A stretch of 63,483 nt of DNA, counting the filler, from Deltaproteobacteria bacterium (GTDB lineage Bacteria; JAUYMQ01), in NCBI GenBank assembly GCA_030698575.1. It is 10 parts of 10 records of this genome, joined end to end, with 100 filler letters (N's around TTAATTAATTAA, not from the genome) between each part and the next. Parts side by side here need not be neighbours in the genome. Positions count along the whole stretch, not along the records: positions 16,310 to 37,931 come from JAUYMQ010000169.1; 9 more parts are not named here. One strand, written 5' to 3'. Shown here piece by piece: positions 1 through 63,483 of this stretch. The position numbers and the translations under genes are program-made. The notes under the pieces are model-generated. The model had not been told where the DNA came from. It was given only the letters and a program-made list of their open reading frames with translations, and made no database searches. Position 1 is the first letter of the stretch. Each line of letters begins with the position of its first letter.

Positions 1-275
1 TAAGAATTGATTCCTTTATCTCGTCGGGAATCCCCCGGTCCGCCCCGGGATCAGGAAATCTCCTGCCCCGGACGAGCGCACATTCTGCATGGCTACACTT
101 TCCGGCGAGTGTGAACGGATTTCCCCACCCGCATACCGGCCTTTCCTGCACGCTCCTCCCCGAAGGCGGCTTCCCCTCAAGCCCGGCCGTCAAAGGGCCG
201 AAAACCCGAATCAGACCGGAAACTTGCATGGCGACCGGAAGCCTGAGGAAAAGGCGCGGCCGGGCCGGGGAAAGC

Positions 276-983
276 ATGGACGAAGAGGCGAAGCGCATTC
301 TGCTGGTGGACGATTCGAAGCTCTTCCTGGAGATCGAGAGCAGCTTTCTCGCGCAACGGGGCTACGAAATACTTTCCGCCCGCACGGGCCGGGAAGCGCT
401 GGAGAAGGCGAGGAAGCACCGGCCCCACGTGATCCTTCTCGACCTCAGCATGCCGGAGATCGACGGGGACGAGGTTTGCAAGCAGATAAAAGCCGATCCC
501 GCGCTGAAGGACACCGTGGTCATCATGCTGACCTCGGCCGATCGCCAGGAGGATCGCGCGCGGTGCATCGCGGCCGGCTGCGACGGCTATCTGACGAAGA
601 CCGTCAACCGTTCGGAGCTGCTCGCCTCCGTCGCCAGGGGGCTCCAGCAGGTCGTTCGATACGATCCGCGCCTGCCCATCAACGTCAAGGTCGAATACAG
701 AACCGGGGGCGGCGAACCGCAGTCAGGCGTCACCCTCAACCTCTCCGTGAGCGGGATGTTCATTATCACCGAGGACCCGCCGCCGATCGGGATGCAGGTG
801 GAAGTCGAATTCGAGCTTCCGGATCTCGCCGAAAGATTCGGCTTGACGGGACACGCCGCCTGGAACACCTCGGGCATGAAGAGGGGCGCCACGGTCCACG
901 GCTTCGGCCTGAAGTTCAGCGAAGGCGACCCCGCCGATTTCCTGCAGATATCCGATTACGTCGCGAAGCATCTCTCCGAGTAG
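276..983 (+). CDS. Response regulator with N-terminal receiver and C-terminal PilZ domain
   Basis: Receiver motifs ILLVDD, LLDLSMP, IMLT and LTK; PilZ c-di-GMP motifs RYDPR (RxxxR) and NLSVSG. Start taken at ATG 276 within ORF 111..983. Confidence 0.88.
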   Translation: MDEEAKRILLVDDSKLFLEIESSFLAQRGYEILSARTGREALEKARKHRPHVILLDLSMPEIDGDEVCKQIKADPALKDTVVIMLTSADRQEDRARCIAAGCDGYLTKTVNRSELLASVARGLQQVVRYDPRLPINVKVEYRTGGGEPQSGVTLNLSVSGMFIITEDPPPIGMQVEVEFELPDLAERFGLTGHAAWNTSGMKRGATVHGFGLKFSEGDPADFLQISDYVAKHLSE

Positions 984-1114
984 TCTGGCCTCGCCCTTGA
1001 TGCCACCCCACCGGCCTTCATAACCGGCGCGCGCCAGACGCGTTGCTCCGGCCGGAAGCCGCGTGATATAGCTCACGCGCCGGCGCTGTGGGCGGCGCCC
1101 CCCACCATCGGACA

Positions 1115-2512
1115 ATGCGTGTGAGAGGTTTCCTCCGGACATTTTTTCTTCTCGCTCTTCTCTTCGCTCCGGATACAGGGCCGGCACTGCCCGCCGCGGC
1201 GCCGGGCGAATCAGAAACCTCCCTTTCCCCCTCTCTCTCCCCTGCTCCCGCTCGAGAGCGCGAGCTTGTCATCCTCACCATTCGGGGACCCACGACCTAT
1301 CGCGACGGGCCGGGCGGGGCAGCCGGATTCGAGCACGATCTCGCCACGGCTTTCGCGCAATCGATCGGCGCGCGGCCGCGCTTCGTCCTGATGGCGGCGC
1401 CTGGCGAGATTCTCGACGCGCTCGCGCGGGGCGAAGGCGATCTCGGCGCGGCGGGCCTCGTCCGTAGCGAGAGGCCGGAAGGAAAGGTCCGCTTCGGGCC
1501 CTCCTACCAGAGCGTAAGCCTGCAAGTGGTCTGCGGCCGCGGCCGCAGGGCTCCGAGCGGCGTGATGGATCTGCCCAGCCGCACGCTGGTCGTTCCTGCC
1601 GGAAGCGGCGAAGAACGTACGCTCGCGCAGCTCCGGCAAGCCCTTCCGGCCCTCGCGTGGGAAAGCCCGGAGGGGGCCGGCGCGGCGGCGCTGCTCGCGG
1701 CGGTATCTCGGGGCAAGTGGGACTGCACGCTGGCTAGCTCCGCGCTCGTGGCTCTCGAGCGTCGCCACCGTCCCGGACTGAAGGTGGCCTTCGATCTCGG
1801 CGGACCCGAACCACTGGCCTGGGCGCTCGGGCCTGGCAGCGCGGCCCTGGAGTCCCGGATCATCACCTGGCTCGATCGCTTCCGGCAGAGCGGACAGCTC
1901 GACGCGCTGCTCGACCGCTACTACGGCTTCGTCGAGGGCCTGACCGGTTCCGAGATTCAGGGCTTCCGCGGGGACGTCGAGAACGTCCTTCCCGGATTCC
2001 GGAAGCTGTTCGAAACGGCCGCCGACAAGCACGATCTGCCCTGGACGCTGCTGGCGGCGCTGGCTTACCAGGAGTCAGGCTGGAATCCGGCGGCGGAAGG
2101 GCCGCGGGGAACGGCGGGCATGATGATGCTCGCGGCGGGAACGGCCCGGTTGTATGGCGTGACCGATCCCTTCGACCCGGTGCAGAGCATCGAGGCGGGC
2201 GCCGGTTACCTGGCGCGAATGCGGGCCATGGTTCCGAAAACAGTGAAGGGGCCTGATCGGGAGTGGTTCGCGCTTGCGGCCTACAACATCGGCGTGGCGC
2301 ACATGAAGGACGCTTACACCCTGGCGTCCCGCATGGGCAAGAACCCCAACCGCTGGGCCGATCTTCAGGAGATCCTCCCCCTTCTTTCGGAGGACGAGCA
2401 CCAGAAGACGCTCAGGTACGGATTCGCGCGTGGGGAGATCACGGTGGAGCACGTGAAGAGCGTCCGCAACTACCAGAACATGATCGAGCGTGCCCTCGGC
2501 CAGGGGCCGTGA
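1115..2512 (+). CDS. mltF: Membrane-bound lytic murein transglycosylase F-like protein (solute-binding domain + SLT domain)
   Basis: Signal peptide; GFEHDLA substrate-binding region; SLT motifs LAYQESGW, GMMML and AAYNIG; C-terminal RYGFARG. Confidence 0.85.
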   Translation: MRVRGFLRTFFLLALLFAPDTGPALPAAAPGESETSLSPSLSPAPARERELVILTIRGPTTYRDGPGGAAGFEHDLATAFAQSIGARPRFVLMAAPGEILDALARGEGDLGAAGLVRSERPEGKVRFGPSYQSVSLQVVCGRGRRAPSGVMDLPSRTLVVPAGSGEERTLAQLRQALPALAWESPEGAGAAALLAAVSRGKWDCTLASSALVALERRHRPGLKVAFDLGGPEPLAWALGPGSAALESRIITWLDRFRQSGQLDALLDRYYGFVEGLTGSEIQGFRGDVENVLPGFRKLFETAADKHDLPWTLLAALAYQESGWNPAAEGPRGTAGMMMLAAGTARLYGVTDPFDPVQSIEAGAGYLARMRAMVPKTVKGPDREWFALAAYNIGVAHMKDAYTLASRMGKNPNRWADLQEILPLLSEDEHQKTLRYGFARGEITVEHVKSVRNYQNMIERALGQGP

Positions 2513-2537
2513 GCGGCGGCTCCGCGGTGAAGGGATT

Positions 2538-3185
2538 TCAATTCAGATGGGCGTAGTCGTAATACTTGGTTCCGGTCAGGTTGGCCCGCAGCGACAGTCC
2601 CCAGTTGGTCAGCTCGTAGACCTCGATCCCCTTCCCCGCCGAAACCCGTTCCGCGCCCCCCGCCTCGCCGCCCGCGCCCAAGCCCCCGCCGCCGCTTCCG
2701 ACCGAGGCCATTCCTCCCAGCGCGATGCCCTTCTTCTTTGCCTTGGCGGTGGCATCCGCGTCGGCACCGAGCTGGATCCCGTGCTGGATGAACGACTCGA
2801 GCGAACCCTCGTCGAGGAAGAGGAAGATCTGGCGAATCTGCTTCACGCCCATTCCGATCCCCCCGCCCAGTTCCCCCATCCGCAGGTAGGTCTTCTCGCG
2901 GGTGCGGTTGTTCACCACGACCCCGTAGCCGTTCCCGGTCGAGACGATGAAGATGCCGGTGTTGACGACGCTGAAAACTCCATACCCCGCCGCCGAACGC
3001 ACGCGGGCCGCGAGCGCGGGGTCCGATTCCGTCAGCGTCTTGAGAGCATCCTCCTTCATCTGGATGATGCTGGTCCGCTTGTCGGGCGGCGTTGCGCCCT
3101 TCGCGGTGTGGCAGGCAGCCAGGAGCAGCGGAAGAAGCAGGAGCGAGAGCAACGTGGGCAGGGTGGGGCGAGTCGATTCCGGCAT
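2538..3185 (-). CDS. Lipoprotein of the YSC84/SYLF-like family
   Basis: Lipobox LAAC; AAGYGVF, GNGYGVVV and GGGIGMG glycine-rich pattern typical of bacterial YSC84-like proteins. Confidence 0.7.
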   Translation of the reverse strand: MPESTRPTLPTLLSLLLLPLLLAACHTAKGATPPDKRTSIIQMKEDALKTLTESDPALAARVRSAAGYGVFSVVNTGIFIVSTGNGYGVVVNNRTREKTYLRMGELGGGIGMGVKQIRQIFLFLDEGSLESFIQHGIQLGADADATAKAKKKGIALGGMASVGSGGGGLGAGGEAGGAERVSAGKGIEVYELTNWGLSLRANLTGTKYYDYAHLN

Positions 3186-3187
3186 GG

Positions 3188-3355
3188 CTAGAGCTTCTCC
3201 GCCTGGTCGATGAGCATCACGGGGATGCCATCCTTGATGGGGTACTTCAGCTTGCACGCTTCGCAGATGAAGCCGTCTTCGTTCTCCGTGAGGCGGATGT
3301 CCCCCTTGCACTGGGGGCAGCAGAGAATCTCCAGCAGTTCCTTGTCGATGGCCAT
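3188..3355 (-). CDS. Trm112/YcaR family small protein (55 aa, absent from the ORF track)
   Basis: Translates as MAIDKELLEILCCPQCKGDIRLTENEDGFICEACKLKYPIKDGIPVMLIDQAEKL, a typical YcaR pattern; lies in an lpxK/kds context. Confidence 0.9.
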   Translation of the reverse strand: MAIDKELLEILCCPQCKGDIRLTENEDGFICEACKLKYPIKDGIPVMLIDQAEKL

Positions 3356-3366
3356 GGTTCTCCCTT

Positions 3367-4326
3367 TCAGCGATGGCTTCCCGAGGCCAGCCGCTCCTCG
3401 AGCCAGAGGTGCTCCTGCTTCAAACCTTCCTTGATCGGCACCCGCCGCACGAAGCCAAGGTCTTTTTCGGCCCGGGTCGTGTCGGCGAGAGTGTGGCGGA
3501 CGTCGCCCTTCTGCGCGTCCTTGTAGCTCCGGCTCGCCTTGCGTCCGCTGATTTCCTCCAGCTGATCGAGGACCGCGTTCACGCTCGTCCGCGAGCCGCC
3601 ACCGATGTTGTAGACGCCGCCGGGCTCCCCGCTGGTCATGGCGCGGAAGTTGGCGTCAACGGCGTCGCTGATGAAGGTGAAGTCCCGCGTCTGCTCACCG
3701 TCCCCGTAGATTTCGACTGGACGCCCTTCCAGCATGGCCCGGATGAAGAGGTGAAACGCCATGTCCGGGCGCTGGCGGGGGCCGTAGACGGTGAAGTAGC
3801 GGAGCGAGACGGTCGGGATGCGGTAGTTCACCGTGTAGAGCACGCAAAGATGCTCGGCCGCAAGCTTCGTCACCCCGTACGGGGAAACCGGCCGGGGAAG
3901 CGAGCCCTCGCGAAGGGGGATCTCCTTCGAGTCGCCGTAAACCGACGAGGACGACGCGTAAACCACGCGGCCCGTTCCAGCCTCGCGGCACCCCTCGAGC
4001 AGCCGCTGCGTGGCGAGCACGTTGTTCCTGGCGTAGCTCTCGAAGTATTTCCCCCAGCTCCGGCGCACCCCGGCCTGCGCCGCCTGGTGGAAGACGCAGC
4101 TCACCTCACGCAGCATCCCCCCCACGTCGGCGTCGCAAAGATCGGCCTCGAGCAGCTCGAAACGCGGGTCACGGCGCAGCCCCTCGAGGTTGGCTTCCTT
4201 GTCGGCGCGCGGGTAATAGTCCGTGAAGCAGTCCACGCCGCGGACGCGATGCCCCTCCGAGATCAGGCGCTCGGCCAGATGGGAGCCGATGAAGCCGGCG
4301 GCGCCGGTAACGAGTACGGTGGCCAT
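3367..4326 (-). CDS. NAD-dependent nucleotide-sugar epimerase/dehydratase
   Basis: TGAAGFIG Rossmann motif, ASSSSVYG, YGVTK (YxxxK), YFTVYGPRQRPDMA. Confidence 0.92.
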   Translation of the reverse strand: MATVLVTGAAGFIGSHLAERLISEGHRVRGVDCFTDYYPRADKEANLEGLRRDPRFELLEADLCDADVGGMLREVSCVFHQAAQAGVRRSWGKYFESYARNNVLATQRLLEGCREAGTGRVVYASSSSVYGDSKEIPLREGSLPRPVSPYGVTKLAAEHLCVLYTVNYRIPTVSLRYFTVYGPRQRPDMAFHLFIRAMLEGRPVEIYGDGEQTRDFTFISDAVDANFRAMTSGEPGGVYNIGGGSRTSVNAVLDQLEEISGRKASRSYKDAQKGDVRHTLADTTRAEKDLGFVRRVPIKEGLKQEHLWLEERLASGSHR

Positions 4327-4377
4327 GTCTCTCCTGAAAAAGAACTCCTGAAAGAGGATCTCCTTGAGAAAGTTCCT

Positions 4378-5214
4378 CTACGCCAGGTTTCGCTTTCGCA
4401 GCGCGGCCGCAATCTCGAACGCGGTCTCGAGAACCTCGCGCAGGAGCGACAGCCGCACCTGGCTCGCCGCGTCGCAGAGCGCCGCCGGCGGGTCGGGATG
4501 AGTCTCGAGGAAAAGCGCGTTGGCGCCCGCCGCCACCCCGGCGCGCACGAGCGTCGGGACGTACTGCGGGAGCCCCCCCTTGGGATCCTTCGAGGGGATT
4601 CCGTAGAGGCGCACGATGTGCGTGGCGTCGAAAACGACCGGGAAGCCGCCCGCTTCCTTCATGATCGGGATCGAGCACATGTCAGAAACCAGCCGGTTGT
4701 AGCCGAAGGACGAGCCGCGCTCGGTGACGAGAATGCGCGTGTTCCCCGTGCTCTTGATCTTCGAGACAGCGCTCTCGATGTTATGGGGGGCCAGGAACTG
4801 CCCCTTCTTCACGTTCACGACCTGGCCGCTCTCGCCTGCCTTGAGGAGCAAGCTCGTCTGCTGGCAGAGGTAGGCGGGTATCTGGATGACGTCGAGGACG
4901 TCCGCGGCCGCGTCGATGTCGCTCTCGCGGTGCACGTCGCTCGTCACCGGAAGTCCCGTCTCCTTCTTCACCTTCGCGAGAACAGCAAGTCCCTTCTCGA
5001 GCCCGGGGCCGCGGTAGTGAGTCTCGAAGGAGCGGTTGTCCTTCTCGAAGGACGACTTGTAGATGAGCGGGAAGCGCAGATCCTCCGAGAGCCGCTTCAG
5101 GTGCTCCGCGACCTCGAGGGCGAGTTTTTCGGTCTCGATGACACAGGGACCCGCAATGACGGCCAATGGACGCCCTTCTCCGATGGTGATGTCGCCGATG
5201 GTCACGTCCTGCAT
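4378..5214 (-). CDS. kdsA: 3-deoxy-8-phosphooctulonate (KDO8P) synthase
   Basis: IAGPCVIE, KSSFEKDNRS, QIPAYLCQQT, NVKKGQFL, TERGSSFGY and DATH motifs. Confidence 0.93.
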   Translation of the reverse strand: MQDVTIGDITIGEGRPLAVIAGPCVIETEKLALEVAEHLKRLSEDLRFPLIYKSSFEKDNRSFETHYRGPGLEKGLAVLAKVKKETGLPVTSDVHRESDIDAAADVLDVIQIPAYLCQQTSLLLKAGESGQVVNVKKGQFLAPHNIESAVSKIKSTGNTRILVTERGSSFGYNRLVSDMCSIPIMKEAGGFPVVFDATHIVRLYGIPSKDPKGGLPQYVPTLVRAGVAAGANALFLETHPDPPAALCDAASQVRLSLLREVLETAFEIAAALRKRNLA

Positions 5215-5271
5215 GGCAGCGTCCCTTTCGTCTGTTGGATCAAACCGTCCCGGCTCATGCGGCGCGCCTCG

Positions 5272-5862
5272 CTAGCGCGTGCCCCGCGCCCGCTCCCGGT
5301 CGACAATCCAGGCGGCCGCGTCGAGAAGATCGGCGGCCTCGTGATCGGGAAACACGCGCTTGTGCTCGCCCTGGTTCTCAAGCTCGCCGCGCCCGTAGCC
5401 GGTCCGGACCAGGATGCCGGTGGCCCCTGCCGCTTGGGCGCAGGCCACGTCGCTCAGCTTGTCCCCCACCACGTAGGAGCGGCCGGGATCGAGATCGAAC
5501 TCCGCCACCCCCCGATCGATCATGCCGGTCGCCGGCTTCCGGCAGTCGCAGGCCTTGCGCAGCTCCGGCGGCCCGAAGTCGGGGTGATGGGGACAATAGT
5601 AGATCGCGTCGAGGCGCGCACCCTCCTCCGCAAGCATCCGCCGGAGCCTCTCGTGGACTTCCCCGACGAGGCTCTCGGGAAAGTAGCCGCGCGCCACGCC
5701 GGACTGGTTCGAGATGAGAATGGTCACGAAACCCGCCTCGTTCAGCAGCCGGAGGGCTTCACCGGATCGGGGCAACAGAACGAGACGGTCGACGTGATTG
5801 AGGTAGCCCGCTTCCTCGTTCAGCGTCCCGTCGCGATCGACGAACACGCCCACCCGCCCCAT
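5272..5862 (-). CDS. gmhB: D-glycero-D-manno-heptose 1,7-bisphosphate phosphatase (HAD family)
   Basis: DRDGTLN, SNQSGVARG, YCPHHP...CDCRKP and GDKLSD motifs. Confidence 0.88.
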   Translation of the reverse strand: MGRVGVFVDRDGTLNEEAGYLNHVDRLVLLPRSGEALRLLNEAGFVTILISNQSGVARGYFPESLVGEVHERLRRMLAEEGARLDAIYYCPHHPDFGPPELRKACDCRKPATGMIDRGVAEFDLDPGRSYVVGDKLSDVACAQAAGATGILVRTGYGRGELENQGEHKRVFPDHEAADLLDAAAWIVDRERARGTR

Positions 5863-6866
5863 CAGGCCGCCTCCTCCGCCGCCGGCGCGCCGTTGCGCCG
5901 GATGACGTGCCCGCCCTCATAGAGATTCCCTTCGATGTCGGGGCTGTTCTTCCAGCGGCGGTGGGCCCAGAGCCAGTGGTCGGGTCGAATGCGAATGACC
6001 TCTTCGAGCGCCCGGTTGATGCGCGCGGTGGTCTCGCGGATGTCCTCCTTCCGGTCGCCCGTGTCCGGCAGCTCGATCTCTGGAAAGATGAGGATCCGGA
6101 AGCGCATCTCGCCGGGCTCGCGAAGCGAGAAGGCCGGCACGAGCGGCGTGCGCGTGCGGAGCGCCATGACCGCCACGCCCGCCGTGCTCGAGGCCTCGAC
6201 GCCGAAGAGCGGCACGAACACGCCCTTCGAGCGCCGAGAGTACTGATCCACCAGGATCCCGATGTCTTCGTTCCGCCTGAGCACCGCGATCATGGCCTTC
6301 ACGCCCCCGTGCTTCTTGTCGATGATGTGGTTGCCGGTGGAGGTGCGCATGGCCTCGAGGTGATCGTCGAGGAGCGGGTTGTCCAGCGGCCTGACGACGG
6401 CGTTGAAGTGGCGCCCCGTCAGGGCGTGCGTATGACCGGCCAGCTCCCAGTTGCCGAAGTGGCCCGTCACGACGAAGCAGCCGCGCTTGCGCTCCTTCAC
6501 CTTCTCGTAGATATCGAAGTTCTCGAAGGTGACATGGTCGTCAATATTCTCCTTCGTCCAGAGGTGGAGGTGCGAGACCTCGGCCGCGACCAGGCCCAGA
6601 TTCTCGAAGCTTCCTCGCGCGGTCTTCCAGCGCCAGGCTTCGTCCTTCTCGGGGAAGGCCACGCGGAGGTTCTGCAGCGCTATCTCCCGGTGCCGGCGAT
6701 CCAGGCGAAAGGCGAGCCGCGCCACGGTCAGGCAGAGCGAGCGGGCCGCGCGGAAAGGGAGCAGCCGCAGCAGCCCAAGCGTCACGCGCACGCCGGCATA
6801 GCCCAGCCACAGCACGAGCTTCGAAGGTTCCTTTTTTTTCTTCTTGCGGCGTCGCTTCTCGCTCAT
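5862..6866 (-). CDS. lpxL: Lipid A biosynthesis late acyltransferase (LpxL/HtrB family)
   Basis: GHFGNWE, RPLDNPLLD, LVDQ and PDHWLWAHRRWK motifs. Confidence 0.88.
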   Translation of the reverse strand: MSEKRRRKKKKKEPSKLVLWLGYAGVRVTLGLLRLLPFRAARSLCLTVARLAFRLDRRHREIALQNLRVAFPEKDEAWRWKTARGSFENLGLVAAEVSHLHLWTKENIDDHVTFENFDIYEKVKERKRGCFVVTGHFGNWELAGHTHALTGRHFNAVVRPLDNPLLDDHLEAMRTSTGNHIIDKKHGGVKAMIAVLRRNEDIGILVDQYSRRSKGVFVPLFGVEASSTAGVAVMALRTRTPLVPAFSLREPGEMRFRILIFPEIELPDTGDRKEDIRETTARINRALEEVIRIRPDHWLWAHRRWKNSPDIEGNLYEGGHVIRRNGAPAAEEAA

Positions 6867-7945
6867 TTTGCTATCCCCGCCGCCCGCCGGACGGCACGTT
6901 CGAAGGCTTCACGATCGTCGAATTCCGTCCGCACCGAGAGGGCGAGCAGTGGCGGCCCGCCGCCGAGCCATTCCGGATCGATCTTCACGGCGTCCTTCTC
7001 GGTCGTCACGATGGCCTCGATCGCATGCGCGCGGTCGCGAACCGAGGCGATGTCCGCCGGACCGTACCGGTAATGATCGGGGAAGAAAAACCGTCCTGCC
7101 ACCTCGAACCCCTGCTCTTCGAGCCCTTCGACGAAGTGCTCCGGCTCCGCCAGTGCGCACATCGCGGCCACCCGCCGGCGCCGCATGGCGTCGAGTGGAA
7201 GCGGCTTGTCGGTCGATAGATCGCGGAACGCCACCGGCACCGTGCGCGCCTCGAGCACCGGCGCACCGGGCGCCATCGCGCCCAGCATCGCACGGACCGG
7301 GGCGGGATCATCCTCACTCGCAAGCTTCGTGACGATCACGAGGCCGGCCTTCGAGAGGGCCGAGGCCGGCATCCGCAGCGGTCCCGCCGGCAACATCCGG
7401 CCGTTGCCGAAGGGGCGGCGGCCGTTCACCGTGACGATGTCGAGATCCTTCGCCACGCGCCGGTTCTGGAAGCCGTCGTCGAGCACCAGCGCGCCCGCGC
7501 CGTAGCGCGAGACCGCCAGCGCCCCGGCCCGCGCCCGGTCGGCGCAGACGATCGCCACCAGCCCGGGCAGCGCCCGCGCAAGCATGGCCGGCTCGTCTCC
7601 CGCCTCCGAGGCGTCCGCCAGGTTGCCCTCGCCGTCACTCGCCACGAGAAGTTTCCCGGCGCCGGCGCGGCCGTAGCCGCGCGAAAGAAGCGCCACCCGC
7701 ACACCGGCCGCCATGAGCGTGCGCGCCACCTCCGCGGCCACCGGCGTCTTTCCCGTTCCGCCCACCGTGAGGGCGCCGATCGAGAGTACCGGTACGGGGA
7801 GCTGCGCCGGGCGCCGGAGGATCTTCTCCCGCAGCCGCCAGGCGATCTCGTAAGCGGACCCGAGCGGGGCGAGGCACAGGCTCAGGAGCGCCGGACCTGC
7901 GCTCGCGCCGGGATCCCAAACGCGGCGCGCCAGGGGTTCAAGCAT
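6863..7945 (-). CDS. lpxK: Tetraacyldisaccharide 4'-kinase
   Basis: VGGTGKTP, LSRGYG, GDEP, LDDGFQ, FPDHY and TTEKDAVK motifs. Start taken at MLEPLAR. Confidence 0.92.
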   Translation of the reverse strand: MLEPLARRVWDPGASAGPALLSLCLAPLGSAYEIAWRLREKILRRPAQLPVPVLSIGALTVGGTGKTPVAAEVARTLMAAGVRVALLSRGYGRAGAGKLLVASDGEGNLADASEAGDEPAMLARALPGLVAIVCADRARAGALAVSRYGAGALVLDDGFQNRRVAKDLDIVTVNGRRPFGNGRMLPAGPLRMPASALSKAGLVIVTKLASEDDPAPVRAMLGAMAPGAPVLEARTVPVAFRDLSTDKPLPLDAMRRRRVAAMCALAEPEHFVEGLEEQGFEVAGRFFFPDHYRYGPADIASVRDRAHAIEAIVTTEKDAVKIDPEWLGGGPPLLALSVRTEFDDREAFERAVRRAAGIAK

Positions 7946-8249
7946 GGGCCGGGACCGGCTCAGCCCGCGCGCGCCCGCCGGCAAGGTGGGGCGCGAGAAG
8001 CCCAAGCGTGCGCTCGACGGCCCCCTGGCTCCGATTGATGGCATCGCGTCCGGCCCGGCCCATGGCTTCGGATCGCGCCGGATCGGCCAGAAGTTCCGCA
8101 AGAGCCTCGCCCAGCCCGGCTGCATCGCCGACGCGCCGGGCGGCACCCGCTTTCAGAAGGCACTCGGCTTCGAGCCGGAAGTTCTGCGTGTGCGGGCCGA
8201 AGAGAACGGGCTTCCCGTGCCGGGCGGGCTCGAGCACGTTGTGCCCGCC
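7938..8249 (-). CDS. waaA: Kdo transferase, C-terminal fragment (5' end cut by contig end)
   Basis: GGHNVLEPARHGKPVLFGPHTQNF motif; directly upstream of lpxK. Confidence 0.88.
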   Translation of the reverse strand, partial: GGHNVLEPARHGKPVLFGPHTQNFRLEAECLLKAGAARRVGDAAGLGEALAELLADPARSEAMGRAGRDAINRSQGAVERTLGLLAPHLAGGRARAEPVPAHA

Positions 8250-8349
8250 NNNNNNNNNNNNNNNNNNNNNNNNNNNNNNNNNNNNNNNNNNNNTTAATTA
8301 ATTAANNNNNNNNNNNNNNNNNNNNNNNNNNNNNNNNNNNNNNNNNNNN
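8250..8349. other. Artificial contig spacer. Identical spacers at 12957-13056, 16210-16309, 37932-38031, 43326-43425, 47054-47153, 50382-50481, 57438-57537 and 60645-60744
   Basis: 100-nt block of N runs flanking TTAATTAATTAA (stop codons in all six frames), repeated nine times. Confidence 0.99.
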
Positions 8350-11228
8350 CCGGTGTCGTAAATATCGTTGCAACCGCCGTCATCGAGCAGGTCCATCGCC
8401 CATTGCGGCAATGCGATCCCCGCGTTCTTGTGGCTATCTCGGACCGCCCCAGCCAGCCAATCGGCGAAGAAGTTCAGGCTCCGATTCGTCGCCGAGAGCG
8501 CTGATTTATTGCCTTCCGGCAGGTGACACGCGCGTGCTTCAGTTATGCGTACGTGTTGGAGCCGTTCGGCACCTTCATACCCGTTCAAGAGATCCTCAAC
8601 CAGTGGGAGAACCTCATCGCTTCCGATGAACCCAATTCTACTTTCTTTTCTCAGCAACTCGTCCAACAAATCGCTCACTGCTTTAGCGGTAGCTGTTCCT
8701 TCCAGAAGGCCATCCACGGCTTCATGAAAACGAATGAGCTGGGAGTTCGGGGCAGCGGGTAGCGGGAAACCACGTTTTAAGAAATCCGCGAGCACGGTAT
8801 AGAGACTTAGTCTGTCTTCTCGTGACCCAGAGAAAAGCGTCAACAGAGTCCCGGCCGCCTTCCACCCGCGCTGATTCGGCGCGAATACTTCCGGGTACAG
8901 CCCAAACTGGTCGCGCAGTTCACGGAGCTGCGCCTCTGCGAATAGCCGTGCTGGCCGATTTCGGACGTCTGTGCATACACCGAAGGTCCAGTTCTTGTCT
9001 ATCTCCTCGTCCACGATCACGTGGAACAAAGCAATTTCGATCGCGGTTCTGAACAGCGTCCGATGCAGCCTATCCAGGCTCCGCGCGGTTGTTGAAGTCC
9101 TTCCGATACGCGTGGCGACTGCCCCTTCCGGATCAAGCACGGTCAATGCAATGGCTCGCAGCGCCACGCCAGAATCTGATGCTTCATTAATTATCTTCGT
9201 CCCGTAGACTTCTAAGGACTCAGGACTCGTGTCTTTGTACTTGCCTAGCCCACCGGGCCCCCAGTGTATCTTGCAATCTTTGAGCTTTTTGTCGAAGGTC
9301 TGTTCCATCGACGAATCAGGGAACAACGCGAGGATGCCGCCAACCGTGAACGGCACCTGCCCCGCGTCACCTGATTCGTCCAGGTAAAGGGACGCGTGCC
9401 GGTATCCAGTGCCGACTGTTCGTCGAACATGAGTGGTCGTAGGTACGCCGGTTGCAGAGCTGATGGACCTCCTCCCGCGGAGAAGAACAGCCGCTTCCGT
9501 GAGTGCCTCGGCGAAAGCCCGATCCGTTTCCTCAGCGACGTTCGACGCATCACCGAAGAACCGGGGCTTCGAGAAGCGGGTCACCACGCTCTCGTAGCCG
9601 TCCAGTTTCGCGACGATGTCTCGGCGGCCCGTTGAGGAGAAGAGAACGATCGGAAGAGACATGTCGGCAAGAGCCGTAAGCCTTGGGAGCACTGTCAGTG
9701 CGGCCGACGGGTCGTTGGCGTCCCCATACCGAAGAACATCCGAGAGCGGAGTTGGCGGTTCCGTTGTCTTCTTCAGGGCGCGTGCATTCGCCCAACCTAA
9801 GCTCTGCTTCCCGGCGCGGCGCTCTACGACCACGCCACTGACCTGGAATTCAATCACCTCACCGACACTCACATCAATGCGTGAGTCCCCTGTTTCTCCG
9901 ATCGGGACAAATAGGTGACCACCGACCTCGATCGTCTCTCTCCACAGGTTCGCATCGCCCCTCGACACCGGCCCAACCCCGCAAGCGACCTCGCAGGACG
10001 AAGAGGGGCCTGTCCCGTGCCGACGACTGTAGACGACAGCACGCAGGAGTCCCGCCCAAGCGGCCCATCGCTCGAGCCGTGATACCTCGCTTGGTATGAA
10101 CCCGGGCCACGGCAGGGAGGGGCTTTGGGGGGTGTCGGTAGCAAGAAATCGTTTCACCAGTGGCATGGCGCTGCTAATGAATGCTTTAGCGGCAGCACCA
10201 TCGGGCGGGAAAAGGCGCAGGTCGAGAAGAAGGATCTCGCTGGTGCCTGCTGATTCGCCCGTCAGGCGTAGCCGAAATCGGGCGTCCTTTGGCACGGTTG
10301 TGGACGGATCCGCGTTGGACGTTTCAAGTGCCTTGGTCAGGCGGTCAAGAAGCCAGTCGGGGGTCCCCGACACCCAGAGGCTCACCCCGCTGTCTGGGCT
10401 ACCGAGCAAGCAGCCCGGGTCGCCTGAGGCAGCGGCGCGAATTCGGTCAGCGCCGCCATTGTCCCACGGCAGACCTAGGCAACGACCAACCCATTCGGCC
10501 CAGCCATGATGCCACTGATCATCGAGGAGGACGACTCGCACGGGCGCGAGTTCCCGCAGTCCGTCGAGGTCCTTAGCGGCGCCTGCGGACGGCTTTTCAT
10601 TTCCAGGTGGTATGAGTCCGGCTGCCTCCAGGAGGTGCCAGAGCGCTTTTGAATGACCAGCAACGTCTTCGTGACGCCGAGACAGGAGCACCATCGGACC
10701 GATGAGGTTCGTGATCGCGTGGCGATCGCTTGACGGGTGCGGGGCCGTGAGCACAGCACGCCGAAGCGCGAGGAAGTCGCTCGGCGAGGAATCCATCGTC
10801 GAGCGGTCGCAACTAGAGAACAAGACCTGAAGCTCGTCGCGCGATCGTACCGCCAGGTCAGCAGGTTGAATAATGCGAAGCCAAGGGAAACTGGACCGAT
10901 CGAGCTGCGAATAGAGCGCGGCGGCCGGGCTTTTTAAGTGTTTCCGTGGATCTAGGTCGACGACCGTCACCTGCACATCGATGCGTTTCGCAGCCGCGCA
11001 TGCTGCCCAGTCCAGAGGCGTGATATGAGGCCCGGTGGCTATGGGAGCGACGGAAGGGTCTGCCGCCGTTCCCGACCAGCAGATAACCACGAGCTTGCTC
11101 GCAAGGTCCACACAGCCGTCATCCAGGGAAGCCCAGAGAGCATCGAAGTCGCGAAAGTCTGCGTAATCGAATACACACGCACCGCTCGGGTCTAGTAGCC
11201 TCCGAAGCACCTTGGCTGCCTCACCCAT
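8350..11228 (-). CDS. Large multidomain protein: split receiver-like domain, possible OB-fold insert, C-terminal DUF3800-like (RNase H fold) domain; 3' end cut
   Basis: VVLLDDQW / ILLLDLRL / LPIVLFSSTG / FSKP receiver elements; SLYLDESG ... FFADWLAG DUF3800-like motifs; open frame of more than 950 codons. Confidence 0.6.
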
Positions 11229-11234
11229 CGAGTG

Positions 11235-12956
11235 TTACCTCTCTAACGCCTTCTTGACGTGTTCCTTGACCAGTTCATCGTCGGAGAGCACTGGGCAATC
11301 ACGCGCAGCGCGCCGATGGAAGCTGGTATCGGCCATGCGCACGAGCCACTTCACCACGTCGTAGGCCTTGGTCGCATCGCCTCCCTTCCCCGGCCTCAAC
11401 TCTTTCCGGTCAAGGAGCAGGCGCACCGCCTCGAGGGTCGACTCGCCCGAGCTCTGCTCCCTCGCACGGAGTGCCGCGCCGAGCATCCGAAGCACCAGGC
11501 GAGCGTAGGCCTCCTGCAGGCGCGGAAGGGCACCCTTGAGCACGGCTTGCTCCGCAGGGATCACCAACTCGAGCATCTTGTCGATAAACTGTTCCAGTGT
11601 AGCCGGCGAACTTTCCGCGCCTCCCGACTGAAGTTCTGAAGGCGTCGTAATCCCGCTGGAACGAGCGCAGACGTCGCTGCCGCGAGCACTGGGGAGGACG
11701 TTATCGTCGAGCGCATCCCTCCGCGTGGCCGCGGGGGACTTGCTTATTGGAGGTTCGCCAAGCGGTGTTGCGGTTCTCGCTCCCGTCTGCCGGACTCCAG
11801 CCGGAGGTGACACAACCCGGCCGACGCCTCGCTGGACTTCCTCGACCCCTAGGCTTTGGGCCGCCGACATGACGTGGCCCAACTCCACGATGTCGAAATC
11901 AGGGCCGAGCGTGGAGACAGCGCCATCCGCAATGTGATGTAGTACTACAACATTCTTGTTCTTCCAGTCGACAGACCTCAGATAATCATCGACGCCGCTC
12001 CCGACATCCACTGGGCGCGAGGCGGCTTGGCGCTCTCTGGCCTGCCTGACGCGCTCGCGGAAGAGCAGCGGAATGTCTTCCCGGGTCTCATTCAGGGACG
12101 GCGCCACGATGCGCGGGCCCACATCGTTCAACAGGTCTACGCGAAACCTGCGTCTCTTCCGCTCCTCCTCGTCCCAAAGATCGATATTGGTGGCGCTGAC
12201 GAGCAGTAGGTCCACCTTGATTCGCCCGGTCGGAACATCCCTTCCCCCCTTCCGCTCCTCCTCCAATTCACCGATCACGGATTCCATGGCTTGCTTCACC
12301 GTTTCGTTCTTGGTGTCTCGGGTCGGCATGTTCCCCGTGCGGCTGATCGTGCGCATGCCCTGTTTGTCGCGGCGGCGGAGATCGATCAGGAGTCCCTGAA
12401 GCGGCGGGGTGAGGTCCGCGAACTCGTCAATCAATAAAGTGCCTTTGTGTGCCTGCTCGACCTTCCCTGGTTGCGAGTTGGGGGCCGTATTATGTCCCCC
12501 TCCCCATGTGCCGTACAATTCGATCTTTACGACCCCGGCGTCTCTCTCCTCAGCGGTCCATTTGATCGGCAACCCATCCCTTCGCGCCCAGTGATGGAGA
12601 TAGCGCGCCAACTCCTCCTTGCCCGTCCCGGTCTCACCAAACATCGCGATGTTGCGGAACCTATCGAGGGCCTTCACACGCGTCTCTCGCAGCGCCTCAA
12701 GGAGCGGCACGGACTTTCCCACAAGTCGATCCCCTTCGGGGCGGTCGTCATCGAGGAGTGCGTGGCGCCAGACGCGACGGTCAAGTTCTGTTGCACCGTT
12801 ACCCTCGATATCCTTCTTTGGGAGAAAACCGTCCGCCGCGCTGGCTTTGTCGCGCAGTTCCGCTCGCTCGGTAAGCATGACAACCGGCAGACCCCGCAGG
12901 TCTTGGGCCTCCCGAAGCGCCAGCAGAACGAGGAGGCCGAAGTCGCCGTCGCCCGA
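11235..12956 (-). CDS. NtrC-like receiver + sigma54-activator-type AAA+ ATPase with degenerate GAFTGA; 5' end cut
   Basis: Frame is open to the contig end (FGLLVLLALR...LPVVMLT...ADGFLPK, a half receiver domain); Walker A GETGTGKE; Walker B TLLIDE; SATN; FRVDL; PSLNETREDIPLL. Confidence 0.8.
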   Translation of the reverse strand, partial: SGDGDFGLLVLLALREAQDLRGLPVVMLTERAELRDKASAADGFLPKKDIEGNGATELDRRVWRHALLDDDRPEGDRLVGKSVPLLEALRETRVKALDRFRNIAMFGETGTGKEELARYLHHWARRDGLPIKWTAEERDAGVVKIELYGTWGGGHNTAPNSQPGKVEQAHKGTLLIDEFADLTPPLQGLLIDLRRRDKQGMRTISRTGNMPTRDTKNETVKQAMESVIGELEEERKGGRDVPTGRIKVDLLLVSATNIDLWDEEERKRRRFRVDLLNDVGPRIVAPSLNETREDIPLLFRERVRQARERQAASRPVDVGSGVDDYLRSVDWKNKNVVVLHHIADGAVSTLGPDFDIVELGHVMSAAQSLGVEEVQRGVGRVVSPPAGVRQTGARTATPLGEPPISKSPAATRRDALDDNVLPSARGSDVCARSSGITTPSELQSGGAESSPATLEQFIDKMLELVIPAEQAVLKGALPRLQEAYARLVLRMLGAALRAREQSSGESTLEAVRLLLDRKELRPGKGGDATKAYDVVKWLVRMADTSFHRRAARDCPVLSDDELVKEHVKKALER

Positions 12957-13057
12957 NNNNNNNNNNNNNNNNNNNNNNNNNNNNNNNNNNNNNNNNNNNN
13001 TTAATTAATTAANNNNNNNNNNNNNNNNNNNNNNNNNNNNNNNNNNNNNNNNNNNNG

Positions 13058-14203
13058 TACCCCTTGCGGGGGGCCGACGTCTTCACCTCGGTCAACCCGC
13101 TTCTGGGGGCCTGGTGCGTCATCGAGTTCGCGCTGACACGCCTGCGCCATCGTTTGTTCCGGAGTAAGGAGCAGGATAGCTTCGAGTCCTGGGTTACCAG
13201 CCGTTTCGGTAGAACGCTCTACAACATCTACTTCGGGCCCTACACCAAGAAGGTTTGGGGGCGTGATCCCAGCCAGCTTGCCGGCTCCTTCGCGTCGCAG
13301 CGGATCCCGGTGCTCCACCTCTGGGACCTGATCCAGCGAACGTTCCTGGGCAAGCGTGGCGGAAGCCACCGCCACAACCCCTATGCGGATATTTCCTACT
13401 ACCCACGCAAGGGGATCGGGCAGATCAGCGACCGTCTCACCGAGGAGGTCGTCTCGAACGGGGGGAAGATCTGGACCGAGGTGGAGATCCTGGGCGTGAA
13501 GACCGAGGGAGGCAAAATACGCAGCGTGAAGCTGAGGCGCGGCGGGCAGCCGGAGGAGCTGCCCTGCGATTTCCTCCTCTCGACCATTCCCGTCCGTGAG
13601 CTGATCCCGCTGTTCGATCCGGCCCCGCCTGAGGCGGTGCTCGGCGCCGCCGAGGGCGTGCACTACCGATCGGCCCGGCTCATGTATCTGCTCGTGGACC
13701 GCGAGCAGATTTCAGGCACCCCGTGGATTTACTTCTCGAACCCGGAGGTCATCTTCAACCGGATCTACGAGATCCGCGTGTTCAGCTCCGAAATGGTTCC
13801 GGCGGGAAAAACGGCGCTCTGCGTGGAGGTGACCTGCGACGCGGAGGACGAGACCTGGTCGGCGACCGACGCGACGATCTACTCGAAGATCATCGGTCCC
13901 CTCGAGGAGGCGGGCCTTCTCGAGGGCAGCCACGTCTACGACTACTTCAGCCGGTGTCTCCGATACGCCTATCCGATCTACGAAGTCGGTTTCGAGGCGA
14001 GGATGAACGCGATCTTGGGCTACCTGGACGGCTTCGACAACGTGCTCACCTACGGGCGCCAGGGCATCTTCTCCTACACGAACACCGACCATTCAATTGA
14101 CATGGGGTTCCGCGCCGCCAATTTTGTTCATGACTTCCTCGGCGGCCGCGAACCCGGCACACCCAAGCGCGACCTGTACCGTGATTATTCGGTCGGCTAC
14201 TGA
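13058..14203 (+). CDS. FAD-dependent oxidoreductase (protoporphyrinogen oxidase/UDP-galactopyranose mutase-like, polysaccharide-cluster type); 5' end cut
   Basis: FGRTLYNIYFGPYTKKVWG, YPRKGIGQI, AYPIY and GRQGIFSYTNTDHSI motifs. Confidence 0.75.
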   Translation, partial: YPLRGADVFTSVNPLLGAWCVIEFALTRLRHRLFRSKEQDSFESWVTSRFGRTLYNIYFGPYTKKVWGRDPSQLAGSFASQRIPVLHLWDLIQRTFLGKRGGSHRHNPYADISYYPRKGIGQISDRLTEEVVSNGGKIWTEVEILGVKTEGGKIRSVKLRRGGQPEELPCDFLLSTIPVRELIPLFDPAPPEAVLGAAEGVHYRSARLMYLLVDREQISGTPWIYFSNPEVIFNRIYEIRVFSSEMVPAGKTALCVEVTCDAEDETWSATDATIYSKIIGPLEEAGLLEGSHVYDYFSRCLRYAYPIYEVGFEARMNAILGYLDGFDNVLTYGRQGIFSYTNTDHSIDMGFRAANFVHDFLGGREPGTPKRDLYRDYSVGY

Positions 14204-14280
14204 GCCGGCCCTGCGACCGGCGCTGCTCTGAACCCGCGGGTGCCGGTTACTCAGCCTGGGAGCGAGCCGAGAGAGGCAAG

Positions 14281-15465
14281 ATGCACGAGCGCCCCGCCAT
14301 TCTGGGAGGCAAGCCGGCCTTTCGGGAGCTGATTGACATCGTCAGGCCCGGCCTGCCGCCACTGGAGAAGCTCCGGGACGCCTTCAGCGAGGTCCTGGAG
14401 AACGGAAAGATCACGAACAACAGCCGGTTCGTGCGGCGCTTCGAGCAAGTGATCTCGGAGCACGTAGATACGCCCGCCGCCGCCGTGGCGAACGGGACCC
14501 TGGGGCTCATGCTGCTGCTGAAGGCGCTCGGCCGCGGGGGCGAAGTGGTGATGCCGAGCTTCACCTTTCCCGCTACGGCCCACGCAGCGCGCTGGTGCGG
14601 CATGGCGGTGCGTTTCGCGGATATCGATCCTGAGACGTGGAATCTCAGTCCGGAAGCGGCCGCGCGGGCGTGCGGACCCGACACCGTTGCGATCATGGGG
14701 GTCCATGTCTTCGGGGTTCCCTGCGATGTCGACGCGCTGTCGGAGGTCGCCCGGCGCGCAGGGGTGCCGCTACTCTTCGACGCGGCCCACGCCTTCGGCG
14801 CCACCTACCGCGGGCGCGCGGTCGGCGGCCTGGGCCAGGGCGAGGTGTTCAGCTTCCACGCCACCAAAATTCTCGGCGTGGGGGAGGGCGGCGCCGTCAC
14901 CACGGCCGATCCCGCATGGCTCGATCTGGTGAAGGCCGGGCGCAATTTCGGCCTGGATAAATCAGGCGATTGTGCCGATGCGGGTCTGAACGCGAAGATG
15001 TCGGAGCTGTTCGCGATCATTGGCCTGACGGTCCTCGAGACCTTCACCGAGCGGCTGGCCCAGAGGCGGCGGGTGGGTGTGCTCCTGCGGGAGCGGATCG
15101 GAAAGCTCGCCGGGCTCACGCTGCAGCGGATTCCCGAGAGCTGCGAGTCGACCCACCAGAACTTCGCAGTCCTGGTCGATGCCACGGCCTTCGGGCTTGC
15201 CCGGGACGAGCTCCACGCTGCGATGACCGCCGAGAACGTGATGACACGAAAGTACTTCCACCCGGCGCTTCATACCATGAGCTGTTACAGGGGGGAGGCG
15301 GCTCAGGATGATCTGGCCGAAACGGAGCGGGTGGCGGAACGGGTGCTGTGTTTTCCGATCTACTCGGACATGACCGATTTGGAAGTGAACATATTGGTGG
15401 GCGCGCTCGAGCGGATTCACGCGGATCGCGGGGCGGTCCGGGCGCGCCTGCGGGAGAAGCGCTAG
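14281..15465 (+). CDS. DegT/DnrJ/EryC1/StrS PLP-dependent sugar aminotransferase (VioA-like)
   Basis: ANGTLGL, PSFTFPAT, DAAHAFG and SFHATK (PLP lysine) motifs. Confidence 0.9.
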   Translation: MHERPAILGGKPAFRELIDIVRPGLPPLEKLRDAFSEVLENGKITNNSRFVRRFEQVISEHVDTPAAAVANGTLGLMLLLKALGRGGEVVMPSFTFPATAHAARWCGMAVRFADIDPETWNLSPEAAARACGPDTVAIMGVHVFGVPCDVDALSEVARRAGVPLLFDAAHAFGATYRGRAVGGLGQGEVFSFHATKILGVGEGGAVTTADPAWLDLVKAGRNFGLDKSGDCADAGLNAKMSELFAIIGLTVLETFTERLAQRRRVGVLLRERIGKLAGLTLQRIPESCESTHQNFAVLVDATAFGLARDELHAAMTAENVMTRKYFHPALHTMSCYRGEAAQDDLAETERVAERVLCFPIYSDMTDLEVNILVGALERIHADRGAVRARLREKR

Positions 15466-15478
15466 AAGGAGTGCAACA

Positions 15479-16209
15479 ATGAGAAGGATCCTTGTTACGG
15501 GCGGGGCCGGCTTCATCGGCAGCAACTTCATCCGGCACATGCTGAAAACGCATCCGGAAGACCAGATCTTTGTTCTGGACGATCTGACCTATGCCGGAAA
15601 CCTCTCGAACTTCGAGGACGAGACCTTCCGTTCGAGAAACTTCTTCTTCTGGAAGGGAAACGTGTGCGACCGTCCCACGGTCGAGCGCTTCGTCTCGCAG
15701 GTTGACCAGATCGTCCACTTCGCCGCCGAGACCCACGTCGACAACTCGATCTATAACACGGACGACTTCGTCGACACGGACGTGAAGGGCACGCAGATCC
15801 TGCTCGATGCCGTCCGGCGCAACCCCGTCGAGCGGTTCATCCAGATCTCGACCTCCGAGGTCTATGGAACGGCAGAGACCGAGCCCATGACGGAGGAACA
15901 CCCCCTGAACCCGCGCAGTCCCTACGCGAGCGCGAAGACAGGCGCGGACCGACTGGCCTACTCCTACCACATCACCTTCGATACCCCGATCATCATTCTC
16001 AGGCCATTCAACAACTACGGTCCTCGCCAGCACGTCGAGAAGCTCATTCCGTGCTTCATCACGCGCGCCCTGCGGAACCTTCGGCTCCCGATGCATGGGG
16101 ATGGCTCGAGTTCGCGCGACTGGGTGTTCGTGGACGACTGCGCGCGGGCAGTCGATCTGGCGCTGCAGGCCGATCTGCGCGAGGTGAAGGGGCAGGTGAT
16201 CAACGTGGG
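15479..16209 (+). CDS. rfbB: dTDP-glucose 4,6-dehydratase; 3' end cut
   Basis: TGGAGFIGSNF, LTYAGN, HFAAETHVDNSI, STSEVYG, PYASAK and NNYGPRQ motifs. Confidence 0.85.
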
Positions 16210-16309
16210 NNNNNNNNNNNNNNNNNNNNNNNNNNNNNNNNNNNNNNNNNNNNTTAATTAATTAANNNNNNNNNNNNNNNNNNNNNNNNNNNNNNNNNNN
16301 NNNNNNNNN

Positions 16310-16388
16310 CGATGGTCGCAATCGGCATGGCCCTGCTCCCTCGTCCGCGGGGCGGCTGGCTACAGGTCGTTCCGATCCTCGGCGAAGG
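16310..16388. repeat. 79-bp exact direct repeat, second copy at 16908-16986 (598-bp period)
   Basis: cgatggtcgcaatcggcatggccc...ccgatcctcggcgaagg occurs at both positions. Confidence 0.95.
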
Positions 16389-16926
16389 TCTCGAGGTCGG
16401 CGAGCCGGGCCATCGTGCCGTCCTCGTTCATGATCTCGCAGATGATGCTCGAGGGGTGAAGCCCCGCCAGGCGCGAGAGATCGACGCCCCCCTCGGTCTG
16501 CCCCGTCCGCGCCAGCACGCCGCCCGGCCGCGCGATGAGCGGAAATACATGGCCCGGCGTCTTGAGATCCTCGGGACCCGATTGCTCGTCGATGGCGGTG
16601 AGGATGGTGCGGCAGCGGTCGGCGGCCGAAACCCCCGTGGTGACGCCGCGCCTGGCGTCGATGGAGGTGGTGAAAGCGGTGCTGAGAGGGGCGGTGTTCT
16701 CGGAGGCCATGTAGGCGAGGCCGAGCCGGCGGGCAGCGTCTTCCGTGATCGGGAGGCAGATGAGGCCGCGTCCGTACTTCGCCATGAAGGCGATCGCCTC
16801 GGGAGTGCACTTCTCGGCCGCCATGCAGAGATCGCCTTCGTTCTCGCGATCCTCCGCGTCCATGACGACGATCATCTTCCCTGCGCGGATATCCTGGATG
16901 GCTTCTTCGATGGTCGCAATCGGCAT
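16360..16926 (-). CDS. ribB: 3,4-dihydroxy-2-butanone 4-phosphate synthase (RibB or RibBA N-terminal part) with a chimeric, truncated C-terminus
   Basis: [31 protein letters not shown] and [12 protein letters not shown] motifs. It ends FAEDRNDL, the same end as the upstream gene, because of the repeat. Confidence 0.88.
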
Positions 16927-16957
16927 GGCCCTGCTCCCTCGTCCGCGGGGCGGCTGG

Positions 16958-17524
16958 CTACAGGTCGTTCCGATCCTCGGCGAAGGGGCGGAGCATCTGG
17001 CTGCGGGATTTGTGGCGGAGCTTGCGGAGCGCCTTGGCCTCGATCTGGCGCACGCGTTCGCGGGTGACGCCGAGCATGAAGCCGACTTCCTCGAGCGTGT
17101 GGTTCCCCATCTCGTAGCCGACCCAGGCGCAGTTGTTGTAGTACATGTTGCGCACGAACCAGCGGCAGACCGTGCGGTCGCAGACGTCGGGGGGATAGCC
17201 GTCGAGGCCGCGCTCGCATCGCATGAGCGGGATCTTCCGGTCGGAGAGCTTGGCGACCATCTTCTTCACCCGCGCGGTCTTGGGCGGTCCCCACACGCGG
17301 AAGAAGTACGCGCCGCTGCCCTCGCCTGCCGCCGGCGCCGCACCTGAACCCTGCTTGCGCGCCCGGTTGTGGCTGTTGCCCTTCTGGGCGCCCGCCTTGG
17401 CGGCGTCTGTACTCTTGGATTTCTTGGACGGCACGCTCTTGCCCCTCCGCCTTCCCCCGCTGGGCCGCGGGGGGTTGCCCTTCGTCAGCATTTTCTTGAG
17501 GCGGTCAAGATAGGATATTCGCAT
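16958..17524 (-). CDS. Stand-alone sigma70 region-4 protein with a Cys4 motif and basic low-complexity N-terminus (188 aa)
   Basis: C-terminus [39 protein letters not shown] closely resembles RpoD region 4.2; preceded by C-x11-C-x4-C-x11-C; no region 2 or 3. Start codon uncertain. Confidence 0.8.
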
Positions 17525-18554
17525 GGCGCCCGTAAGCCCCTCGATCAGGCCCCTTCTCGTAGCGCGCAAGCACGCGCTGGCAGACCCGGCGCATCGCCTC
17601 GCGCGCTGAGAGGGGCTCGATAATCTCCGCCGCGGGCCCGTAGGGGAGCAGCCAGCGGACCACCCAGGCTTCCGAGCGCGCCCGCCGCGTGACCACCAGC
17701 GCGCCTCCAGGTTCGCGCTCCAGTTCCGCGTCGGCGCATCGCGCCTCGACGAAACGCGCCATCTCCGGTGAAAATCGAACGCGCACCGTGACATCGCCCG
17801 GGGCCGGCACGTACACCGGGCCCTCGCGGTAGCGGGAGGCGTCGAAGCGCTCACTGATCTCGAAGCGTTCACCGGTCGGCCGCGCCTCGCGCACGCGTGA
17901 GATGCGGAAGGTGCGCGTGTCGCCGCGAAGGTGGCACCAGGCCGCGCAGTACCAGGCTCCGCCGACATTCCAGAGCAGGTAGGGATCGATGCGCCGGGTC
18001 GTGATCATTTCACCCGCGTCGGCGAGGTAGTCGATCTCTATCCGCTCACGCTCCGCGCGCGCGCGTTCGACCGTGCGGAAGATCTCCGAAATCCCCTCCC
18101 GCTGGAACGCGAACGCACGCTCGAGATCGGCGAGCTGCCCGCGCTGCCCCGCGCTCGTGGCTTCGCGCACCTTGTCGATCGCCTTGGCCAACGCCGGGCT
18201 CACGGTGTACCCCTCCGCCCGGAGGAGATCGGCGCCCACGAGGAGCGCGAAAGCCTGCCGCGCGCTGAGCCGGATCGGGCGCTTCACGGCCGGCTCGATG
18301 TCCATCCCCACGTACCCGTCCTCGATGTATGCGTCGATGAGCTGGTGCGGCTCCAGGACGTCGTCGCCGAGCGTGGCAATGCGATCGATCGCCGCGACGA
18401 CCTCCTCGGGCGCCAGGTGAAAGCGCGCGGCGACTTCCTCCATCGGCACGCGGCCGTTCTCGTAGAGGTAGGGGATCATCGTAAGGAAGCGCTCGAGATC
18501 CTCCTGGGAGCCCGCGCGCTCGCGGCTTGGCGGTTTTCGGGCGGAGGCGCTCAT
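17505..18554 (-). CDS. WYL-domain transcriptional regulator, PafC-like
   Basis: N-terminal wHTH ([11 protein letters not shown]...EEVAARF); WYL domain (RRIDPY...[21 protein letters not shown]); WCX-like tail ([14 protein letters not shown]). Confidence 0.88.
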
Positions 18555-19570
18555 CGGGCATCCTCCCCGGCGTGAAGCGCCAGCGCGCCGCGCACGCGCC
18601 CGGTGAGCGAGCGGACCAGCGACGCGGGTTTGACGATCACGGCCTCGGGGCCGAAGGCGAGCACCCAGTCGACGAGCGCCTCGGGGTTCGACGCCGAGAC
18701 GGTAAGACGACCGCCGCCTCCCGGCAGCGACTCGAACTTGCCGAGCCCCTCATGGCTCTTCTCGATCTGCCAGGCCACCGTCGGCGTGAAATCGATCTGC
18801 ACCGCCCGGGCAGCGCCGCCGTCCCAGAGCCAGGGGGGCGGCACGCGGTGCCCGCGAAGATCGAAGTCCTGCGGCAGCTCGAAGTCGGGGCGGGAGGCGT
18901 TGCGCGGGTTCACCTGCACGTCGCGGAAGCGCTCGACCAGAAAAGTCCGCTCGGCTTTCCGCAGGTGGCACCATCCGATGACCGACCAGTGCCCCGATCG
19001 GTAGACGAGCCCGTAAGGGTTGATGGCGCGGTCGGCGACGCGGTCGCTATGCAGCGTGTGGTAGCGGCACCGGAGCGTCTTGCGGCGTTCGATCCCGTCG
19101 TAGATGCGCGCCAGCCATTCGCGCTGCTCGGGATTGGAGGCCTCGTCGGGCATTCGCACAAACGGCGCGCCGGCGGCTCCCTCCTCGGGATCGACCTGCC
19201 GGTCGTAGAGGATCTTGCGCAGCGCCTCGTCGGTCTGCCGCGCGAGCGGGAAATGATCGATCTGCCGCGCGACGCGCGAGAGGAGCGCGAGCGCCAGCAC
19301 CTCATCTTCCTCGAGATCGATCGGTGGGAGGAAGGATTCCTCGGCGTCGATGCGGTAGGCGGACGACTCGGTCTCCTCGTCGCGGACCACCTCGACGGCG
19401 ATGCCGAGCTGGCGCAGCGTGTCCTTGTCGCGCTCGAACTTGCGCCGGCTAGACTCCTCGTTCTCGGCCTGGTAGTCGGGAAAGGTCTCCCGCAGCTCGC
19501 CGAGGGTCACGGGGCGTGCCCCGGCCATGAGGAAGTAGACGAGTTCGAGCAGGCGCTGGGTGCGGTTCAT
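18551..19570 (-). CDS. WYL-domain transcriptional regulator, PafB-like
   Basis: MNRTQRLLELV...RRKFERDKDTLRQLGI matches the PafB N-terminus; WYL domain (INPYGL...WSVIGWCHLRKAERTFLVERF); 4-nt overlap with the pafC-like gene. Confidence 0.88.
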   Translation of the reverse strand: MNRTQRLLELVYFLMAGARPVTLGELRETFPDYQAENEESSRRKFERDKDTLRQLGIAVEVVRDEETESSAYRIDAEESFLPPIDLEEDEVLALALLSRVARQIDHFPLARQTDEALRKILYDRQVDPEEGAAGAPFVRMPDEASNPEQREWLARIYDGIERRKTLRCRYHTLHSDRVADRAINPYGLVYRSGHWSVIGWCHLRKAERTFLVERFRDVQVNPRNASRPDFELPQDFDLRGHRVPPPWLWDGGAARAVQIDFTPTVAWQIEKSHEGLGKFESLPGGGGRLTVSASNPEALVDWVLAFGPEAVIVKPASLVRSLTGRVRGALALHAGEDAR

Positions 19571-19655
19571 GGGTGGCGGGGCTCCCGGCCCTCGAAGGGA
19601 AAGCACTAAAACGGAAAAGCGGGGCGCCGCCCGGCCAGGCGCGGCATTCCCCAAG

Positions 19656-19685
19656 ATACTACGTGCTATCACGGCCCTGTGACAG
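19656..19685 (-). promoter_or_regulatory. Candidate promoter/operator of the WYL operon
   Basis: Minus strand CTGTCA-N18-TAGTAT, overlapped by the imperfect palindrome TATCAC-N6-GTGACA (19667-19684). Confidence 0.35.
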
Positions 19686-19696
19686 CCCCCGCCGCC

Positions 19697-19739
19697 GGGG
19701 GACTGGTTCGTCGGGCCTCCGGCCCTCCTCGCAATGACA
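19697..19739. repeat. REP-like palindromic element, half copy
   Basis: ggggactggttcgtcgg...cctcgcaatgaca; related to the copies at 25782, 33932 and 43233. Confidence 0.75.
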
Positions 19740-19847
19740 TGCGGGGGCCGGCCCCAGGCCCGACGCGCAGTCGCATTGCCCGCGAGGCCGTGATTGAGGT
19801 AAATTCGGGGCGCTCTCTCAAGGGGACCGGGAGCAGAAAAGGGAGCA

Positions 19848-20666
19848 ATGCAGCCGTTCAAGGTGGTGACCTTCAACATCCTCGGCGAATGGGACGAACG
19901 GGAAGGCGCGGCCTGGGAGGAGCGCGAGGCCGGCGTCGCCGCGACGATCCAGGATGCAGGTCCCGATCTCGTGGGCCTGCAGGAGGTCACCTATAACCAG
20001 CGGGCCGCTCTCGACGTCCGGCTGGCCGTCCTTCGTCGGGTTCCCCTCCTGGAGCATGCGCGCCAGATCATTCCGCACACCGATGATCCCCTGAACACCA
20101 TTCTCTACAATCCCGAGCGGTTCCGCCTGGAAGAGCACGGCGTTTTCTGGCTCGGCCTCGACCCCGCCCGCCCCAGCCGCGACTGGGAAGCGGCCTTCCC
20201 CCGATGCGCGGCCTGGGCGCGCATGGTGGATCTCACCGATCGATCGCCGCTACTCTTCGTCTCGACTCATTTCGATCACGACTCGCTGCTGGCCCGCAGC
20301 GAAAGCGCCGAGCTCATTCTCGGTTTCCTTGAACGGCGGGCTCCCCGCGGTGCGGACACGACGCCCGCGATCGTCGTGGGGGATTTCAACTCCGACGCCT
20401 CGCTTGATCTCCACCGCCGCATGAAGCAGGGACCGCCGCCCCTCCTCGACGCCTGGGAGGAGACGAACGGCGGCCCGGGCGCGCCCTACGAGGACGGCAC
20501 CTATCACGACTTCACGGGAAAGGCCCTCACCGAGGTGGGACGGATCGACTGGATTTTCTTCAGCGGCCCACTAAGGCCCGTAGTCGTGCGGCGCATTGAG
20601 GCGGGCATCGGCGGGCGGTACCCGAGCGACCACTTCCCTCTCGCGGCAACGTTCCGCCGCGCCTGA
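19848..20666 (+). CDS. Endonuclease/exonuclease/phosphatase (EEP) family protein
   Basis: VTFNI, GLQEV, STHFD, GDFNS, RIDWIF and PSDHFP motifs. Confidence 0.9.
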   Translation: MQPFKVVTFNILGEWDEREGAAWEEREAGVAATIQDAGPDLVGLQEVTYNQRAALDVRLAVLRRVPLLEHARQIIPHTDDPLNTILYNPERFRLEEHGVFWLGLDPARPSRDWEAAFPRCAAWARMVDLTDRSPLLFVSTHFDHDSLLARSESAELILGFLERRAPRGADTTPAIVVGDFNSDASLDLHRRMKQGPPPLLDAWEETNGGPGAPYEDGTYHDFTGKALTEVGRIDWIFFSGPLRPVVVRRIEAGIGGRYPSDHFPLAATFRRA

Positions 20667-20693
20667 ACCGCGCCCCATCGGGCGGCGCGACTC

Positions 20694-21941
20694 TCAGTCG
20701 GAGAGCCGCGAGCGCCGCTGCGCCCGCAGGTGCTCGTACAGATCCTGCACGATGAGCCGCACCTTCTCAGCAAGCCGCGAGACGATCTCCTCGTCTTCCG
20801 CCGCCTCCGGCGGGTAGTCGGCTGTCGAGATGGGTTTCCCGAAGTCGATGAAGCACTTGACGGGCGGCGGCACGAGGCCCAGCAAGCCGAGCCAGGGGAA
20901 GGTGGGCGTGATCGGCAGATCGGGCAGGCCGAGCCGTTGCGCGAGCCCGGTCAGGTTGAACAGCACCGGGTGGAGCTCCTCGAACCCCTGCACCGCCACC
21001 GGGACGATGGGCGTCCCCGTCAGAATTGCGATGCGGGCAAACCCGCGCGTGAATGTTCCGACGCGCATCCGCTCCCGGAAGGGCTTCAGCGCCCCCTTCG
21101 CGCCTTCCGGAAACACCAGCACCGCCTCCTCTCGCTGAAGCAGCCTGAGCGCGTTCTCCGGGCATCCGTACACCTGGCCCGTGCGCGCGAAAAAAACGTT
21201 CAGTCCGGGAATCTTCGTCGTGAAGCGATCCACCAGCGCCCGCACCTCGCGCCGGGCGGGATGCTCCGTCTGCACGGCCACCTCGATCATCGCCGCGTCG
21301 AGCACCATCCAGTTCGCATGGTTCGACACCAGGAGCGTCCGCCCCGTGGAGGGGACGTGTTCGAGACCGCGGGTCTCCACACGGAGCCACTTCCGGTAGA
21401 TCAGTTCGAAGAAGCGCTGGACGGCCGCCTCGTAGCCGGCGTCGCGGCCAAAGTCGTCGATCTCGGGCTCGAGGTCGTGAGGCACGAGCCCGAACCGGCG
21501 GGCGATGCGCTCGACGCGGGTCTCGGTCAGCCGCGGGCGCTTGACGGGAAAGAGCTTGTAGTCGGGCTGCAGCGGCGGCACCGGCGATTCGACCCAGGGC
21601 TTCCGCCCTTCCTCTTGCCCGCTGCGAAGCTTCAGCGCGTGACGGCCCCGATCCCAGAGCCCTGCCATGTTGAGCGATCCGTCCGCGCGGACGATCGGCC
21701 GGAGCGCGGGCACCGGCGGCGCATGAGAAGCGTCGCTTTCCGGTGACGGCGAGAGCAATGCGCCAGCTTCCTCAGCGGCGGCCGCGGGTGCGGCGGTCCC
21801 GGCCGCAACGGCAGCAGCGCTCGCCGGCGCTGCGTAGATCCGCGCCGCGCGCACGTAGGCGTTCATCCCCCCGCTGCGATCGAATGGATCGTCACCGAGG
21901 ATCTCCCCGGCGTTGTTGCGAGTGAACTCTCGGGTTTTCAT
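20694..21941 (-). CDS. Lysophospholipid/glycerol acyltransferase (PlsC-like) with N-terminal extension
   Basis: LLVSNHANWMVLD, VFPEG, GFARIA...PIVPV and DDFGRD motifs. Start codon uncertain. Confidence 0.8.
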   Translation of the reverse strand: MKTREFTRNNAGEILGDDPFDRSGGMNAYVRAARIYAAPASAAAVAAGTAAPAAAAEEAGALLSPSPESDASHAPPVPALRPIVRADGSLNMAGLWDRGRHALKLRSGQEEGRKPWVESPVPPLQPDYKLFPVKRPRLTETRVERIARRFGLVPHDLEPEIDDFGRDAGYEAAVQRFFELIYRKWLRVETRGLEHVPSTGRTLLVSNHANWMVLDAAMIEVAVQTEHPARREVRALVDRFTTKIPGLNVFFARTGQVYGCPENALRLLQREEAVLVFPEGAKGALKPFRERMRVGTFTRGFARIAILTGTPIVPVAVQGFEELHPVLFNLTGLAQRLGLPDLPITPTFPWLGLLGLVPPPVKCFIDFGKPISTADYPPEAAEDEEIVSRLAEKVRLIVQDLYEHLRAQRRSRLSD

Positions 21942-22385
21942 GATCGGTCCGGGCGCGCAAGTTTGCGCCAGCAGGGAACGACGCAGCGGGGATCAACGCG
22001 ACGACGCGTCGCGCGCGGCGATCCCGGGACGGCCGCGTAGCGCTTCGAAAATCGGTGCAAGATTGGTACCAGTCGAGGAGGCGAGGAGTCCGGTGTCATC
22101 CATCCTAGCAGTGTTCCCTTCCCTGTAAAGCTGAAAAGCGCCGCGCCGTGCAGTATCGCGGCGCGCTGCCCCCCGGGACGGCGCCGCCTCCAGTGACACC
22201 GCAATGCGCCGGTGCGAGGGCGCCGGCGCAGTTACGAAATTGTGACGCCGGATTACAGAAATCAGCGTCGCCGCGGGGCCTTCTCGCCGCCCTGTCCGGC
22301 GATGTTTATCCGCGCCGGCCCTTTTTCCCTTCAAATCCGCGCCTCTGCGAAACCGCTGCAAGACCGACGACGGGGTTCCCCCTCA

Positions 22386-22401
22386 CGGCACGCCGGTTGC
22401 A
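22386..22401 (+). promoter_or_regulatory. Sigma54 (-24/-12) promoter upstream of the S8 protease
   Basis: CGGCACGCCGGTTGCA versus consensus TGGCACGNNNNTTGCW; about 90 bp before the ATG. Confidence 0.7.
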
Positions 22402-22490
22402 CAACCCTTTCCTGACTTTCGTCCGGAAACCCATAGCTCCCGCGCTACGCGAGCGCGCCCGGCAGTCGCCGGGATGGGACAGGAGAGGGA

Positions 22491-24707
22491 ATGCACCCGA
22501 GATCACGCCGCACGCACACCGCTGTCCTGGTTCGCCTCGTCGTCTGCGCGCTCTTCCTGGGCGTCGCTCCCTTCGCGTTTCCGGTCTCCGTCGAGGCGAG
22601 ACAGCGCGTGGAGATTCCCGATCGGCTGATCCTGCAGGTCCGTCCCGGCGCGCTGGCGGCCGACGTGCAGGGGGAGATCAACGGGCAGGGCGGCCGTGTT
22701 GTCGGGCGCAGCGATCAGATCGGGATCCTGGTCGTCGAGATGCCGAAGGGACACGGACCTTCGGCCCGGGCGTTGCTCGCGCGCAGCAAGCGGTTCAAGT
22801 TCGTCGAACCCGATGCGCTGCTCGAACCCACATTCGTGCCCAACGATCCCAACGTCGCGAACGCCTGGCACCTCGGCGTGATGGATCTCTTCACCGCGTG
22901 GAACACGACCCAGGGATCGGCCAGCACGCCGATCGCCATTCTCGACAGCGGCGTCGACCCGACGCACCCCGATCTGGCGTCGAAGCTGGTTCCGGGACGG
23001 AATACCTACGAGAACAACTCGAACACGACCGACCTGACGGGCCACGGCACGAGCGTTGCCGGAAGCGCGGCCGCCATCGGGAACAACGGGCTCGGCGTGG
23101 TGGGCGTGGCCTACGCCAATCCCATCATGCCCATTCGCGTCACCAACGCGAACGGCTGGGGCGTCTCCTCGGCGATCGTGAGCGGTCTCACGTGGGCGGC
23201 GGACAACGGCGCCAGGGTCGCGAACCTCTCCTTCGCGGGAATGCATTCGTCGTCGTCCATCGGCGCCGCGGCCCAGTATTTCAGGAGCAAGGGGGGGATC
23301 GTCACCGCGTCGGCGGGCAACTACGGGACGGATGACGGCATGCCGGAGAACTCGAACATCCTCTCCGTCTCGGCCACCGGAAGCAACGACGTGATCGCCT
23401 CCTGGTCGAGCTTCGGGAGCTACGTCGACGTTTCCGCGCCGGGGTCCGGCATCTGGGCGACGACCAACGGGGGGGGCTACGGAGCGGTTTCGGGAACTTC
23501 GTTCTCAGCGCCGGTCGCAGCGGGCGTGGTGGCGCTCATCTTCGCCGTCAATCCCGCCCTCACGCCCCAGGCAGCCGAACTAATTCTCGAGCAGAGCGCC
23601 GATGATCTGGGAACGGCGGGCTACGACACGAAGTACGGCTGGGGAAGGGTGAACGCCGGCACCGCGGTGTTCAACGCCGGCGGTGGTGTGCCGCCGCCGC
23701 CGCCCGATACGACGGCGCCCGTGACCACGATCACTGCGCCCGCGCACGGCGCGGTCGTCACCGGAAACGTTGCGATCTCGGCAACGGCGGTCGATGCCGT
23801 GGGTGTCACCGAGGTCCGCTTCTACGCCGACGGGCAGCTCCTCGCGGTGGACACCACCTCGCCCTACAGCGCGCTCTGGAACAGCGCCGCCACCACGGAC
23901 GGCGGGCACCAGCTCCTCGCCGAGGGTTACGACGCCGCCCAGAACCGGGGGAGTTCGCAGACGGTTTCGGTGAACGTGCAGAACACGGTTCCCGACACCA
24001 CCCCTCCGTCCGTGCAGATCAACAACCCCTCAAGCGGCAGCGTGCTCTCCGGAACCGTCCAGATCGCGGCGGCCGGGAGCGACAATGACGCCGTCGCCGA
24101 GATCCAGATTTATGTCAACGGCGAGATGAGCTGGTCCGGGCCGGGGAGCAGCCTGGTCGTCAACACCGACACCACGGGAACGCCTGACGGGTCCTACCAG
24201 CTCCAGGCCCGGGCGCTCGATCCCGCCGGGAACGTCGGTGTGTCGGGCATGGTGTCGGTGACGGTGTCGAACGCGGCGCCCCCGCCACCTCCACCGCCTC
24301 CACCTCCGCCGCCGCCGCCCGGGGAGCCCACGGTGATTTTCCTCACGCCCCTGGACGGCGACTCGGTGCACCCGCGGAAGCAGACCTTCACGGTGGATGC
24401 CTCGAGCCCGAACGGGGTGAGCTACGTGCAGTTCCTCGTCGACGGGGTAGCGCAGAAGAAGAAAGACACGAGCGCGCCCTACGCACTGCTCTTGGCGACC
24501 AGCAAGTGGAGCGCCGGCACGCATGTCATCACCGCGGTTGCCGTCGACAAAGCGGGACAGATGGCGGAAGCGTCGATCACCATCACACGGCCGCTCTCGC
24601 TGAAAGAAATCCAGAACGAGCTCAAGAAACAGCAGAAGCTTCTGGAGAAGCTCGCGAAGGAGGCCGCCAAGGCGGCGAAGGAGCAAGAGGAGGCCGGGAG
24701 CGGTTAG
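22491..24707 (+). CDS. Secreted subtilisin-family (S8) serine protease with three Ig-like (Big) domains
   Basis: Signal peptide; catalytic triad AILDSG / GHGT / GTSFSAP; DTTAP and DTTPP Ig-domain starts; poly-Pro linkers. Confidence 0.93.
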   Translation: MHPRSRRTHTAVLVRLVVCALFLGVAPFAFPVSVEARQRVEIPDRLILQVRPGALAADVQGEINGQGGRVVGRSDQIGILVVEMPKGHGPSARALLARSKRFKFVEPDALLEPTFVPNDPNVANAWHLGVMDLFTAWNTTQGSASTPIAILDSGVDPTHPDLASKLVPGRNTYENNSNTTDLTGHGTSVAGSAAAIGNNGLGVVGVAYANPIMPIRVTNANGWGVSSAIVSGLTWAADNGARVANLSFAGMHSSSSIGAAAQYFRSKGGIVTASAGNYGTDDGMPENSNILSVSATGSNDVIASWSSFGSYVDVSAPGSGIWATTNGGGYGAVSGTSFSAPVAAGVVALIFAVNPALTPQAAELILEQSADDLGTAGYDTKYGWGRVNAGTAVFNAGGGVPPPPPDTTAPVTTITAPAHGAVVTGNVAISATAVDAVGVTEVRFYADGQLLAVDTTSPYSALWNSAATTDGGHQLLAEGYDAAQNRGSSQTVSVNVQNTVPDTTPPSVQINNPSSGSVLSGTVQIAAAGSDNDAVAEIQIYVNGEMSWSGPGSSLVVNTDTTGTPDGSYQLQARALDPAGNVGVSGMVSVTVSNAAPPPPPPPPPPPPPPGEPTVIFLTPLDGDSVHPRKQTFTVDASSPNGVSYVQFLVDGVAQKKKDTSAPYALLLATSKWSAGTHVITAVAVDKAGQMAEASITITRPLSLKEIQNELKKQQKLLEKLAKEAAKAAKEQEEAGSG

Positions 24708-24731
24708 TCCATCGGAAAGTGTAGGGGGAGG

Positions 24732-24763
24732 GCCCCGGTCCGTCGCGGACCGGGGCTTTTTTT
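24732..24763 (+). terminator. Rho-independent terminator
   Basis: gccccggtccg-tcg-cggaccggggc perfect stem followed by seven T. Confidence 0.9.
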
Positions 24764-24791
24764 CGCGCCGTCACTGGCGCCCGGAGCCGCT

Positions 24792-25235
24792 TCAGGGGAG
24801 CAGCGTGTACCCCATAACGGCCACCGCAAGGGCGATGATCGCGCCGAGGATCACGCAGAAGGCGTGGTTGGAGTAGTCCTTCGGCTTCAGGTTCTGCCCG
24901 CGCAGCAGCCGCCCACCGTAGTAGGCGCCAAGCCAGAATAGCCCCAGCACGATCGTTCCGAAGTATGCGTGCGCGGTCCGGAACACGGGCTCGTCGCGCA
25001 CGAAGGCCATCGTCGCAATTCCGAGCGCGTAGCCGGTGCTGATGAGGCCGAGAAAGGTGATGGCCACCTTGAGGTGGAGCCGCTGGAGCCGGAGCCGGGC
25101 CTCCCGCTCCCACGGGTGAGCGCGCTCGCGCCCCAGGCGGAGTCCGAGCGAAAGCGCGACGACCATCAGGAGGAGCGACGCCGTCTGCCAGACCGGGTGG
25201 AGGTAGAGGAGGAGGTTGACTGGTTCGCCGCCCAT
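24792..25235 (-). CDS. Membrane protein, DUF4079-like (His-containing, about four TM segments)
   Basis: YLHPVWQ, RLHLK, TAHAYFG and NHAF histidines in hydrophobic helices. Confidence 0.65.
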   Translation of the reverse strand: MGGEPVNLLLYLHPVWQTASLLLMVVALSLGLRLGRERAHPWEREARLRLQRLHLKVAITFLGLISTGYALGIATMAFVRDEPVFRTAHAYFGTIVLGLFWLGAYYGGRLLRGQNLKPKDYSNHAFCVILGAIIALAVAVMGYTLLP

Positions 25236-25245
25236 GGCGCGCGGC

Positions 25246-25668
25246 TTATTGCACGTTGCTGGGTTGCGGGGGCGCGACGCCCGCTGGCAAGGCGCCGGGC
25301 GAGGAGAGGGGAATGGATCCCCGCGACCGTTCGGTTTCATCCGGCGTGGGCGCGGCCGGAACGAGGGGAGGCGCGGTCAGCGCGGGCGCGACGCCCGGAG
25401 CCTCGTAACCGCCCGGAACCGGGGCAGGCGCCACCGGCGCGAAGGGTTCTACCGTCACCGCGATGGTCTCTTCCTCGATGAAGGCGTCGCTATCGAAGGA
25501 CTCGAAAATCTCCGTCGCGGGCTTGGGCGCGGGCGGTCGCGGACCCGACTCGCTGCTGGTGCAGCCGCCAGGGCCGAAGGCCACCAGCGTCACGAACAGG
25601 AGCGCCAGGGGCGACCCCGGAATCAGCCTGGGGACGAGAGCGTGCCACATCAGGGAACGGCGCATCAT
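25246..25668 (-). CDS. Hypothetical Pro-rich exported protein or lipoprotein
   Basis: Hydrophobic stretch ending GGC, then Pro/Ala-rich sequence. Start uncertain. Confidence 0.5.
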   Translation of the reverse strand: MMRRSLMWHALVPRLIPGSPLALLFVTLVAFGPGGCTSSESGPRPPAPKPATEIFESFDSDAFIEEETIAVTVEPFAPVAPAPVPGGYEAPGVAPALTAPPLVPAAPTPDETERSRGSIPLSSPGALPAGVAPPQPSNVQ

Positions 25669-25781
25669 CGGGCGGAACCTCCTTGCTCTCACGGGGCCTC
25701 CTGTCGGGCCTGGCGCCGATCGGACGCCAGAAGCGTCTTTAACAAGAATCGCCGCCCGATACAAAGGGAAAACGGGCTGCC

Positions 25782-25857
25782 GGGGGATTGCTTCGTCGGT
25801 TCTTCCAATACCTTCTCGGCCCGCGTTACGCGCGGGACCTCGGGCCTCGCAATGACA
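25782..25857. repeat. REP-like palindromic element with an expanded interior
   Basis: gggggattgcttcgtcgg...cctcgcaatgaca. Confidence 0.75.
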
Positions 25858-25867
25858 GCCGGGAGGC

Positions 25868-26506
25868 ATGGACGGAAAAGCGGAGCTATGCAATCATGCC
25901 TGCATGCGGCTGGCGATGCACCCGGGGGGGCGCCTTCCTCTCGCCAATCTCCTGATTCCTTTGCTGCTTGCGGCTTCGCTGCCCCTGGCGGGCTGCGCCA
26001 CGAGCGCCGACGAATACTATGCGCTGGGTGTGAACGAACTCGCCGCCGGCCGGTTGAACGATAGTTCCGCTGCCTTCCACCGCACCATCGAACTCCAACC
26101 CACGCACGGTACCGCCTATCTCGGTCTGGGGAAGATCTACCTCGCCGAGGAGAAATGGTCCACCGCCGCCAACGCGCTCCGCGAGGCGGAGCGTATTGAT
26201 CCATCCCTCGGAAAAGAAATCGAGCCGCTGCTCATCCAGGCGCTCTACGAGGACGCGCTTTACGAGGTGAAACTCGGCAAGCGGCGCGAGGCCATCCTCT
26301 CCTTTGGCGCGCTTTACGAACGCGCGCCGAACTACCCGGGGCTTCGTGAGGACTATGTCGCCGCCCTTCTGCAGGAGGGGCAGAAAGCGATGATCGAGGA
26401 TCGGTACATCGAGGGCGTGGTCGCTCTCAAAAAGGTCCTCGAGGTGGACCCCGCGAACAGGACGGCGCTCACCTTGCTCAAGCAGGCGCGGTTCTCAGTC
26501 CACTAA
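25868..26506 (+). CDS. TPR-repeat lipoprotein
   Basis: Lipobox LAGC; TPR patterns AYLGLGKIY and KVLEVDPAN. Start could be 25916. Confidence 0.8.
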   Translation: MDGKAELCNHACMRLAMHPGGRLPLANLLIPLLLAASLPLAGCATSADEYYALGVNELAAGRLNDSSAAFHRTIELQPTHGTAYLGLGKIYLAEEKWSTAANALREAERIDPSLGKEIEPLLIQALYEDALYEVKLGKRREAILSFGALYERAPNYPGLREDYVAALLQEGQKAMIEDRYIEGVVALKKVLEVDPANRTALTLLKQARFSVH

Positions 26507-28372
26507 CGCGCCGCCGTCCGATGGCGGCGGGTTTGATGCGCCGCCGTCTTCCTGCGCCGGCTCGCCTGCGCCTCCGGCCGGGCTCGTCCCGCCCGGCGAT
26601 CCGATCCCCGAACCCCCCGGGCCCTTCTGTCGCCGCGCGGCGTCCCGCTCGGCGCGCCCCAGCGCCTTCTTCGCCGCGTTCTCCGATCGCCGGCGCTGCC
26701 GCTCCCCATCCGCCGCCGCCTTCGGCGCGTCCCCGGTCTCCTCGACGGCCGGCGCCGTGACCGGCGCTTCCTCGGTCGTCGCACCTTCGGCGGGCGCCGC
26801 TTCTGATCCCTCTTCGGCGGGCGTCCCCACCTCCGGCGCACCCTCACCGGAAGGGTCTTCCGGCGAGGCCGGATCCACCGCGGGCATCTCGCCCGGTCCC
26901 TCACCGCTCACCGGCGGCGACGTCCCCGCCGCACCCTCTTCCATTTCCTCGATGTCGTCCACCATTTCCTCGTCGAGGGCGGCCTCGTCAAGGGTGGGAG
27001 GTATTTCGGGCTCAGGCGGAAGCGTGACCCCCGCCTCCCCGGCGCTCTGCAGCACCGCCTCCCCGCGCTCGCCCGCTGCTTCCAGCCCGGCGGCGGCGGC
27101 GGCCCCCGCCGCTTCGTCCGCCTTGCCGTCGCCGGTGTCCGCGGACGGCGCGCCCGCATCTTCCGGCAGCGAGGCCAGAAACTCGTCCGGGCTATCCTCC
27201 ACTTGCGCATTCTCCGGCACGGGCTGGTCGTCCACGGGCGAGGCGGCCTGTCCCGCGCGGAGAACACCGGCCGGCAGAAAAACAAACGGCGATTTCGCGC
27301 CGTCTGGCCCGACCGGCTTTCCCGATGGACCGAGCGGCGCCCAGCCGATGTAGTTGCCCGACCGGATCCAGCCGACGCGCCCCGGGCTGTAGGTGCGGCC
27401 CGGCTTCCAGATCCATCCGTGCCCCGCCAGGTAGGCCCAGGCGCCGTAGTGCGACGTCGTGTGCCCCCAGGACTCGGTGGGGATCCAGGTCCAGGGGCCC
27501 CCCCCAGGCATCCGGCGCCACTGCCCGGCGCGGAAAGGGGCCCAGCCTCGCCCGGCGTCCCGCGGCTTCCAGCCATAGGTCCGCCAGGCGGGGACGTAGA
27601 CCCAGGTGCCGCGTGTATCCAGATCCCAGAGCCCCACGATGACGTGCGGGAAGTGGCGCGGCGGCCGGTAGCCGAAAACACCGGTGTAGCGATCGATCAC
27701 CTGGCGGTCGAAGGGGTCGTAGTCGCCGGGCCGGTAGCTGGTCTCGCGCGAAGCGAACCCGCCCGTCCCGATGAGGATGGCCTCGCCCGGATCGAGATGT
27801 CGCCCGCCGCCGCCCGCGCGCACCCGCGCCCGGCCGCGTAGCACCATGGCCCGCACGACGCCGTCGGCGAAGCGGTCGAGCCGGTAGCTTCCCCGATCGC
27901 CGAGAAGGAGGCTGCCGCCCTCCCAGGCCACCCGCACACGTTCGTAGGCGGTTCGCGGATTGAGTAGAACGATGTAGATGGCGCCGTGGTGAAGTCGCAG
28001 TTGGGGCCCGCGGGCGGCGTTCGTCACCTCGAGCCGGGTCCCGTGATCGAGATCGACGAGGACGCCGCCGCGGAAATCGAGCGTCAGTTCGCCCGAGGCT
28101 CCGGTGACGTAGGTGTCACCCCGCTCAACCGGGAAGTTCTGCTCCGCGTAGCGCCAGCGCTCATCGCGCGCGCCCAGATAGAGCGCGTCGCCGAGCACCC
28201 GGGCCACTCGCGCGTCCGCGTCTGGCGGCTCGATTTCGGGCGTTAGCGCCGAGGCAGCGGTCGGCTCGATTTCGGGCGTCAGCGCCGAGACGGCGGTCGG
28301 CAAGCCGGAAAGCAGGAGCGTCAGAAACAGGACAACGGATAAAACTGGCCGGGAGACCTGGAACTTCGACAT
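26495..28372 (-). CDS. Exported FecR-like + DUF6600-like protein with acidic disordered tail
   Basis: Signal peptide; N-terminal beta domain (NFPVERGD...GSYRLD); aromatic repeats GWAPFRAGQW, WTWIPTESWG, HYGAW and WAPLGP. SD CAGGAG precedes ATG 28372. Confidence 0.75.
   Translation of the reverse strand: MSKFQVSRPVLSVVLFLTLLLSGLPTAVSALTPEIEPTAASALTPEIEPPDADARVARVLGDALYLGARDERWRYAEQNFPVERGDTYVTGASGELTLDFRGGVLVDLDHGTRLEVTNAARGPQLRLHHGAIYIVLLNPRTAYERVRVAWEGGSLLLGDRGSYRLDRFADGVVRAMVLRGRARVRAGGGGRHLDPGEAILIGTGGFASRETSYRPGDYDPFDRQVIDRYTGVFGYRPPRHFPHVIVGLWDLDTRGTWVYVPAWRTYGWKPRDAGRGWAPFRAGQWRRMPGGGPWTWIPTESWGHTTSHYGAWAYLAGHGWIWKPGRTYSPGRVGWIRSGNYIGWAPLGPSGKPVGPDGAKSPFVFLPAGVLRAGQAASPVDDQPVPENAQVEDSPDEFLASLPEDAGAPSADTGDGKADEAAGAAAAAGLEAAGERGEAVLQSAGEAGVTLPPEPEIPPTLDEAALDEEMVDDIEEMEEGAAGTSPPVSGEGPGEMPAVDPASPEDPSGEGAPEVGTPAEEGSEAAPAEGATTEEAPVTAPAVEETGDAPKAAADGERQRRRSENAAKKALGRAERDAARRQKGPGGSGIGSPGGTSPAGGAGEPAQEDGGASNPPPSDGGALVD
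28226..28297. repeat. 36-bp in-frame tandem duplication
   Basis: cggctcgatttcgggcgt(t/c)agcgccgag... twice, encoding SALTPEIEP twice. Confidence 0.9.
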
Positions 28373-28394
28373 GCAACGCTCCTGTGCCGGGGCG

Positions 28395-28700
28395 CTAGAG
28401 ACGGCGGATCGTGACCCAGAGGTAGTGGGTGTTCTCGATGCTCCCCGATCGCACGCGTTCAAATCCGTAACGGCGGTCTTCCTGCCGGCCGCTCTCGATG
28501 ATTTGCTCGAGCGCCTTGGCCTTTCGCTCGGGATCCTGGGCGCTTCCGCCGTGGATTGTCACGCAGACCGACTCCTTCGCCTCGAGCAAATTCAAGAGCG
28601 TGGCCGAGAGTGTGAACAGCTTGTGGATCCCCTCACTCGAATCGATCGAGAAGTAGGGCATGTCGATCTTGTCCAGCTCGAGCTTGTATTCGATTCTCAT
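28395..28700 (-). CDS. Hypothetical protein (101 aa)
   Basis: ATGA overlap with the upstream synthetase gene; globular composition; no family recognised. Confidence 0.65.
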   Translation of the reverse strand: MRIEYKLELDKIDMPYFSIDSSEGIHKLFTLSATLLNLLEAKESVCVTIHGGSAQDPERKAKALEQIIESGRQEDRRYGFERVRSGSIENTHYLWVTIRRL

Positions 28701-30334
28701 TTTCGGGACTCCTGTAGCCTCAGATCCTTGCGCTTGATCTTCCCCGATTGCGTCTTCGGGAGGGCGGTCACGAATTCTATCAGGCGCGGCGTCTTGAAGG
28801 GGGCCGCCTGCTCGCGGCAGTGTTTTCGCAGCTCTTCGGCCAACGCCTCCGACCCCGCCTCGCCCTCCTTCAGCAGCACGAAGGCCTTGAGCACGTTCCC
28901 GCGAACCGGGTCCGGGCTCGCAACCGCGGCCGCTTCGAGCACGGCCGGGTGCGAGAGCAGGATGTTCTCCACCTCGAAGGGGCTCACGCGGTAGCCGCTT
29001 ACCTTGATGACGTCGTCCGCCCGCCCCTGAAACCAGAGATAGCCGTCCTCGTCCTCGACGAGCACGTCGCCGCTCACGTACCAGTCGCCGCGCAGGATCT
29101 CCGACGTCTTGTCCGGCTTCCCCCAGTACCCCTCCATGATCCCGGGGTGGTCTTCCCGGCGGAGGCAGAGAACCCCCGGCTCACCACGCGGAACCGGCCT
29201 GAGTTCATCGTCGAGCAGCGCCAGGCGAAGGCCCGGCCCGGGCTTGCCGCAGGAACCCGGCCGGAGCGCCTCCCCCACTCGGTTGAAGTTGTACACCATG
29301 CACTCGCTCATGCCGATCCCGTCGATCGGCGTGATTCCGAAGCGCGTCTGGAGCGCTGCGAGCGTGTCCGCCGGCAACGCCTCGCCGGCGCTAACGGCGT
29401 GGCGCAGCGAGCGGAGGTCGTAGCGCGCTTCGGCGTCCTTCACGGTGAGGAGCATGCGGTACACCGTGGGCGCGGCGGTGAACATCGAGATCCGGTAGCG
29501 CTCGATCTGCGGGAACCAGACCTCGGGGCGGAATGGCCCCTCGGTCTCGTGGTACATGTGCAGCGCGCACCCCACGCGAAGCGCAAGGAGGAAGGTCGCG
29601 ACCGGAAGCATCCAGCCGATCTCGCTCGGGCAGGAGACAACGTCCTCCGGCCTGAAGTCGTACCACCACCGGACCACGTTGTCGTAGGAGGCCGGGTAGC
29701 GCTGGTAGTGCGTGACACCCTTGGGGTCTCCGGTCGTTCCGCTCGTGTAGGCGATGAAGGCCAGATCGTCGTGGCGCGTGGCGACGGGCGGAAACTCGCG
29801 GGAGGCCGCGGCGAGGGATTGCTCGAAATCGATGGCGTCAGGCGGCGCGGGGGCGCCGAGGTAGGGAACCACCATCACGTGATCGAGGGTCGGGCATTCG
29901 GATCCTATGTGCGCGACCTCGGGATAGAGCTGCGGCGTGGTCACCACGAGCCGGGCGCCGGCGTCGCGGACCCGGTATGCGATCTCCTTCTCCTTGAAAA
30001 GCGTGCTCGTGGGGATGTAGAGCGCGCCGCGCTTGTTGGCGCCGAGCGCGGACACGAGGAACTCGGGGATGTTGGGAACGCGAAGCAGGATGCGATCGCC
30101 GCGCTCGATGCCGAGCCCGGCGATGACGTTGGCAAAGCGGCTAGATTGATCGGCGAGATCCTGGTAGGTGAGCACGCGGCGCGCCCCGGCGCCGTTTTCC
30201 CAGTAAAGCGCCACCCGGTGCCCAAGACCTCGGGCGCAGACGGCGTCGGAGAGATCGCGGCCCGCGTTGTAGTCCTCGGGGATGCCGCGCCAGAGGCTGT
30301 AGCCCTCGGGGATCCCCGCCGCCATGGTCCTCAC
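28697..30334 (-). CDS. Acyl-CoA synthetase / AMP-dependent ligase (medium-chain type)
   Basis: YTSGTTGDPKG, SAGEAL, GRADDVIK and LPKTQSGKI motifs. Confidence 0.92.
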   Translation of the reverse strand: MRTMAAGIPEGYSLWRGIPEDYNAGRDLSDAVCARGLGHRVALYWENGAGARRVLTYQDLADQSSRFANVIAGLGIERGDRILLRVPNIPEFLVSALGANKRGALYIPTSTLFKEKEIAYRVRDAGARLVVTTPQLYPEVAHIGSECPTLDHVMVVPYLGAPAPPDAIDFEQSLAAASREFPPVATRHDDLAFIAYTSGTTGDPKGVTHYQRYPASYDNVVRWWYDFRPEDVVSCPSEIGWMLPVATFLLALRVGCALHMYHETEGPFRPEVWFPQIERYRISMFTAAPTVYRMLLTVKDAEARYDLRSLRHAVSAGEALPADTLAALQTRFGITPIDGIGMSECMVYNFNRVGEALRPGSCGKPGPGLRLALLDDELRPVPRGEPGVLCLRREDHPGIMEGYWGKPDKTSEILRGDWYVSGDVLVEDEDGYLWFQGRADDVIKVSGYRVSPFEVENILLSHPAVLEAAAVASPDPVRGNVLKAFVLLKEGEAGSEALAEELRKHCREQAAPFKTPRLIEFVTALPKTQSGKIKRKDLRLQESRK

Positions 30335-30338
30335 GGTG

Positions 30339-31451
<1,113 letters not shown>

Positions 31452-32330
31452 CTACCCCTCCTGGGACTTCTCCAAGAGCGCCTTCAGCGCCGACCGGAAG
31501 CGATCGCGCAACTGCGGGTCCCGCAGGCCGAAGACGGCATTTGCGAGAAGGAACCCCACGCGGTCGCCGACGTCGTAGCGATCGCCCTCGAACTGGTACG
31601 CCACCACGCCCTTGTCGCGCGCGAGCTGCGCCAGGGCGTCCGTAATCTGAATCTCCCCGCCTTTCCCCGGCTTCGTCTTCTCGATAGCCTCGAAGATGCT
31701 CGGCGGGAGAACGTAGCGCCCGACGATCGCCAGGTTCGAAGGGGCCTCAGCGACAGAGGGTTTCTCGACCATGGCGTCCACGCGCAGCAGCCGCGGCCCT
31801 TCCTGCACGCCCTTCACGATCCCGTAGAGCGGCACGTCGGACGGCGGCACCTCCATGACCCCCACCACCGCCGCGCCGGTCTTCTCGTAGACGTCGATCA
31901 TCTGGCGGATGCAGGGAACCTTCGAGTCGATCAGATCGTCGCCAAGCAGGACGGCGAAGGGCTGATCGCCGACAACGTCTTTTGCGGTCAGGATCGCGTG
32001 CCCGAGCCCCAGGGGCTTCTTCTGCCGCACGGAAATGATGGAGGCCAGCTCGTGAAGCGTCTCCATCTCCCGGAGCAGATCCTTCTTCCCCCGCTGCCGG
32101 AGGGTCTCCTCGATCTCGAAGAGATAGTCGAAGTGATCGAGGATCGCGCTCTTGCCGCTGGAAACGACGAAAATGGCTTCGACGATGCCCGCGGCGACCG
32201 CCTCTTCCACCACATACTGAATCACCGGCTTGTTGACGACGGGGAGCAATTCCTTCGGAATTGCCTTCGTCGCCGGGAGGAAGCGCGTGCCCAGACCGGC
32301 GGCGGGGATGACCGCCTTCTTGACCTGCAA
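31452..32330 (-). CDS. galU: UTP-glucose-1-phosphate uridylyltransferase
   Basis: KKAVIPAAGLGTRFLPATKAIPKE, LGLGHA, VEKP and GEIQITDA motifs. TTG start at 32330 inferred. Confidence 0.95.
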   Translation of the reverse strand: MQVKKAVIPAAGLGTRFLPATKAIPKELLPVVNKPVIQYVVEEAVAAGIVEAIFVVSSGKSAILDHFDYLFEIEETLRQRGKKDLLREMETLHELASIISVRQKKPLGLGHAILTAKDVVGDQPFAVLLGDDLIDSKVPCIRQMIDVYEKTGAAVVGVMEVPPSDVPLYGIVKGVQEGPRLLRVDAMVEKPSVAEAPSNLAIVGRYVLPPSIFEAIEKTKPGKGGEIQITDALAQLARDKGVVAYQFEGDRYDVGDRVGFLLANAVFGLRDPQLRDRFRSALKALLEKSQEG

Positions 32331-32492
32331 GAATTTACCCTCTGCGTGGGATTCCTGTTGCCTCCATGGGCAAGACAGGGTCACGAAGGCGGATTGGGGG
32401 GGTTCGAGCGCGCTTATGCTAACACGCGCCGGAAGCGGGCAACAAGCGTTGTTTTGGGCCGGATGGGCGGAATAGTCGTCCTGGCGGCCCGA

Positions 32493-33818
<1,326 letters not shown>

Positions 33819-33851
33819 TCATTGACGCGCTTTCGCCGAAAAGCGCGCCGC

Positions 33852-33880
33852 ATCGTAAGCGACGCCAGCCGGATTTGCAA
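33852..33880 (-). promoter_or_regulatory. Sigma70-type promoter of eno
   Basis: TTGCAA-N17-TACGAT on the minus strand, about 65 bp before the start. Confidence 0.65.
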
Positions 33881-33931
33881 AGTGGCGCAGGCGAACGAAA
33901 GCGGGTGAGCTTCGACGCGACGCGCCCCGCC

Positions 33932-34067
33932 TGTCATTGCGAGGAGCGCCAGCGACGAAGCAATCCCACTCGTGCTCGGCATCCATCCCCACCGCGGCGG
34001 GCCGCGCCAGAGGTGGCAATTGCCGGGAGATTGCTTCGTCGGGCCTGGGGCCCTCCTCGCAATGACA
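33932..34067. repeat. Full inverted pair of REP-like elements
   Basis: tgtcattgcgaggag...cgacgaagcaatccc-spacer-gggagattgcttcgtcg...ctcctcgcaatgaca. Confidence 0.85.
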
Positions 34068-34109
34068 AGAAGGGCTCGAAACCCACGCATTGATCCGCCG
34101 CCAGGTCGT

Positions 34110-34784
34110 CTACTGCGCTCCGGTCAGACGGAAGACGACGGGGACCTCGAGATCTCCGGCGACGAAGGGGAAGGGCTGGGCGCGGCGGACGGTCTCGATC
34201 GAGGCGCGATCGAGGAGGCGGGCGCCGGAGCTTTCCCGCACGTCGACCCGGCGAACGCGGCCGTCCTCCGCGAGCGCGAAGCGGAGGTGCACGGTTCCCT
34301 CGACCCCGCGCCTGCGCGCCTCGCGGGGGTAGAGAAGCGCGGCCTGGATGCGCGCATGAATCTCTGCAATGCGATCATCGCGCTCGGCCCCTGCGCCGTC
34401 GCGCTCGGCCGCTGCCGCACCCGCCGGAAGCGAAGCCACCGCCAGGCTCCCGCCCGCTCCGGCGGGCGCCGGAGCCGCTGCGGCGAGAAGCGCCTCTTGC
34501 TCCCGCGGAAGTGCGACGGTCGGCGGCGTTGCCGCCCGGGTCGTGGCCGGCGATCGTGAGGGCGGGGGCGTCGGGATCTCCGCGCGGGGCTCCGGCAGCG
34601 GCGCTGCGGGCGGAGTATCCGTGCGATCAGGAGCACCGGCGGCGGCGGCACCGCCACGCTCGTCGATGATCCGCACGCGGGTGATCTCCGGCGCGGCGCT
34701 ATCGAGCATCGAGGCGCCCCAGATCGCGAGCCCTCCGAAAAGCACCCCGTGCAGGATCGCGCTGAGCGTCAGGTAACGGTTCAT
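34110..34784 (-). CDS. tonB: TonB-family energy transducer
   Basis: N-terminal TM with SAILH, Pro/Ala linker, YPREARRRGVEG...SSGARLLD C-terminal domain. Confidence 0.88.
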   Translation of the reverse strand: MNRYLTLSAILHGVLFGGLAIWGASMLDSAAPEITRVRIIDERGGAAAAGAPDRTDTPPAAPLPEPRAEIPTPPPSRSPATTRAATPPTVALPREQEALLAAAAPAPAGAGGSLAVASLPAGAAAAERDGAGAERDDRIAEIHARIQAALLYPREARRRGVEGTVHLRFALAEDGRVRRVDVRESSGARLLDRASIETVRRAQPFPFVAGDLEVPVVFRLTGAQ

Positions 34785-34817
34785 GGAACTGTCCTCTCCG
34801 AACAGATAAACAACCGA

Positions 34818-37028
34818 TCAGAACATGAAGAGCCGTACACCCGCGAAGGCGAGGGTGCCGGCGGCCGGGAAACCCTTCACCTCCTCGTAGGAGGAGCCGA
34901 ACACGTTCTGAACGCGCGTGTAGATCTGGAGCTTGTCGATCGGCCCGCGGTCGCGCAGCACGTCGTAGGTGGCCGAGATCTCCGCCGTGTGAAACCACGG
35001 CAGGTTGCCCGTCCGCAGTTCGTTGTCGGCGGCGATGAAGTCGAAGCTGTCGCGCTGCCGGCCGAGGCCGTTCACGTAGAGGTTTACCGAGAGCCGGTCT
35101 CGCTCGTAGGAAAGCGATCCGTTGTAGGCGTGGCGCGGGCGTCGCTGCAGCGCCTTGCCGTCGTCGCCCCGGGTGTCCATCAGCGTGTGGTTGCCCCGCA
35201 CCGTGAACCCTTTCCAGGGCCCCGCCGACCCGCTTACCTCGATCCCCTCGGCTTTCGCATTCCCCTCGTTCTCGAGGCTGAAGAAGATCGGCGGCGGCTT
35301 CTGGACGAAGACGATGAGATCCTCGTAGTCGGTCCGGAAGTAGGTCACGTCGCCGGAGAGCTTTCCGTCCAGGGCCTCGAAGCTAACGCCCCCCTCGCTG
35401 GTCTTGCCGACCTCGGGCTGGAGCGCGGGATTGGAAAACCCGGGGAAGAATAGGCTCGAGAAGCTCGGTGCGTGAAAGTTGCGGGCATAGGCCCCGTGGA
35501 GCTTGATGCGCACCCCGTCGATCTCGGTGATCTCGAAGGCCGCGGAGAAGCGCGGGTTGTACTGGATGCCGTAGAGCGAGTTCGTGCGCGCGCGCTGGTT
35601 CACCATGTTGAAGGCCGCGAGCGACTGGATGTCGGCGTCCTGGGTCTCCTGGTCGACGCGGAATCCGGCCGTCAGGAACAATCGATCCCAGAGTGAGAGC
35701 TGGTCCTGGTAGAAGTGTGCGTTCCGGTTCCTGACGGCCTGCACGTTCGAGTGCGCCGGAGGCAACGTTCCGAAGTTGCCGGTCGTCGAAAAGTCGCGGA
35801 AATCGACGCTGTTGCGCTCGAAGTGGTAGCCCGCCGTCGCGACGTTCTTCCAGTTGTCCCCCTCCAGGGTGAAGTGGTTCAGCACCTCCGCCTCGATCGT
35901 CGTGTCCACCGTGTCGCTCTGGAAGAAGTTCGTCACGGGGCGGAAGACGAAGAATCCGAAGTTCTGCTCCCGGAACAGGTATGGGTAAGGCACGCCCGAG
36001 TCGAGCGCGTTGTCGGTTCGCGCTTCGTTCTGCGTGAGCGAGAAGCGGAACACGGTCGTCCACCAGTCGGTGGGGTTCACCGTGAGCGTCTCGGTGGTCG
36101 TGAGAAAGGTGCGCTTCTCGTGGTTGTTCGGATCGTAGGTCTGGATGCTCCCCGGCAGTCCCTCGGGGATCGCGAAGAAGTCGAAGTTGCCGGGGAAGTC
36201 GAAGGGCGACTGGAACCACTGCTGGCTCGCGTTGAAGGTGGCCTGGAAGCGCGCCACGGGATCGTCGGCTGGGCCGAAGTCGCGCCCGATGCGGCCGGAG
36301 TAGTGGTTCTCCTGCTCGTGGTTTCGATTGAAGGGGCCCGGCGCCAGGCCGGAGCTGTCGAGACGGCTGTAGGAAAGCGAGAAGTCGGTGCCGTCAATCT
36401 CGCCGCTGTAGACGCCCCCTTCCTTGAAGGTCGATTGCGATCCCCCCTCGGAGAAGAGCATCAGGCGGGGCTCCCCTTCGCCCCGGCGCGTGATGATGTT
36501 GATCACGCCGCCGATGGCGTCGGAGCCATAGAGGGCCGAGGCGCCGCCGCGGACGACCTCGATGCGTTCGACGTTGTCCGTCGGCATGAGGCCGAAGTCG
36601 AAGCCGCCGCCGCGGAACAGATCGTTCACACGCGCCCCGTCGACGAGCACCGTCACCTGATTGTCGTTCGACCCCCGGATGCGCACCTGCGAGAAGGTTC
36701 CCGGGGAACCGCCCGAGCGCTGGATCGTCACGCCGGGGACGTCGCGGAGCATTTCGGTCACGGTCTGCGCGTTCCGCCGGTCAATGTCTTCCCGGCTGAT
36801 GATCGTGACGGAGCTGCCGGTGTGGGCAACGGACTCCTCGATCTTGCTGGCGGTGGCAACGACACCGGGCACCTTCGTCACCTGCTTCGCGGCGGATCCC
36901 GCATGGGCCGGCGGGGCGAAGACGGCGAGCATTATTAGAGTCGGCATTAGAACGAAGCGTCGAAGTGCGCGGACTCTTAGAGTCGGCAACAGAACGGGGC
37001 TGCGTTTGGTAACGGCGCGGGCGTGCAT
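34818..37028 (-). CDS. btuB: TonB-dependent receptor, probably for cobalamin
   Basis: Plug motifs LRDVPGV, IRGS and VERIEVVRGGASALYGSDAIGGVINIIT; C-terminal Phe; upstream cobalamin riboswitch; SD GGAGG. Confidence 0.85.
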   Translation of the reverse strand: MHARAVTKRSPVLLPTLRVRALRRFVLMPTLIMLAVFAPPAHAGSAAKQVTKVPGVVATASKIEESVAHTGSSVTIISREDIDRRNAQTVTEMLRDVPGVTIQRSGGSPGTFSQVRIRGSNDNQVTVLVDGARVNDLFRGGGFDFGLMPTDNVERIEVVRGGASALYGSDAIGGVINIITRRGEGEPRLMLFSEGGSQSTFKEGGVYSGEIDGTDFSLSYSRLDSSGLAPGPFNRNHEQENHYSGRIGRDFGPADDPVARFQATFNASQQWFQSPFDFPGNFDFFAIPEGLPGSIQTYDPNNHEKRTFLTTTETLTVNPTDWWTTVFRFSLTQNEARTDNALDSGVPYPYLFREQNFGFFVFRPVTNFFQSDTVDTTIEAEVLNHFTLEGDNWKNVATAGYHFERNSVDFRDFSTTGNFGTLPPAHSNVQAVRNRNAHFYQDQLSLWDRLFLTAGFRVDQETQDADIQSLAAFNMVNQRARTNSLYGIQYNPRFSAAFEITEIDGVRIKLHGAYARNFHAPSFSSLFFPGFSNPALQPEVGKTSEGGVSFEALDGKLSGDVTYFRTDYEDLIVFVQKPPPIFFSLENEGNAKAEGIEVSGSAGPWKGFTVRGNHTLMDTRGDDGKALQRRPRHAYNGSLSYERDRLSVNLYVNGLGRQRDSFDFIAADNELRTGNLPWFHTAEISATYDVLRDRGPIDKLQIYTRVQNVFGSSYEEVKGFPAAGTLAFAGVRLFMF

Positions 37029-37067
37029 GGGACCTCCTGCGTTCCCCACGGAGGGGAGGTCGTGAAT

Positions 37068-37238
37068 CGGCCGGGCAGGCTTCCTGGCTCGCCGTCGTCC
37101 TACTCGCCGCGCCTTCCCGTCGCCCGGGGGCGACAGTGGCCGCGCGCCACGACCTTCGCGACGCGCATGCGGTTTTCGTCGGGCTCACAGTTGCGGGGCA
37201 GCGATCGACTTGCACGATCTTTCCTGCGCCCTGCCGAT
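37068..37238 (-). ncRNA. Cobalamin riboswitch
   Basis: Minus strand AGGAAAG...GTGCAAGTC...CTGCCCCGCAACTGT...GCCACTG...GGGAAGG...GAGCCAGGAAGCCTGCC (B12 box). Boundaries approximate. Confidence 0.9.
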
Positions 37239-37273
37239 GGATTGTGTTCTCCCTGAAACAGCCCTTTCGTTGT

Positions 37274-37931
37274 TCAGGATCGGAGCAGCGTCACGCGCGG
37301 TGCGCCGCTCTTCGGGTTCCGATCGACGAGCACGCGGCTCTCATACACGCTCGCCAGCAATTCTTCGGTGATCACCGCCTCCGGGCGTCCGTCCGCGCGC
37401 ACGCGCCCCTTCTCGAGCAGCACGAGGCGGTCTGAGTACTCGGCCGCGAGATTGAGATCGTGGCTCACGGCCACGACGGTCATGCCGCGATCTTTCGCCA
37501 GCCGCTCGAGCAGCGCGTGAATTTCGACCTGGTGATGGATGTCGAGGTGCGCCGCGGGTTCGTCGAGCAGCAGGATCTTCGGCTCCTGCGCCAGCCCCTG
37601 GGCAAGGAGCACCCGCTGCCGCTCGCCGAGCGAGAGCCCGTCAAAGAAGCGATCGCCGAGATCCGCGACGCCTGCGAGCGCCATCGCCTCACGCGCAATC
37701 CGCCGATCCTCCGGCCCCTCCCAGCCGAGATCGCCCAGGTAGGGCGAGCGCCCGAGCAGAACGAGGGCTTCCACGCGGAAGGGGATCGTCCGGCCTCCCT
37801 CCGGGAGCACCAGCGCCACTTCCTGCGCCGCATCTTTTCGCGAGAGCGCCCAGACGGGCTTTCCCTGAATCTCGATCGTCCCTTCGGCCGGAGACAGCGC
37901 TCCTGAGATGAGGCGCAACAGCGTGCTCTTC
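37274..37931 (-). CDS. Cobalamin/iron-chelate ABC transporter ATP-binding protein (BtuD/FecE-like); 5' end cut
   Basis: KSTLL, LSLGERQRV, LLLDEP and SHDLNLA motifs. Confidence 0.9.
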
Positions 37932-38231
37932 NNNNNNNNNNNNNNNNNNNNNNNNNNNNNNNNNNNNNNNNNNNNTTAATTAATTAANNNNNNNNNNNNN
38001 NNNNNNNNNNNNNNNNNNNNNNNNNNNNNNNTTTAGCCCTGATAAATGAAAGTTCATTGAGGCTTAAAGCTTCCGAACGGTCAAAAAACCTCCACAGCTT
38101 TCCCGCCCCCTGCCGAGGGGGGTGGTTTTCCCTCATGATTCCGCGCGTCTCTCCGATAGGTACATCTCGAGGGGATGCTCCCGGAAATCTTTCCGAGGAC
38201 CGGCATCCGCCCTCTGAAGGGCGCCCTTTCC

Positions 38232-41200
38232 ATGCAGAACCGCCAGCCAGGGCGTCCAAGCCGGTTCTTCGGGGTCCTGGCCGCCCTTCTCCTTTCTATC
38301 TTCGCAACAGCGAACCCGTACATCGCCGAGGCCGCCATTTTCGGGGTCCCGAACGGCGCGGTCGATCCGAACGGCTGGCTCCTTCTGGACGGCACCAGCT
38401 CGTCAAACAACGACGGCGACACGGTCCACGAGATGACCTTCAAGATCGAGGTCACCGGGACGACTCTCGACGTCCAGGTTTTCGACGCCGGCAGCAGCGG
38501 CGCCCGCGACCTGACCCGGGGGAGCGGCGACACGAGCACTACGTACACGCTGCGCAACCCGGCCGGCGGCATTCTCGCCAATGTCGCCGTAACCACAGAC
38601 AGCGCCACCACACAGAACGCTCTGGCGCGTCTCACTGCGACAGGGTTCCAGGCCATCGGATCGAGCGCGCCTTTCAGCGGGCTCCAGCCGGGCCTCTATG
38701 AGCTGCGCGTCGCGATGGGAAACAACACGCGTGTGAACGGCTTCGGGCTGAACATCCCGAACTATCAGGTCTATACGAGCACCGATGTCCCCACCGGGGC
38801 CGAGGACGGCCAGCTCATCGGCGGGACCTTGAACAGCGACAGCGCGCCCTTGGCGAACGTGACACAGCCGATGATCATGTACCCCTACGTCGATCGCGGC
38901 TGCGATCTCACCACCACGAACTACGACATGGATTGGCCGGTAGGTGCGGGCGCGGGGTCAACGGGTGCTCTCATCTCGCGCCTGGGCACCAGCACGGCCC
39001 TCACGATGTCCGGCGGTACGGTCCCGGTGGACAACAACGTGAACGTCGTCCCGCTGGCCACCCAGGCGCAGGATTACGGGATCTGGCGGCTGAACAACGA
39101 TCTCGGGACCCAGCAGAACCTCGTCGACTGGCGCATCGCGGACTACACCGGCCTCACTGTCGTGGGCGCCAACCTGCCCCACGAGCCGGACGCCCCTTTC
39201 CGGATCTACCTGCCGGCCGACGGCTCTCTGCCGGGAACCCCGGTGGCGCCCCTCGAGCCGCGGCTCGAGCAGTCGCTGACGCCGCTTGGCGGCGCGAACC
39301 CACCCGCGGCGGGCATGACAAGCTACTACGCCGTAAACGTAGCGCTCACCAACCCCACAGCGAGCGCGATCACCAGCGTGACGCTGACGGCGAACGTGCC
39401 GGGCGGGCAGGTGGTCTATGAATCGAGCAATCCCCCCCTCATCACCGCCGGCGCGCAGGTCACGGGCGGGGGCAGCGTCACGTCGGAGCCTGCGGACGGC
39501 GGGTCCGGCGACGTGGTCGCCACCTGGGCCTCGGTCGCGAGCGGCGCAACCGTTTCGCTCTCCTACTTTCTGGCCGTGACGCCCTCGGGCGCAGGCGCCG
39601 TGAACGTCACGCCCACGCCGGCGAGCGGCAACGCCACCCGTGTCACCTACACGCCTGCCTTCTCCAGCGTGACCTACCCGGGCACCGAGAGCATGGGCCC
39701 GCTGTGCCAGCTCGCCATCCAGGCGTCGACCGCGGTTCCGAACGCGGTCTCACTCGCATCGCTCGAGGCGCAACGCCACGCCGGCGGCGTGCATCTCGAC
39801 TGGGCGACCGATGCGGAGTGGGCGAACCTCGGCTTCAACGTCTACCGCGCGGAGGGGCCCGCGGGAGCCTACGAACAGCTCAATCGCGATCTGATCCTGG
39901 GCCATGGAACTTCCAGCCTCCGGGCCCGCTATCTGTTCATCGACGCCACGGCGCGCCCCGATCGCGCCTACGCTTACCTTCTCGAGGACGTGGAACGGAC
40001 GGGCGTGCGCACGCTGCACGGCCCGGCCCATGTCGCCGCGGGAGCCATCGCGCCCGGAACGCCTGATCTTTCGGTCTATGACCACGTGTCGACAAACGGC
40101 GGGACGCTGGGCCGGACCGCGCTCCTCGCACTTGGCTCGGGCGGGCTTTCACCGAACGGCAACGGCGGGCCGGGCGCTACCGCGCCAGTCTCACAATCGC
40201 CCCCTGGAGCAGCGGGTGGCGGGTACCCGCTGCCGGCACCGGCGGCGGAGAGCCCTTCGTCTCTCGTGCGAATCCTCCGGGAGGACGCGGACGGCATGAC
40301 GCTGGAGCTTTCTTCACGGCATGCAGTGCTCTCCGGCGTTGTACTCGACGGGATCGCCTACACGGACGTGAGCGTGCCGGGCTTCTCGCAGCTAGCCGAA
40401 CCAGGAAAACCGGCGCTACCGGTCATCGGCGTGCCGATCAAGATCCCCGACGTGGCCGACGTTTCGGTGACGGTGGAACGGGAGCAATGGAAACCCGCCG
40501 GGATAGCGGCGCTGCCGGCCCCCGCACCGGAGTGGTCGCTCGATGCCGGGGGTGAACTCCAGGCCTCCTACCAGGCGGATCCCGGGACCTACGAAGCGGC
40601 CGGCGTGTTCCCCGACGCGCCGCTGCAGGCGGCCGGGAGCGTGCGCCAGGGGGACGACCGGATCTTCGTGCTGGCCTTCAAGCCCGTGAAGTGGGACCCC
40701 GGCACGGGCGCGCTGCTGCAGGCGCGCAAGCTGCGCGTGCGCCTTGCCTTCGCGGGCCGCGGGTCGAGCGCGGCGATGGCGGATCCCGACGCGCGCCGCG
40801 AAAACCAGTTCTGGCTGGCGGCCCAGGGCGCCATCAAGATTGCAGTGTCTGAAACAGGCCTTCAGCGCGTGAGCGGCGAGGCCCTGATCGCGGCAGGCCT
40901 CCCGGCGGTGACCGATCCACGCCGTCTTGCCCTCTACACGGGCGGCGCGGAGGTGGCCCTGCGCGTCGCAGGTGAGGCGGATGGGGTGCTCGACCCCGGG
41001 GACAACTTTTACTTTTACGGTGAGGCGCTCGAGAGCGCCCAGGCGCAGGCGCGGACCTACTGGCTCGTGGCCGGGAACCTGACGGGCCTCCGCATGGAGG
41101 CGATTGACGCGGCTCCCCGAGGCGCGCCCTTCGGCGAGACAACGACCCCCGCCGTTGCGCGCCTCGAAAAGAACCTGGTCTATGTGCCCTTCGTTCTGAA

Positions 41201-43229
41201 CGGTGAAACGTCGAATTTCGTCGGGGACTTCATCTTCCAGAACCCGCGCGATCAATTCCTGACGCTCTCGGGCGTAACGGGTGGTCCCGCCGACCTGCGC
41301 GTCCGGATCCAGGGCGCGACTTCGGATGCGAGTGTGAATCCGGATCACCACGTCCGGATCTCGGTGAACGGCGTGGACTTGGGCGACGCCCACTGGGACG
41401 GCTTCGGCGCTTTCGACGGGAGCTTCCCGGTGCCTCCGGGCGCGCTCGTGGACGGGTCGAATCAGATCCGCTTCACTCCCGTCGCCGACACCGGCGCCGC
41501 TTTCGATTTCGATTACATCGACTGGCTCGCGCTCACCCACACCCGCAGCCTCGCCGACGCCGGGGCCGCGCTGGCTCTCGAGGCAGGCGCACCGGGTGAT
41601 CGCACCGTCTCCGGCCTTGCCGGAGGCACGCCCGCGATCCTGGACGTGAGCGACCCGCGGGCGCCTCGCTGGCTCACCGGCGCAACGTTCGACTCCGCGA
41701 CGGGGTCGGTGGCGTTCCACGCGGAGGGCGGCAGGCGCCATCTCGTAGCCGCCCCGGACGGCGTCAAGCTTCCGAAGGCTCTCTGGCGGGACGTTCCCAG
41801 CCGGCTCAACGAGAGCCCCGGGCTCGATTGGCTCGCCATTACTCACGGGAGCCTCGTCGAAGACACGCTGCCGCTGTCGGCGCTTCGCGCCGGCGAGGGG
41901 CTTCGCGTGGCGGTCGCCGACGTGCAGGACGTCTATGACGAGTTCAACAACGGCGATCCCGACCCGCAGGCGATCAAGGACTACCTGGCCTGGCAGTACG
42001 CGCGCGGCGGCGCGCCGCGGCTCCGGTACGTTCTGCTCGTCGGCGACGCGAGCTATGACCCGCGCAACTATCTGAAGGGCTCCAACCCGAACCTGGTTCC
42101 CACGAAGCTTCTTGACGGCACTTTCGTCGAGCACGCCAGCGACAACTGGTTCGCGGCCTTCCTGGGCGATGACGCGCTGCCCGACGTCGCCATCGGGCGC
42201 TTGCCCGTGAAGGACGCCGCGCAACTTCAGACGGTGGTCTCGAAACTTTCCGGCTATGCCGCGCTTCCTCTCGGAAGCGACTGGCAGCGTCGCGCGCTTC
42301 TTGTCGCCGATGACGGCTTCCGGGCGTTCCACGCGGGAGAGGCGGCCATCTTCGAAGGCGCGACGGGCGCCATGGCGGGCGCGCTTCCGCCCGGCTTCGA
42401 CGCGCTCAGCATCCAGATGTCGCAGATCCCCGAGGCGGACCAGGCAACCGTGACCCGCCAGGGAATTCTCGACGCGCTCAACGCGGGCGTCCTTCTGGCG
42501 GCCTACGCGGGGCACGGCGGCATCACACTCTGGGCCGACGAGGTGGTTTTCCGCAGCAGTGATCTCGCCCAGGTGAGCAACCTCGACCGGCTCCCCTTCG
42601 TCGTCGTGCTCAACTGTCTGAACGGCTTCTTCCATGGCCCCACGGGTGATGCGCTGGGCGAGTCGTTGCTTCTCAAACCCGATGGCGGCGCGGTGGCGGC
42701 CTTCACGCCCACGAGCGTCTCGCCGATCGGCGGCCAGTCGCTCATGGGCGAGGCGATTTCACGGGCCATCTTCCGCGAGGGCGAGCTTCGCATCGGCGAT
42801 GCGCTCGTCAGGGCGCGCGCCGCCATGCTCGGTCTCGAGTTCTTCGATGATTTCTCGAACAGCTGGGTGCTGCTGGGCGATCCCGCCACACGGCTCGCCT
42901 TCGAGCCCGAGCCGATTGCCGATGCCGGCGAGGATCAGACGCTGATGGGGAAGGGGCGCGCGCGGCTGGATGGGCGTGGAAGCGGTGGGGTGCCGGGGGC
43001 GCTGTCCTACGACTGGCGCATCGTTTCGCAGCCGGCCGGAAGCAGCCCGAAGTTCAAGCATGCGGCGAGCGCCACGCCGGAGATCCAGATGGACACAGCG
43101 GGGGAGTACAGGGTGGAGCTGGTGGTGAGCCAGGAGGGGCGCACAAGCCTGCCGGACTCCGTGAAGGTGCTGATCCTGCCCAAGCCAAACGGAAAACCCG
43201 CCCCGATCGATCCTGAAAATCCCACTTGA
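38232..43229 (+). CDS. Large secreted multidomain protein with a C25 (gingipain-type) cysteine peptidase domain
   Basis: Signal peptide; DUF11-like Ig region; W-T..E..NLGFNVYR module; propeptide-like GKPALP; YVLLVGDA, IGRLP, YAGHG (His), LNCLNG (Cys) and LLGDP; C-terminal ADAGEDQ PKD-like domain. Confidence 0.85.
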   Translation: MQNRQPGRPSRFFGVLAALLLSIFATANPYIAEAAIFGVPNGAVDPNGWLLLDGTSSSNNDGDTVHEMTFKIEVTGTTLDVQVFDAGSSGARDLTRGSGDTSTTYTLRNPAGGILANVAVTTDSATTQNALARLTATGFQAIGSSAPFSGLQPGLYELRVAMGNNTRVNGFGLNIPNYQVYTSTDVPTGAEDGQLIGGTLNSDSAPLANVTQPMIMYPYVDRGCDLTTTNYDMDWPVGAGAGSTGALISRLGTSTALTMSGGTVPVDNNVNVVPLATQAQDYGIWRLNNDLGTQQNLVDWRIADYTGLTVVGANLPHEPDAPFRIYLPADGSLPGTPVAPLEPRLEQSLTPLGGANPPAAGMTSYYAVNVALTNPTASAITSVTLTANVPGGQVVYESSNPPLITAGAQVTGGGSVTSEPADGGSGDVVATWASVASGATVSLSYFLAVTPSGAGAVNVTPTPASGNATRVTYTPAFSSVTYPGTESMGPLCQLAIQASTAVPNAVSLASLEAQRHAGGVHLDWATDAEWANLGFNVYRAEGPAGAYEQLNRDLILGHGTSSLRARYLFIDATARPDRAYAYLLEDVERTGVRTLHGPAHVAAGAIAPGTPDLSVYDHVSTNGGTLGRTALLALGSGGLSPNGNGGPGATAPVSQSPPGAAGGGYPLPAPAAESPSSLVRILREDADGMTLELSSRHAVLSGVVLDGIAYTDVSVPGFSQLAEPGKPALPVIGVPIKIPDVADVSVTVEREQWKPAGIAALPAPAPEWSLDAGGELQASYQADPGTYEAAGVFPDAPLQAAGSVRQGDDRIFVLAFKPVKWDPGTGALLQARKLRVRLAFAGRGSSAAMADPDARRENQFWLAAQGAIKIAVSETGLQRVSGEALIAAGLPAVTDPRRLALYTGGAEVALRVAGEADGVLDPGDNFYFYGEALESAQAQARTYWLVAGNLTGLRMEAIDAAPRGAPFGETTTPAVARLEKNLVYVPFVLNGETSNFVGDFIFQNPRDQFLTLSGVTGGPADLRVRIQGATSDASVNPDHHVRISVNGVDLGDAHWDGFGAFDGSFPVPPGALVDGSNQIRFTPVADTGAAFDFDYIDWLALTHTRSLADAGAALALEAGAPGDRTVSGLAGGTPAILDVSDPRAPRWLTGATFDSATGSVAFHAEGGRRHLVAAPDGVKLPKALWRDVPSRLNESPGLDWLAITHGSLVEDTLPLSALRAGEGLRVAVADVQDVYDEFNNGDPDPQAIKDYLAWQYARGGAPRLRYVLLVGDASYDPRNYLKGSNPNLVPTKLLDGTFVEHASDNWFAAFLGDDALPDVAIGRLPVKDAAQLQTVVSKLSGYAALPLGSDWQRRALLVADDGFRAFHAGEAAIFEGATGAMAGALPPGFDALSIQMSQIPEADQATVTRQGILDALNAGVLLAAYAGHGGITLWADEVVFRSSDLAQVSNLDRLPFVVVLNCLNGFFHGPTGDALGESLLLKPDGGAVAAFTPTSVSPIGGQSLMGEAISRAIFREGELRIGDALVRARAAMLGLEFFDDFSNSWVLLGDPATRLAFEPEPIADAGEDQTLMGKGRARLDGRGSGGVPGALSYDWRIVSQPAGSSPKFKHAASATPEIQMDTAGEYRVELVVSQEGRTSLPDSVKVLILPKPNGKPAPIDPENPT

Positions 43230-43232
43230 GCA

Positions 43233-43274
43233 GGGGATTGCTTCGCCGCCCCTCCGGGGCGTCTCGCAATGACA
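43233..43274. repeat. REP-like palindromic element, half copy
   Basis: ggggattgcttcgccg...ctcgcaatgaca directly after the C25 stop codon. Confidence 0.75.
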
Positions 43275-43425
43275 TGCGGGAGCTAGCGGACGAGCTTCGA
43301 GATTTTTTTGAAGGCCTCGGTGCCGNNNNNNNNNNNNNNNNNNNNNNNNNNNNNNNNNNNNNNNNNNNNTTAATTAATTAANNNNNNNNNNNNNNNNNNN
43401 NNNNNNNNNNNNNNNNNNNNNNNNN

Positions 43426-46400
43426 CCATTCGAAATCCCCTGTCGGCATGAAAAGCTTCAACGAGCCCCATGCGGATAGAACGCGTTCGCCCCGGTAGTC
43501 GTAGGTAAACTGTCGGGTGCCCATGCCGTTCTGCTGCACGCGAACGAGCCGGTTGTCCTGATCCCAACCGTAGGTACGGACGCTGTTTGTCGTGACTTTC
43601 TGAATGAGGTTTCCGTTCGCGTCGTAGGCAAAGTCCTGCGGCGTACCGGCCGCGCCGGCGTGAAGACGCGTCACGGCATGGGGGTTCACCGGATGCTCGT
43701 AGAGGAGACTCTTCGCCGTGGCGGGCGCGGCGGCCACACTGTCTTTCAGCGTCAAGTTGTCGATCGCATCGTAGGCATACGCCGCCTCCGCGGGGGCGGC
43801 GTCCGGTCCCCAGGGCCCGATTGCCCGGACAAGCCGGCCGAGGCCGTCGTACTCGGGGAAGGACTGTCCGGGCGCCCCGTCCACGACGTTGGAGAACGAT
43901 TCGAGATAGCCCGTGGTGGCGTCGTACTCGTACTGTTGCGCCATCCACACGGTATCGCCCACCGCCCACCGGAAGGTAATCTGCGAGGTCTGCGGATCGT
44001 GACCGGCCAGCATCGCCACGCCGGCGCCGTCCACGTACCCCGTCAGGTTGCCGGAGGCGTCGTAAGAGACACCTGGCTCCACCAGATAGCCGGCGGGAAT
44101 CCCCCCCGTCACGCCGGATACTGACTGGATGAAGGGCGTCTGCCGGCCCAGCCCGTCGAGATAGGCGTGGGTGATCCGGCCTATCGAGACCCCGCTGTTG
44201 TCCTTCGGAAACTCTATGTCCAGCGGCCTTCCCAGATTGTCATAGGTGTAGAAGAACTCGAACCGCTTGTTCTTGTATGTGAAGTCCCGGATGAAATGAA
44301 CGAGGTTACCGCGGCCGTCGTAGCCGTATGAGACCGCGCCCGCTTCGTCCGTGACGCCAGTGAGCCTGCCGGTTCCGTTCAATCCCTCATCGTAGACGAA
44401 ACTCAGATCACGCTGCCCGGGGTCCTGGTAGTCCTTGGCCACGAGGCGGTTGATCTCGTCGTAGGTAAAGTTGATTTCGCTGTAGAGCGGGGAGGGCCTG
44501 GCATCCTTCTGCCGCACCAGGTTTCCCACGGCGTCGTGGAGGTAGTCCCAGCTGCCCAGGGCGGGATCAGCGACACGCACCTTCCGGGAAAGTGAGTCGT
44601 AGGTGAATTCAGTCACATGTCGCTGGGTGGCGGGGCGTGACGGATCGCAAGCCGCGGGATCGTTGGCGCAGGCGTCGCGTATCTCGATGAGGTTGTCGAG
44701 CGCATCGTAGCTATAGTTCGTGCGAAGGAAGGCGGACAGATCGCCGGGATCGGGGAACTCGCGGACGTCAACCACGTTTCCGTAGGCGTCCCGCCGGGAC
44801 TCCCGATGGGCCACGACCGTGGCCGCCGGATCGCAGCCCTCACGCAGCTCCACGATTTCCGCGAAAGCGTCGTAGGCGGTCGCGGTGCAGTTTCCCTTGG
44901 GATGCCGCACCGCCGTCACCCGTCCGAGCGCGTCGTAGGTAAACTCCGTGAATCCCGGAGACGGATCGCCGTCGCCGAAGTGCGGAAGGAATTGTCTGCG
45001 AAGGTGGTCCCGCCCGTCGTAGTCCGTCTCGACGTCGACCGGGCGCCGGTCGTCGCCGTCCCGTCGCGACAGGACGGGGCGTCCGAGGCCGTCGAGGAAG
45101 TCCCTCGCTTCCAGCCCCTCATCCCGCAGCGGGCTCGCCGAGGCCAGGGCGTAGTCGATGCGCCGGAGGTTCTGCGCACCCGCCCCCTGCGTTACGCCCC
45201 AGGTGCCCTCCTGCGGCACGGGCTCGCCCGGCAGCGCCGGGTAGGCATACTCGCGGAGCACCAGCGCTGCCGGCGCGCCGCTCTCGAGAACGCGCACCGA
45301 AGTGACGCGCCCGAGATCGTCGTGATCGACGAGCGTGCGGTGGCCACCCGGATCGGTGCGGGCGGAGAGCCTTCCCGTTCCGGGATCATGAAGAAAGGCC
45401 TGGGCGTGCCCCTTCGCGTTGCGAATGACGCAGGGGAAGGTATGCAGGCCGCTGGCCGCGGGGTCGGAAGGGCAGTCCGGCTCGCCGTCGTAGGCCACGG
45501 TGGTCGCGTGCCCGCGCGGGTCCGTGAGTGACAGGAGGTTGCCGTACGGATCCGCATCACGGATCGTCTCGACCTCCGTGTCGATCCCGTGGACGCTGTC
45601 AGTGAGCCAGTCCTTCCGGCTCGTCCAGAAACCGTCCGGATCGGTCGCCTGCGCATAGGCGAAGCGCGTGCGGCTCATCGGTTGTGCGCCGCAGGGGACG
45701 TCGCCGGCCACCAGCGCGATTTCAGTGGGAAAGCCGCCGCGGTAAGCGGGCCCCGACGGGGCGTAAGTAACGCACGTCTTCCGCTCGTCGCCGTCAGGAG
45801 CGCCTCCCGGGGGCACCTCTCCTTCCTCGATCTTCTCGAGGACGTTGCCGAGCGCGTCGTAGCGGAAAGAGACCGCGGTCGTCGCCTGCGCCGTGGCGCC
45901 GTAAAGGGTCGCCTCGGCACGCTTCACCAGCGCGATATGCGCGGCTCCTCCAGAGGCCGCGCTCACGACGGCGTGATCGGGATTCGGCGGCAATAGAAAG
46001 TAGTTCCGAACCTCGGAGAGCAGAGTTCCCGATCCGTCGCGCACTTCGACGCGATCGACCTGCCCCTTGAGGGCATCGTCCTGGTAAAAGCGGGTCACGG
46101 TTATGGTGCTGCCGGGATCGCCGGAATCGCCCTCGATAGCGGACACCTCTGAAAACCCCCGGAACTCGCGCGAGGGCGCATCGTAGAAACCTCCCTGGTA
46201 GGCATAGGTCGTCACCATGTCGTCGGCGGTGTCGATCCCATCGTGGCGCCTCACCTCCAGAACTGTCTGGATCGGAAACGGAAGATCCGGGCTCGCCCGG
46301 TTTCCCTGCGCGTCGAGATAGCGGGTCGATGCCTGATATCGGATCTCGAGAACGCCCCCTGTGCCGTTTAGAATCCCCGTGAGAAGGTCGGGCTTCTCGC

Positions 46401-47053
46401 CGTCGTACCGATAGACACCCCACAGGTCGTCCGTTGCCGTCCCGGTTAGCCGGTCGAGCAGGCCGTCGCCGTCCAGGTCGACAAAATCCGAGAGCGTCTG
46501 CCCGCCGGTGCTGAGATCGCGGGGGTGCTTGAACCCCTGCGAACCGGAAGGGTTCGCCCAGGTGATGGGCACTTCTGCGAAGCCGTCGCCAAGATTCAAA
46601 TAGACGCGAAAAGTGTCGCTGTTGGACGCTCCCTCCACAATCCGGTCAGGAAGGCCGTCGCCGTTGATGTCCGCGAGGTCGGCGAGCACGCTCTGGGAGC
46701 CCACCGCGCGGATGTATTCGTAAGCGCCCTTGATGTCGCCGGATGGATTGGCCCAGGGCCGGGCGACGCTCTCGAAGCCCTTCCCTGTGTTGAACCAGAC
46801 CTTCCACGCCGTCCTTGCGTCCTTCACCACGCGGTCGGGAAGGCCGTCACCGTTCAGATCGACAAGGTCGGCGAGCACGCCCGTGTTGTTCCGCGTCTGG
46901 ATGTCGCCGTTGCTCCCGTCCCCCTCCGAACCGGAGGGGTTTGCCCAGTCGATCGGCCCCGCCGAGAAACCATTCCTCCCGTCGCTCAGGTAAACCTTCC
47001 AGGGATCGGGAAAACTGTTCTTCCCCCCCAGAAGGCGATCGGGAAACCCATCA
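43426..47053 (-). CDS. RHS/YD-repeat protein with FG-GAP-like repeats and TcdB-midN-like region; both ends cut
   Basis: Repeated D(L/I)NGDGLPD; GGFYDAPSREFRGF; many YD repeats (YDALGN, YDALGRV, YDANGN). Confidence 0.9.
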
Positions 47054-47237
47054 NNNNNNNNNNNNNNNNNNNNNNNNNNNNNNNNNNNNNNNNNNNNTTA
47101 ATTAATTAANNNNNNNNNNNNNNNNNNNNNNNNNNNNNNNNNNNNNNNNNNNNGAGGGAATTTCACGGCTTGAAGGGAGTGCCGCGAAATATTCCATAAC
47201 TCATTGAAATATTGAGGAAATAACGCTGGGCGGGTCG

Positions 47238-47804
47238 CTAGGCAGGCTTTCCGTAGGCCTCCAGCTCCATCCGGATGCGCAGCGCCGGATCGAGTGCCTT
47301 GTCCACCTTCATCTCGAAGCTCTCGATCGAGAGCGGGATGGGCAACTTCGCGAGGGCGTCGAGGTAATTGGCAAAATCCCCTCCCTGCGCCTCGATCTCG
47401 ACGGAAACCGGCATGCGGACGACGTTCACGGGTGGCGCAGGGTCCGCCGAGGGCTGGCTCGCCGGCGCGATCGCCCCCGTCTTGAAGGTGATGCGCTGGA
47501 TTCCGTTCTGGTGGGCGGCCTGCGTGAGAGCCTCGACCACACGGGCGGCCGAGAGTCCGGCGAGCGTCTTGCCCGCGAACGCTGAAGGCGCGAGACTGCG
47601 GGATGACGCACCTTCGACGGCGGCGAGCTTGCGCAGGTTAGCCTCATGGCGGGTTTGATCGCGGCTGGTGGCTTCGGCCAGCGGCCCGACGGCGGTGTGA
47701 TATGTGAATACGAAAGCGATCACGGCGGCCGCGGCGGCGAGAAGCAGCCGCGTTCGCGGGGGAAGCAACTCCCAGCGCGCCAGGTAGCTCGTCACGATAC
47801 TCAT
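47238..47804 (-). CDS. PilO/GspM-like inner-membrane protein
   Basis: Single N-terminal TM, coiled region and ferredoxin-like C-terminus (MPVSVEI...FANYLDAL); follows PilMN. Confidence 0.7.
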   Translation of the reverse strand: MSIVTSYLARWELLPPRTRLLLAAAAAVIAFVFTYHTAVGPLAEATSRDQTRHEANLRKLAAVEGASSRSLAPSAFAGKTLAGLSAARVVEALTQAAHQNGIQRITFKTGAIAPASQPSADPAPPVNVVRMPVSVEIEAQGGDFANYLDALAKLPIPLSIESFEMKVDKALDPALRIRMELEAYGKPA

Positions 47805-49495
47805 CGCGCGTCCTCCTCTTCCATCGAATCCTCTGCGGCCCGCGCACCGGCCATCCCGGCTTCATCCACCTCACAGACGAAGGCGAAGCGCAGGCCGCGC
47901 GCGTCGGGGTCCTTTGCGCCGGCGGACCGCACGATCTGGACGTTCTTGATGATCGGGGAACCCTCGATGGCCTCGAGGAGGACGGCGAGTGTTCGCTCGG
48001 CGGCGATGACGGCGCCGCTCGCGATGCCTTCGATTTCCAGCACCCGTGGCGTCCGCGGCGCGTCGCCTGCCGTGGATGAGGGGCGCTTGAGCGTCATGGA
48101 TTCGAGCGATACCTCCTCGGGCACCAGCCAGTACAACTCTTCGAAGAGGCGCTTCCAATCCACCGACTCGCGCGCGCGCGCCTGGAGGTAGGGACCCAGC
48201 TCGAGGGCGCTTCGCTCGGCTGCGGGAATGAGTGCCAGCTGCCTTTCCTGGGCGGCCACCTTGTTCTCAATCCGGCTCTTCTCGATCCCGAACCAGCCGA
48301 CAAGCGCGGCAAGCACGAGGACGTAAGTGCCCACGAAGGCCAGCGGTCCGGTCCGGAAAACAGAATGACCCGTCGCGGCCCCGGAGGGCTCCAGCAGATT
48401 CACGGGAGGCCGCCCGGCGGCGCCCCCCAGGCACATCGCTTCGATCCCGGTGGCGCTCCCCTCCGCAGCTTCCCCCGACGACCCTCCGGGCATTTTCAGA
48501 TCAAGGCGCTCAGCCGGTTCCCAGATCTCGACGGGGATATCGAGGAAATCGGCCATGGTCTCCGCAAGCCCCGGAAGCGCGGCACCGCCGCCGGTCAGCA
48601 GGAGCCGCTGCGGCCGCTGCTCTCCCCGGTCTTCCTGCACGAAGGCGATGGAGCGCTGGACCTCGGCGGAGAGCCGCTCCAGCACGGGCCGGAGGGCCCC
48701 GTGGATGGAACGAAGCTCCGATGCAACCTCGGCGGACAGTTCGTCCTCCGAAAAAACCGCGAGCCCGTATTCACGCTTGAGCTTCTCCGCCTGATCCAGG
48801 GGAACGTCGAGTTCCCGGCTGACCGTCTGCGTGAAGGTCTGGCCCGCCGTGGGGAACTCACGCGCGGCATGCACCTCCTCACCCCGGACCAGAACCAGGC
48901 AGGATCGAAGGAGGCCGATATCGAGGATGGCTTCCAGGGAAGGCTCACCGCCGGCCTGCTCGATCTCGCTGCGTCTCAGCATCGCGAGGGCCACCGGACC
49001 CGGCACGGCGGCGTTGATGTGCACTCCCCCGTCGCGGAAGGGCGCCAGGACGGCATCGAGTTCTCTGCTCGAGATGCCGGCCACAAGGACGTTCAAGCCG
49101 GGAGATCGCGGGTTCCGGCTGCGGGTGGAATGAAGATCGACGCTCATTTCGTCGAAGGACACCTGGGCAATCCGGGGCCACTGGAGCCGGACTGTCGAAG
49201 CGATTTCTCCGCGGGGCATGGAGGGCAGCACGAGGTTGCGAAGCAGCACGCCCGGGGTGTCGACGATCAGACGGACGTCGGGATTTCCCGCGCTGATGAA
49301 TCCGGCCAGCTCGCGGATGTATTCGACGAGCGCCTTCTGGCGCGCCGGGTCCCCTTCAGGAGGGAGGGAACGGCGCTCGTAACCCTCGATGATGCCGGGG
49401 TGCGCCTCCCCCCTCGCGCGCACCACGCGCAGCTCGCGCGCCGATGTTTCGATGCACACGGTGATGCCCCCGGCGCGACGCTTACGGGCGAACAT
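47801..49495 (-). CDS. Fused PilM-PilN type IV pilus/T2SS alignment protein
   Basis: Actin-like PilM motifs (ILDIG, AEKLKR, LLTGGGAALPG), then VNLL, a TM helix and a PilN-like periplasmic part. Confidence 0.75.
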   Translation of the reverse strand: MFARKRRAGGITVCIETSARELRVVRARGEAHPGIIEGYERRSLPPEGDPARQKALVEYIRELAGFISAGNPDVRLIVDTPGVLLRNLVLPSMPRGEIASTVRLQWPRIAQVSFDEMSVDLHSTRSRNPRSPGLNVLVAGISSRELDAVLAPFRDGGVHINAAVPGPVALAMLRRSEIEQAGGEPSLEAILDIGLLRSCLVLVRGEEVHAAREFPTAGQTFTQTVSRELDVPLDQAEKLKREYGLAVFSEDELSAEVASELRSIHGALRPVLERLSAEVQRSIAFVQEDRGEQRPQRLLLTGGGAALPGLAETMADFLDIPVEIWEPAERLDLKMPGGSSGEAAEGSATGIEAMCLGGAAGRPPVNLLEPSGAATGHSVFRTGPLAFVGTYVLVLAALVGWFGIEKSRIENKVAAQERQLALIPAAERSALELGPYLQARARESVDWKRLFEELYWLVPEEVSLESMTLKRPSSTAGDAPRTPRVLEIEGIASGAVIAAERTLAVLLEAIEGSPIIKNVQIVRSAGAKDPDARGLRFAFVCEVDEAGMAGARAAEDSMEEEDAR

Positions 49496-49529
49496 GGCCT
49501 GCCCTCCGGATTGCGAACTTCAGGGTCAG

Positions 49530-49940
49530 CTAGCGCTCTCGCCAGCTTCCCGGATTGGTCGATTCGTCCCCGATGATGAGCGGGTCGCCGAGTGAAAGCA
49601 GCGCTTCGATCCGGCGCTCCGCGCCAGCGACTCTCCCGGTGGAGAGAACGCGCCGCTCGGCCGGCCCGACGACGCTCACGACGACGTCGAAAACTTCCCC
49701 GTCCCCCAGCGTGAAATCCGCGCCGCCGGCCCAGGCGACGTCGTGGGAAAGCTCCTGCTTGGCAAACGCCAGCCCGCCCTGGGCCACGTAGAAGGCCCGC
49801 GTGGCGGCGTCCTGGCTTCCCGAGATGAGTCGCGACTGGGTGACCAGGTCGGCCACGGCCAGGCCCACCGCCGAGACGATCGCCACGACCAGAAGGGCCA
49901 TCATCACGGCGTATCCCCGCCGTCCACGGTCAGTTCTCAT
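49530..49940 (-). CDS. PilX-like minor pilin
   Basis: RRGYAVMMALL class III-like signal lacking E5; AFYVAQGG and STG motifs. Confidence 0.7.
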   Translation of the reverse strand: MRTDRGRRGYAVMMALLVVAIVSAVGLAVADLVTQSRLISGSQDAATRAFYVAQGGLAFAKQELSHDVAWAGGADFTLGDGEVFDVVVSVVGPAERRVLSTGRVAGAERRIEALLSLGDPLIIGDESTNPGSWRER

Positions 49941-50379
49941 GCCTCACGCCGGTCCTGAGCACGACAGTCTCATCCCCGTCTTTCAGGGCGATCTCGATGG
50001 TGGTGAAATCCTCGCCTGCAAAGAGCACCGAATCGATCTTCTCCGCCAGGATCTCCGGCGGGCCTGCGTCGGTCTGGCGGACGAGGCGATCACCGTCCTT
50101 CTCGTACCGTCGGACCGAATCGAAAACGTCGTCGCCGTTGGAATCGAATGGGAACTCCACGGATTCCGCAGCTACCACCGGCAGCCCTCCGGCGCGCAGA
50201 TCCCGCGTGGTCCGATCGAGCGCCACGCGCCCCATCTGGTAAAGCTCGGCTCTGATCTCCTGCTGATAGTAGGTGGCCATTCCCTTCACGAGCGCTTGCG
50301 CGAGCACGATGAGCAGCGTCGCGGTGAGCGCGCCGGCAATCACCACTTCCAGCAGCGTGAAACCGGCGTCACGACCCAT
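49930..50379 (-). CDS. Prepilin N-methylation domain protein (PilW-like)
   Basis: GFTLLEVVIA motif followed by ALDRTTRDLR. Confidence 0.8.
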   Translation of the reverse strand: MGRDAGFTLLEVVIAGALTATLLIVLAQALVKGMATYYQQEIRAELYQMGRVALDRTTRDLRAGGLPVVAAESVEFPFDSNGDDVFDSVRRYEKDGDRLVRQTDAGPPEILAEKIDSVLFAGEDFTTIEIALKDGDETVVLRTGVRHEN

Positions 50380-50481
50380 CCNNNNNNNNNNNNNNNNNNN
50401 NNNNNNNNNNNNNNNNNNNNNNNNNTTAATTAATTAANNNNNNNNNNNNNNNNNNNNNNNNNNNNNNNNNNNNNNNNNNNN

Positions 50482-52240
<1,759 letters not shown>

Positions 52241-52250
52241 GGCGGTCTCC

Positions 52251-53009
52251 TCAGAGCGCCCAGTAGGTCAGGGTGTCGTGGAGGCCGGCGATGATAAAGA
52301 TCGCCCCGGCCAGCCGCGTGAGCACGACGCCGGCCCGTCCGAGGGTCACGCGATCCAACCCGGGGGAGGCGCCCGAGGCAAGGATCCCACCCAGGAGGAG
52401 CACGGGCACGCTCGTGCCCACGGCGAAGAGCGCGGGGAAGGCGAAGCCCACTTGACTCTGGAGGCTCAAAGGCACGGTGAGCCCGAAGAAGAGCCAGAAA
52501 AGCGTGGGACAGAAGGCCACGGCGAAAGCCCCGCCCATGAGAAAGGCCCTGGCAAGGCCCGGGCGCGGCGCATAGGCCCCGAGCCGCGCCGCGAGACGGG
52601 CCCCGAACCCGCCTCGGAGCCGCCAGACGCCGAGGAGTGAGAACCCGATCAGCAGCAGCATCGGACCCAGGACCCTCCGGGTGATCAGCGCAAGGGGGAT
52701 GGCCCCGCGCTGCAGCTCCGCTCCGAGCACGAGGGCCAGACCGCCGAGAACCGTGTAGATGAGGGCCTTGCCGACCATGAATGCCCCGGCTTCGGCCATC
52801 GCCGTGCCCCGCGGCCCCCCGCGGGAGATGTAGGCCATTGCCGAGGCGTTGGTAGTGAGCTGGCACGGCGCCACCGCCCCGACGAGGCCGAAGAGGAAGG
52901 GGCTCAGCAGCGGCAGCTCGAGGCGGGTGGACAGCTCGCCGAGCGGCCCGGCGAGCAACGCGCTGAGCCGGCTCAGCGTCACATACCACTCCCGCAAGAT
53001 GTCCACCAC
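52251..53009 (-). CDS. CcdA/DsbD-like (ArsG-related) membrane thiol-redox protein
   Basis: Multi-TM protein with APCQLTTN and AFCPT cysteines. Confidence 0.75.
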   Translation of the reverse strand: MVDILREWYVTLSRLSALLAGPLGELSTRLELPLLSPFLFGLVGAVAPCQLTTNASAMAYISRGGPRGTAMAEAGAFMVGKALIYTVLGGLALVLGAELQRGAIPLALITRRVLGPMLLLIGFSLLGVWRLRGGFGARLAARLGAYAPRPGLARAFLMGGAFAVAFCPTLFWLFFGLTVPLSLQSQVGFAFPALFAVGTSVPVLLLGGILASGASPGLDRVTLGRAGVVLTRLAGAIFIIAGLHDTLTYWAL

Positions 53010-53060
53010 GATCGCCCCCCCCTCAGCGCGCCCTGCGCGGGGCCACGCCCGCCGGCGCCG

Positions 53061-53528
53061 TCACGCCCGGGCGCTCCGGCTGACCACGACCTTGTCGCCG
53101 CGCACATTGACCGCGTACTCGTCCAGGGGGCGTGGCGGCGGCCCTGCGATGTTCTTGCCGGTGATGGGATCGTAATGGCCGTTGTGGCAGGCGCACCAGA
53201 TATGCTGCAGGTCCTCCCGGTACTGGACCGTGCACTGGAGGTGGGTGCACACGGCCGTGAAGGCGTGGAGCTCCCCGGCGGGCGTCCGGACGAGGATCGC
53301 CGGCTGTTTGCCGAACTTGAACACGCGGCCGGTGTTCCACCTGACGTCTGCGGCTTTGACGTCCAGCGCCACGCTCTGGGCGCTGGACTCCTCGACGCGC
53401 GGCGGGATCAGGAACCGGGTCACCGGATAAAGCGCCGACATCATGAAGGCCCCGACCCCGGTGCCGAGAAGCCAGTTCAGGAGCGACCGGCGCTCGACCG
53501 GATCCCGCGAGAGCGTTCCCTGTGACAT
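53061..53528 (-). CDS. Rieske [2Fe-2S] protein
   Basis: ERRSLL Tat-like N-terminus; CTHLQC and CACHNG ligands; GPPPRPL. Confidence 0.93.
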   Translation of the reverse strand: MSQGTLSRDPVERRSLLNWLLGTGVGAFMMSALYPVTRFLIPPRVEESSAQSVALDVKAADVRWNTGRVFKFGKQPAILVRTPAGELHAFTAVCTHLQCTVQYREDLQHIWCACHNGHYDPITGKNIAGPPPRPLDEYAVNVRGDKVVVSRSARA

Positions 53529-53607
53529 GCCTCCCCTCCTGGGGCCGGCGCGGAGAGGCCGCGCTCATTCCGGCGGCGCATGCTCCGACCCCGTCACAGG
53601 TTGACGG

Positions 53608-53751
53608 AGCAAGACCAGTGCCGGAGCCGGTGCCGCAGAAGTGGTTGATACGCATAGGGTCTTCGCTGGAGGTTCGGCCCGGAGCGCGGGGCCTCCTGAC
53701 AGAGTGGCGAATGCGCCGGCGGGCCCACTGCCCCCCCCTGACATCCTGTCA
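53608..53751 (-). promoter_or_regulatory. Sigma54 promoter with candidate IHF site and upstream activator site
   Basis: CGGCACTGGTCTTGCT (53608-53623); TATCAACCACTTC (53638-53650); palindrome TGACA-N3-TGTCA (53739-53751). Confidence 0.65.
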
Positions 53752-53819
53752 ATCGGAGGTGAGATGCGCCGGCCCCCGGCGCCTGCTCCCGGGCGGGCAA
53801 TCGGGCTCTCGCGGGCCTC

Positions 53820-54065
53820 TTACTCCCGCTCGCGCTCCAGGCGGCGGCGGAGGGTCGCCTCGTCCACGCGGAACTTGAAGGCGATCCGGCCATTGACCAG
53901 GACCAGCGGGATGCGCTCCGCGTAGTTGGCGTACAGGTCCGGCGTGGACTCGATGTCGATCTCACGGAGATCGAAGGGGGTGTCGCGGCGAACCTTCAGC
54001 AGCGCCGCCTTGACGTCGTCGCAGAGACAGCAGTCGCGCTTTCCATAGACCTCGACGCGGATCAC
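53820..54065 (-). CDS. Glutaredoxin-like protein (DUF836 type)
   Basis: YGKRDCCLCD (CxxC), EIDI and RIPLVLVNG motifs. Confidence 0.85.
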   Translation of the reverse strand: MIRVEVYGKRDCCLCDDVKAALLKVRRDTPFDLREIDIESTPDLYANYAERIPLVLVNGRIAFKFRVDEATLRRRLERERE

Positions 54066-54072
54066 GGGGATG

Positions 54073-54546
54073 TCAGCGCGGCCCCCAGTAGGAGCGCACG
54101 ATCAGCCGGCGCTCCGGAGCGGCGGGATCGTTGGTCCGCAGCGGCGTGTGGAACTCGTGGGCTCCACCCATACCCGCGTGCATCGTGAACTGCATCGACA
54201 GCGTCGTGGACCCGCCCGGCTTGATGGTCGTCTGCCCGACGACCGCCTCCGGCGGTCAGCAGCCCTGTACCGCCTTCACCCGCGGCACCTCGGCGATCTT
54301 GAGCGGGCCGTTCCCCGTGTTGGTCAGCGTGAAAACGACCCGGGCCGGCGCCTCGAACGGAAGGTCGCCGAGCTCCACGACCTCCCGATCCACGACGAGA
54401 CGCGGTGTCCCGCCGGAGGCGTCGGGGCCCGCGGACATCCACCAGAACGTCCCCGCTCCCAGGACGATGACAGCGAGAACGCCCATCACGGCCCACCTCC
54501 AGCGCCCACGGCGCGCCGGCGGCTCGACTCTCTTCCTCTTGCTCAT
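54073..54546 (-). CDS. Probable selenoprotein: membrane-anchored DUF1573-like Ig-fold protein (157 aa, Sec at codon 97)
   Basis: In-frame TGA at 54256-54258 in QGC*PP; the frame continues with IKPGGSTTL...LRTNDP to a stop at 54073; SECIS-like hairpin starts 11 nt after the TGA. Confidence 0.78.
54226..54244 (-). promoter_or_regulatory. Bacterial SECIS-like hairpin
   Basis: GGTCGTC-GGGCA-GACGACC: 7-bp stem with a G-starting loop. Confidence 0.65.
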
Positions 54547-54848
54547 GGCTCTCCTCTCCCTGTGGGCCCCGTGGATCGCCACTGGGCCTCGTTCTCGGCT
54601 GCCAGCAGGTCTCGTCTTCTCTCCTCGAACTCCTCCCGATCGATCTCCCCTCGCGCGTAGCGCGTCCTGAGAATCTCCAGGGCGCGGTCGCCGTCCTGCG
54701 GCGGCCGACGGGGCTGGCCCTGATCCCAGAGCCAGCGTACGCCGAGCACGGCCGCGACGATGACGACCACCCAGATGAGCAGCATGAGGAGCCCCCCGCC
54801 TCCCATCCCGACTCCTCCCCATCCCATCATGCCAGCGCCGGGCATCAT
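54543..54848 (-). CDS. SHOCT-domain small membrane protein
   Basis: Met/Gly-rich N-terminus, one TM, ALEILRTRYARGEIDREEFEERR. Confidence 0.88.
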   Translation of the reverse strand: MMPGAGMMGWGGVGMGGGGLLMLLIWVVVIVAAVLGVRWLWDQGQPRRPPQDGDRALEILRTRYARGEIDREEFEERRRDLLAAENEAQWRSTGPTGRGEP

Positions 54849-54868
54849 GACGATCCCTCCTCATCCCT

Positions 54869-55492
54869 TCATCGCGCCACGATCAGCTTGATCCAGTCGG
54901 AGAAGACGTTGCGCTCTTCCACTAGGATTAAGCCGGCCTCGCGGATGGTGTCCAGCGTGCGCCGGTTTACGTGCGGCCCCATGACGCGGTTGACGATCGG
55001 ATCCACGAGGTCGAACAGCCGCCCCAGCCACCCGCGGGGCCGCATGTGCTCGAGCAGGAGCACCTCGCCCCCGTTCTTGAGCACCCGCCGCACCTCCCGC
55101 AGGCCGCGGAGCGGATCCGGCACGCTGCAGAAGACGCAGGTGGCGATCACGGCGTCGAAGGCGCCATCCCTGAAGGCCAGATCTTCCGCGTCCGTCACCA
55201 CGAGGCGGCACGCGCCCTCTACACGTTCGGCCTTCTCGGCCGCGCGCGCGAGCATCCCCGGGCTCAGGTCGGACGCCACGATGACGGGGCCCGCAGGGTA
55301 ATGGGCGATGTTCCTCCCGGTCCCCGCGCCCACCTCGAGCACCCGTCCCTTCGGCACCCGCGCGAAGATCCACTCACGGGCCCGCTCGAAGCCGAGCATG
55401 CGCTCCATCGGCGCGGTCAGGCGATCGTAGAGCTGCGCCTTGCGGCTCCAGCGCCTGAGGGCGCGCCCCGTCCCCTCCGGAGATGTCGGCAT
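54869..55492 (-). CDS. Class I SAM-dependent methyltransferase
   Basis: VLEVGAGTG, DLSPGML, FCSVPDP and LLEH motifs. Confidence 0.9.
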   Translation of the reverse strand: MPTSPEGTGRALRRWSRKAQLYDRLTAPMERMLGFERAREWIFARVPKGRVLEVGAGTGRNIAHYPAGPVIVASDLSPGMLARAAEKAERVEGACRLVVTDAEDLAFRDGAFDAVIATCVFCSVPDPLRGLREVRRVLKNGGEVLLLEHMRPRGWLGRLFDLVDPIVNRVMGPHVNRRTLDTIREAGLILVEERNVFSDWIKLIVAR

Positions 55493-55500
55493 CGTCCCCC

Positions 55501-55899
55501 CTACGGCTCCACCACCAGGGTCCCCATCAGCGCCATGTGCAGCGGGCTGCAGCGCACGCTGCAATAGAACGGGAACTCCCCGACCCGCTCCGCCGTGAAC
55601 TCGACGACCTTCGTCGTCCCGGTCCTGATGGCTCCCACGTTCACCCCGAAGTGGAGGAGCTGGAAGCCGTGCGTCACGTCCTCGGCAAGGATCCTGAGCC
55701 GCACCGTCTGTCCCTGCTTGACGACGATCCGCGCGGGGCTCCAGCCTCCGTGCTCCACGGTCCGCGCCACCAGGAAGATCTCGCCCGACTCTGCGGGCCC
55801 GTTGCGCAGCGCCTGATACGAAAAGACCGCGGCGGGAACGCCGACCGTAATGGCCAGGACAATCACCAGGGCAAACCGCTCCGCGCTCTTCATCGCCAT
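55501..55899 (-). CDS. Membrane-anchored cupredoxin (CuA-like) protein
   Basis: EDVTHGF ... FYCSVRCSPLHMALMG; TGATG overlap with the upstream gene. Confidence 0.82.
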   Translation of the reverse strand: MAMKSAERFALVIVLAITVGVPAAVFSYQALRNGPAESGEIFLVARTVEHGGWSPARIVVKQGQTVRLRILAEDVTHGFQLLHFGVNVGAIRTGTTKVVEFTAERVGEFPFYCSVRCSPLHMALMGTLVVEP

Positions 55900-57437
55900 C
55901 ACCCAAGGTACAGGGCCAGGAACGCCCACGCCAGGAGCCCCAGGAAGCCCGCGAGCGGCACGAGGCCGCGCCGAGCGGCCGCCGCCTCCCCCAGCGCGTC
56001 CCTGACGATCTCGCGGGCCGCACGGACCGAGCCCCAGAGCCCGGCCAGAAGCAGGCCGAGCTGGGCCCAGGGCAGAAGCCCCAGGGGCACCCATGTCCAC
56101 GTGGTTTCGCGTGTCCCGAAAAGGTCCCAGCCCCAACCAAGCGGATCTGACAGGACCCGAGGGATATAGGAGAGGTTCGGAGCCACCACTGCCAGCGTGA
56201 AGGCCATCCATGCCGCCAGGCTCAGAGGGATCAGGGCGTACGCGTAGGCCACGAAGAGCTTCCCCAGCCGCAACGACGGCGCGCCCGCCAGCGCCCGCGA
56301 CAGCCACGCCGCCAGGAGATGCAGGCCCGGAAGCACGACCAGGACCGCCCCGAGGAAGAGCCCCGAGTAGAACAGGAACTCGACGGGCCCTTCGAGGTTG
56401 GCCCACGACTTGATCCACCCCCACGGCCCGAGCTTGATCACCGAGTGGGCGAGCGCGGTCCCGAGGAGGAGTAGCGCGATCCACGCCTCGTCCGCCCGGG
56501 CGCCCCGGCTCACCCGCAGGTCCGCGCCGAAAGGCCTGAGGCTGAGGGCGAGATTGTCGTGGGGACAGGCCTTCAGGCACTCGGTGCACAGCAGACAGTA
56601 GGTGTTCCGCATGAGCCCGCTCCCGGGAAACTGGAAGGTCGGGCACGGGTAGCCGGCTCCCCCGCGGAAGCACGGCTTCTCCCGGCACGTCCGGCAGACC
56701 TCGAGGTCCCGCGGCCGCAGCTCGATGGGAGCCGCCAGCGCGTAGACACCGAGGAGGCCGCCCACCGGACAGAGGTAGCGACAGAAGACCCGCCGCTCGA
56801 AGAGAAGGTGGGTGACGAGAGCGACCGCCGCGAGCCCGAGGAGCAACGCCGCCGTGACGATGGGGCGCGTCGTCACGACAAGTCCGAACAGGACGAGCAC
56901 GAGAAGGCCGCCGAAGGCCGGCCAGAGGTTCCGGAGCGCCTTCGGCCAGGGCCACCCGAGGCCCCAGACGCGCTTCCTCCGCTCGACGATCGCGCCCCGC
57001 GCAAGCCACTCGCCGGGGGCCGGGAGCGGGCACATGGCGCACCAGGCCCGCCCTCCGAACGGGATCAGGACCAGCACGAGGAATCCCCACCACGCCAGCC
57101 AGACGAAGATCGTCGAGACGTTCAGAGCTCCGGTTGCCGTCCCGACCAGCCCGCCGAGGACGATGAGGGTGAAGACGAGCAGGTTCGGCGCGATGAGCGC
57201 GAACTGGAGGGGGCGCCGCGTGAGGAGCCAGCGGAGCGGGCGCCAGCGGAGCAGGTCGCGCCGCAAGCCCGGGCGCGCAAGGCCAGCCGAGGCGAGGAAG
57301 CCCACGACCACCACCAGGCCGCCCCCCCAGAGGGGCCAGCGGTTTGGCTGCACAATGATCTCGCCCACCATGAAGGGGTGGAGCGGGCCGCAGATGACGG
57401 AGCAGCGGTAGCGGATCTTCCCCGGCCGCCCGGTCTG
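55899..57437 (-). CDS. Cupredoxin-fused 4Fe-4S polytopic membrane protein (NapH/NosH/MauN-like); 5' end cut
   Basis: Frame open to the contig end with YRCSVICGPLHPFM; GRAWCAMCP, FCRYLCPVG, CRTC...C and CLLCTECLKACP motifs. Confidence 0.82.
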   Translation of the reverse strand, partial: QTGRPGKIRYRCSVICGPLHPFMVGEIIVQPNRWPLWGGGLVVVVGFLASAGLARPGLRRDLLRWRPLRWLLTRRPLQFALIAPNLLVFTLIVLGGLVGTATGALNVSTIFVWLAWWGFLVLVLIPFGGRAWCAMCPLPAPGEWLARGAIVERRKRVWGLGWPWPKALRNLWPAFGGLLVLVLFGLVVTTRPIVTAALLLGLAAVALVTHLLFERRVFCRYLCPVGGLLGVYALAAPIELRPRDLEVCRTCREKPCFRGGAGYPCPTFQFPGSGLMRNTYCLLCTECLKACPHDNLALSLRPFGADLRVSRGARADEAWIALLLLGTALAHSVIKLGPWGWIKSWANLEGPVEFLFYSGLFLGAVLVVLPGLHLLAAWLSRALAGAPSLRLGKLFVAYAYALIPLSLAAWMAFTLAVVAPNLSYIPRVLSDPLGWGWDLFGTRETTWTWVPLGLLPWAQLGLLLAGLWGSVRAAREIVRDALGEAAAARRGLVPLAGFLGLLAWAFLALYLG

Positions 57438-57598
57438 NNNNNNNNNNNNNNNNNNNNNNNNNNNNNNNNNNNNNNNNNNNNTTAATTAATTAANNNNNNN
57501 NNNNNNNNNNNNNNNNNNNNNNNNNNNNNNNNNNNNNCTGGCCAACAAGGAGGCGCTCGTCGCCGCCGGGCAGCTCGTCGGGTCGAGGGCTGTGCGAG

Positions 57599-57829
57599 TT
57601 GTTCCACATCCCGGCCCGTACGCTGAGGCGCTGGCGGGTGTGGTGGCGGGAGGATTTTCCGTCGACGCCGTTGTGGCAATCGGTCCGCGAACGGTTCATG
57701 CCGCCGGTGCGGAGCGCGCAGCTACCCCAGGATCTGCTGGAACGCTTCGATGCCGGCACGCTGGCGGGTCGTCTGGTGCAGGCGCTGTGCTTTATCGCGC
57801 CGTTGAGTACCGGTACGGCGAACAGGTAA
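57599..57829 (+). CDS. C-terminal part of a transposon accessory protein (HTH-like)
   Basis: IPARTLRRWRVWWREDF pattern directly upstream of the transposase. Confidence 0.55.
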   Translation: MFHIPARTLRRWRVWWREDFPSTPLWQSVRERFMPPVRSAQLPQDLLERFDAGTLAGRLVQALCFIAPLSTGTANR

Positions 57830-57916
57830 TCCGAAGGTCACCGCGTCCCCGCAGAGGATGCCGATAGCCTAACGATCAGGGGCTTTGTAGTCTGCGTTCC
57901 CATCCATGACGCCACG

Positions 57917-59377
57917 ATGGGAACGACAATGAGTTTTGAGGACGATCTACCGCAACGGGATCGCTGGGCGCGGCTGCGCTTTGCCATCATCGGACCGCTG
58001 CTGGCGGCACCGCCGGCCGCGGGTGAGCTACGGGCCGCCTTGAACGCCTTGGCCGCCAAGACCTGGCGTCATCCGCTCACGGGACGTGAGATCCGGTTCG
58101 GCGTCTCGACCCTCGAGCGTTGGTATTACGCTGCCAAAAATGCCGCCGATCCGGTGCAGGCGCTGCACAACCAGATCCGTCGCGACATCGGCCGTTTCCC
58201 GAGCCTGTCGGCCGCGGCCGTGCAGGCATTGACCGCGCAGTACCGCGAGCACCCCGGCTGGACCGCACAGCTGCACCACGACAACTTGCGCGTGACGCTC
58301 GCGGCCGCCGGCACGAAGTGTCCTTCGTATCCGAGCGTACGGCGGTATCTGAAAGCCCAGGGGCTGCTGCGCCGGCGAACGCCGAAGCGCGCCACTGACG
58401 GGGCGATTGCTGCCCGCGAGCGGCTCGAACAACGCGAGGTGCGCAGCTACGAAGTCGAGCATGTGCTGCAGCTCATGCATCTGGACTTCCATCACGGCTC
58501 GCGCAAGGTCCTGACCCGCCGCGGCGCCTACGTCAAACCGCTCCTGGTCGGCTTCATCGACGATCGGTCGCGGTTCCTGTGCCATGCCCAGTGGTACACG
58601 AACGAGGGCACCGAAGAGCTGGTTCACGGCCTGTGCCAGGCGCTGCAGAAGGTGGGTCTGCCGCGCTCGCTGATGACCGATCGGGGTTCGGCGATGATCT
58701 CGGGCGAGTTCACCGCCGGTGTTCATCGTTTGGGTATTTTGCATGTGCCGACGCTCCCGTACTCCCCGCACGTCAACGGCAAGCAGGAAAATCTCTGGGG
58801 CCGCGTCGAAGGACGTCTCCTGGCGATGCTCGAAGGCGAAGAGAACCTCACGCTCGAGCAACTGAACGTGGCGACCCAAGCGTGGATCACCCAGGAGTAT
58901 CACCGCACCGTGCACAGCGAACTCGGCGCAACACCCCTCGAGCGGTATCTCGCCGGCCCCAACGTCGGGCGCGAGTGCCCGGGAAGCGAGGCCTTGCGCG
59001 CTGCCTTTCGCATCGAGGTGAAGCGCAAGCAGCGCCGCTCCGACGGCACGGTCAGTATCGCCGGCCAGCGCTTCGAGATCCCGTCCCGCTATCGTCACTT
59101 GAGCGAGGTGTATCTGCTCTATGCACGCTGGGACTTCAGCCGCGTCGATCTCATCGATGCGCGCTCAGGCCAGATCCTCTGCCCGGTGCGACCGCTCGAT
59201 AAAGCCGCCAACGCCGATGCGCTGCGCCGGCGCGTGGCGCCGCCGATGAACGCAGCGGCGAGCGCAACGCCCGCCGCCGGCATCGCGCCGCTGCTCCAAA
59301 AGATGATCGCGGACTACGCCGCCACCGGCCTGCCGCCGGCCTATTTACCCACCGCCGAGAAGGATGACCCCGCATGA
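57917..59377 (+). CDS. DDE integrase/transposase (rve-type, Mu/IS481-like)
   Basis: STLERWY HTH; HLDFHH, IDDRSR, MTDRGS and NGKQE catalytic motifs; Mu-like C-terminus (DGTVSIAGQRFEIP). Confidence 0.92.
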   Translation: MGTTMSFEDDLPQRDRWARLRFAIIGPLLAAPPAAGELRAALNALAAKTWRHPLTGREIRFGVSTLERWYYAAKNAADPVQALHNQIRRDIGRFPSLSAAAVQALTAQYREHPGWTAQLHHDNLRVTLAAAGTKCPSYPSVRRYLKAQGLLRRRTPKRATDGAIAARERLEQREVRSYEVEHVLQLMHLDFHHGSRKVLTRRGAYVKPLLVGFIDDRSRFLCHAQWYTNEGTEELVHGLCQALQKVGLPRSLMTDRGSAMISGEFTAGVHRLGILHVPTLPYSPHVNGKQENLWGRVEGRLLAMLEGEENLTLEQLNVATQAWITQEYHRTVHSELGATPLERYLAGPNVGRECPGSEALRAAFRIEVKRKQRRSDGTVSIAGQRFEIPSRYRHLSEVYLLYARWDFSRVDLIDARSGQILCPVRPLDKAANADALRRRVAPPMNAAASATPAAGIAPLLQKMIADYAATGLPPAYLPTAEKDDPA

Positions 59378-60219
59378 ACCAGAAACTCCTGGCCCTGTAT
59401 GGCCTCAAATGGAACCCGTTCTCCCCGGAAGTGCCGACCGAGGCACTCTACGTGCCGCCGAAGGTCGAGAACTTCTGCTGGCGCATCGAGCAGGCGCACC
59501 TGCGCGAGGGCGGCTTCGCCTTGATCCACGGCGATCCGGGCTCCGGCAAGAGTGTCGTCATGCGCCTGCTCGCCGAGCGTCTCTCACGCCTGGCCGATCT
59601 CTGCGTCGGCGTCATCCACCATCCGCAAAGCAACTTGAGCGACTTCTACCGCGAACTCGGCGACATCTTCGGCATCGCCATGCGCGTGAGCAACCGCTGG
59701 GGCGGATTCAAGTCACTGCGCGCCCGCTGGCTCGATCATCTGGGCGCCGCCAGCCGCCGCCCCGTCATCCTGATCGACGAAGCCCAGGAAATGACCCCGA
59801 TGGTCTTGAGTGAGCTGCGGCTGCTGGCGAGCGCGCGCTTCGACTCGCAATCCCTGCTGTGCGTGGTGCTCTCAGGCGATGCGCGCCTGCTCGATAAGCT
59901 GCGGCGCGAGGAACTCATCCCCTTGGGCTCCCGCATCCGCACACGCCTCGCCACCGGCGTCGCTACCCGCGAGGAACTCATGGCCTGCCTCGAGCATCTG
60001 CTCGCCACCGCCGGCAACGCCGGCCTCATGACCCAAGAGCTGCGCCATACCCTCGTCGATCACGCCGCCGGCAACTATCGCATCTTCATCGGCATGGCCG
60101 CAGAACTGCTCATGACCGCGGCCCAGCGCGACATCACCGTGCTCGATGAAAAACTCTATCTGCAGGTCTTCGCTCCGCCGGAAACTCAAAGTCCACGTCG
60201 TACCGCCGGGGCTCGCTGA
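59374..60219 (+). CDS. ExeA-like AAA+ transposition ATPase
   Basis: YGLKWNPF; Walker A GDPGSGKS; Walker B LIDEAQ; ATGA overlap with the transposase. Confidence 0.9.
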   Translation: MNQKLLALYGLKWNPFSPEVPTEALYVPPKVENFCWRIEQAHLREGGFALIHGDPGSGKSVVMRLLAERLSRLADLCVGVIHHPQSNLSDFYRELGDIFGIAMRVSNRWGGFKSLRARWLDHLGAASRRPVILIDEAQEMTPMVLSELRLLASARFDSQSLLCVVLSGDARLLDKLRREELIPLGSRIRTRLATGVATREELMACLEHLLATAGNAGLMTQELRHTLVDHAAGNYRIFIGMAAELLMTAAQRDITVLDEKLYLQVFAPPETQSPRRTAGAR

Positions 60220-60220
60220 C

Positions 60221-60421
60221 ATGCACGACGATACCGATCTGTTCGCCTTCCCCGAGCTACCCGACGAGGCCGTGATCGCCCTCGATCAGTTCCTCGATAC
60301 CTTCTACACCCACTTCCAAAACCACTACTTCGCTCAAATGCACCGGTGGTACCACGAACTCGATCAGCGCCACCGTGACAACGACCAAATGCCGTTACCG
60401 CTCGACGACCCGCCGTTCTAA
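60221..60421 (+). CDS. Small transposon-associated hypothetical protein (66 aa)
   Basis: ATG 1 nt after the ATPase stop; MHDDTDLFAFPELPDEAV...HYFAQMHRWY...DDPPF. Confidence 0.6.
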   Translation: MHDDTDLFAFPELPDEAVIALDQFLDTFYTHFQNHYFAQMHRWYHELDQRHRDNDQMPLPLDDPPF

Positions 60422-60744
60422 CGGTCCCGGACATGACCGTGGTGCCGGCGCCGCGGTCATCCTCATCGATGGCCCATCATCAAGCGTGAAAATCAGTCCA
60501 TCAAATCAGCTGACCGCTCTCACTCTGCCAGCAAGGTGGTAAAGCTGTGTGCGGGAGTGCCGTCCTCGAGCGTGTGGGAAGTCGCTTTATGCGCAGCAGC
60601 GGGCGAGCGCTTGGCCGGGGCCACGGGATCGCGGCTCTGTTTGGNNNNNNNNNNNNNNNNNNNNNNNNNNNNNNNNNNNNNNNNNNNNTTAATTAATTAA
60701 NNNNNNNNNNNNNNNNNNNNNNNNNNNNNNNNNNNNNNNNNNNN

Positions 60745-61253
60745 TCGGGTGCGCGACGCTCCACGCACCCGAGGTCCTCCTGCTCGACGAGCCCACCTCG
60801 GGGGTCGACCCCATCGCGCGCGACGCCTTCTGGCGGATGATCCGTGATCTCGCGGGGCGGGTCGGCGTGACGGTCCTCGTGACCACGCACTACCTGTCCG
60901 AGGCGGAAGCCTGCGAGCGCCTTGCGCTGCTCGATGCCGGGCGCCTTGTCGCCCTCGGCTCACCCGCGGAATTGCGCGCCTCCGCCGCGGGCCGGCGCGG
61001 GCACCCGCTCGTCGTGGAGTGCGACCACTATCGCGAGGCATTGCGAACGCTGCGCGCCGCCGGCCTCCAGGCCACCCTCTTCGGGCGCGACATTCATGTG
61101 CTCACCCTCGACTTCGCGCATGGGCGGGCCCGCATCGAGGCGGCCCTGGCGGCGGTCTCGATCAGCGCGAGGGTGCGCCAGGGCGAGATCAGCCTCGAGA
61201 ACGCCTTCATCGCGCATGTCGAGGATTCGCGGGCAGAACAGGGGTCGGTATGA
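60745..61253 (+). CDS. ABC-2 exporter ATP-binding protein; 5' end cut
   Basis: LLLDEPTSGVDP, VTTHYLSEAE and SLENAF motifs. Confidence 0.9.
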
Positions 61254-62380
61254 AGCTCCGTCGAATCAGGGCCGTTGCGCTGTGCGAAGCACGCCAGTTG
61301 CGGCGCGATCCCATGCTGCCGATCCGCGCGCTGGGGGTGCCCATCACCCTCATGTTGCTCTTCGGTTACGGAATCACCTTCGACGTCGAGCAGCTCCCGA
61401 CCGCTGTGATCGATCACGACCGCAGCGCCACGAGCCGCGAGTATATCCAGGCCTTTACGGGCAACCGGAGCTTCGATCTGGTCCGGGCGGCGGCAAGCGA
61501 GGACGAGCTGGAGGATCTCCTGCGCCAGGGCCAGCTGCGCCTCGCCCTTGTGATCCCGCCGGGCTTCGAGCGCGAAGTGTTTCGCTCCCGACCCGCAAGC
61601 GTGCAGATCCTGATCGACGGCGTCTATCCCTACCGCGCCGACATCACGCGCGGCTATGCCCTCACTGCGCACGCACACGTGGCGGAGGCCATCCTGAAGG
61701 AACGCCTCGAAGCGCGGCTGGGCGCGGCGCCCGAGCTCCGCCCCATCGAGGTGCGCACCCGCTACCTCTACAACGAGGATTTGCGCTCGGCGAACGCCGT
61801 CGTGCCCGGGGTTATTCCCGTTGTCCTCATGATGACGCCCGCCGTCATGATGGCGGTTGCCATCGTTCGTGAGAAAGAGCTGGGGTCGATCTTCAACTTC
61901 CTGGCATCGCCGGCCACCCGCGCGGAGTTCGTCCTGGGGAAGCTCGTCCCCTACGTCGCTATCTCGCTCTGGAACGCCATCCTCCTGGCCGCCATGGCCG
62001 TGGTCGTCTTCGATGTGCACTTCAAGGGGTCGCCTCTGCTCTACCTGGTGTCCTCGGCCATCTACGTGACGGCCACCGCATCGATCGGCCTCCTGGTGTC
62101 GGCCTTCTCCCGCAGCCAGATCGCCGCCACCATCGGCACCTTCGTCCTGACGCTGCTCCCCTCGTTCCTCTATTCGGGGGTGCTCATGCCGATCGCCAAC
62201 ATGGAGCCCACCGGGAGAGTGATGGCCCACCTGTTCCCCGGCATGTACCAGAACAAGATCGTCATCGGGGCCTTCCTGAAGAACCTCCCGATGTCGGCCT
62301 TCACGAACGAGCTGCTGATACTCCTGCTCTTCGCGGCAACGACTCTCGGCGCAGGCATTCTGCTCATGAGGAAGCGTTAG
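61250..62380 (+). CDS. ABC-2 exporter permease (YbhS/RbbA-like)
   Basis: QLRRDP, LFGYGITFDV, IVREKELGS and GKLVPY motifs. Confidence 0.9.
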   Translation: MKLRRIRAVALCEARQLRRDPMLPIRALGVPITLMLLFGYGITFDVEQLPTAVIDHDRSATSREYIQAFTGNRSFDLVRAAASEDELEDLLRQGQLRLALVIPPGFEREVFRSRPASVQILIDGVYPYRADITRGYALTAHAHVAEAILKERLEARLGAAPELRPIEVRTRYLYNEDLRSANAVVPGVIPVVLMMTPAVMMAVAIVREKELGSIFNFLASPATRAEFVLGKLVPYVAISLWNAILLAAMAVVVFDVHFKGSPLLYLVSSAIYVTATASIGLLVSAFSRSQIAATIGTFVLTLLPSFLYSGVLMPIANMEPTGRVMAHLFPGMYQNKIVIGAFLKNLPMSAFTNELLILLLFAATTLGAGILLMRKR

Positions 62381-62382
62381 CC

Positions 62383-63483
62383 ATGACACTCGATCGATTC
62401 TTCGCGCTTCTCCGCAAAGAGCTCCGGGAGCTGGGGCGCGACCGCGTTCTGGTCATCTTCATCATCTACGCCTTCACTGCCGACGTTTACATCGCGGCCG
62501 AGGGAATCCGCATCTCGCTCACTCGCGCGGCCACCAGCATCCTCGACCAGGATCGCACCGCGACGAGCCGCGAGCTGGTGGGCCGGCTTCCGAGCCGGTA
62601 CTTCAGCATGCTCGAACCGCCCGCGAACGAGCGGGAGTTGCTCGCGCGCCTCGACGCAGGCGAAGCGCTGTTCGGCCTCGTGATACCCCCGGGTTTCGAG
62701 CGGGATCTCGCGCAGCGGGGAACCGCCCCGGTGCAGCTCTTCCTCGACGGCACTCAATCGGCCCACGCATCGCAGGCCGAAGCCTACGTGCAGGAGGTCG
62801 TGGCCGAGTTCTCGCGGGAGATCGTGGCAAAGCGCATGGGGGCGGCGGGCAGCTCCTCGTCGGCGCTCCCGCTGGTGGAGCCTGTCCTGCGAGTGCGGTT
62901 CAACCCGAACCGGGTAGAGATCTACTTCGAGGCGATCAGCGAGATGCTGTCGATGATGGCGTTCCTTGCAATTCTCATCCCCGCAGCCACGCTCATTCGC
63001 GAGCGCGAGCACGGAACGATCGAGCAGCTCCTCGTCTCGCCCGTCACCCCCGCCGAAATCTTGCTCGCCAAGACCACGGCGAGCACGCTCGTGCTCCTGG
63101 CGGGCACGGCGGTGTGCGTGTTCGGCCTGCTCCTGCCGGTCATCGACGTGCCGGTGCGCGGAAGTTTGCTGCTCTTCTTCGCCTGCACGGCGATCTTCGC
63201 CTTCAGCATGTCCGGAATCGGGCTGATGGTGGCCTCCATCGCGCGGACGATGCCGCAGGTGGCCATGCTCTCGCTCCTCGTGGTCGCTCCGATCATCCTG
63301 CTCTCGGGAGCCTGGACGCCCCCCGAGGCCATGCCGGACTGGCTCGCGAGGACCATGTTCATCTCACCGCTCCGCTGGTTCAACGACGTGACCTACGGCA
63401 TCTTCCTGCGCGGGGCGCACCTCGGCGATCTCACGCGCCCGGTTTTGGCGATGCTCGGTCTGGGCGCGGTCTTCTATCTCTGG
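62383..63483 (+). CDS. Second ABC-2 permease (YhhJ/YbhR-like); runs off the window
   Basis: MTLDRFFALLRKELREL...RFNPN...IREREHGTIEQLLVSP...LSGAWTPPEAMP. Confidence 0.88.
   Translation, partial: MTLDRFFALLRKELRELGRDRVLVIFIIYAFTADVYIAAEGIRISLTRAATSILDQDRTATSRELVGRLPSRYFSMLEPPANERELLARLDAGEALFGLVIPPGFERDLAQRGTAPVQLFLDGTQSAHASQAEAYVQEVVAEFSREIVAKRMGAAGSSSSALPLVEPVLRVRFNPNRVEIYFEAISEMLSMMAFLAILIPAATLIREREHGTIEQLLVSPVTPAEILLAKTTASTLVLLAGTAVCVFGLLLPVIDVPVRGSLLLFFACTAIFAFSMSGIGLMVASIARTMPQVAMLSLLVVAPIILLSGAWTPPEAMPDWLARTMFISPLRWFNDVTYGIFLRGAHLGDLTRPVLAMLGLGAVFYLW

Follow-up and report, generated by a model that had tools for sequence, protein, structure and literature searches.

The locus described here raises the question of why a free copy of part of a sigma factor should be encoded beside the genes for a PafBC-type transcriptional activator. 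For 'sigma adaptation', the insertion of an activator between promoter DNA and sigma domain 4, PafBC serves as the model. Two issues need to be separated: (i) whether the three genes are what they appear to be and belong together; and (ii) whether the third protein acts on PafBC, on polymerase or on DNA, or has an unrelated role.

Gene content of the locus

The window, i.e., the whole stretch of DNA that was analysed (63,483 nucleotides), consists of ten contigs joined by N44-TTAATTAATTAA-N44 spacers, and the genes of interest lie on a contig of 21.6 kb (positions 16310-37931). The initial annotation proposed three same-strand genes, for a PafB-like, a PafC-like and a sigma region-4 protein, and all three are present on the minus strand with the corresponding Pfam domains. 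The first two are adjacent HTH-WYL-WCX paralogues, with WYL and WCX domains in both and HTH_PafC in the second. The pafB-like gene (18551..19570, minus strand) encodes 339 aa (Pfam WYL 67.9 bits, WCX 43.2 bits), and the pafC-like gene (17505..18554, minus strand) encodes 349 aa (HTH_PafC 78.8 bits against a cut-off of 32, WYL 73.2 bits, WCX 59.7 bits). They overlap by 4 nt (18551-18554), as had been noted.

The proposed identity of the pair is borne out by comparison with the solved mycobacterial chains, in which the best matches are reciprocal. The pafB-like protein matches M. smegmatis PafB (7p5x_AY) over its full length with an E value of 3.7e-19, compared with 9.3e-5 for PafC, and also matches the N-terminal half of A. 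aurescens PafBC (6sj9). For the pafC-like protein the values are 3.5e-18 to PafC (7p5x_AX) and 3.4e-5 to PafB, and its best PDB matches are the C-terminal half of 6sj9 (E 2.7e-28) followed by 7p5x_AX. The PafB-like HTH aligns to solved PafB from residue 2 onward, and the start column of the pafB-like gene is common to two related loci, L005 and L008.

Several residues with roles in actinobacterial PafBC are retained and others are not. According to the accessible portion of PMC8635444, R46 and R50 in the PafB HTH, together with K52, R56 and Y76, read a GTC element. In an alignment of 23 sequences, R50, K52 and Y76 never change and R46 is replaced only once, by Lys in a distant sequence; R56 is kept in the close clade. 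The arginine patch of the single-stranded DNA (ssDNA) site in the PafB WYL domain (R181/R204/R208) is kept across the clade, and the equivalent of PafC D62, the acidic residue of HTH-C that faces sigma domain 4, is Asp in 12 of 14 close-clade sequences and Gln in the other two. At the position of PafB Y196 the clade has Ser, Thr, Ala, Leu or Val; in M. smegmatis, a Y196A substitution abolished ssDNA binding, as reported in the available part of PMC11804915. The Tyr of the WYL motif is missing from the PafB-like protein, and the wing-tip residue W70, an RNA polymerase contact in mycobacteria, is Thr, Ser, Ala, Arg or Leu in 11 close-clade sequences and Trp in only 2 of the 23 aligned. Because the PafB-like protein lacks both W70 and the WYL Tyr, the mycobacterial PafBC mechanism may not transfer unchanged.

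Compared with actinobacterial PafBC (M. smegmatis 7p5x/9fnd; A. aurescens 6sj9), the locus has the same paired paralogues with reciprocal full-length similarity, the DNA-reading Arg pair and, in some members of the clade, natural B-C fusions as in A. aurescens, whereas identity to the actinobacterial homologues retrieved by protein searches is ~30% and the setting differs. The host is diderm, as the annotated Gram-negative lineage implied: TonB and TonB-dependent receptor genes lie on the same contig, and the proteins of relatives carry the labels Myxococcota or 'Deltaproteobacteria RBG_13_65_10'. No pafA (Pup ligase) or proteasome gene had been seen nearby, and none occurs among 17 proteins scanned on the rest of the 21.6-kb contig. 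No RDRM-type motif was found in the 63-kb window; the mycobacterial-type PafBC promoter (tGTCgg-N10-tA-N3-T, a -26 element plus -10) gave 0 matches there versus 0.8 expected by chance. Finally, there is the extra gene for a free sigma-4-like protein, which is not known from actinobacterial paf operons and was not found there in the literature searches.

Two flanking genes are syntenic with the module. A divergent EEP-family (endonuclease/exonuclease/phosphatase) gene lies at 19848..20666 on the plus strand (Pfam Exo_endo_phos), and beyond it is an acyltransferase gene (Pfam Acyltransferase; 20694..21941, minus strand). The closest solved chains to the EEP protein are uncharacterised proteins and a mannosyl-6-phosphatase, and it is therefore not evidently a DNA-repair enzyme. 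A search for anti-phage defence systems with PADLOC yielded nothing beyond generic models for WYL proteins and the tail end of MzaA (C-terminal), with no match to a system together with its partner genes and none at all for the EEP and acyltransferase genes; PHROGs likewise returned only generic WYL and sigma-tail matches. The locus is well supported as a chromosomal module of an uncultured diderm lineage, in which genes for a PafB/PafC-type WYL heterodimer are followed by a gene for a small protein.

On the other side, the module was described as followed by ribB. A ribB (DHBP synthase) copy does start 31 nt after the region-4 gene, a spacing confirmed by a separate contig in run X1 (520 nt, 0 differences, 16501-17020), but the copy (16360..16926, minus strand; PF00926 profile positions 1-178 of 191) is truncated and lies at the contig end. 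It is 77% identical to the ribBA of a related locus (L006) to residue 182 and divergent beyond; its final 9 codons and its stop, like everything from there to the end of the contig, lie within a 79-nt repeat. A repeat search gave two copies with 100% identity, 598 nt apart: an internal copy (16908..16986), which covers the 3′ end of the region-4 gene, the spacer and the first 19 nt of ribB, and a terminal copy (16310..16388). The internal copy is the natural one, because the encoded tail PFAEDRNDL is common to homologues, and the terminal copy reflects a tandem duplication of 598 nt or else a loop in the assembly. In an Rfam search of 16310-22500 and of three related loci (L003, L006 and L007), no FMN riboswitch or other family reached the gathering score; one sub-threshold V_AS9 match lay antisense to ribB.

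The small protein and its relatives

The gene for the small protein (16958..17434, minus strand) encodes 158 aa from a GTG at 17434, or 188 aa if an ATG at 17524 is used. Its designation as an orphan gene for sigma-70 region 4 only is upheld by a Sigma70_r4 match of 46.1 bits (cut-off 24.1) that is confined to residues 141-171 and covers positions 20-50 of the 50 in the profile. In both NCBIfam and PDB, the extreme C-terminus of RpoD is the best match; the NCBIfam hits number 28, none of which comes near its cut-off or extends beyond the C-terminus. The alignment pairs residues 141-184 with the final 43-48 residues of RpoD and takes in the complete recognition helix TRER(V/I).., and identity to solved RpoD/SigA chains is 57-73% over the last ~45 residues. 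The tail RSQML(R/K)PFAED mirrors the RpoD C-terminus as well. The equivalent of SigA R442, which the PafC HTH contacts, is present, while S446, the SigA partner of PafC D62, is Ala, as in non-actinobacterial sigmas. The small protein scores higher against RpoD of the E. coli type (48-54 bits) than against SigA of mycobacteria (39 bits), and it therefore did not come in together with an actinobacterial PafBC.

This C-terminus is highly constant. Sixteen full-length relatives were found, and a block of 43 residues, a near copy of primary-sigma region 4.2, is identical in 17 of 17 family members; between loci it has 0 amino-acid changes against up to 20 nucleotide changes in 129 nt, whereas identity does not exceed 54-70% for PafB, PafC and the neighbouring genes in these loci. 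Judged by these substitution counts, the block is under purifying selection. Two other identities were considered and rejected: a pseudogene fragment of rpoD is ruled out by that selection and by a Cys motif found throughout the family, and an ECF or other sigma factor by the absence of region 2.

An AlphaFold model of the small protein has a mean pLDDT of 68.9, with residues 40-150 mostly at 74-85. The modelled last 42-53 residues superpose on sigma domain 4 with an rmsd of 1.6-3 Å in most of the top matches. Fold searches with the model returned, for the C-terminus, nothing other than sigma-4 or generic HTH structures. Residues 30-100 of the model matched nothing informative (Foldseek, 0 matches at E <= 0.001; VIA wide, best Z 3.5), which is no evidence of a new fold. 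A composite architecture is well supported, in which a disordered basic tail is followed by a subfamily-specific helical segment, a four-cysteine motif that is probably a zinc site and the helix-turn-helix of sigma-70 domain 4.

The fold of domain 4 is shared with primary sigmas, but regions 1-3 are absent, so that the protein cannot be a sigma factor, and the Cys motif replaces or interrupts region 4.1. One reading is that it binds polymerase as a surrogate of sigma domain 4 and provides one half of a sigma function that has been split or exchanged. It would occupy the beta-flap instead of the housekeeping sigma's domain 4 and offer PafBC a dedicated docking site, and would then co-activate and not inhibit. 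Such a role would suit a weak HMMER alignment between residues 86-107 and the helices of region 4.1, which points to a complete domain 4 into which a Cys loop has been inserted, and gp33 of phage T4, which with Rsd is among the known sigma-4-directed factors, is a precedent for a trans-acting sigma-4 substitute. However, the region-4.1 part, to which much of the flap contact is due, is poorly conserved or has given way to the Cys motif; two alignments of it disagree, and the model has only short helices there. The tethered domain 4 of the housekeeping sigma would also out-compete a free one, and no sigma region 2 partner is encoded nearby. We regard this reading as very improbable.

The small protein does not stand alone. 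A profile search of 1.84 billion proteins identified a wider family with the pattern C-x(11-12)-C-x4-C-x-W-x8-N-C followed by TLEE[VI]G..G[VI][TS]RER[VI]RQIE, which the small protein fits. Across 26 sequences, three of the Cys, the Asn and five residues of the HTH never vary, and the first Cys and the Trp occur in at least 90%. By these shared residues the small protein is not a one-off but a member of a wider Cys4 and sigma-4.2 family, of which no description was found in the literature. The subfamily linked to pafC has an additional conserved N-terminal segment (AAPAAGE..YF.RVWG..KT.RV) that is absent from the wider family.

Members of the wider family without WYL neighbours turn up both on phage contigs and among cellular clusters, and the family is common on phage contigs and in clusters labelled Thermodesulfobacteriota. 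In one locus (L011) the member lies beside an HU-like gene, and in another (L085) within a phage replication-like block, with no WYL gene in the stretch read in either case. Because of these contexts, the basic function of the wider family does not need PafBC. Of 80 loci kept in a viral profile scan, L011 and L085 alone extend into the Cys region, and a degenerate DNA pattern for the peptide NCTWVAC occurred at three viral loci, one being the L011 contig again and the other two having no family ORF of at least 60 aa. When the profile was run against 401 genomes of one phylum (reached via another locus, L002), RpoD-type matches were obtained in 384 and no Cys4 member was found; among the matches listed, only the HTH part was covered (starting at model position 50-59), and nearly all were in frames of RpoD length.

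Linkage and expression of the third gene

A synteny search yielded seven loci, comprising the window and six metagenome loci (L003-L008), and the linkage proved to be conserved: in all seven, the gene immediately upstream of the region-4 gene, in the same orientation, is pafC. The pafB and pafC genes are fused in two of these, with the small gene still adjoining pafC. Downstream, the order varies, with ribB following directly in the window, a CigR-like gene and then ribBA in L006, and a CigR-like gene before the contig end in L007. The clades of the linked proteins are of similar size (16, 14 and 11 clusters; 5.8 billion proteins searched).

It is conceivable that the adjacency is an inherited gene order and nothing else, with a job for the small protein that is unrelated to PafBC and a trio that is no functional unit. 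All seven loci belong to one narrow uncultured clade, and the acyltransferase-EEP-pafB-pafC order is as syntenic as the small gene, with the EEP gene present in L005 and L008 (57% identity) and the acyltransferase gene in L008 (62% identity) and partly in L005. Because the clade is narrow and these unrelated upstream genes are equally syntenic, plain inheritance may account for the adjacency. Moreover, no close relative was found among 185,579 species, each represented by one genome (only two weak non-family matches), and so the linkage has no independent lineage to test it. Against this, the small gene has stayed by pafC through rearrangement downstream and through the two pafB-pafC fusions, and none of the six metagenome loci has a subfamily member without pafC upstream. 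We consider mere inheritance of gene order quite unlikely.

A 20-nt overlap between pafC and the region-4 gene had also been reported, but it requires the ATG at 17524, which is a doubtful start. Sequence comparisons favour the GTG at 17434 and hence a gap of 70 nt (17435..17504, minus strand) between the pafC stop and the start, which would encode an N-terminal extension were the ATG used. A matching MPSKK start occurs in five homologues (P0002 and P0005-P0008), the start in loci L004-L008 lies 45-46 residues ahead of the conserved core, and GGAGG is found 9 nt upstream of the GTG. In addition, the sole contig of run X1 that covers the site, from a near-identical strain (768 nt, 2 other differences), has a 5-nt insertion behind 17503, between the two candidate starts, by which the long form would be frameshifted while the GTG form survives. 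The counter-evidence is a long N-terminus, MR[IL]SYL.., in frame in P0001, P0003 (L003) and P0004. The overlap had hinted at tight coupling of translation, but it probably results from the choice of start codon.

The intergenic sequence may hold control elements. The spacer between pafC and the small gene is ~115-125 nt long with a conserved 'AAAGTATGCTA' motif in five of the seven loci, and for this reason the small gene may have its own promoter; its separate transcription from pafC is possible. Pattern scans revealed no terminator or sigma-70 promoter between the three genes, RNA folds of the pafC-small-gene spacers were not significant (z of -0.6, -0.7, +0.4 and, for the window spacer, -1.66), and the regions upstream of pafB in three loci had no clear common motif. 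In an estuary metatranscriptome (run X15), near-identical short contigs of 160, 151 and 185 nt fall on pafB, on pafC and on the junction of the small gene with ribB, respectively; this is weak evidence, as contigs from an RNA library are not proof of transcription or of a joint transcript.

A control region of its own would suit an autonomous DNA-binding regulator. In such a scenario, the HTH of sigma region 4.2 would bind -35-like (TTGACA-type) or similar operators, the Cys4 motif would be a structural zinc site or redox sensor, and the protein would repress or retarget promoters without touching PafBC, perhaps as a PafBC output or co-regulator. The recognition-helix residues of sigma are all kept, with TRER[VI]RQIE nearly invariant in the 26 sequences, the N-terminal tail is basic as is typical of nucleic-acid binders, and the relatives in phages and in cellular clusters manage without WYL neighbours. 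On the other hand, ordinary operator binders drift, and a frozen 43-residue block of primary-sigma type better fits a surface for conserved protein partners; the subfamily-specific N-terminal segment and the strict adjacency to pafC would also go unexplained. Autonomous regulation is a possible, if somewhat unlikely, alternative.

A candidate partner of PafBC

The initial annotation started from the premise that the PafC HTH touches sigma domain 4, which is correct as far as the accessible text of PMC8635444 goes. Given these known contacts, our best guess, a tentative one, is that the small protein is a decoy or anti-activator of PafBC. We infer by homology that PafBC senses ssDNA through the arginine patch of the PafB WYL domain; the PafB HTH would read the promoter element, and the PafC HTH would dock on domain 4 of the housekeeping sigma. 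The small protein could offer the same domain-4 surface free in solution, in which case the PafC HTH would bind the small protein and not the polymerase-bound sigma. An implication of such a contact, if its sign is negative, is that PafBC would be kept off RNA polymerase, or that its response would be tuned or shut off.

A broader proposal is that the small protein acts in trans, as a free-standing copy of sigma domain 4 with a bound metal, and is in this lineage the dedicated partner of PafBC, completing a three-component switch of ssDNA sensor, DNA reader and detachable sigma-4 decoy or adaptor. The wider family would then consist of unrecognised sigma-4 mimics, used by cells and phages to divert regulators or -35 elements from the housekeeping holoenzyme. 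We consider this extended version doubtful.

There are parallels in known systems. The Wbl proteins, solved with SigA region 4 (WhiB1 6onu, WhiB3 8cwt, WhiB6 8d5v, WhiB7 7kug), likewise bring together a Cys4 module and sigma domain 4 in reprogramming promoter use, but there sigma-4 and the Cys4 module, an Fe-S one, belong to different proteins, whereas here the Cys motif and the sigma-4.2 fold are in one chain (C-x11-C-x4-C-x11-C); the small protein matches the sigma chain only, with no sequence or fold match to the Wbl proteins themselves. In the 'sigma appropriation' of phage T4 by AsiA and MotA, as cited in the available part of PMC8635444, regulation is likewise exerted on the domain-4 surface of the housekeeping sigma, and relatives of the small protein also occur in phage contigs. 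Factors of the AsiA/MotA type, however, bind or remodel sigma-4, whereas the small protein imitates it and resembles none of them in sequence. Among WYL activators encoded by a single gene, Caulobacter DriD is described in published abstracts as responding to ssDNA and activating an SOS-independent damage response in a Gram-negative bacterium; DriD is a homodimer from one gene, in contrast to the PafB/PafC heterodimer type with HTH_PafC and a third gene. A point against the proposed role is that M. xanthus is reported to have the order pafB-pafC-cyaA, without such a third gene (PMC9705874).

The suggestion that the three-gene arrangement was undescribed agrees with our literature search, which did not find it; nor did the sources available, in the parts accessible, mention a dedicated protein antagonist or partner of PafBC. 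A frozen free copy of a sigma domain kept beside pafC is a concrete and easily testable candidate for that role. If the small proteins act as mimics, they would represent a new form of control over promoter choice, in which part of sigma is imitated rather than bound. If the proposed role is true, the locus would also show a PafBC-type damage response working outside Actinobacteria.

Identity and setting of the PafBC-type pair

Both members of the WYL pair, which are encoded on the minus strand by a pafB-like gene (18551-19570, 339 aa) and a pafC-like gene (17505-18554, 349 aa), contain WYL and WCX domains by Pfam, and the second protein also has HTH_PafC (78.8 bits; cut-off 32). Searches of solved structures aligned the first protein with M. 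smegmatis PafB at E 3.7e-19 and with the N-terminal half of the fused A. aurescens PafBC, and the second with PafC at E 3.5e-18 and with the C-terminal half; the cross matches are at about 1e-5. These domains and reciprocal matches bear out the PafB/PafC identity proposed in the initial annotation, as does the sequence its 4-nt overlap of the two genes. The pafB-like start column is common to two relatives, which use GTG and TTG.

Residue roles were taken from PMC8635444 and PMC11804915. On that basis the PafB-like protein keeps the GTC-reading R46 and R50, together with K52, R56 and Y76, and the ssDNA arginine patch R181/R204/R208, and D62 is present in the PafC-like protein. Neither W70 at the wing tip nor the Tyr of the WYL motif is retained in this clade. 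The mycobacterial PafBC promoter motif has no match in the window, against 0.8 expected.

The ten contigs are chained through N44-TTAATTAATTAA-N44 spacers (8250-8349, 12957-13056, 16210-16309, 37932-38031 and five more sites), and gene order across these sites therefore carries no meaning. The PafBC-like locus forms the left end of a 21,622-nt contig (16310-37931) that also encodes TonB, a TonB-dependent receptor, MreB and enolase, and the host is thus a diderm; proteins of close relatives are labelled 'Myxococcota bacterium' or 'Deltaproteobacteria bacterium RBG_13_65_10' in their sources. Also present is a gene for a secreted subtilase (22491-24707, plus strand) that contains three Big_7 Ig-like domains as well as some 14 prolines in a row, and that has no evident connection to the PafBC-like locus. 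Near-identical pieces of the locus occur in groundwater runs X1 and X2, aquatic run X3 and estuary metatranscriptome X15. The X15 contigs, from an RNA library, map to pafB, pafC and the junction of the small gene with ribB, and give a weak hint of expression.

The third gene and its neighbours

The gene for the small protein (minus strand, ending at 16958) encodes 158 aa from GTG 17434 or 188 aa from ATG 17524. The 20-nt overlap with pafC described initially presupposes the ATG; the tentatively favoured start is the GTG, which leaves a 70-nt gap instead. The GTG is preferred because of the homologue starts, an upstream GGAGG and an insertion that breaks the long form. Five homologues start at the corresponding 'MPSKK', the small proteins of metagenome loci L004-L008 start 45-46 residues ahead of the conserved core, and the GGAGG lies 9 nt 5′ of the GTG. 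In the sole X1 contig over the site (768 nt, two further differences), 5 nt are inserted at 17503/17504, immediately past the pafC stop, where TTGAC stands in tandem on the coding strand; this would frameshift the long ORF in this near-identical strain. Against the GTG, the long N-terminus is in frame in four sequences.

Across 185,579 species, each represented by a single genome, no close relatives were found, and a separate metagenome scan gave six loci (L003-L008). In all six, as in the window, pafC is directly upstream of the small gene on the same strand, so that the proposed linkage is kept in 7/7 loci, and pafB precedes pafC in all four loci that extend that far. In L005 (1500-3644, 714 aa) and L008 (4599-6734, 711 aa) the two are fused into one ORF, like the crystallised A. 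aurescens PafBC. The upstream endonuclease/exonuclease/phosphatase-family (EEP) and acyltransferase genes are syntenic too, in both loci that reach them, and this makes adjacency weaker as functional evidence; that the adjacency of pafC and the small gene is mere inherited synteny is a rival reading, though a rather improbable one.

In L004-L008, a spacer of about 115-125 nt 5′ of the small gene carries a run of T, then a palindrome rich in GC (CCCCGGG..CCCGGGG) and after it a conserved 'AAAGTATGCTA', about 70-85 nt before the start (e.g., L006:1470-1500). The conserved stretch is a possible control region, although pattern scans and folding of these spacers supported no promoter, terminator or RNA element.

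Gene order on the 3′ side is variable. L006 has a CigR-family-like gene (2140-2625, minus strand; sub-threshold at 46.9 bits, cut-off 78) between the small gene and ribBA, and L007 has one (1071-1523, minus strand; sub-threshold at 34.2 bits, same cut-off) before the contig ends. In the window this gene is missing and ribB (16360-16926, minus strand) follows at once, its first codon 31 nt past the small gene. The junction recurs with no differences in an independent contig of 520 nt, which confirms it; the placement of ribB thus stands, but this copy is truncated, its similarity to a relative's ribBA ending at residue 182. Positions 16310-16388 are an exact 79-nt copy of 16908-16986, a direct repeat 598 nt apart, and the copy at the extreme contig end spans ribB from the divergence point on, giving it the last eight residues of the small protein (FAEDRNDL) and a stop codon. 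The tail PFAEDRNDL is native to the small protein, because it is common to its homologues. The terminal copy would stem from tandem duplication of a 598-nt unit or from a loop in the assembly. An Rfam match antisense to ribB (16726-16834, plus strand; Vibrio antisense RNA V_AS9, 38.3 bits, gathering 50) is probably due to nothing more than conservation of the ribB coding sequence.

A Cys4 and sigma region 4.2 protein family

The Sigma70_r4 match of the small protein is confined to residues 141-171, and every NCBIfam and PDB match is to the final 43-48 residues of primary sigma factors (48-54 bits against E. coli-type RpoD, 39 bits against mycobacterial SigA). Among the matches listed from 5.8 billion clustered proteins, 16 are full-length relatives (63-91% identity); the remaining 104 are primary-sigma fragments or short sigma-4 proteins matched in the C-terminal part alone. 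In all 17 sequences C103, C115, C120 and C132 are invariant and G136-L178 is identical, and the up to 20 differences between loci within the 129 nt of this block are all synonymous. AlphaFold, given a 39-sequence alignment, modelled the protein with a mean pLDDT of 68.9 (below 50 over residues 1-29) as two N-terminal helices, a Cys-bearing stretch that is largely without helix and the three sigma-4.2 helices. In most of the top Foldseek rows the C-terminal 42-53 residues superpose on sigma domain 4 (rmsd 1.6-3 Å), and the fold searches gave no informative match to the N-terminal half. One alignment puts the Cys segment in place of region 4.1, and another inserts it after region 4.1.

A profile search over 1.84 billion representative proteins recovered one representative of the pafC-linked subfamily and about two dozen other small proteins, 84-202 aa long and scoring 63-99 bits, with matches reaching into the Cys region. 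From 26 wider-family sequences taken, P0211 (two tandem copies of the module) and P0229 and P0295 (RpoD-type, without the Cys motif) were left out. In an alignment of 23 wider-family and three linked-subfamily members, three Cys, an Asn and the recognition-helix core are invariant. Wider-family members comprise P0195-P0216, P0218, P0245, P0250, P0280 and P0307, and two on viral contigs: L011:4995-5270, adjoining an HU-like gene, and L085:3962-4744, inside a replication-like block. Within the stretch read, neither has a WYL gene nearby. For one member, the neighbouring Atlas clusters have Sigma70_r4 alone and are mostly labelled Thermodesulfobacteriota or Uroviricota, although the records are few and serve as leads only. 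Small stand-alone proteins such as P0020 (138 aa) and P0046 (134 aa), with canonical regions 4.1 and 4.2, a C-terminal extension and no Cys motif, represent a further type of free sigma domain 4.

Possible roles of the free region 4

According to PMC8635444, the HTH of mycobacterial PafC contacts SigA domain 4 on the face that reads DNA (R416, R442, S446), and the PafB HTH reads the -26 element. The small protein carries the same recognition helix, with the R442 equivalent, and in its lineage is always encoded beside pafC. This helix, which selection has kept unchanged, would be offered to PafC on a freely diffusing protein and would compete with polymerase-bound sigma. Among the roles suggested initially (decoy, feedback inhibitor or substitute docking module), a decoy or anti-activator of PafC is the most economical reading by this analogy, and we put it forward tentatively. 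The independence of the wider family from WYL genes speaks for an autonomous -35-type DNA binder, a role that is somewhat less likely than the decoy. Much less probable is a polymerase-bound sigma-4 surrogate that would aid the W70-less PafB.

For M. xanthus, PMC9705874 reports pafB-pafC-cyaA. Literature searches turned up neither a PafBC pair accompanied by a region-4 protein nor the Cys4 and sigma-4 family, in line with the initial annotation, which did not recognise the arrangement as described. We suggest that, with a decoy or anti-activator as the preferred role, a three-component mechanism of PafBC and sigma-4 is plausible by analogy; the variant of the PafBC system seen here is itself real and under strong constraint, and has apparently not been described previously.
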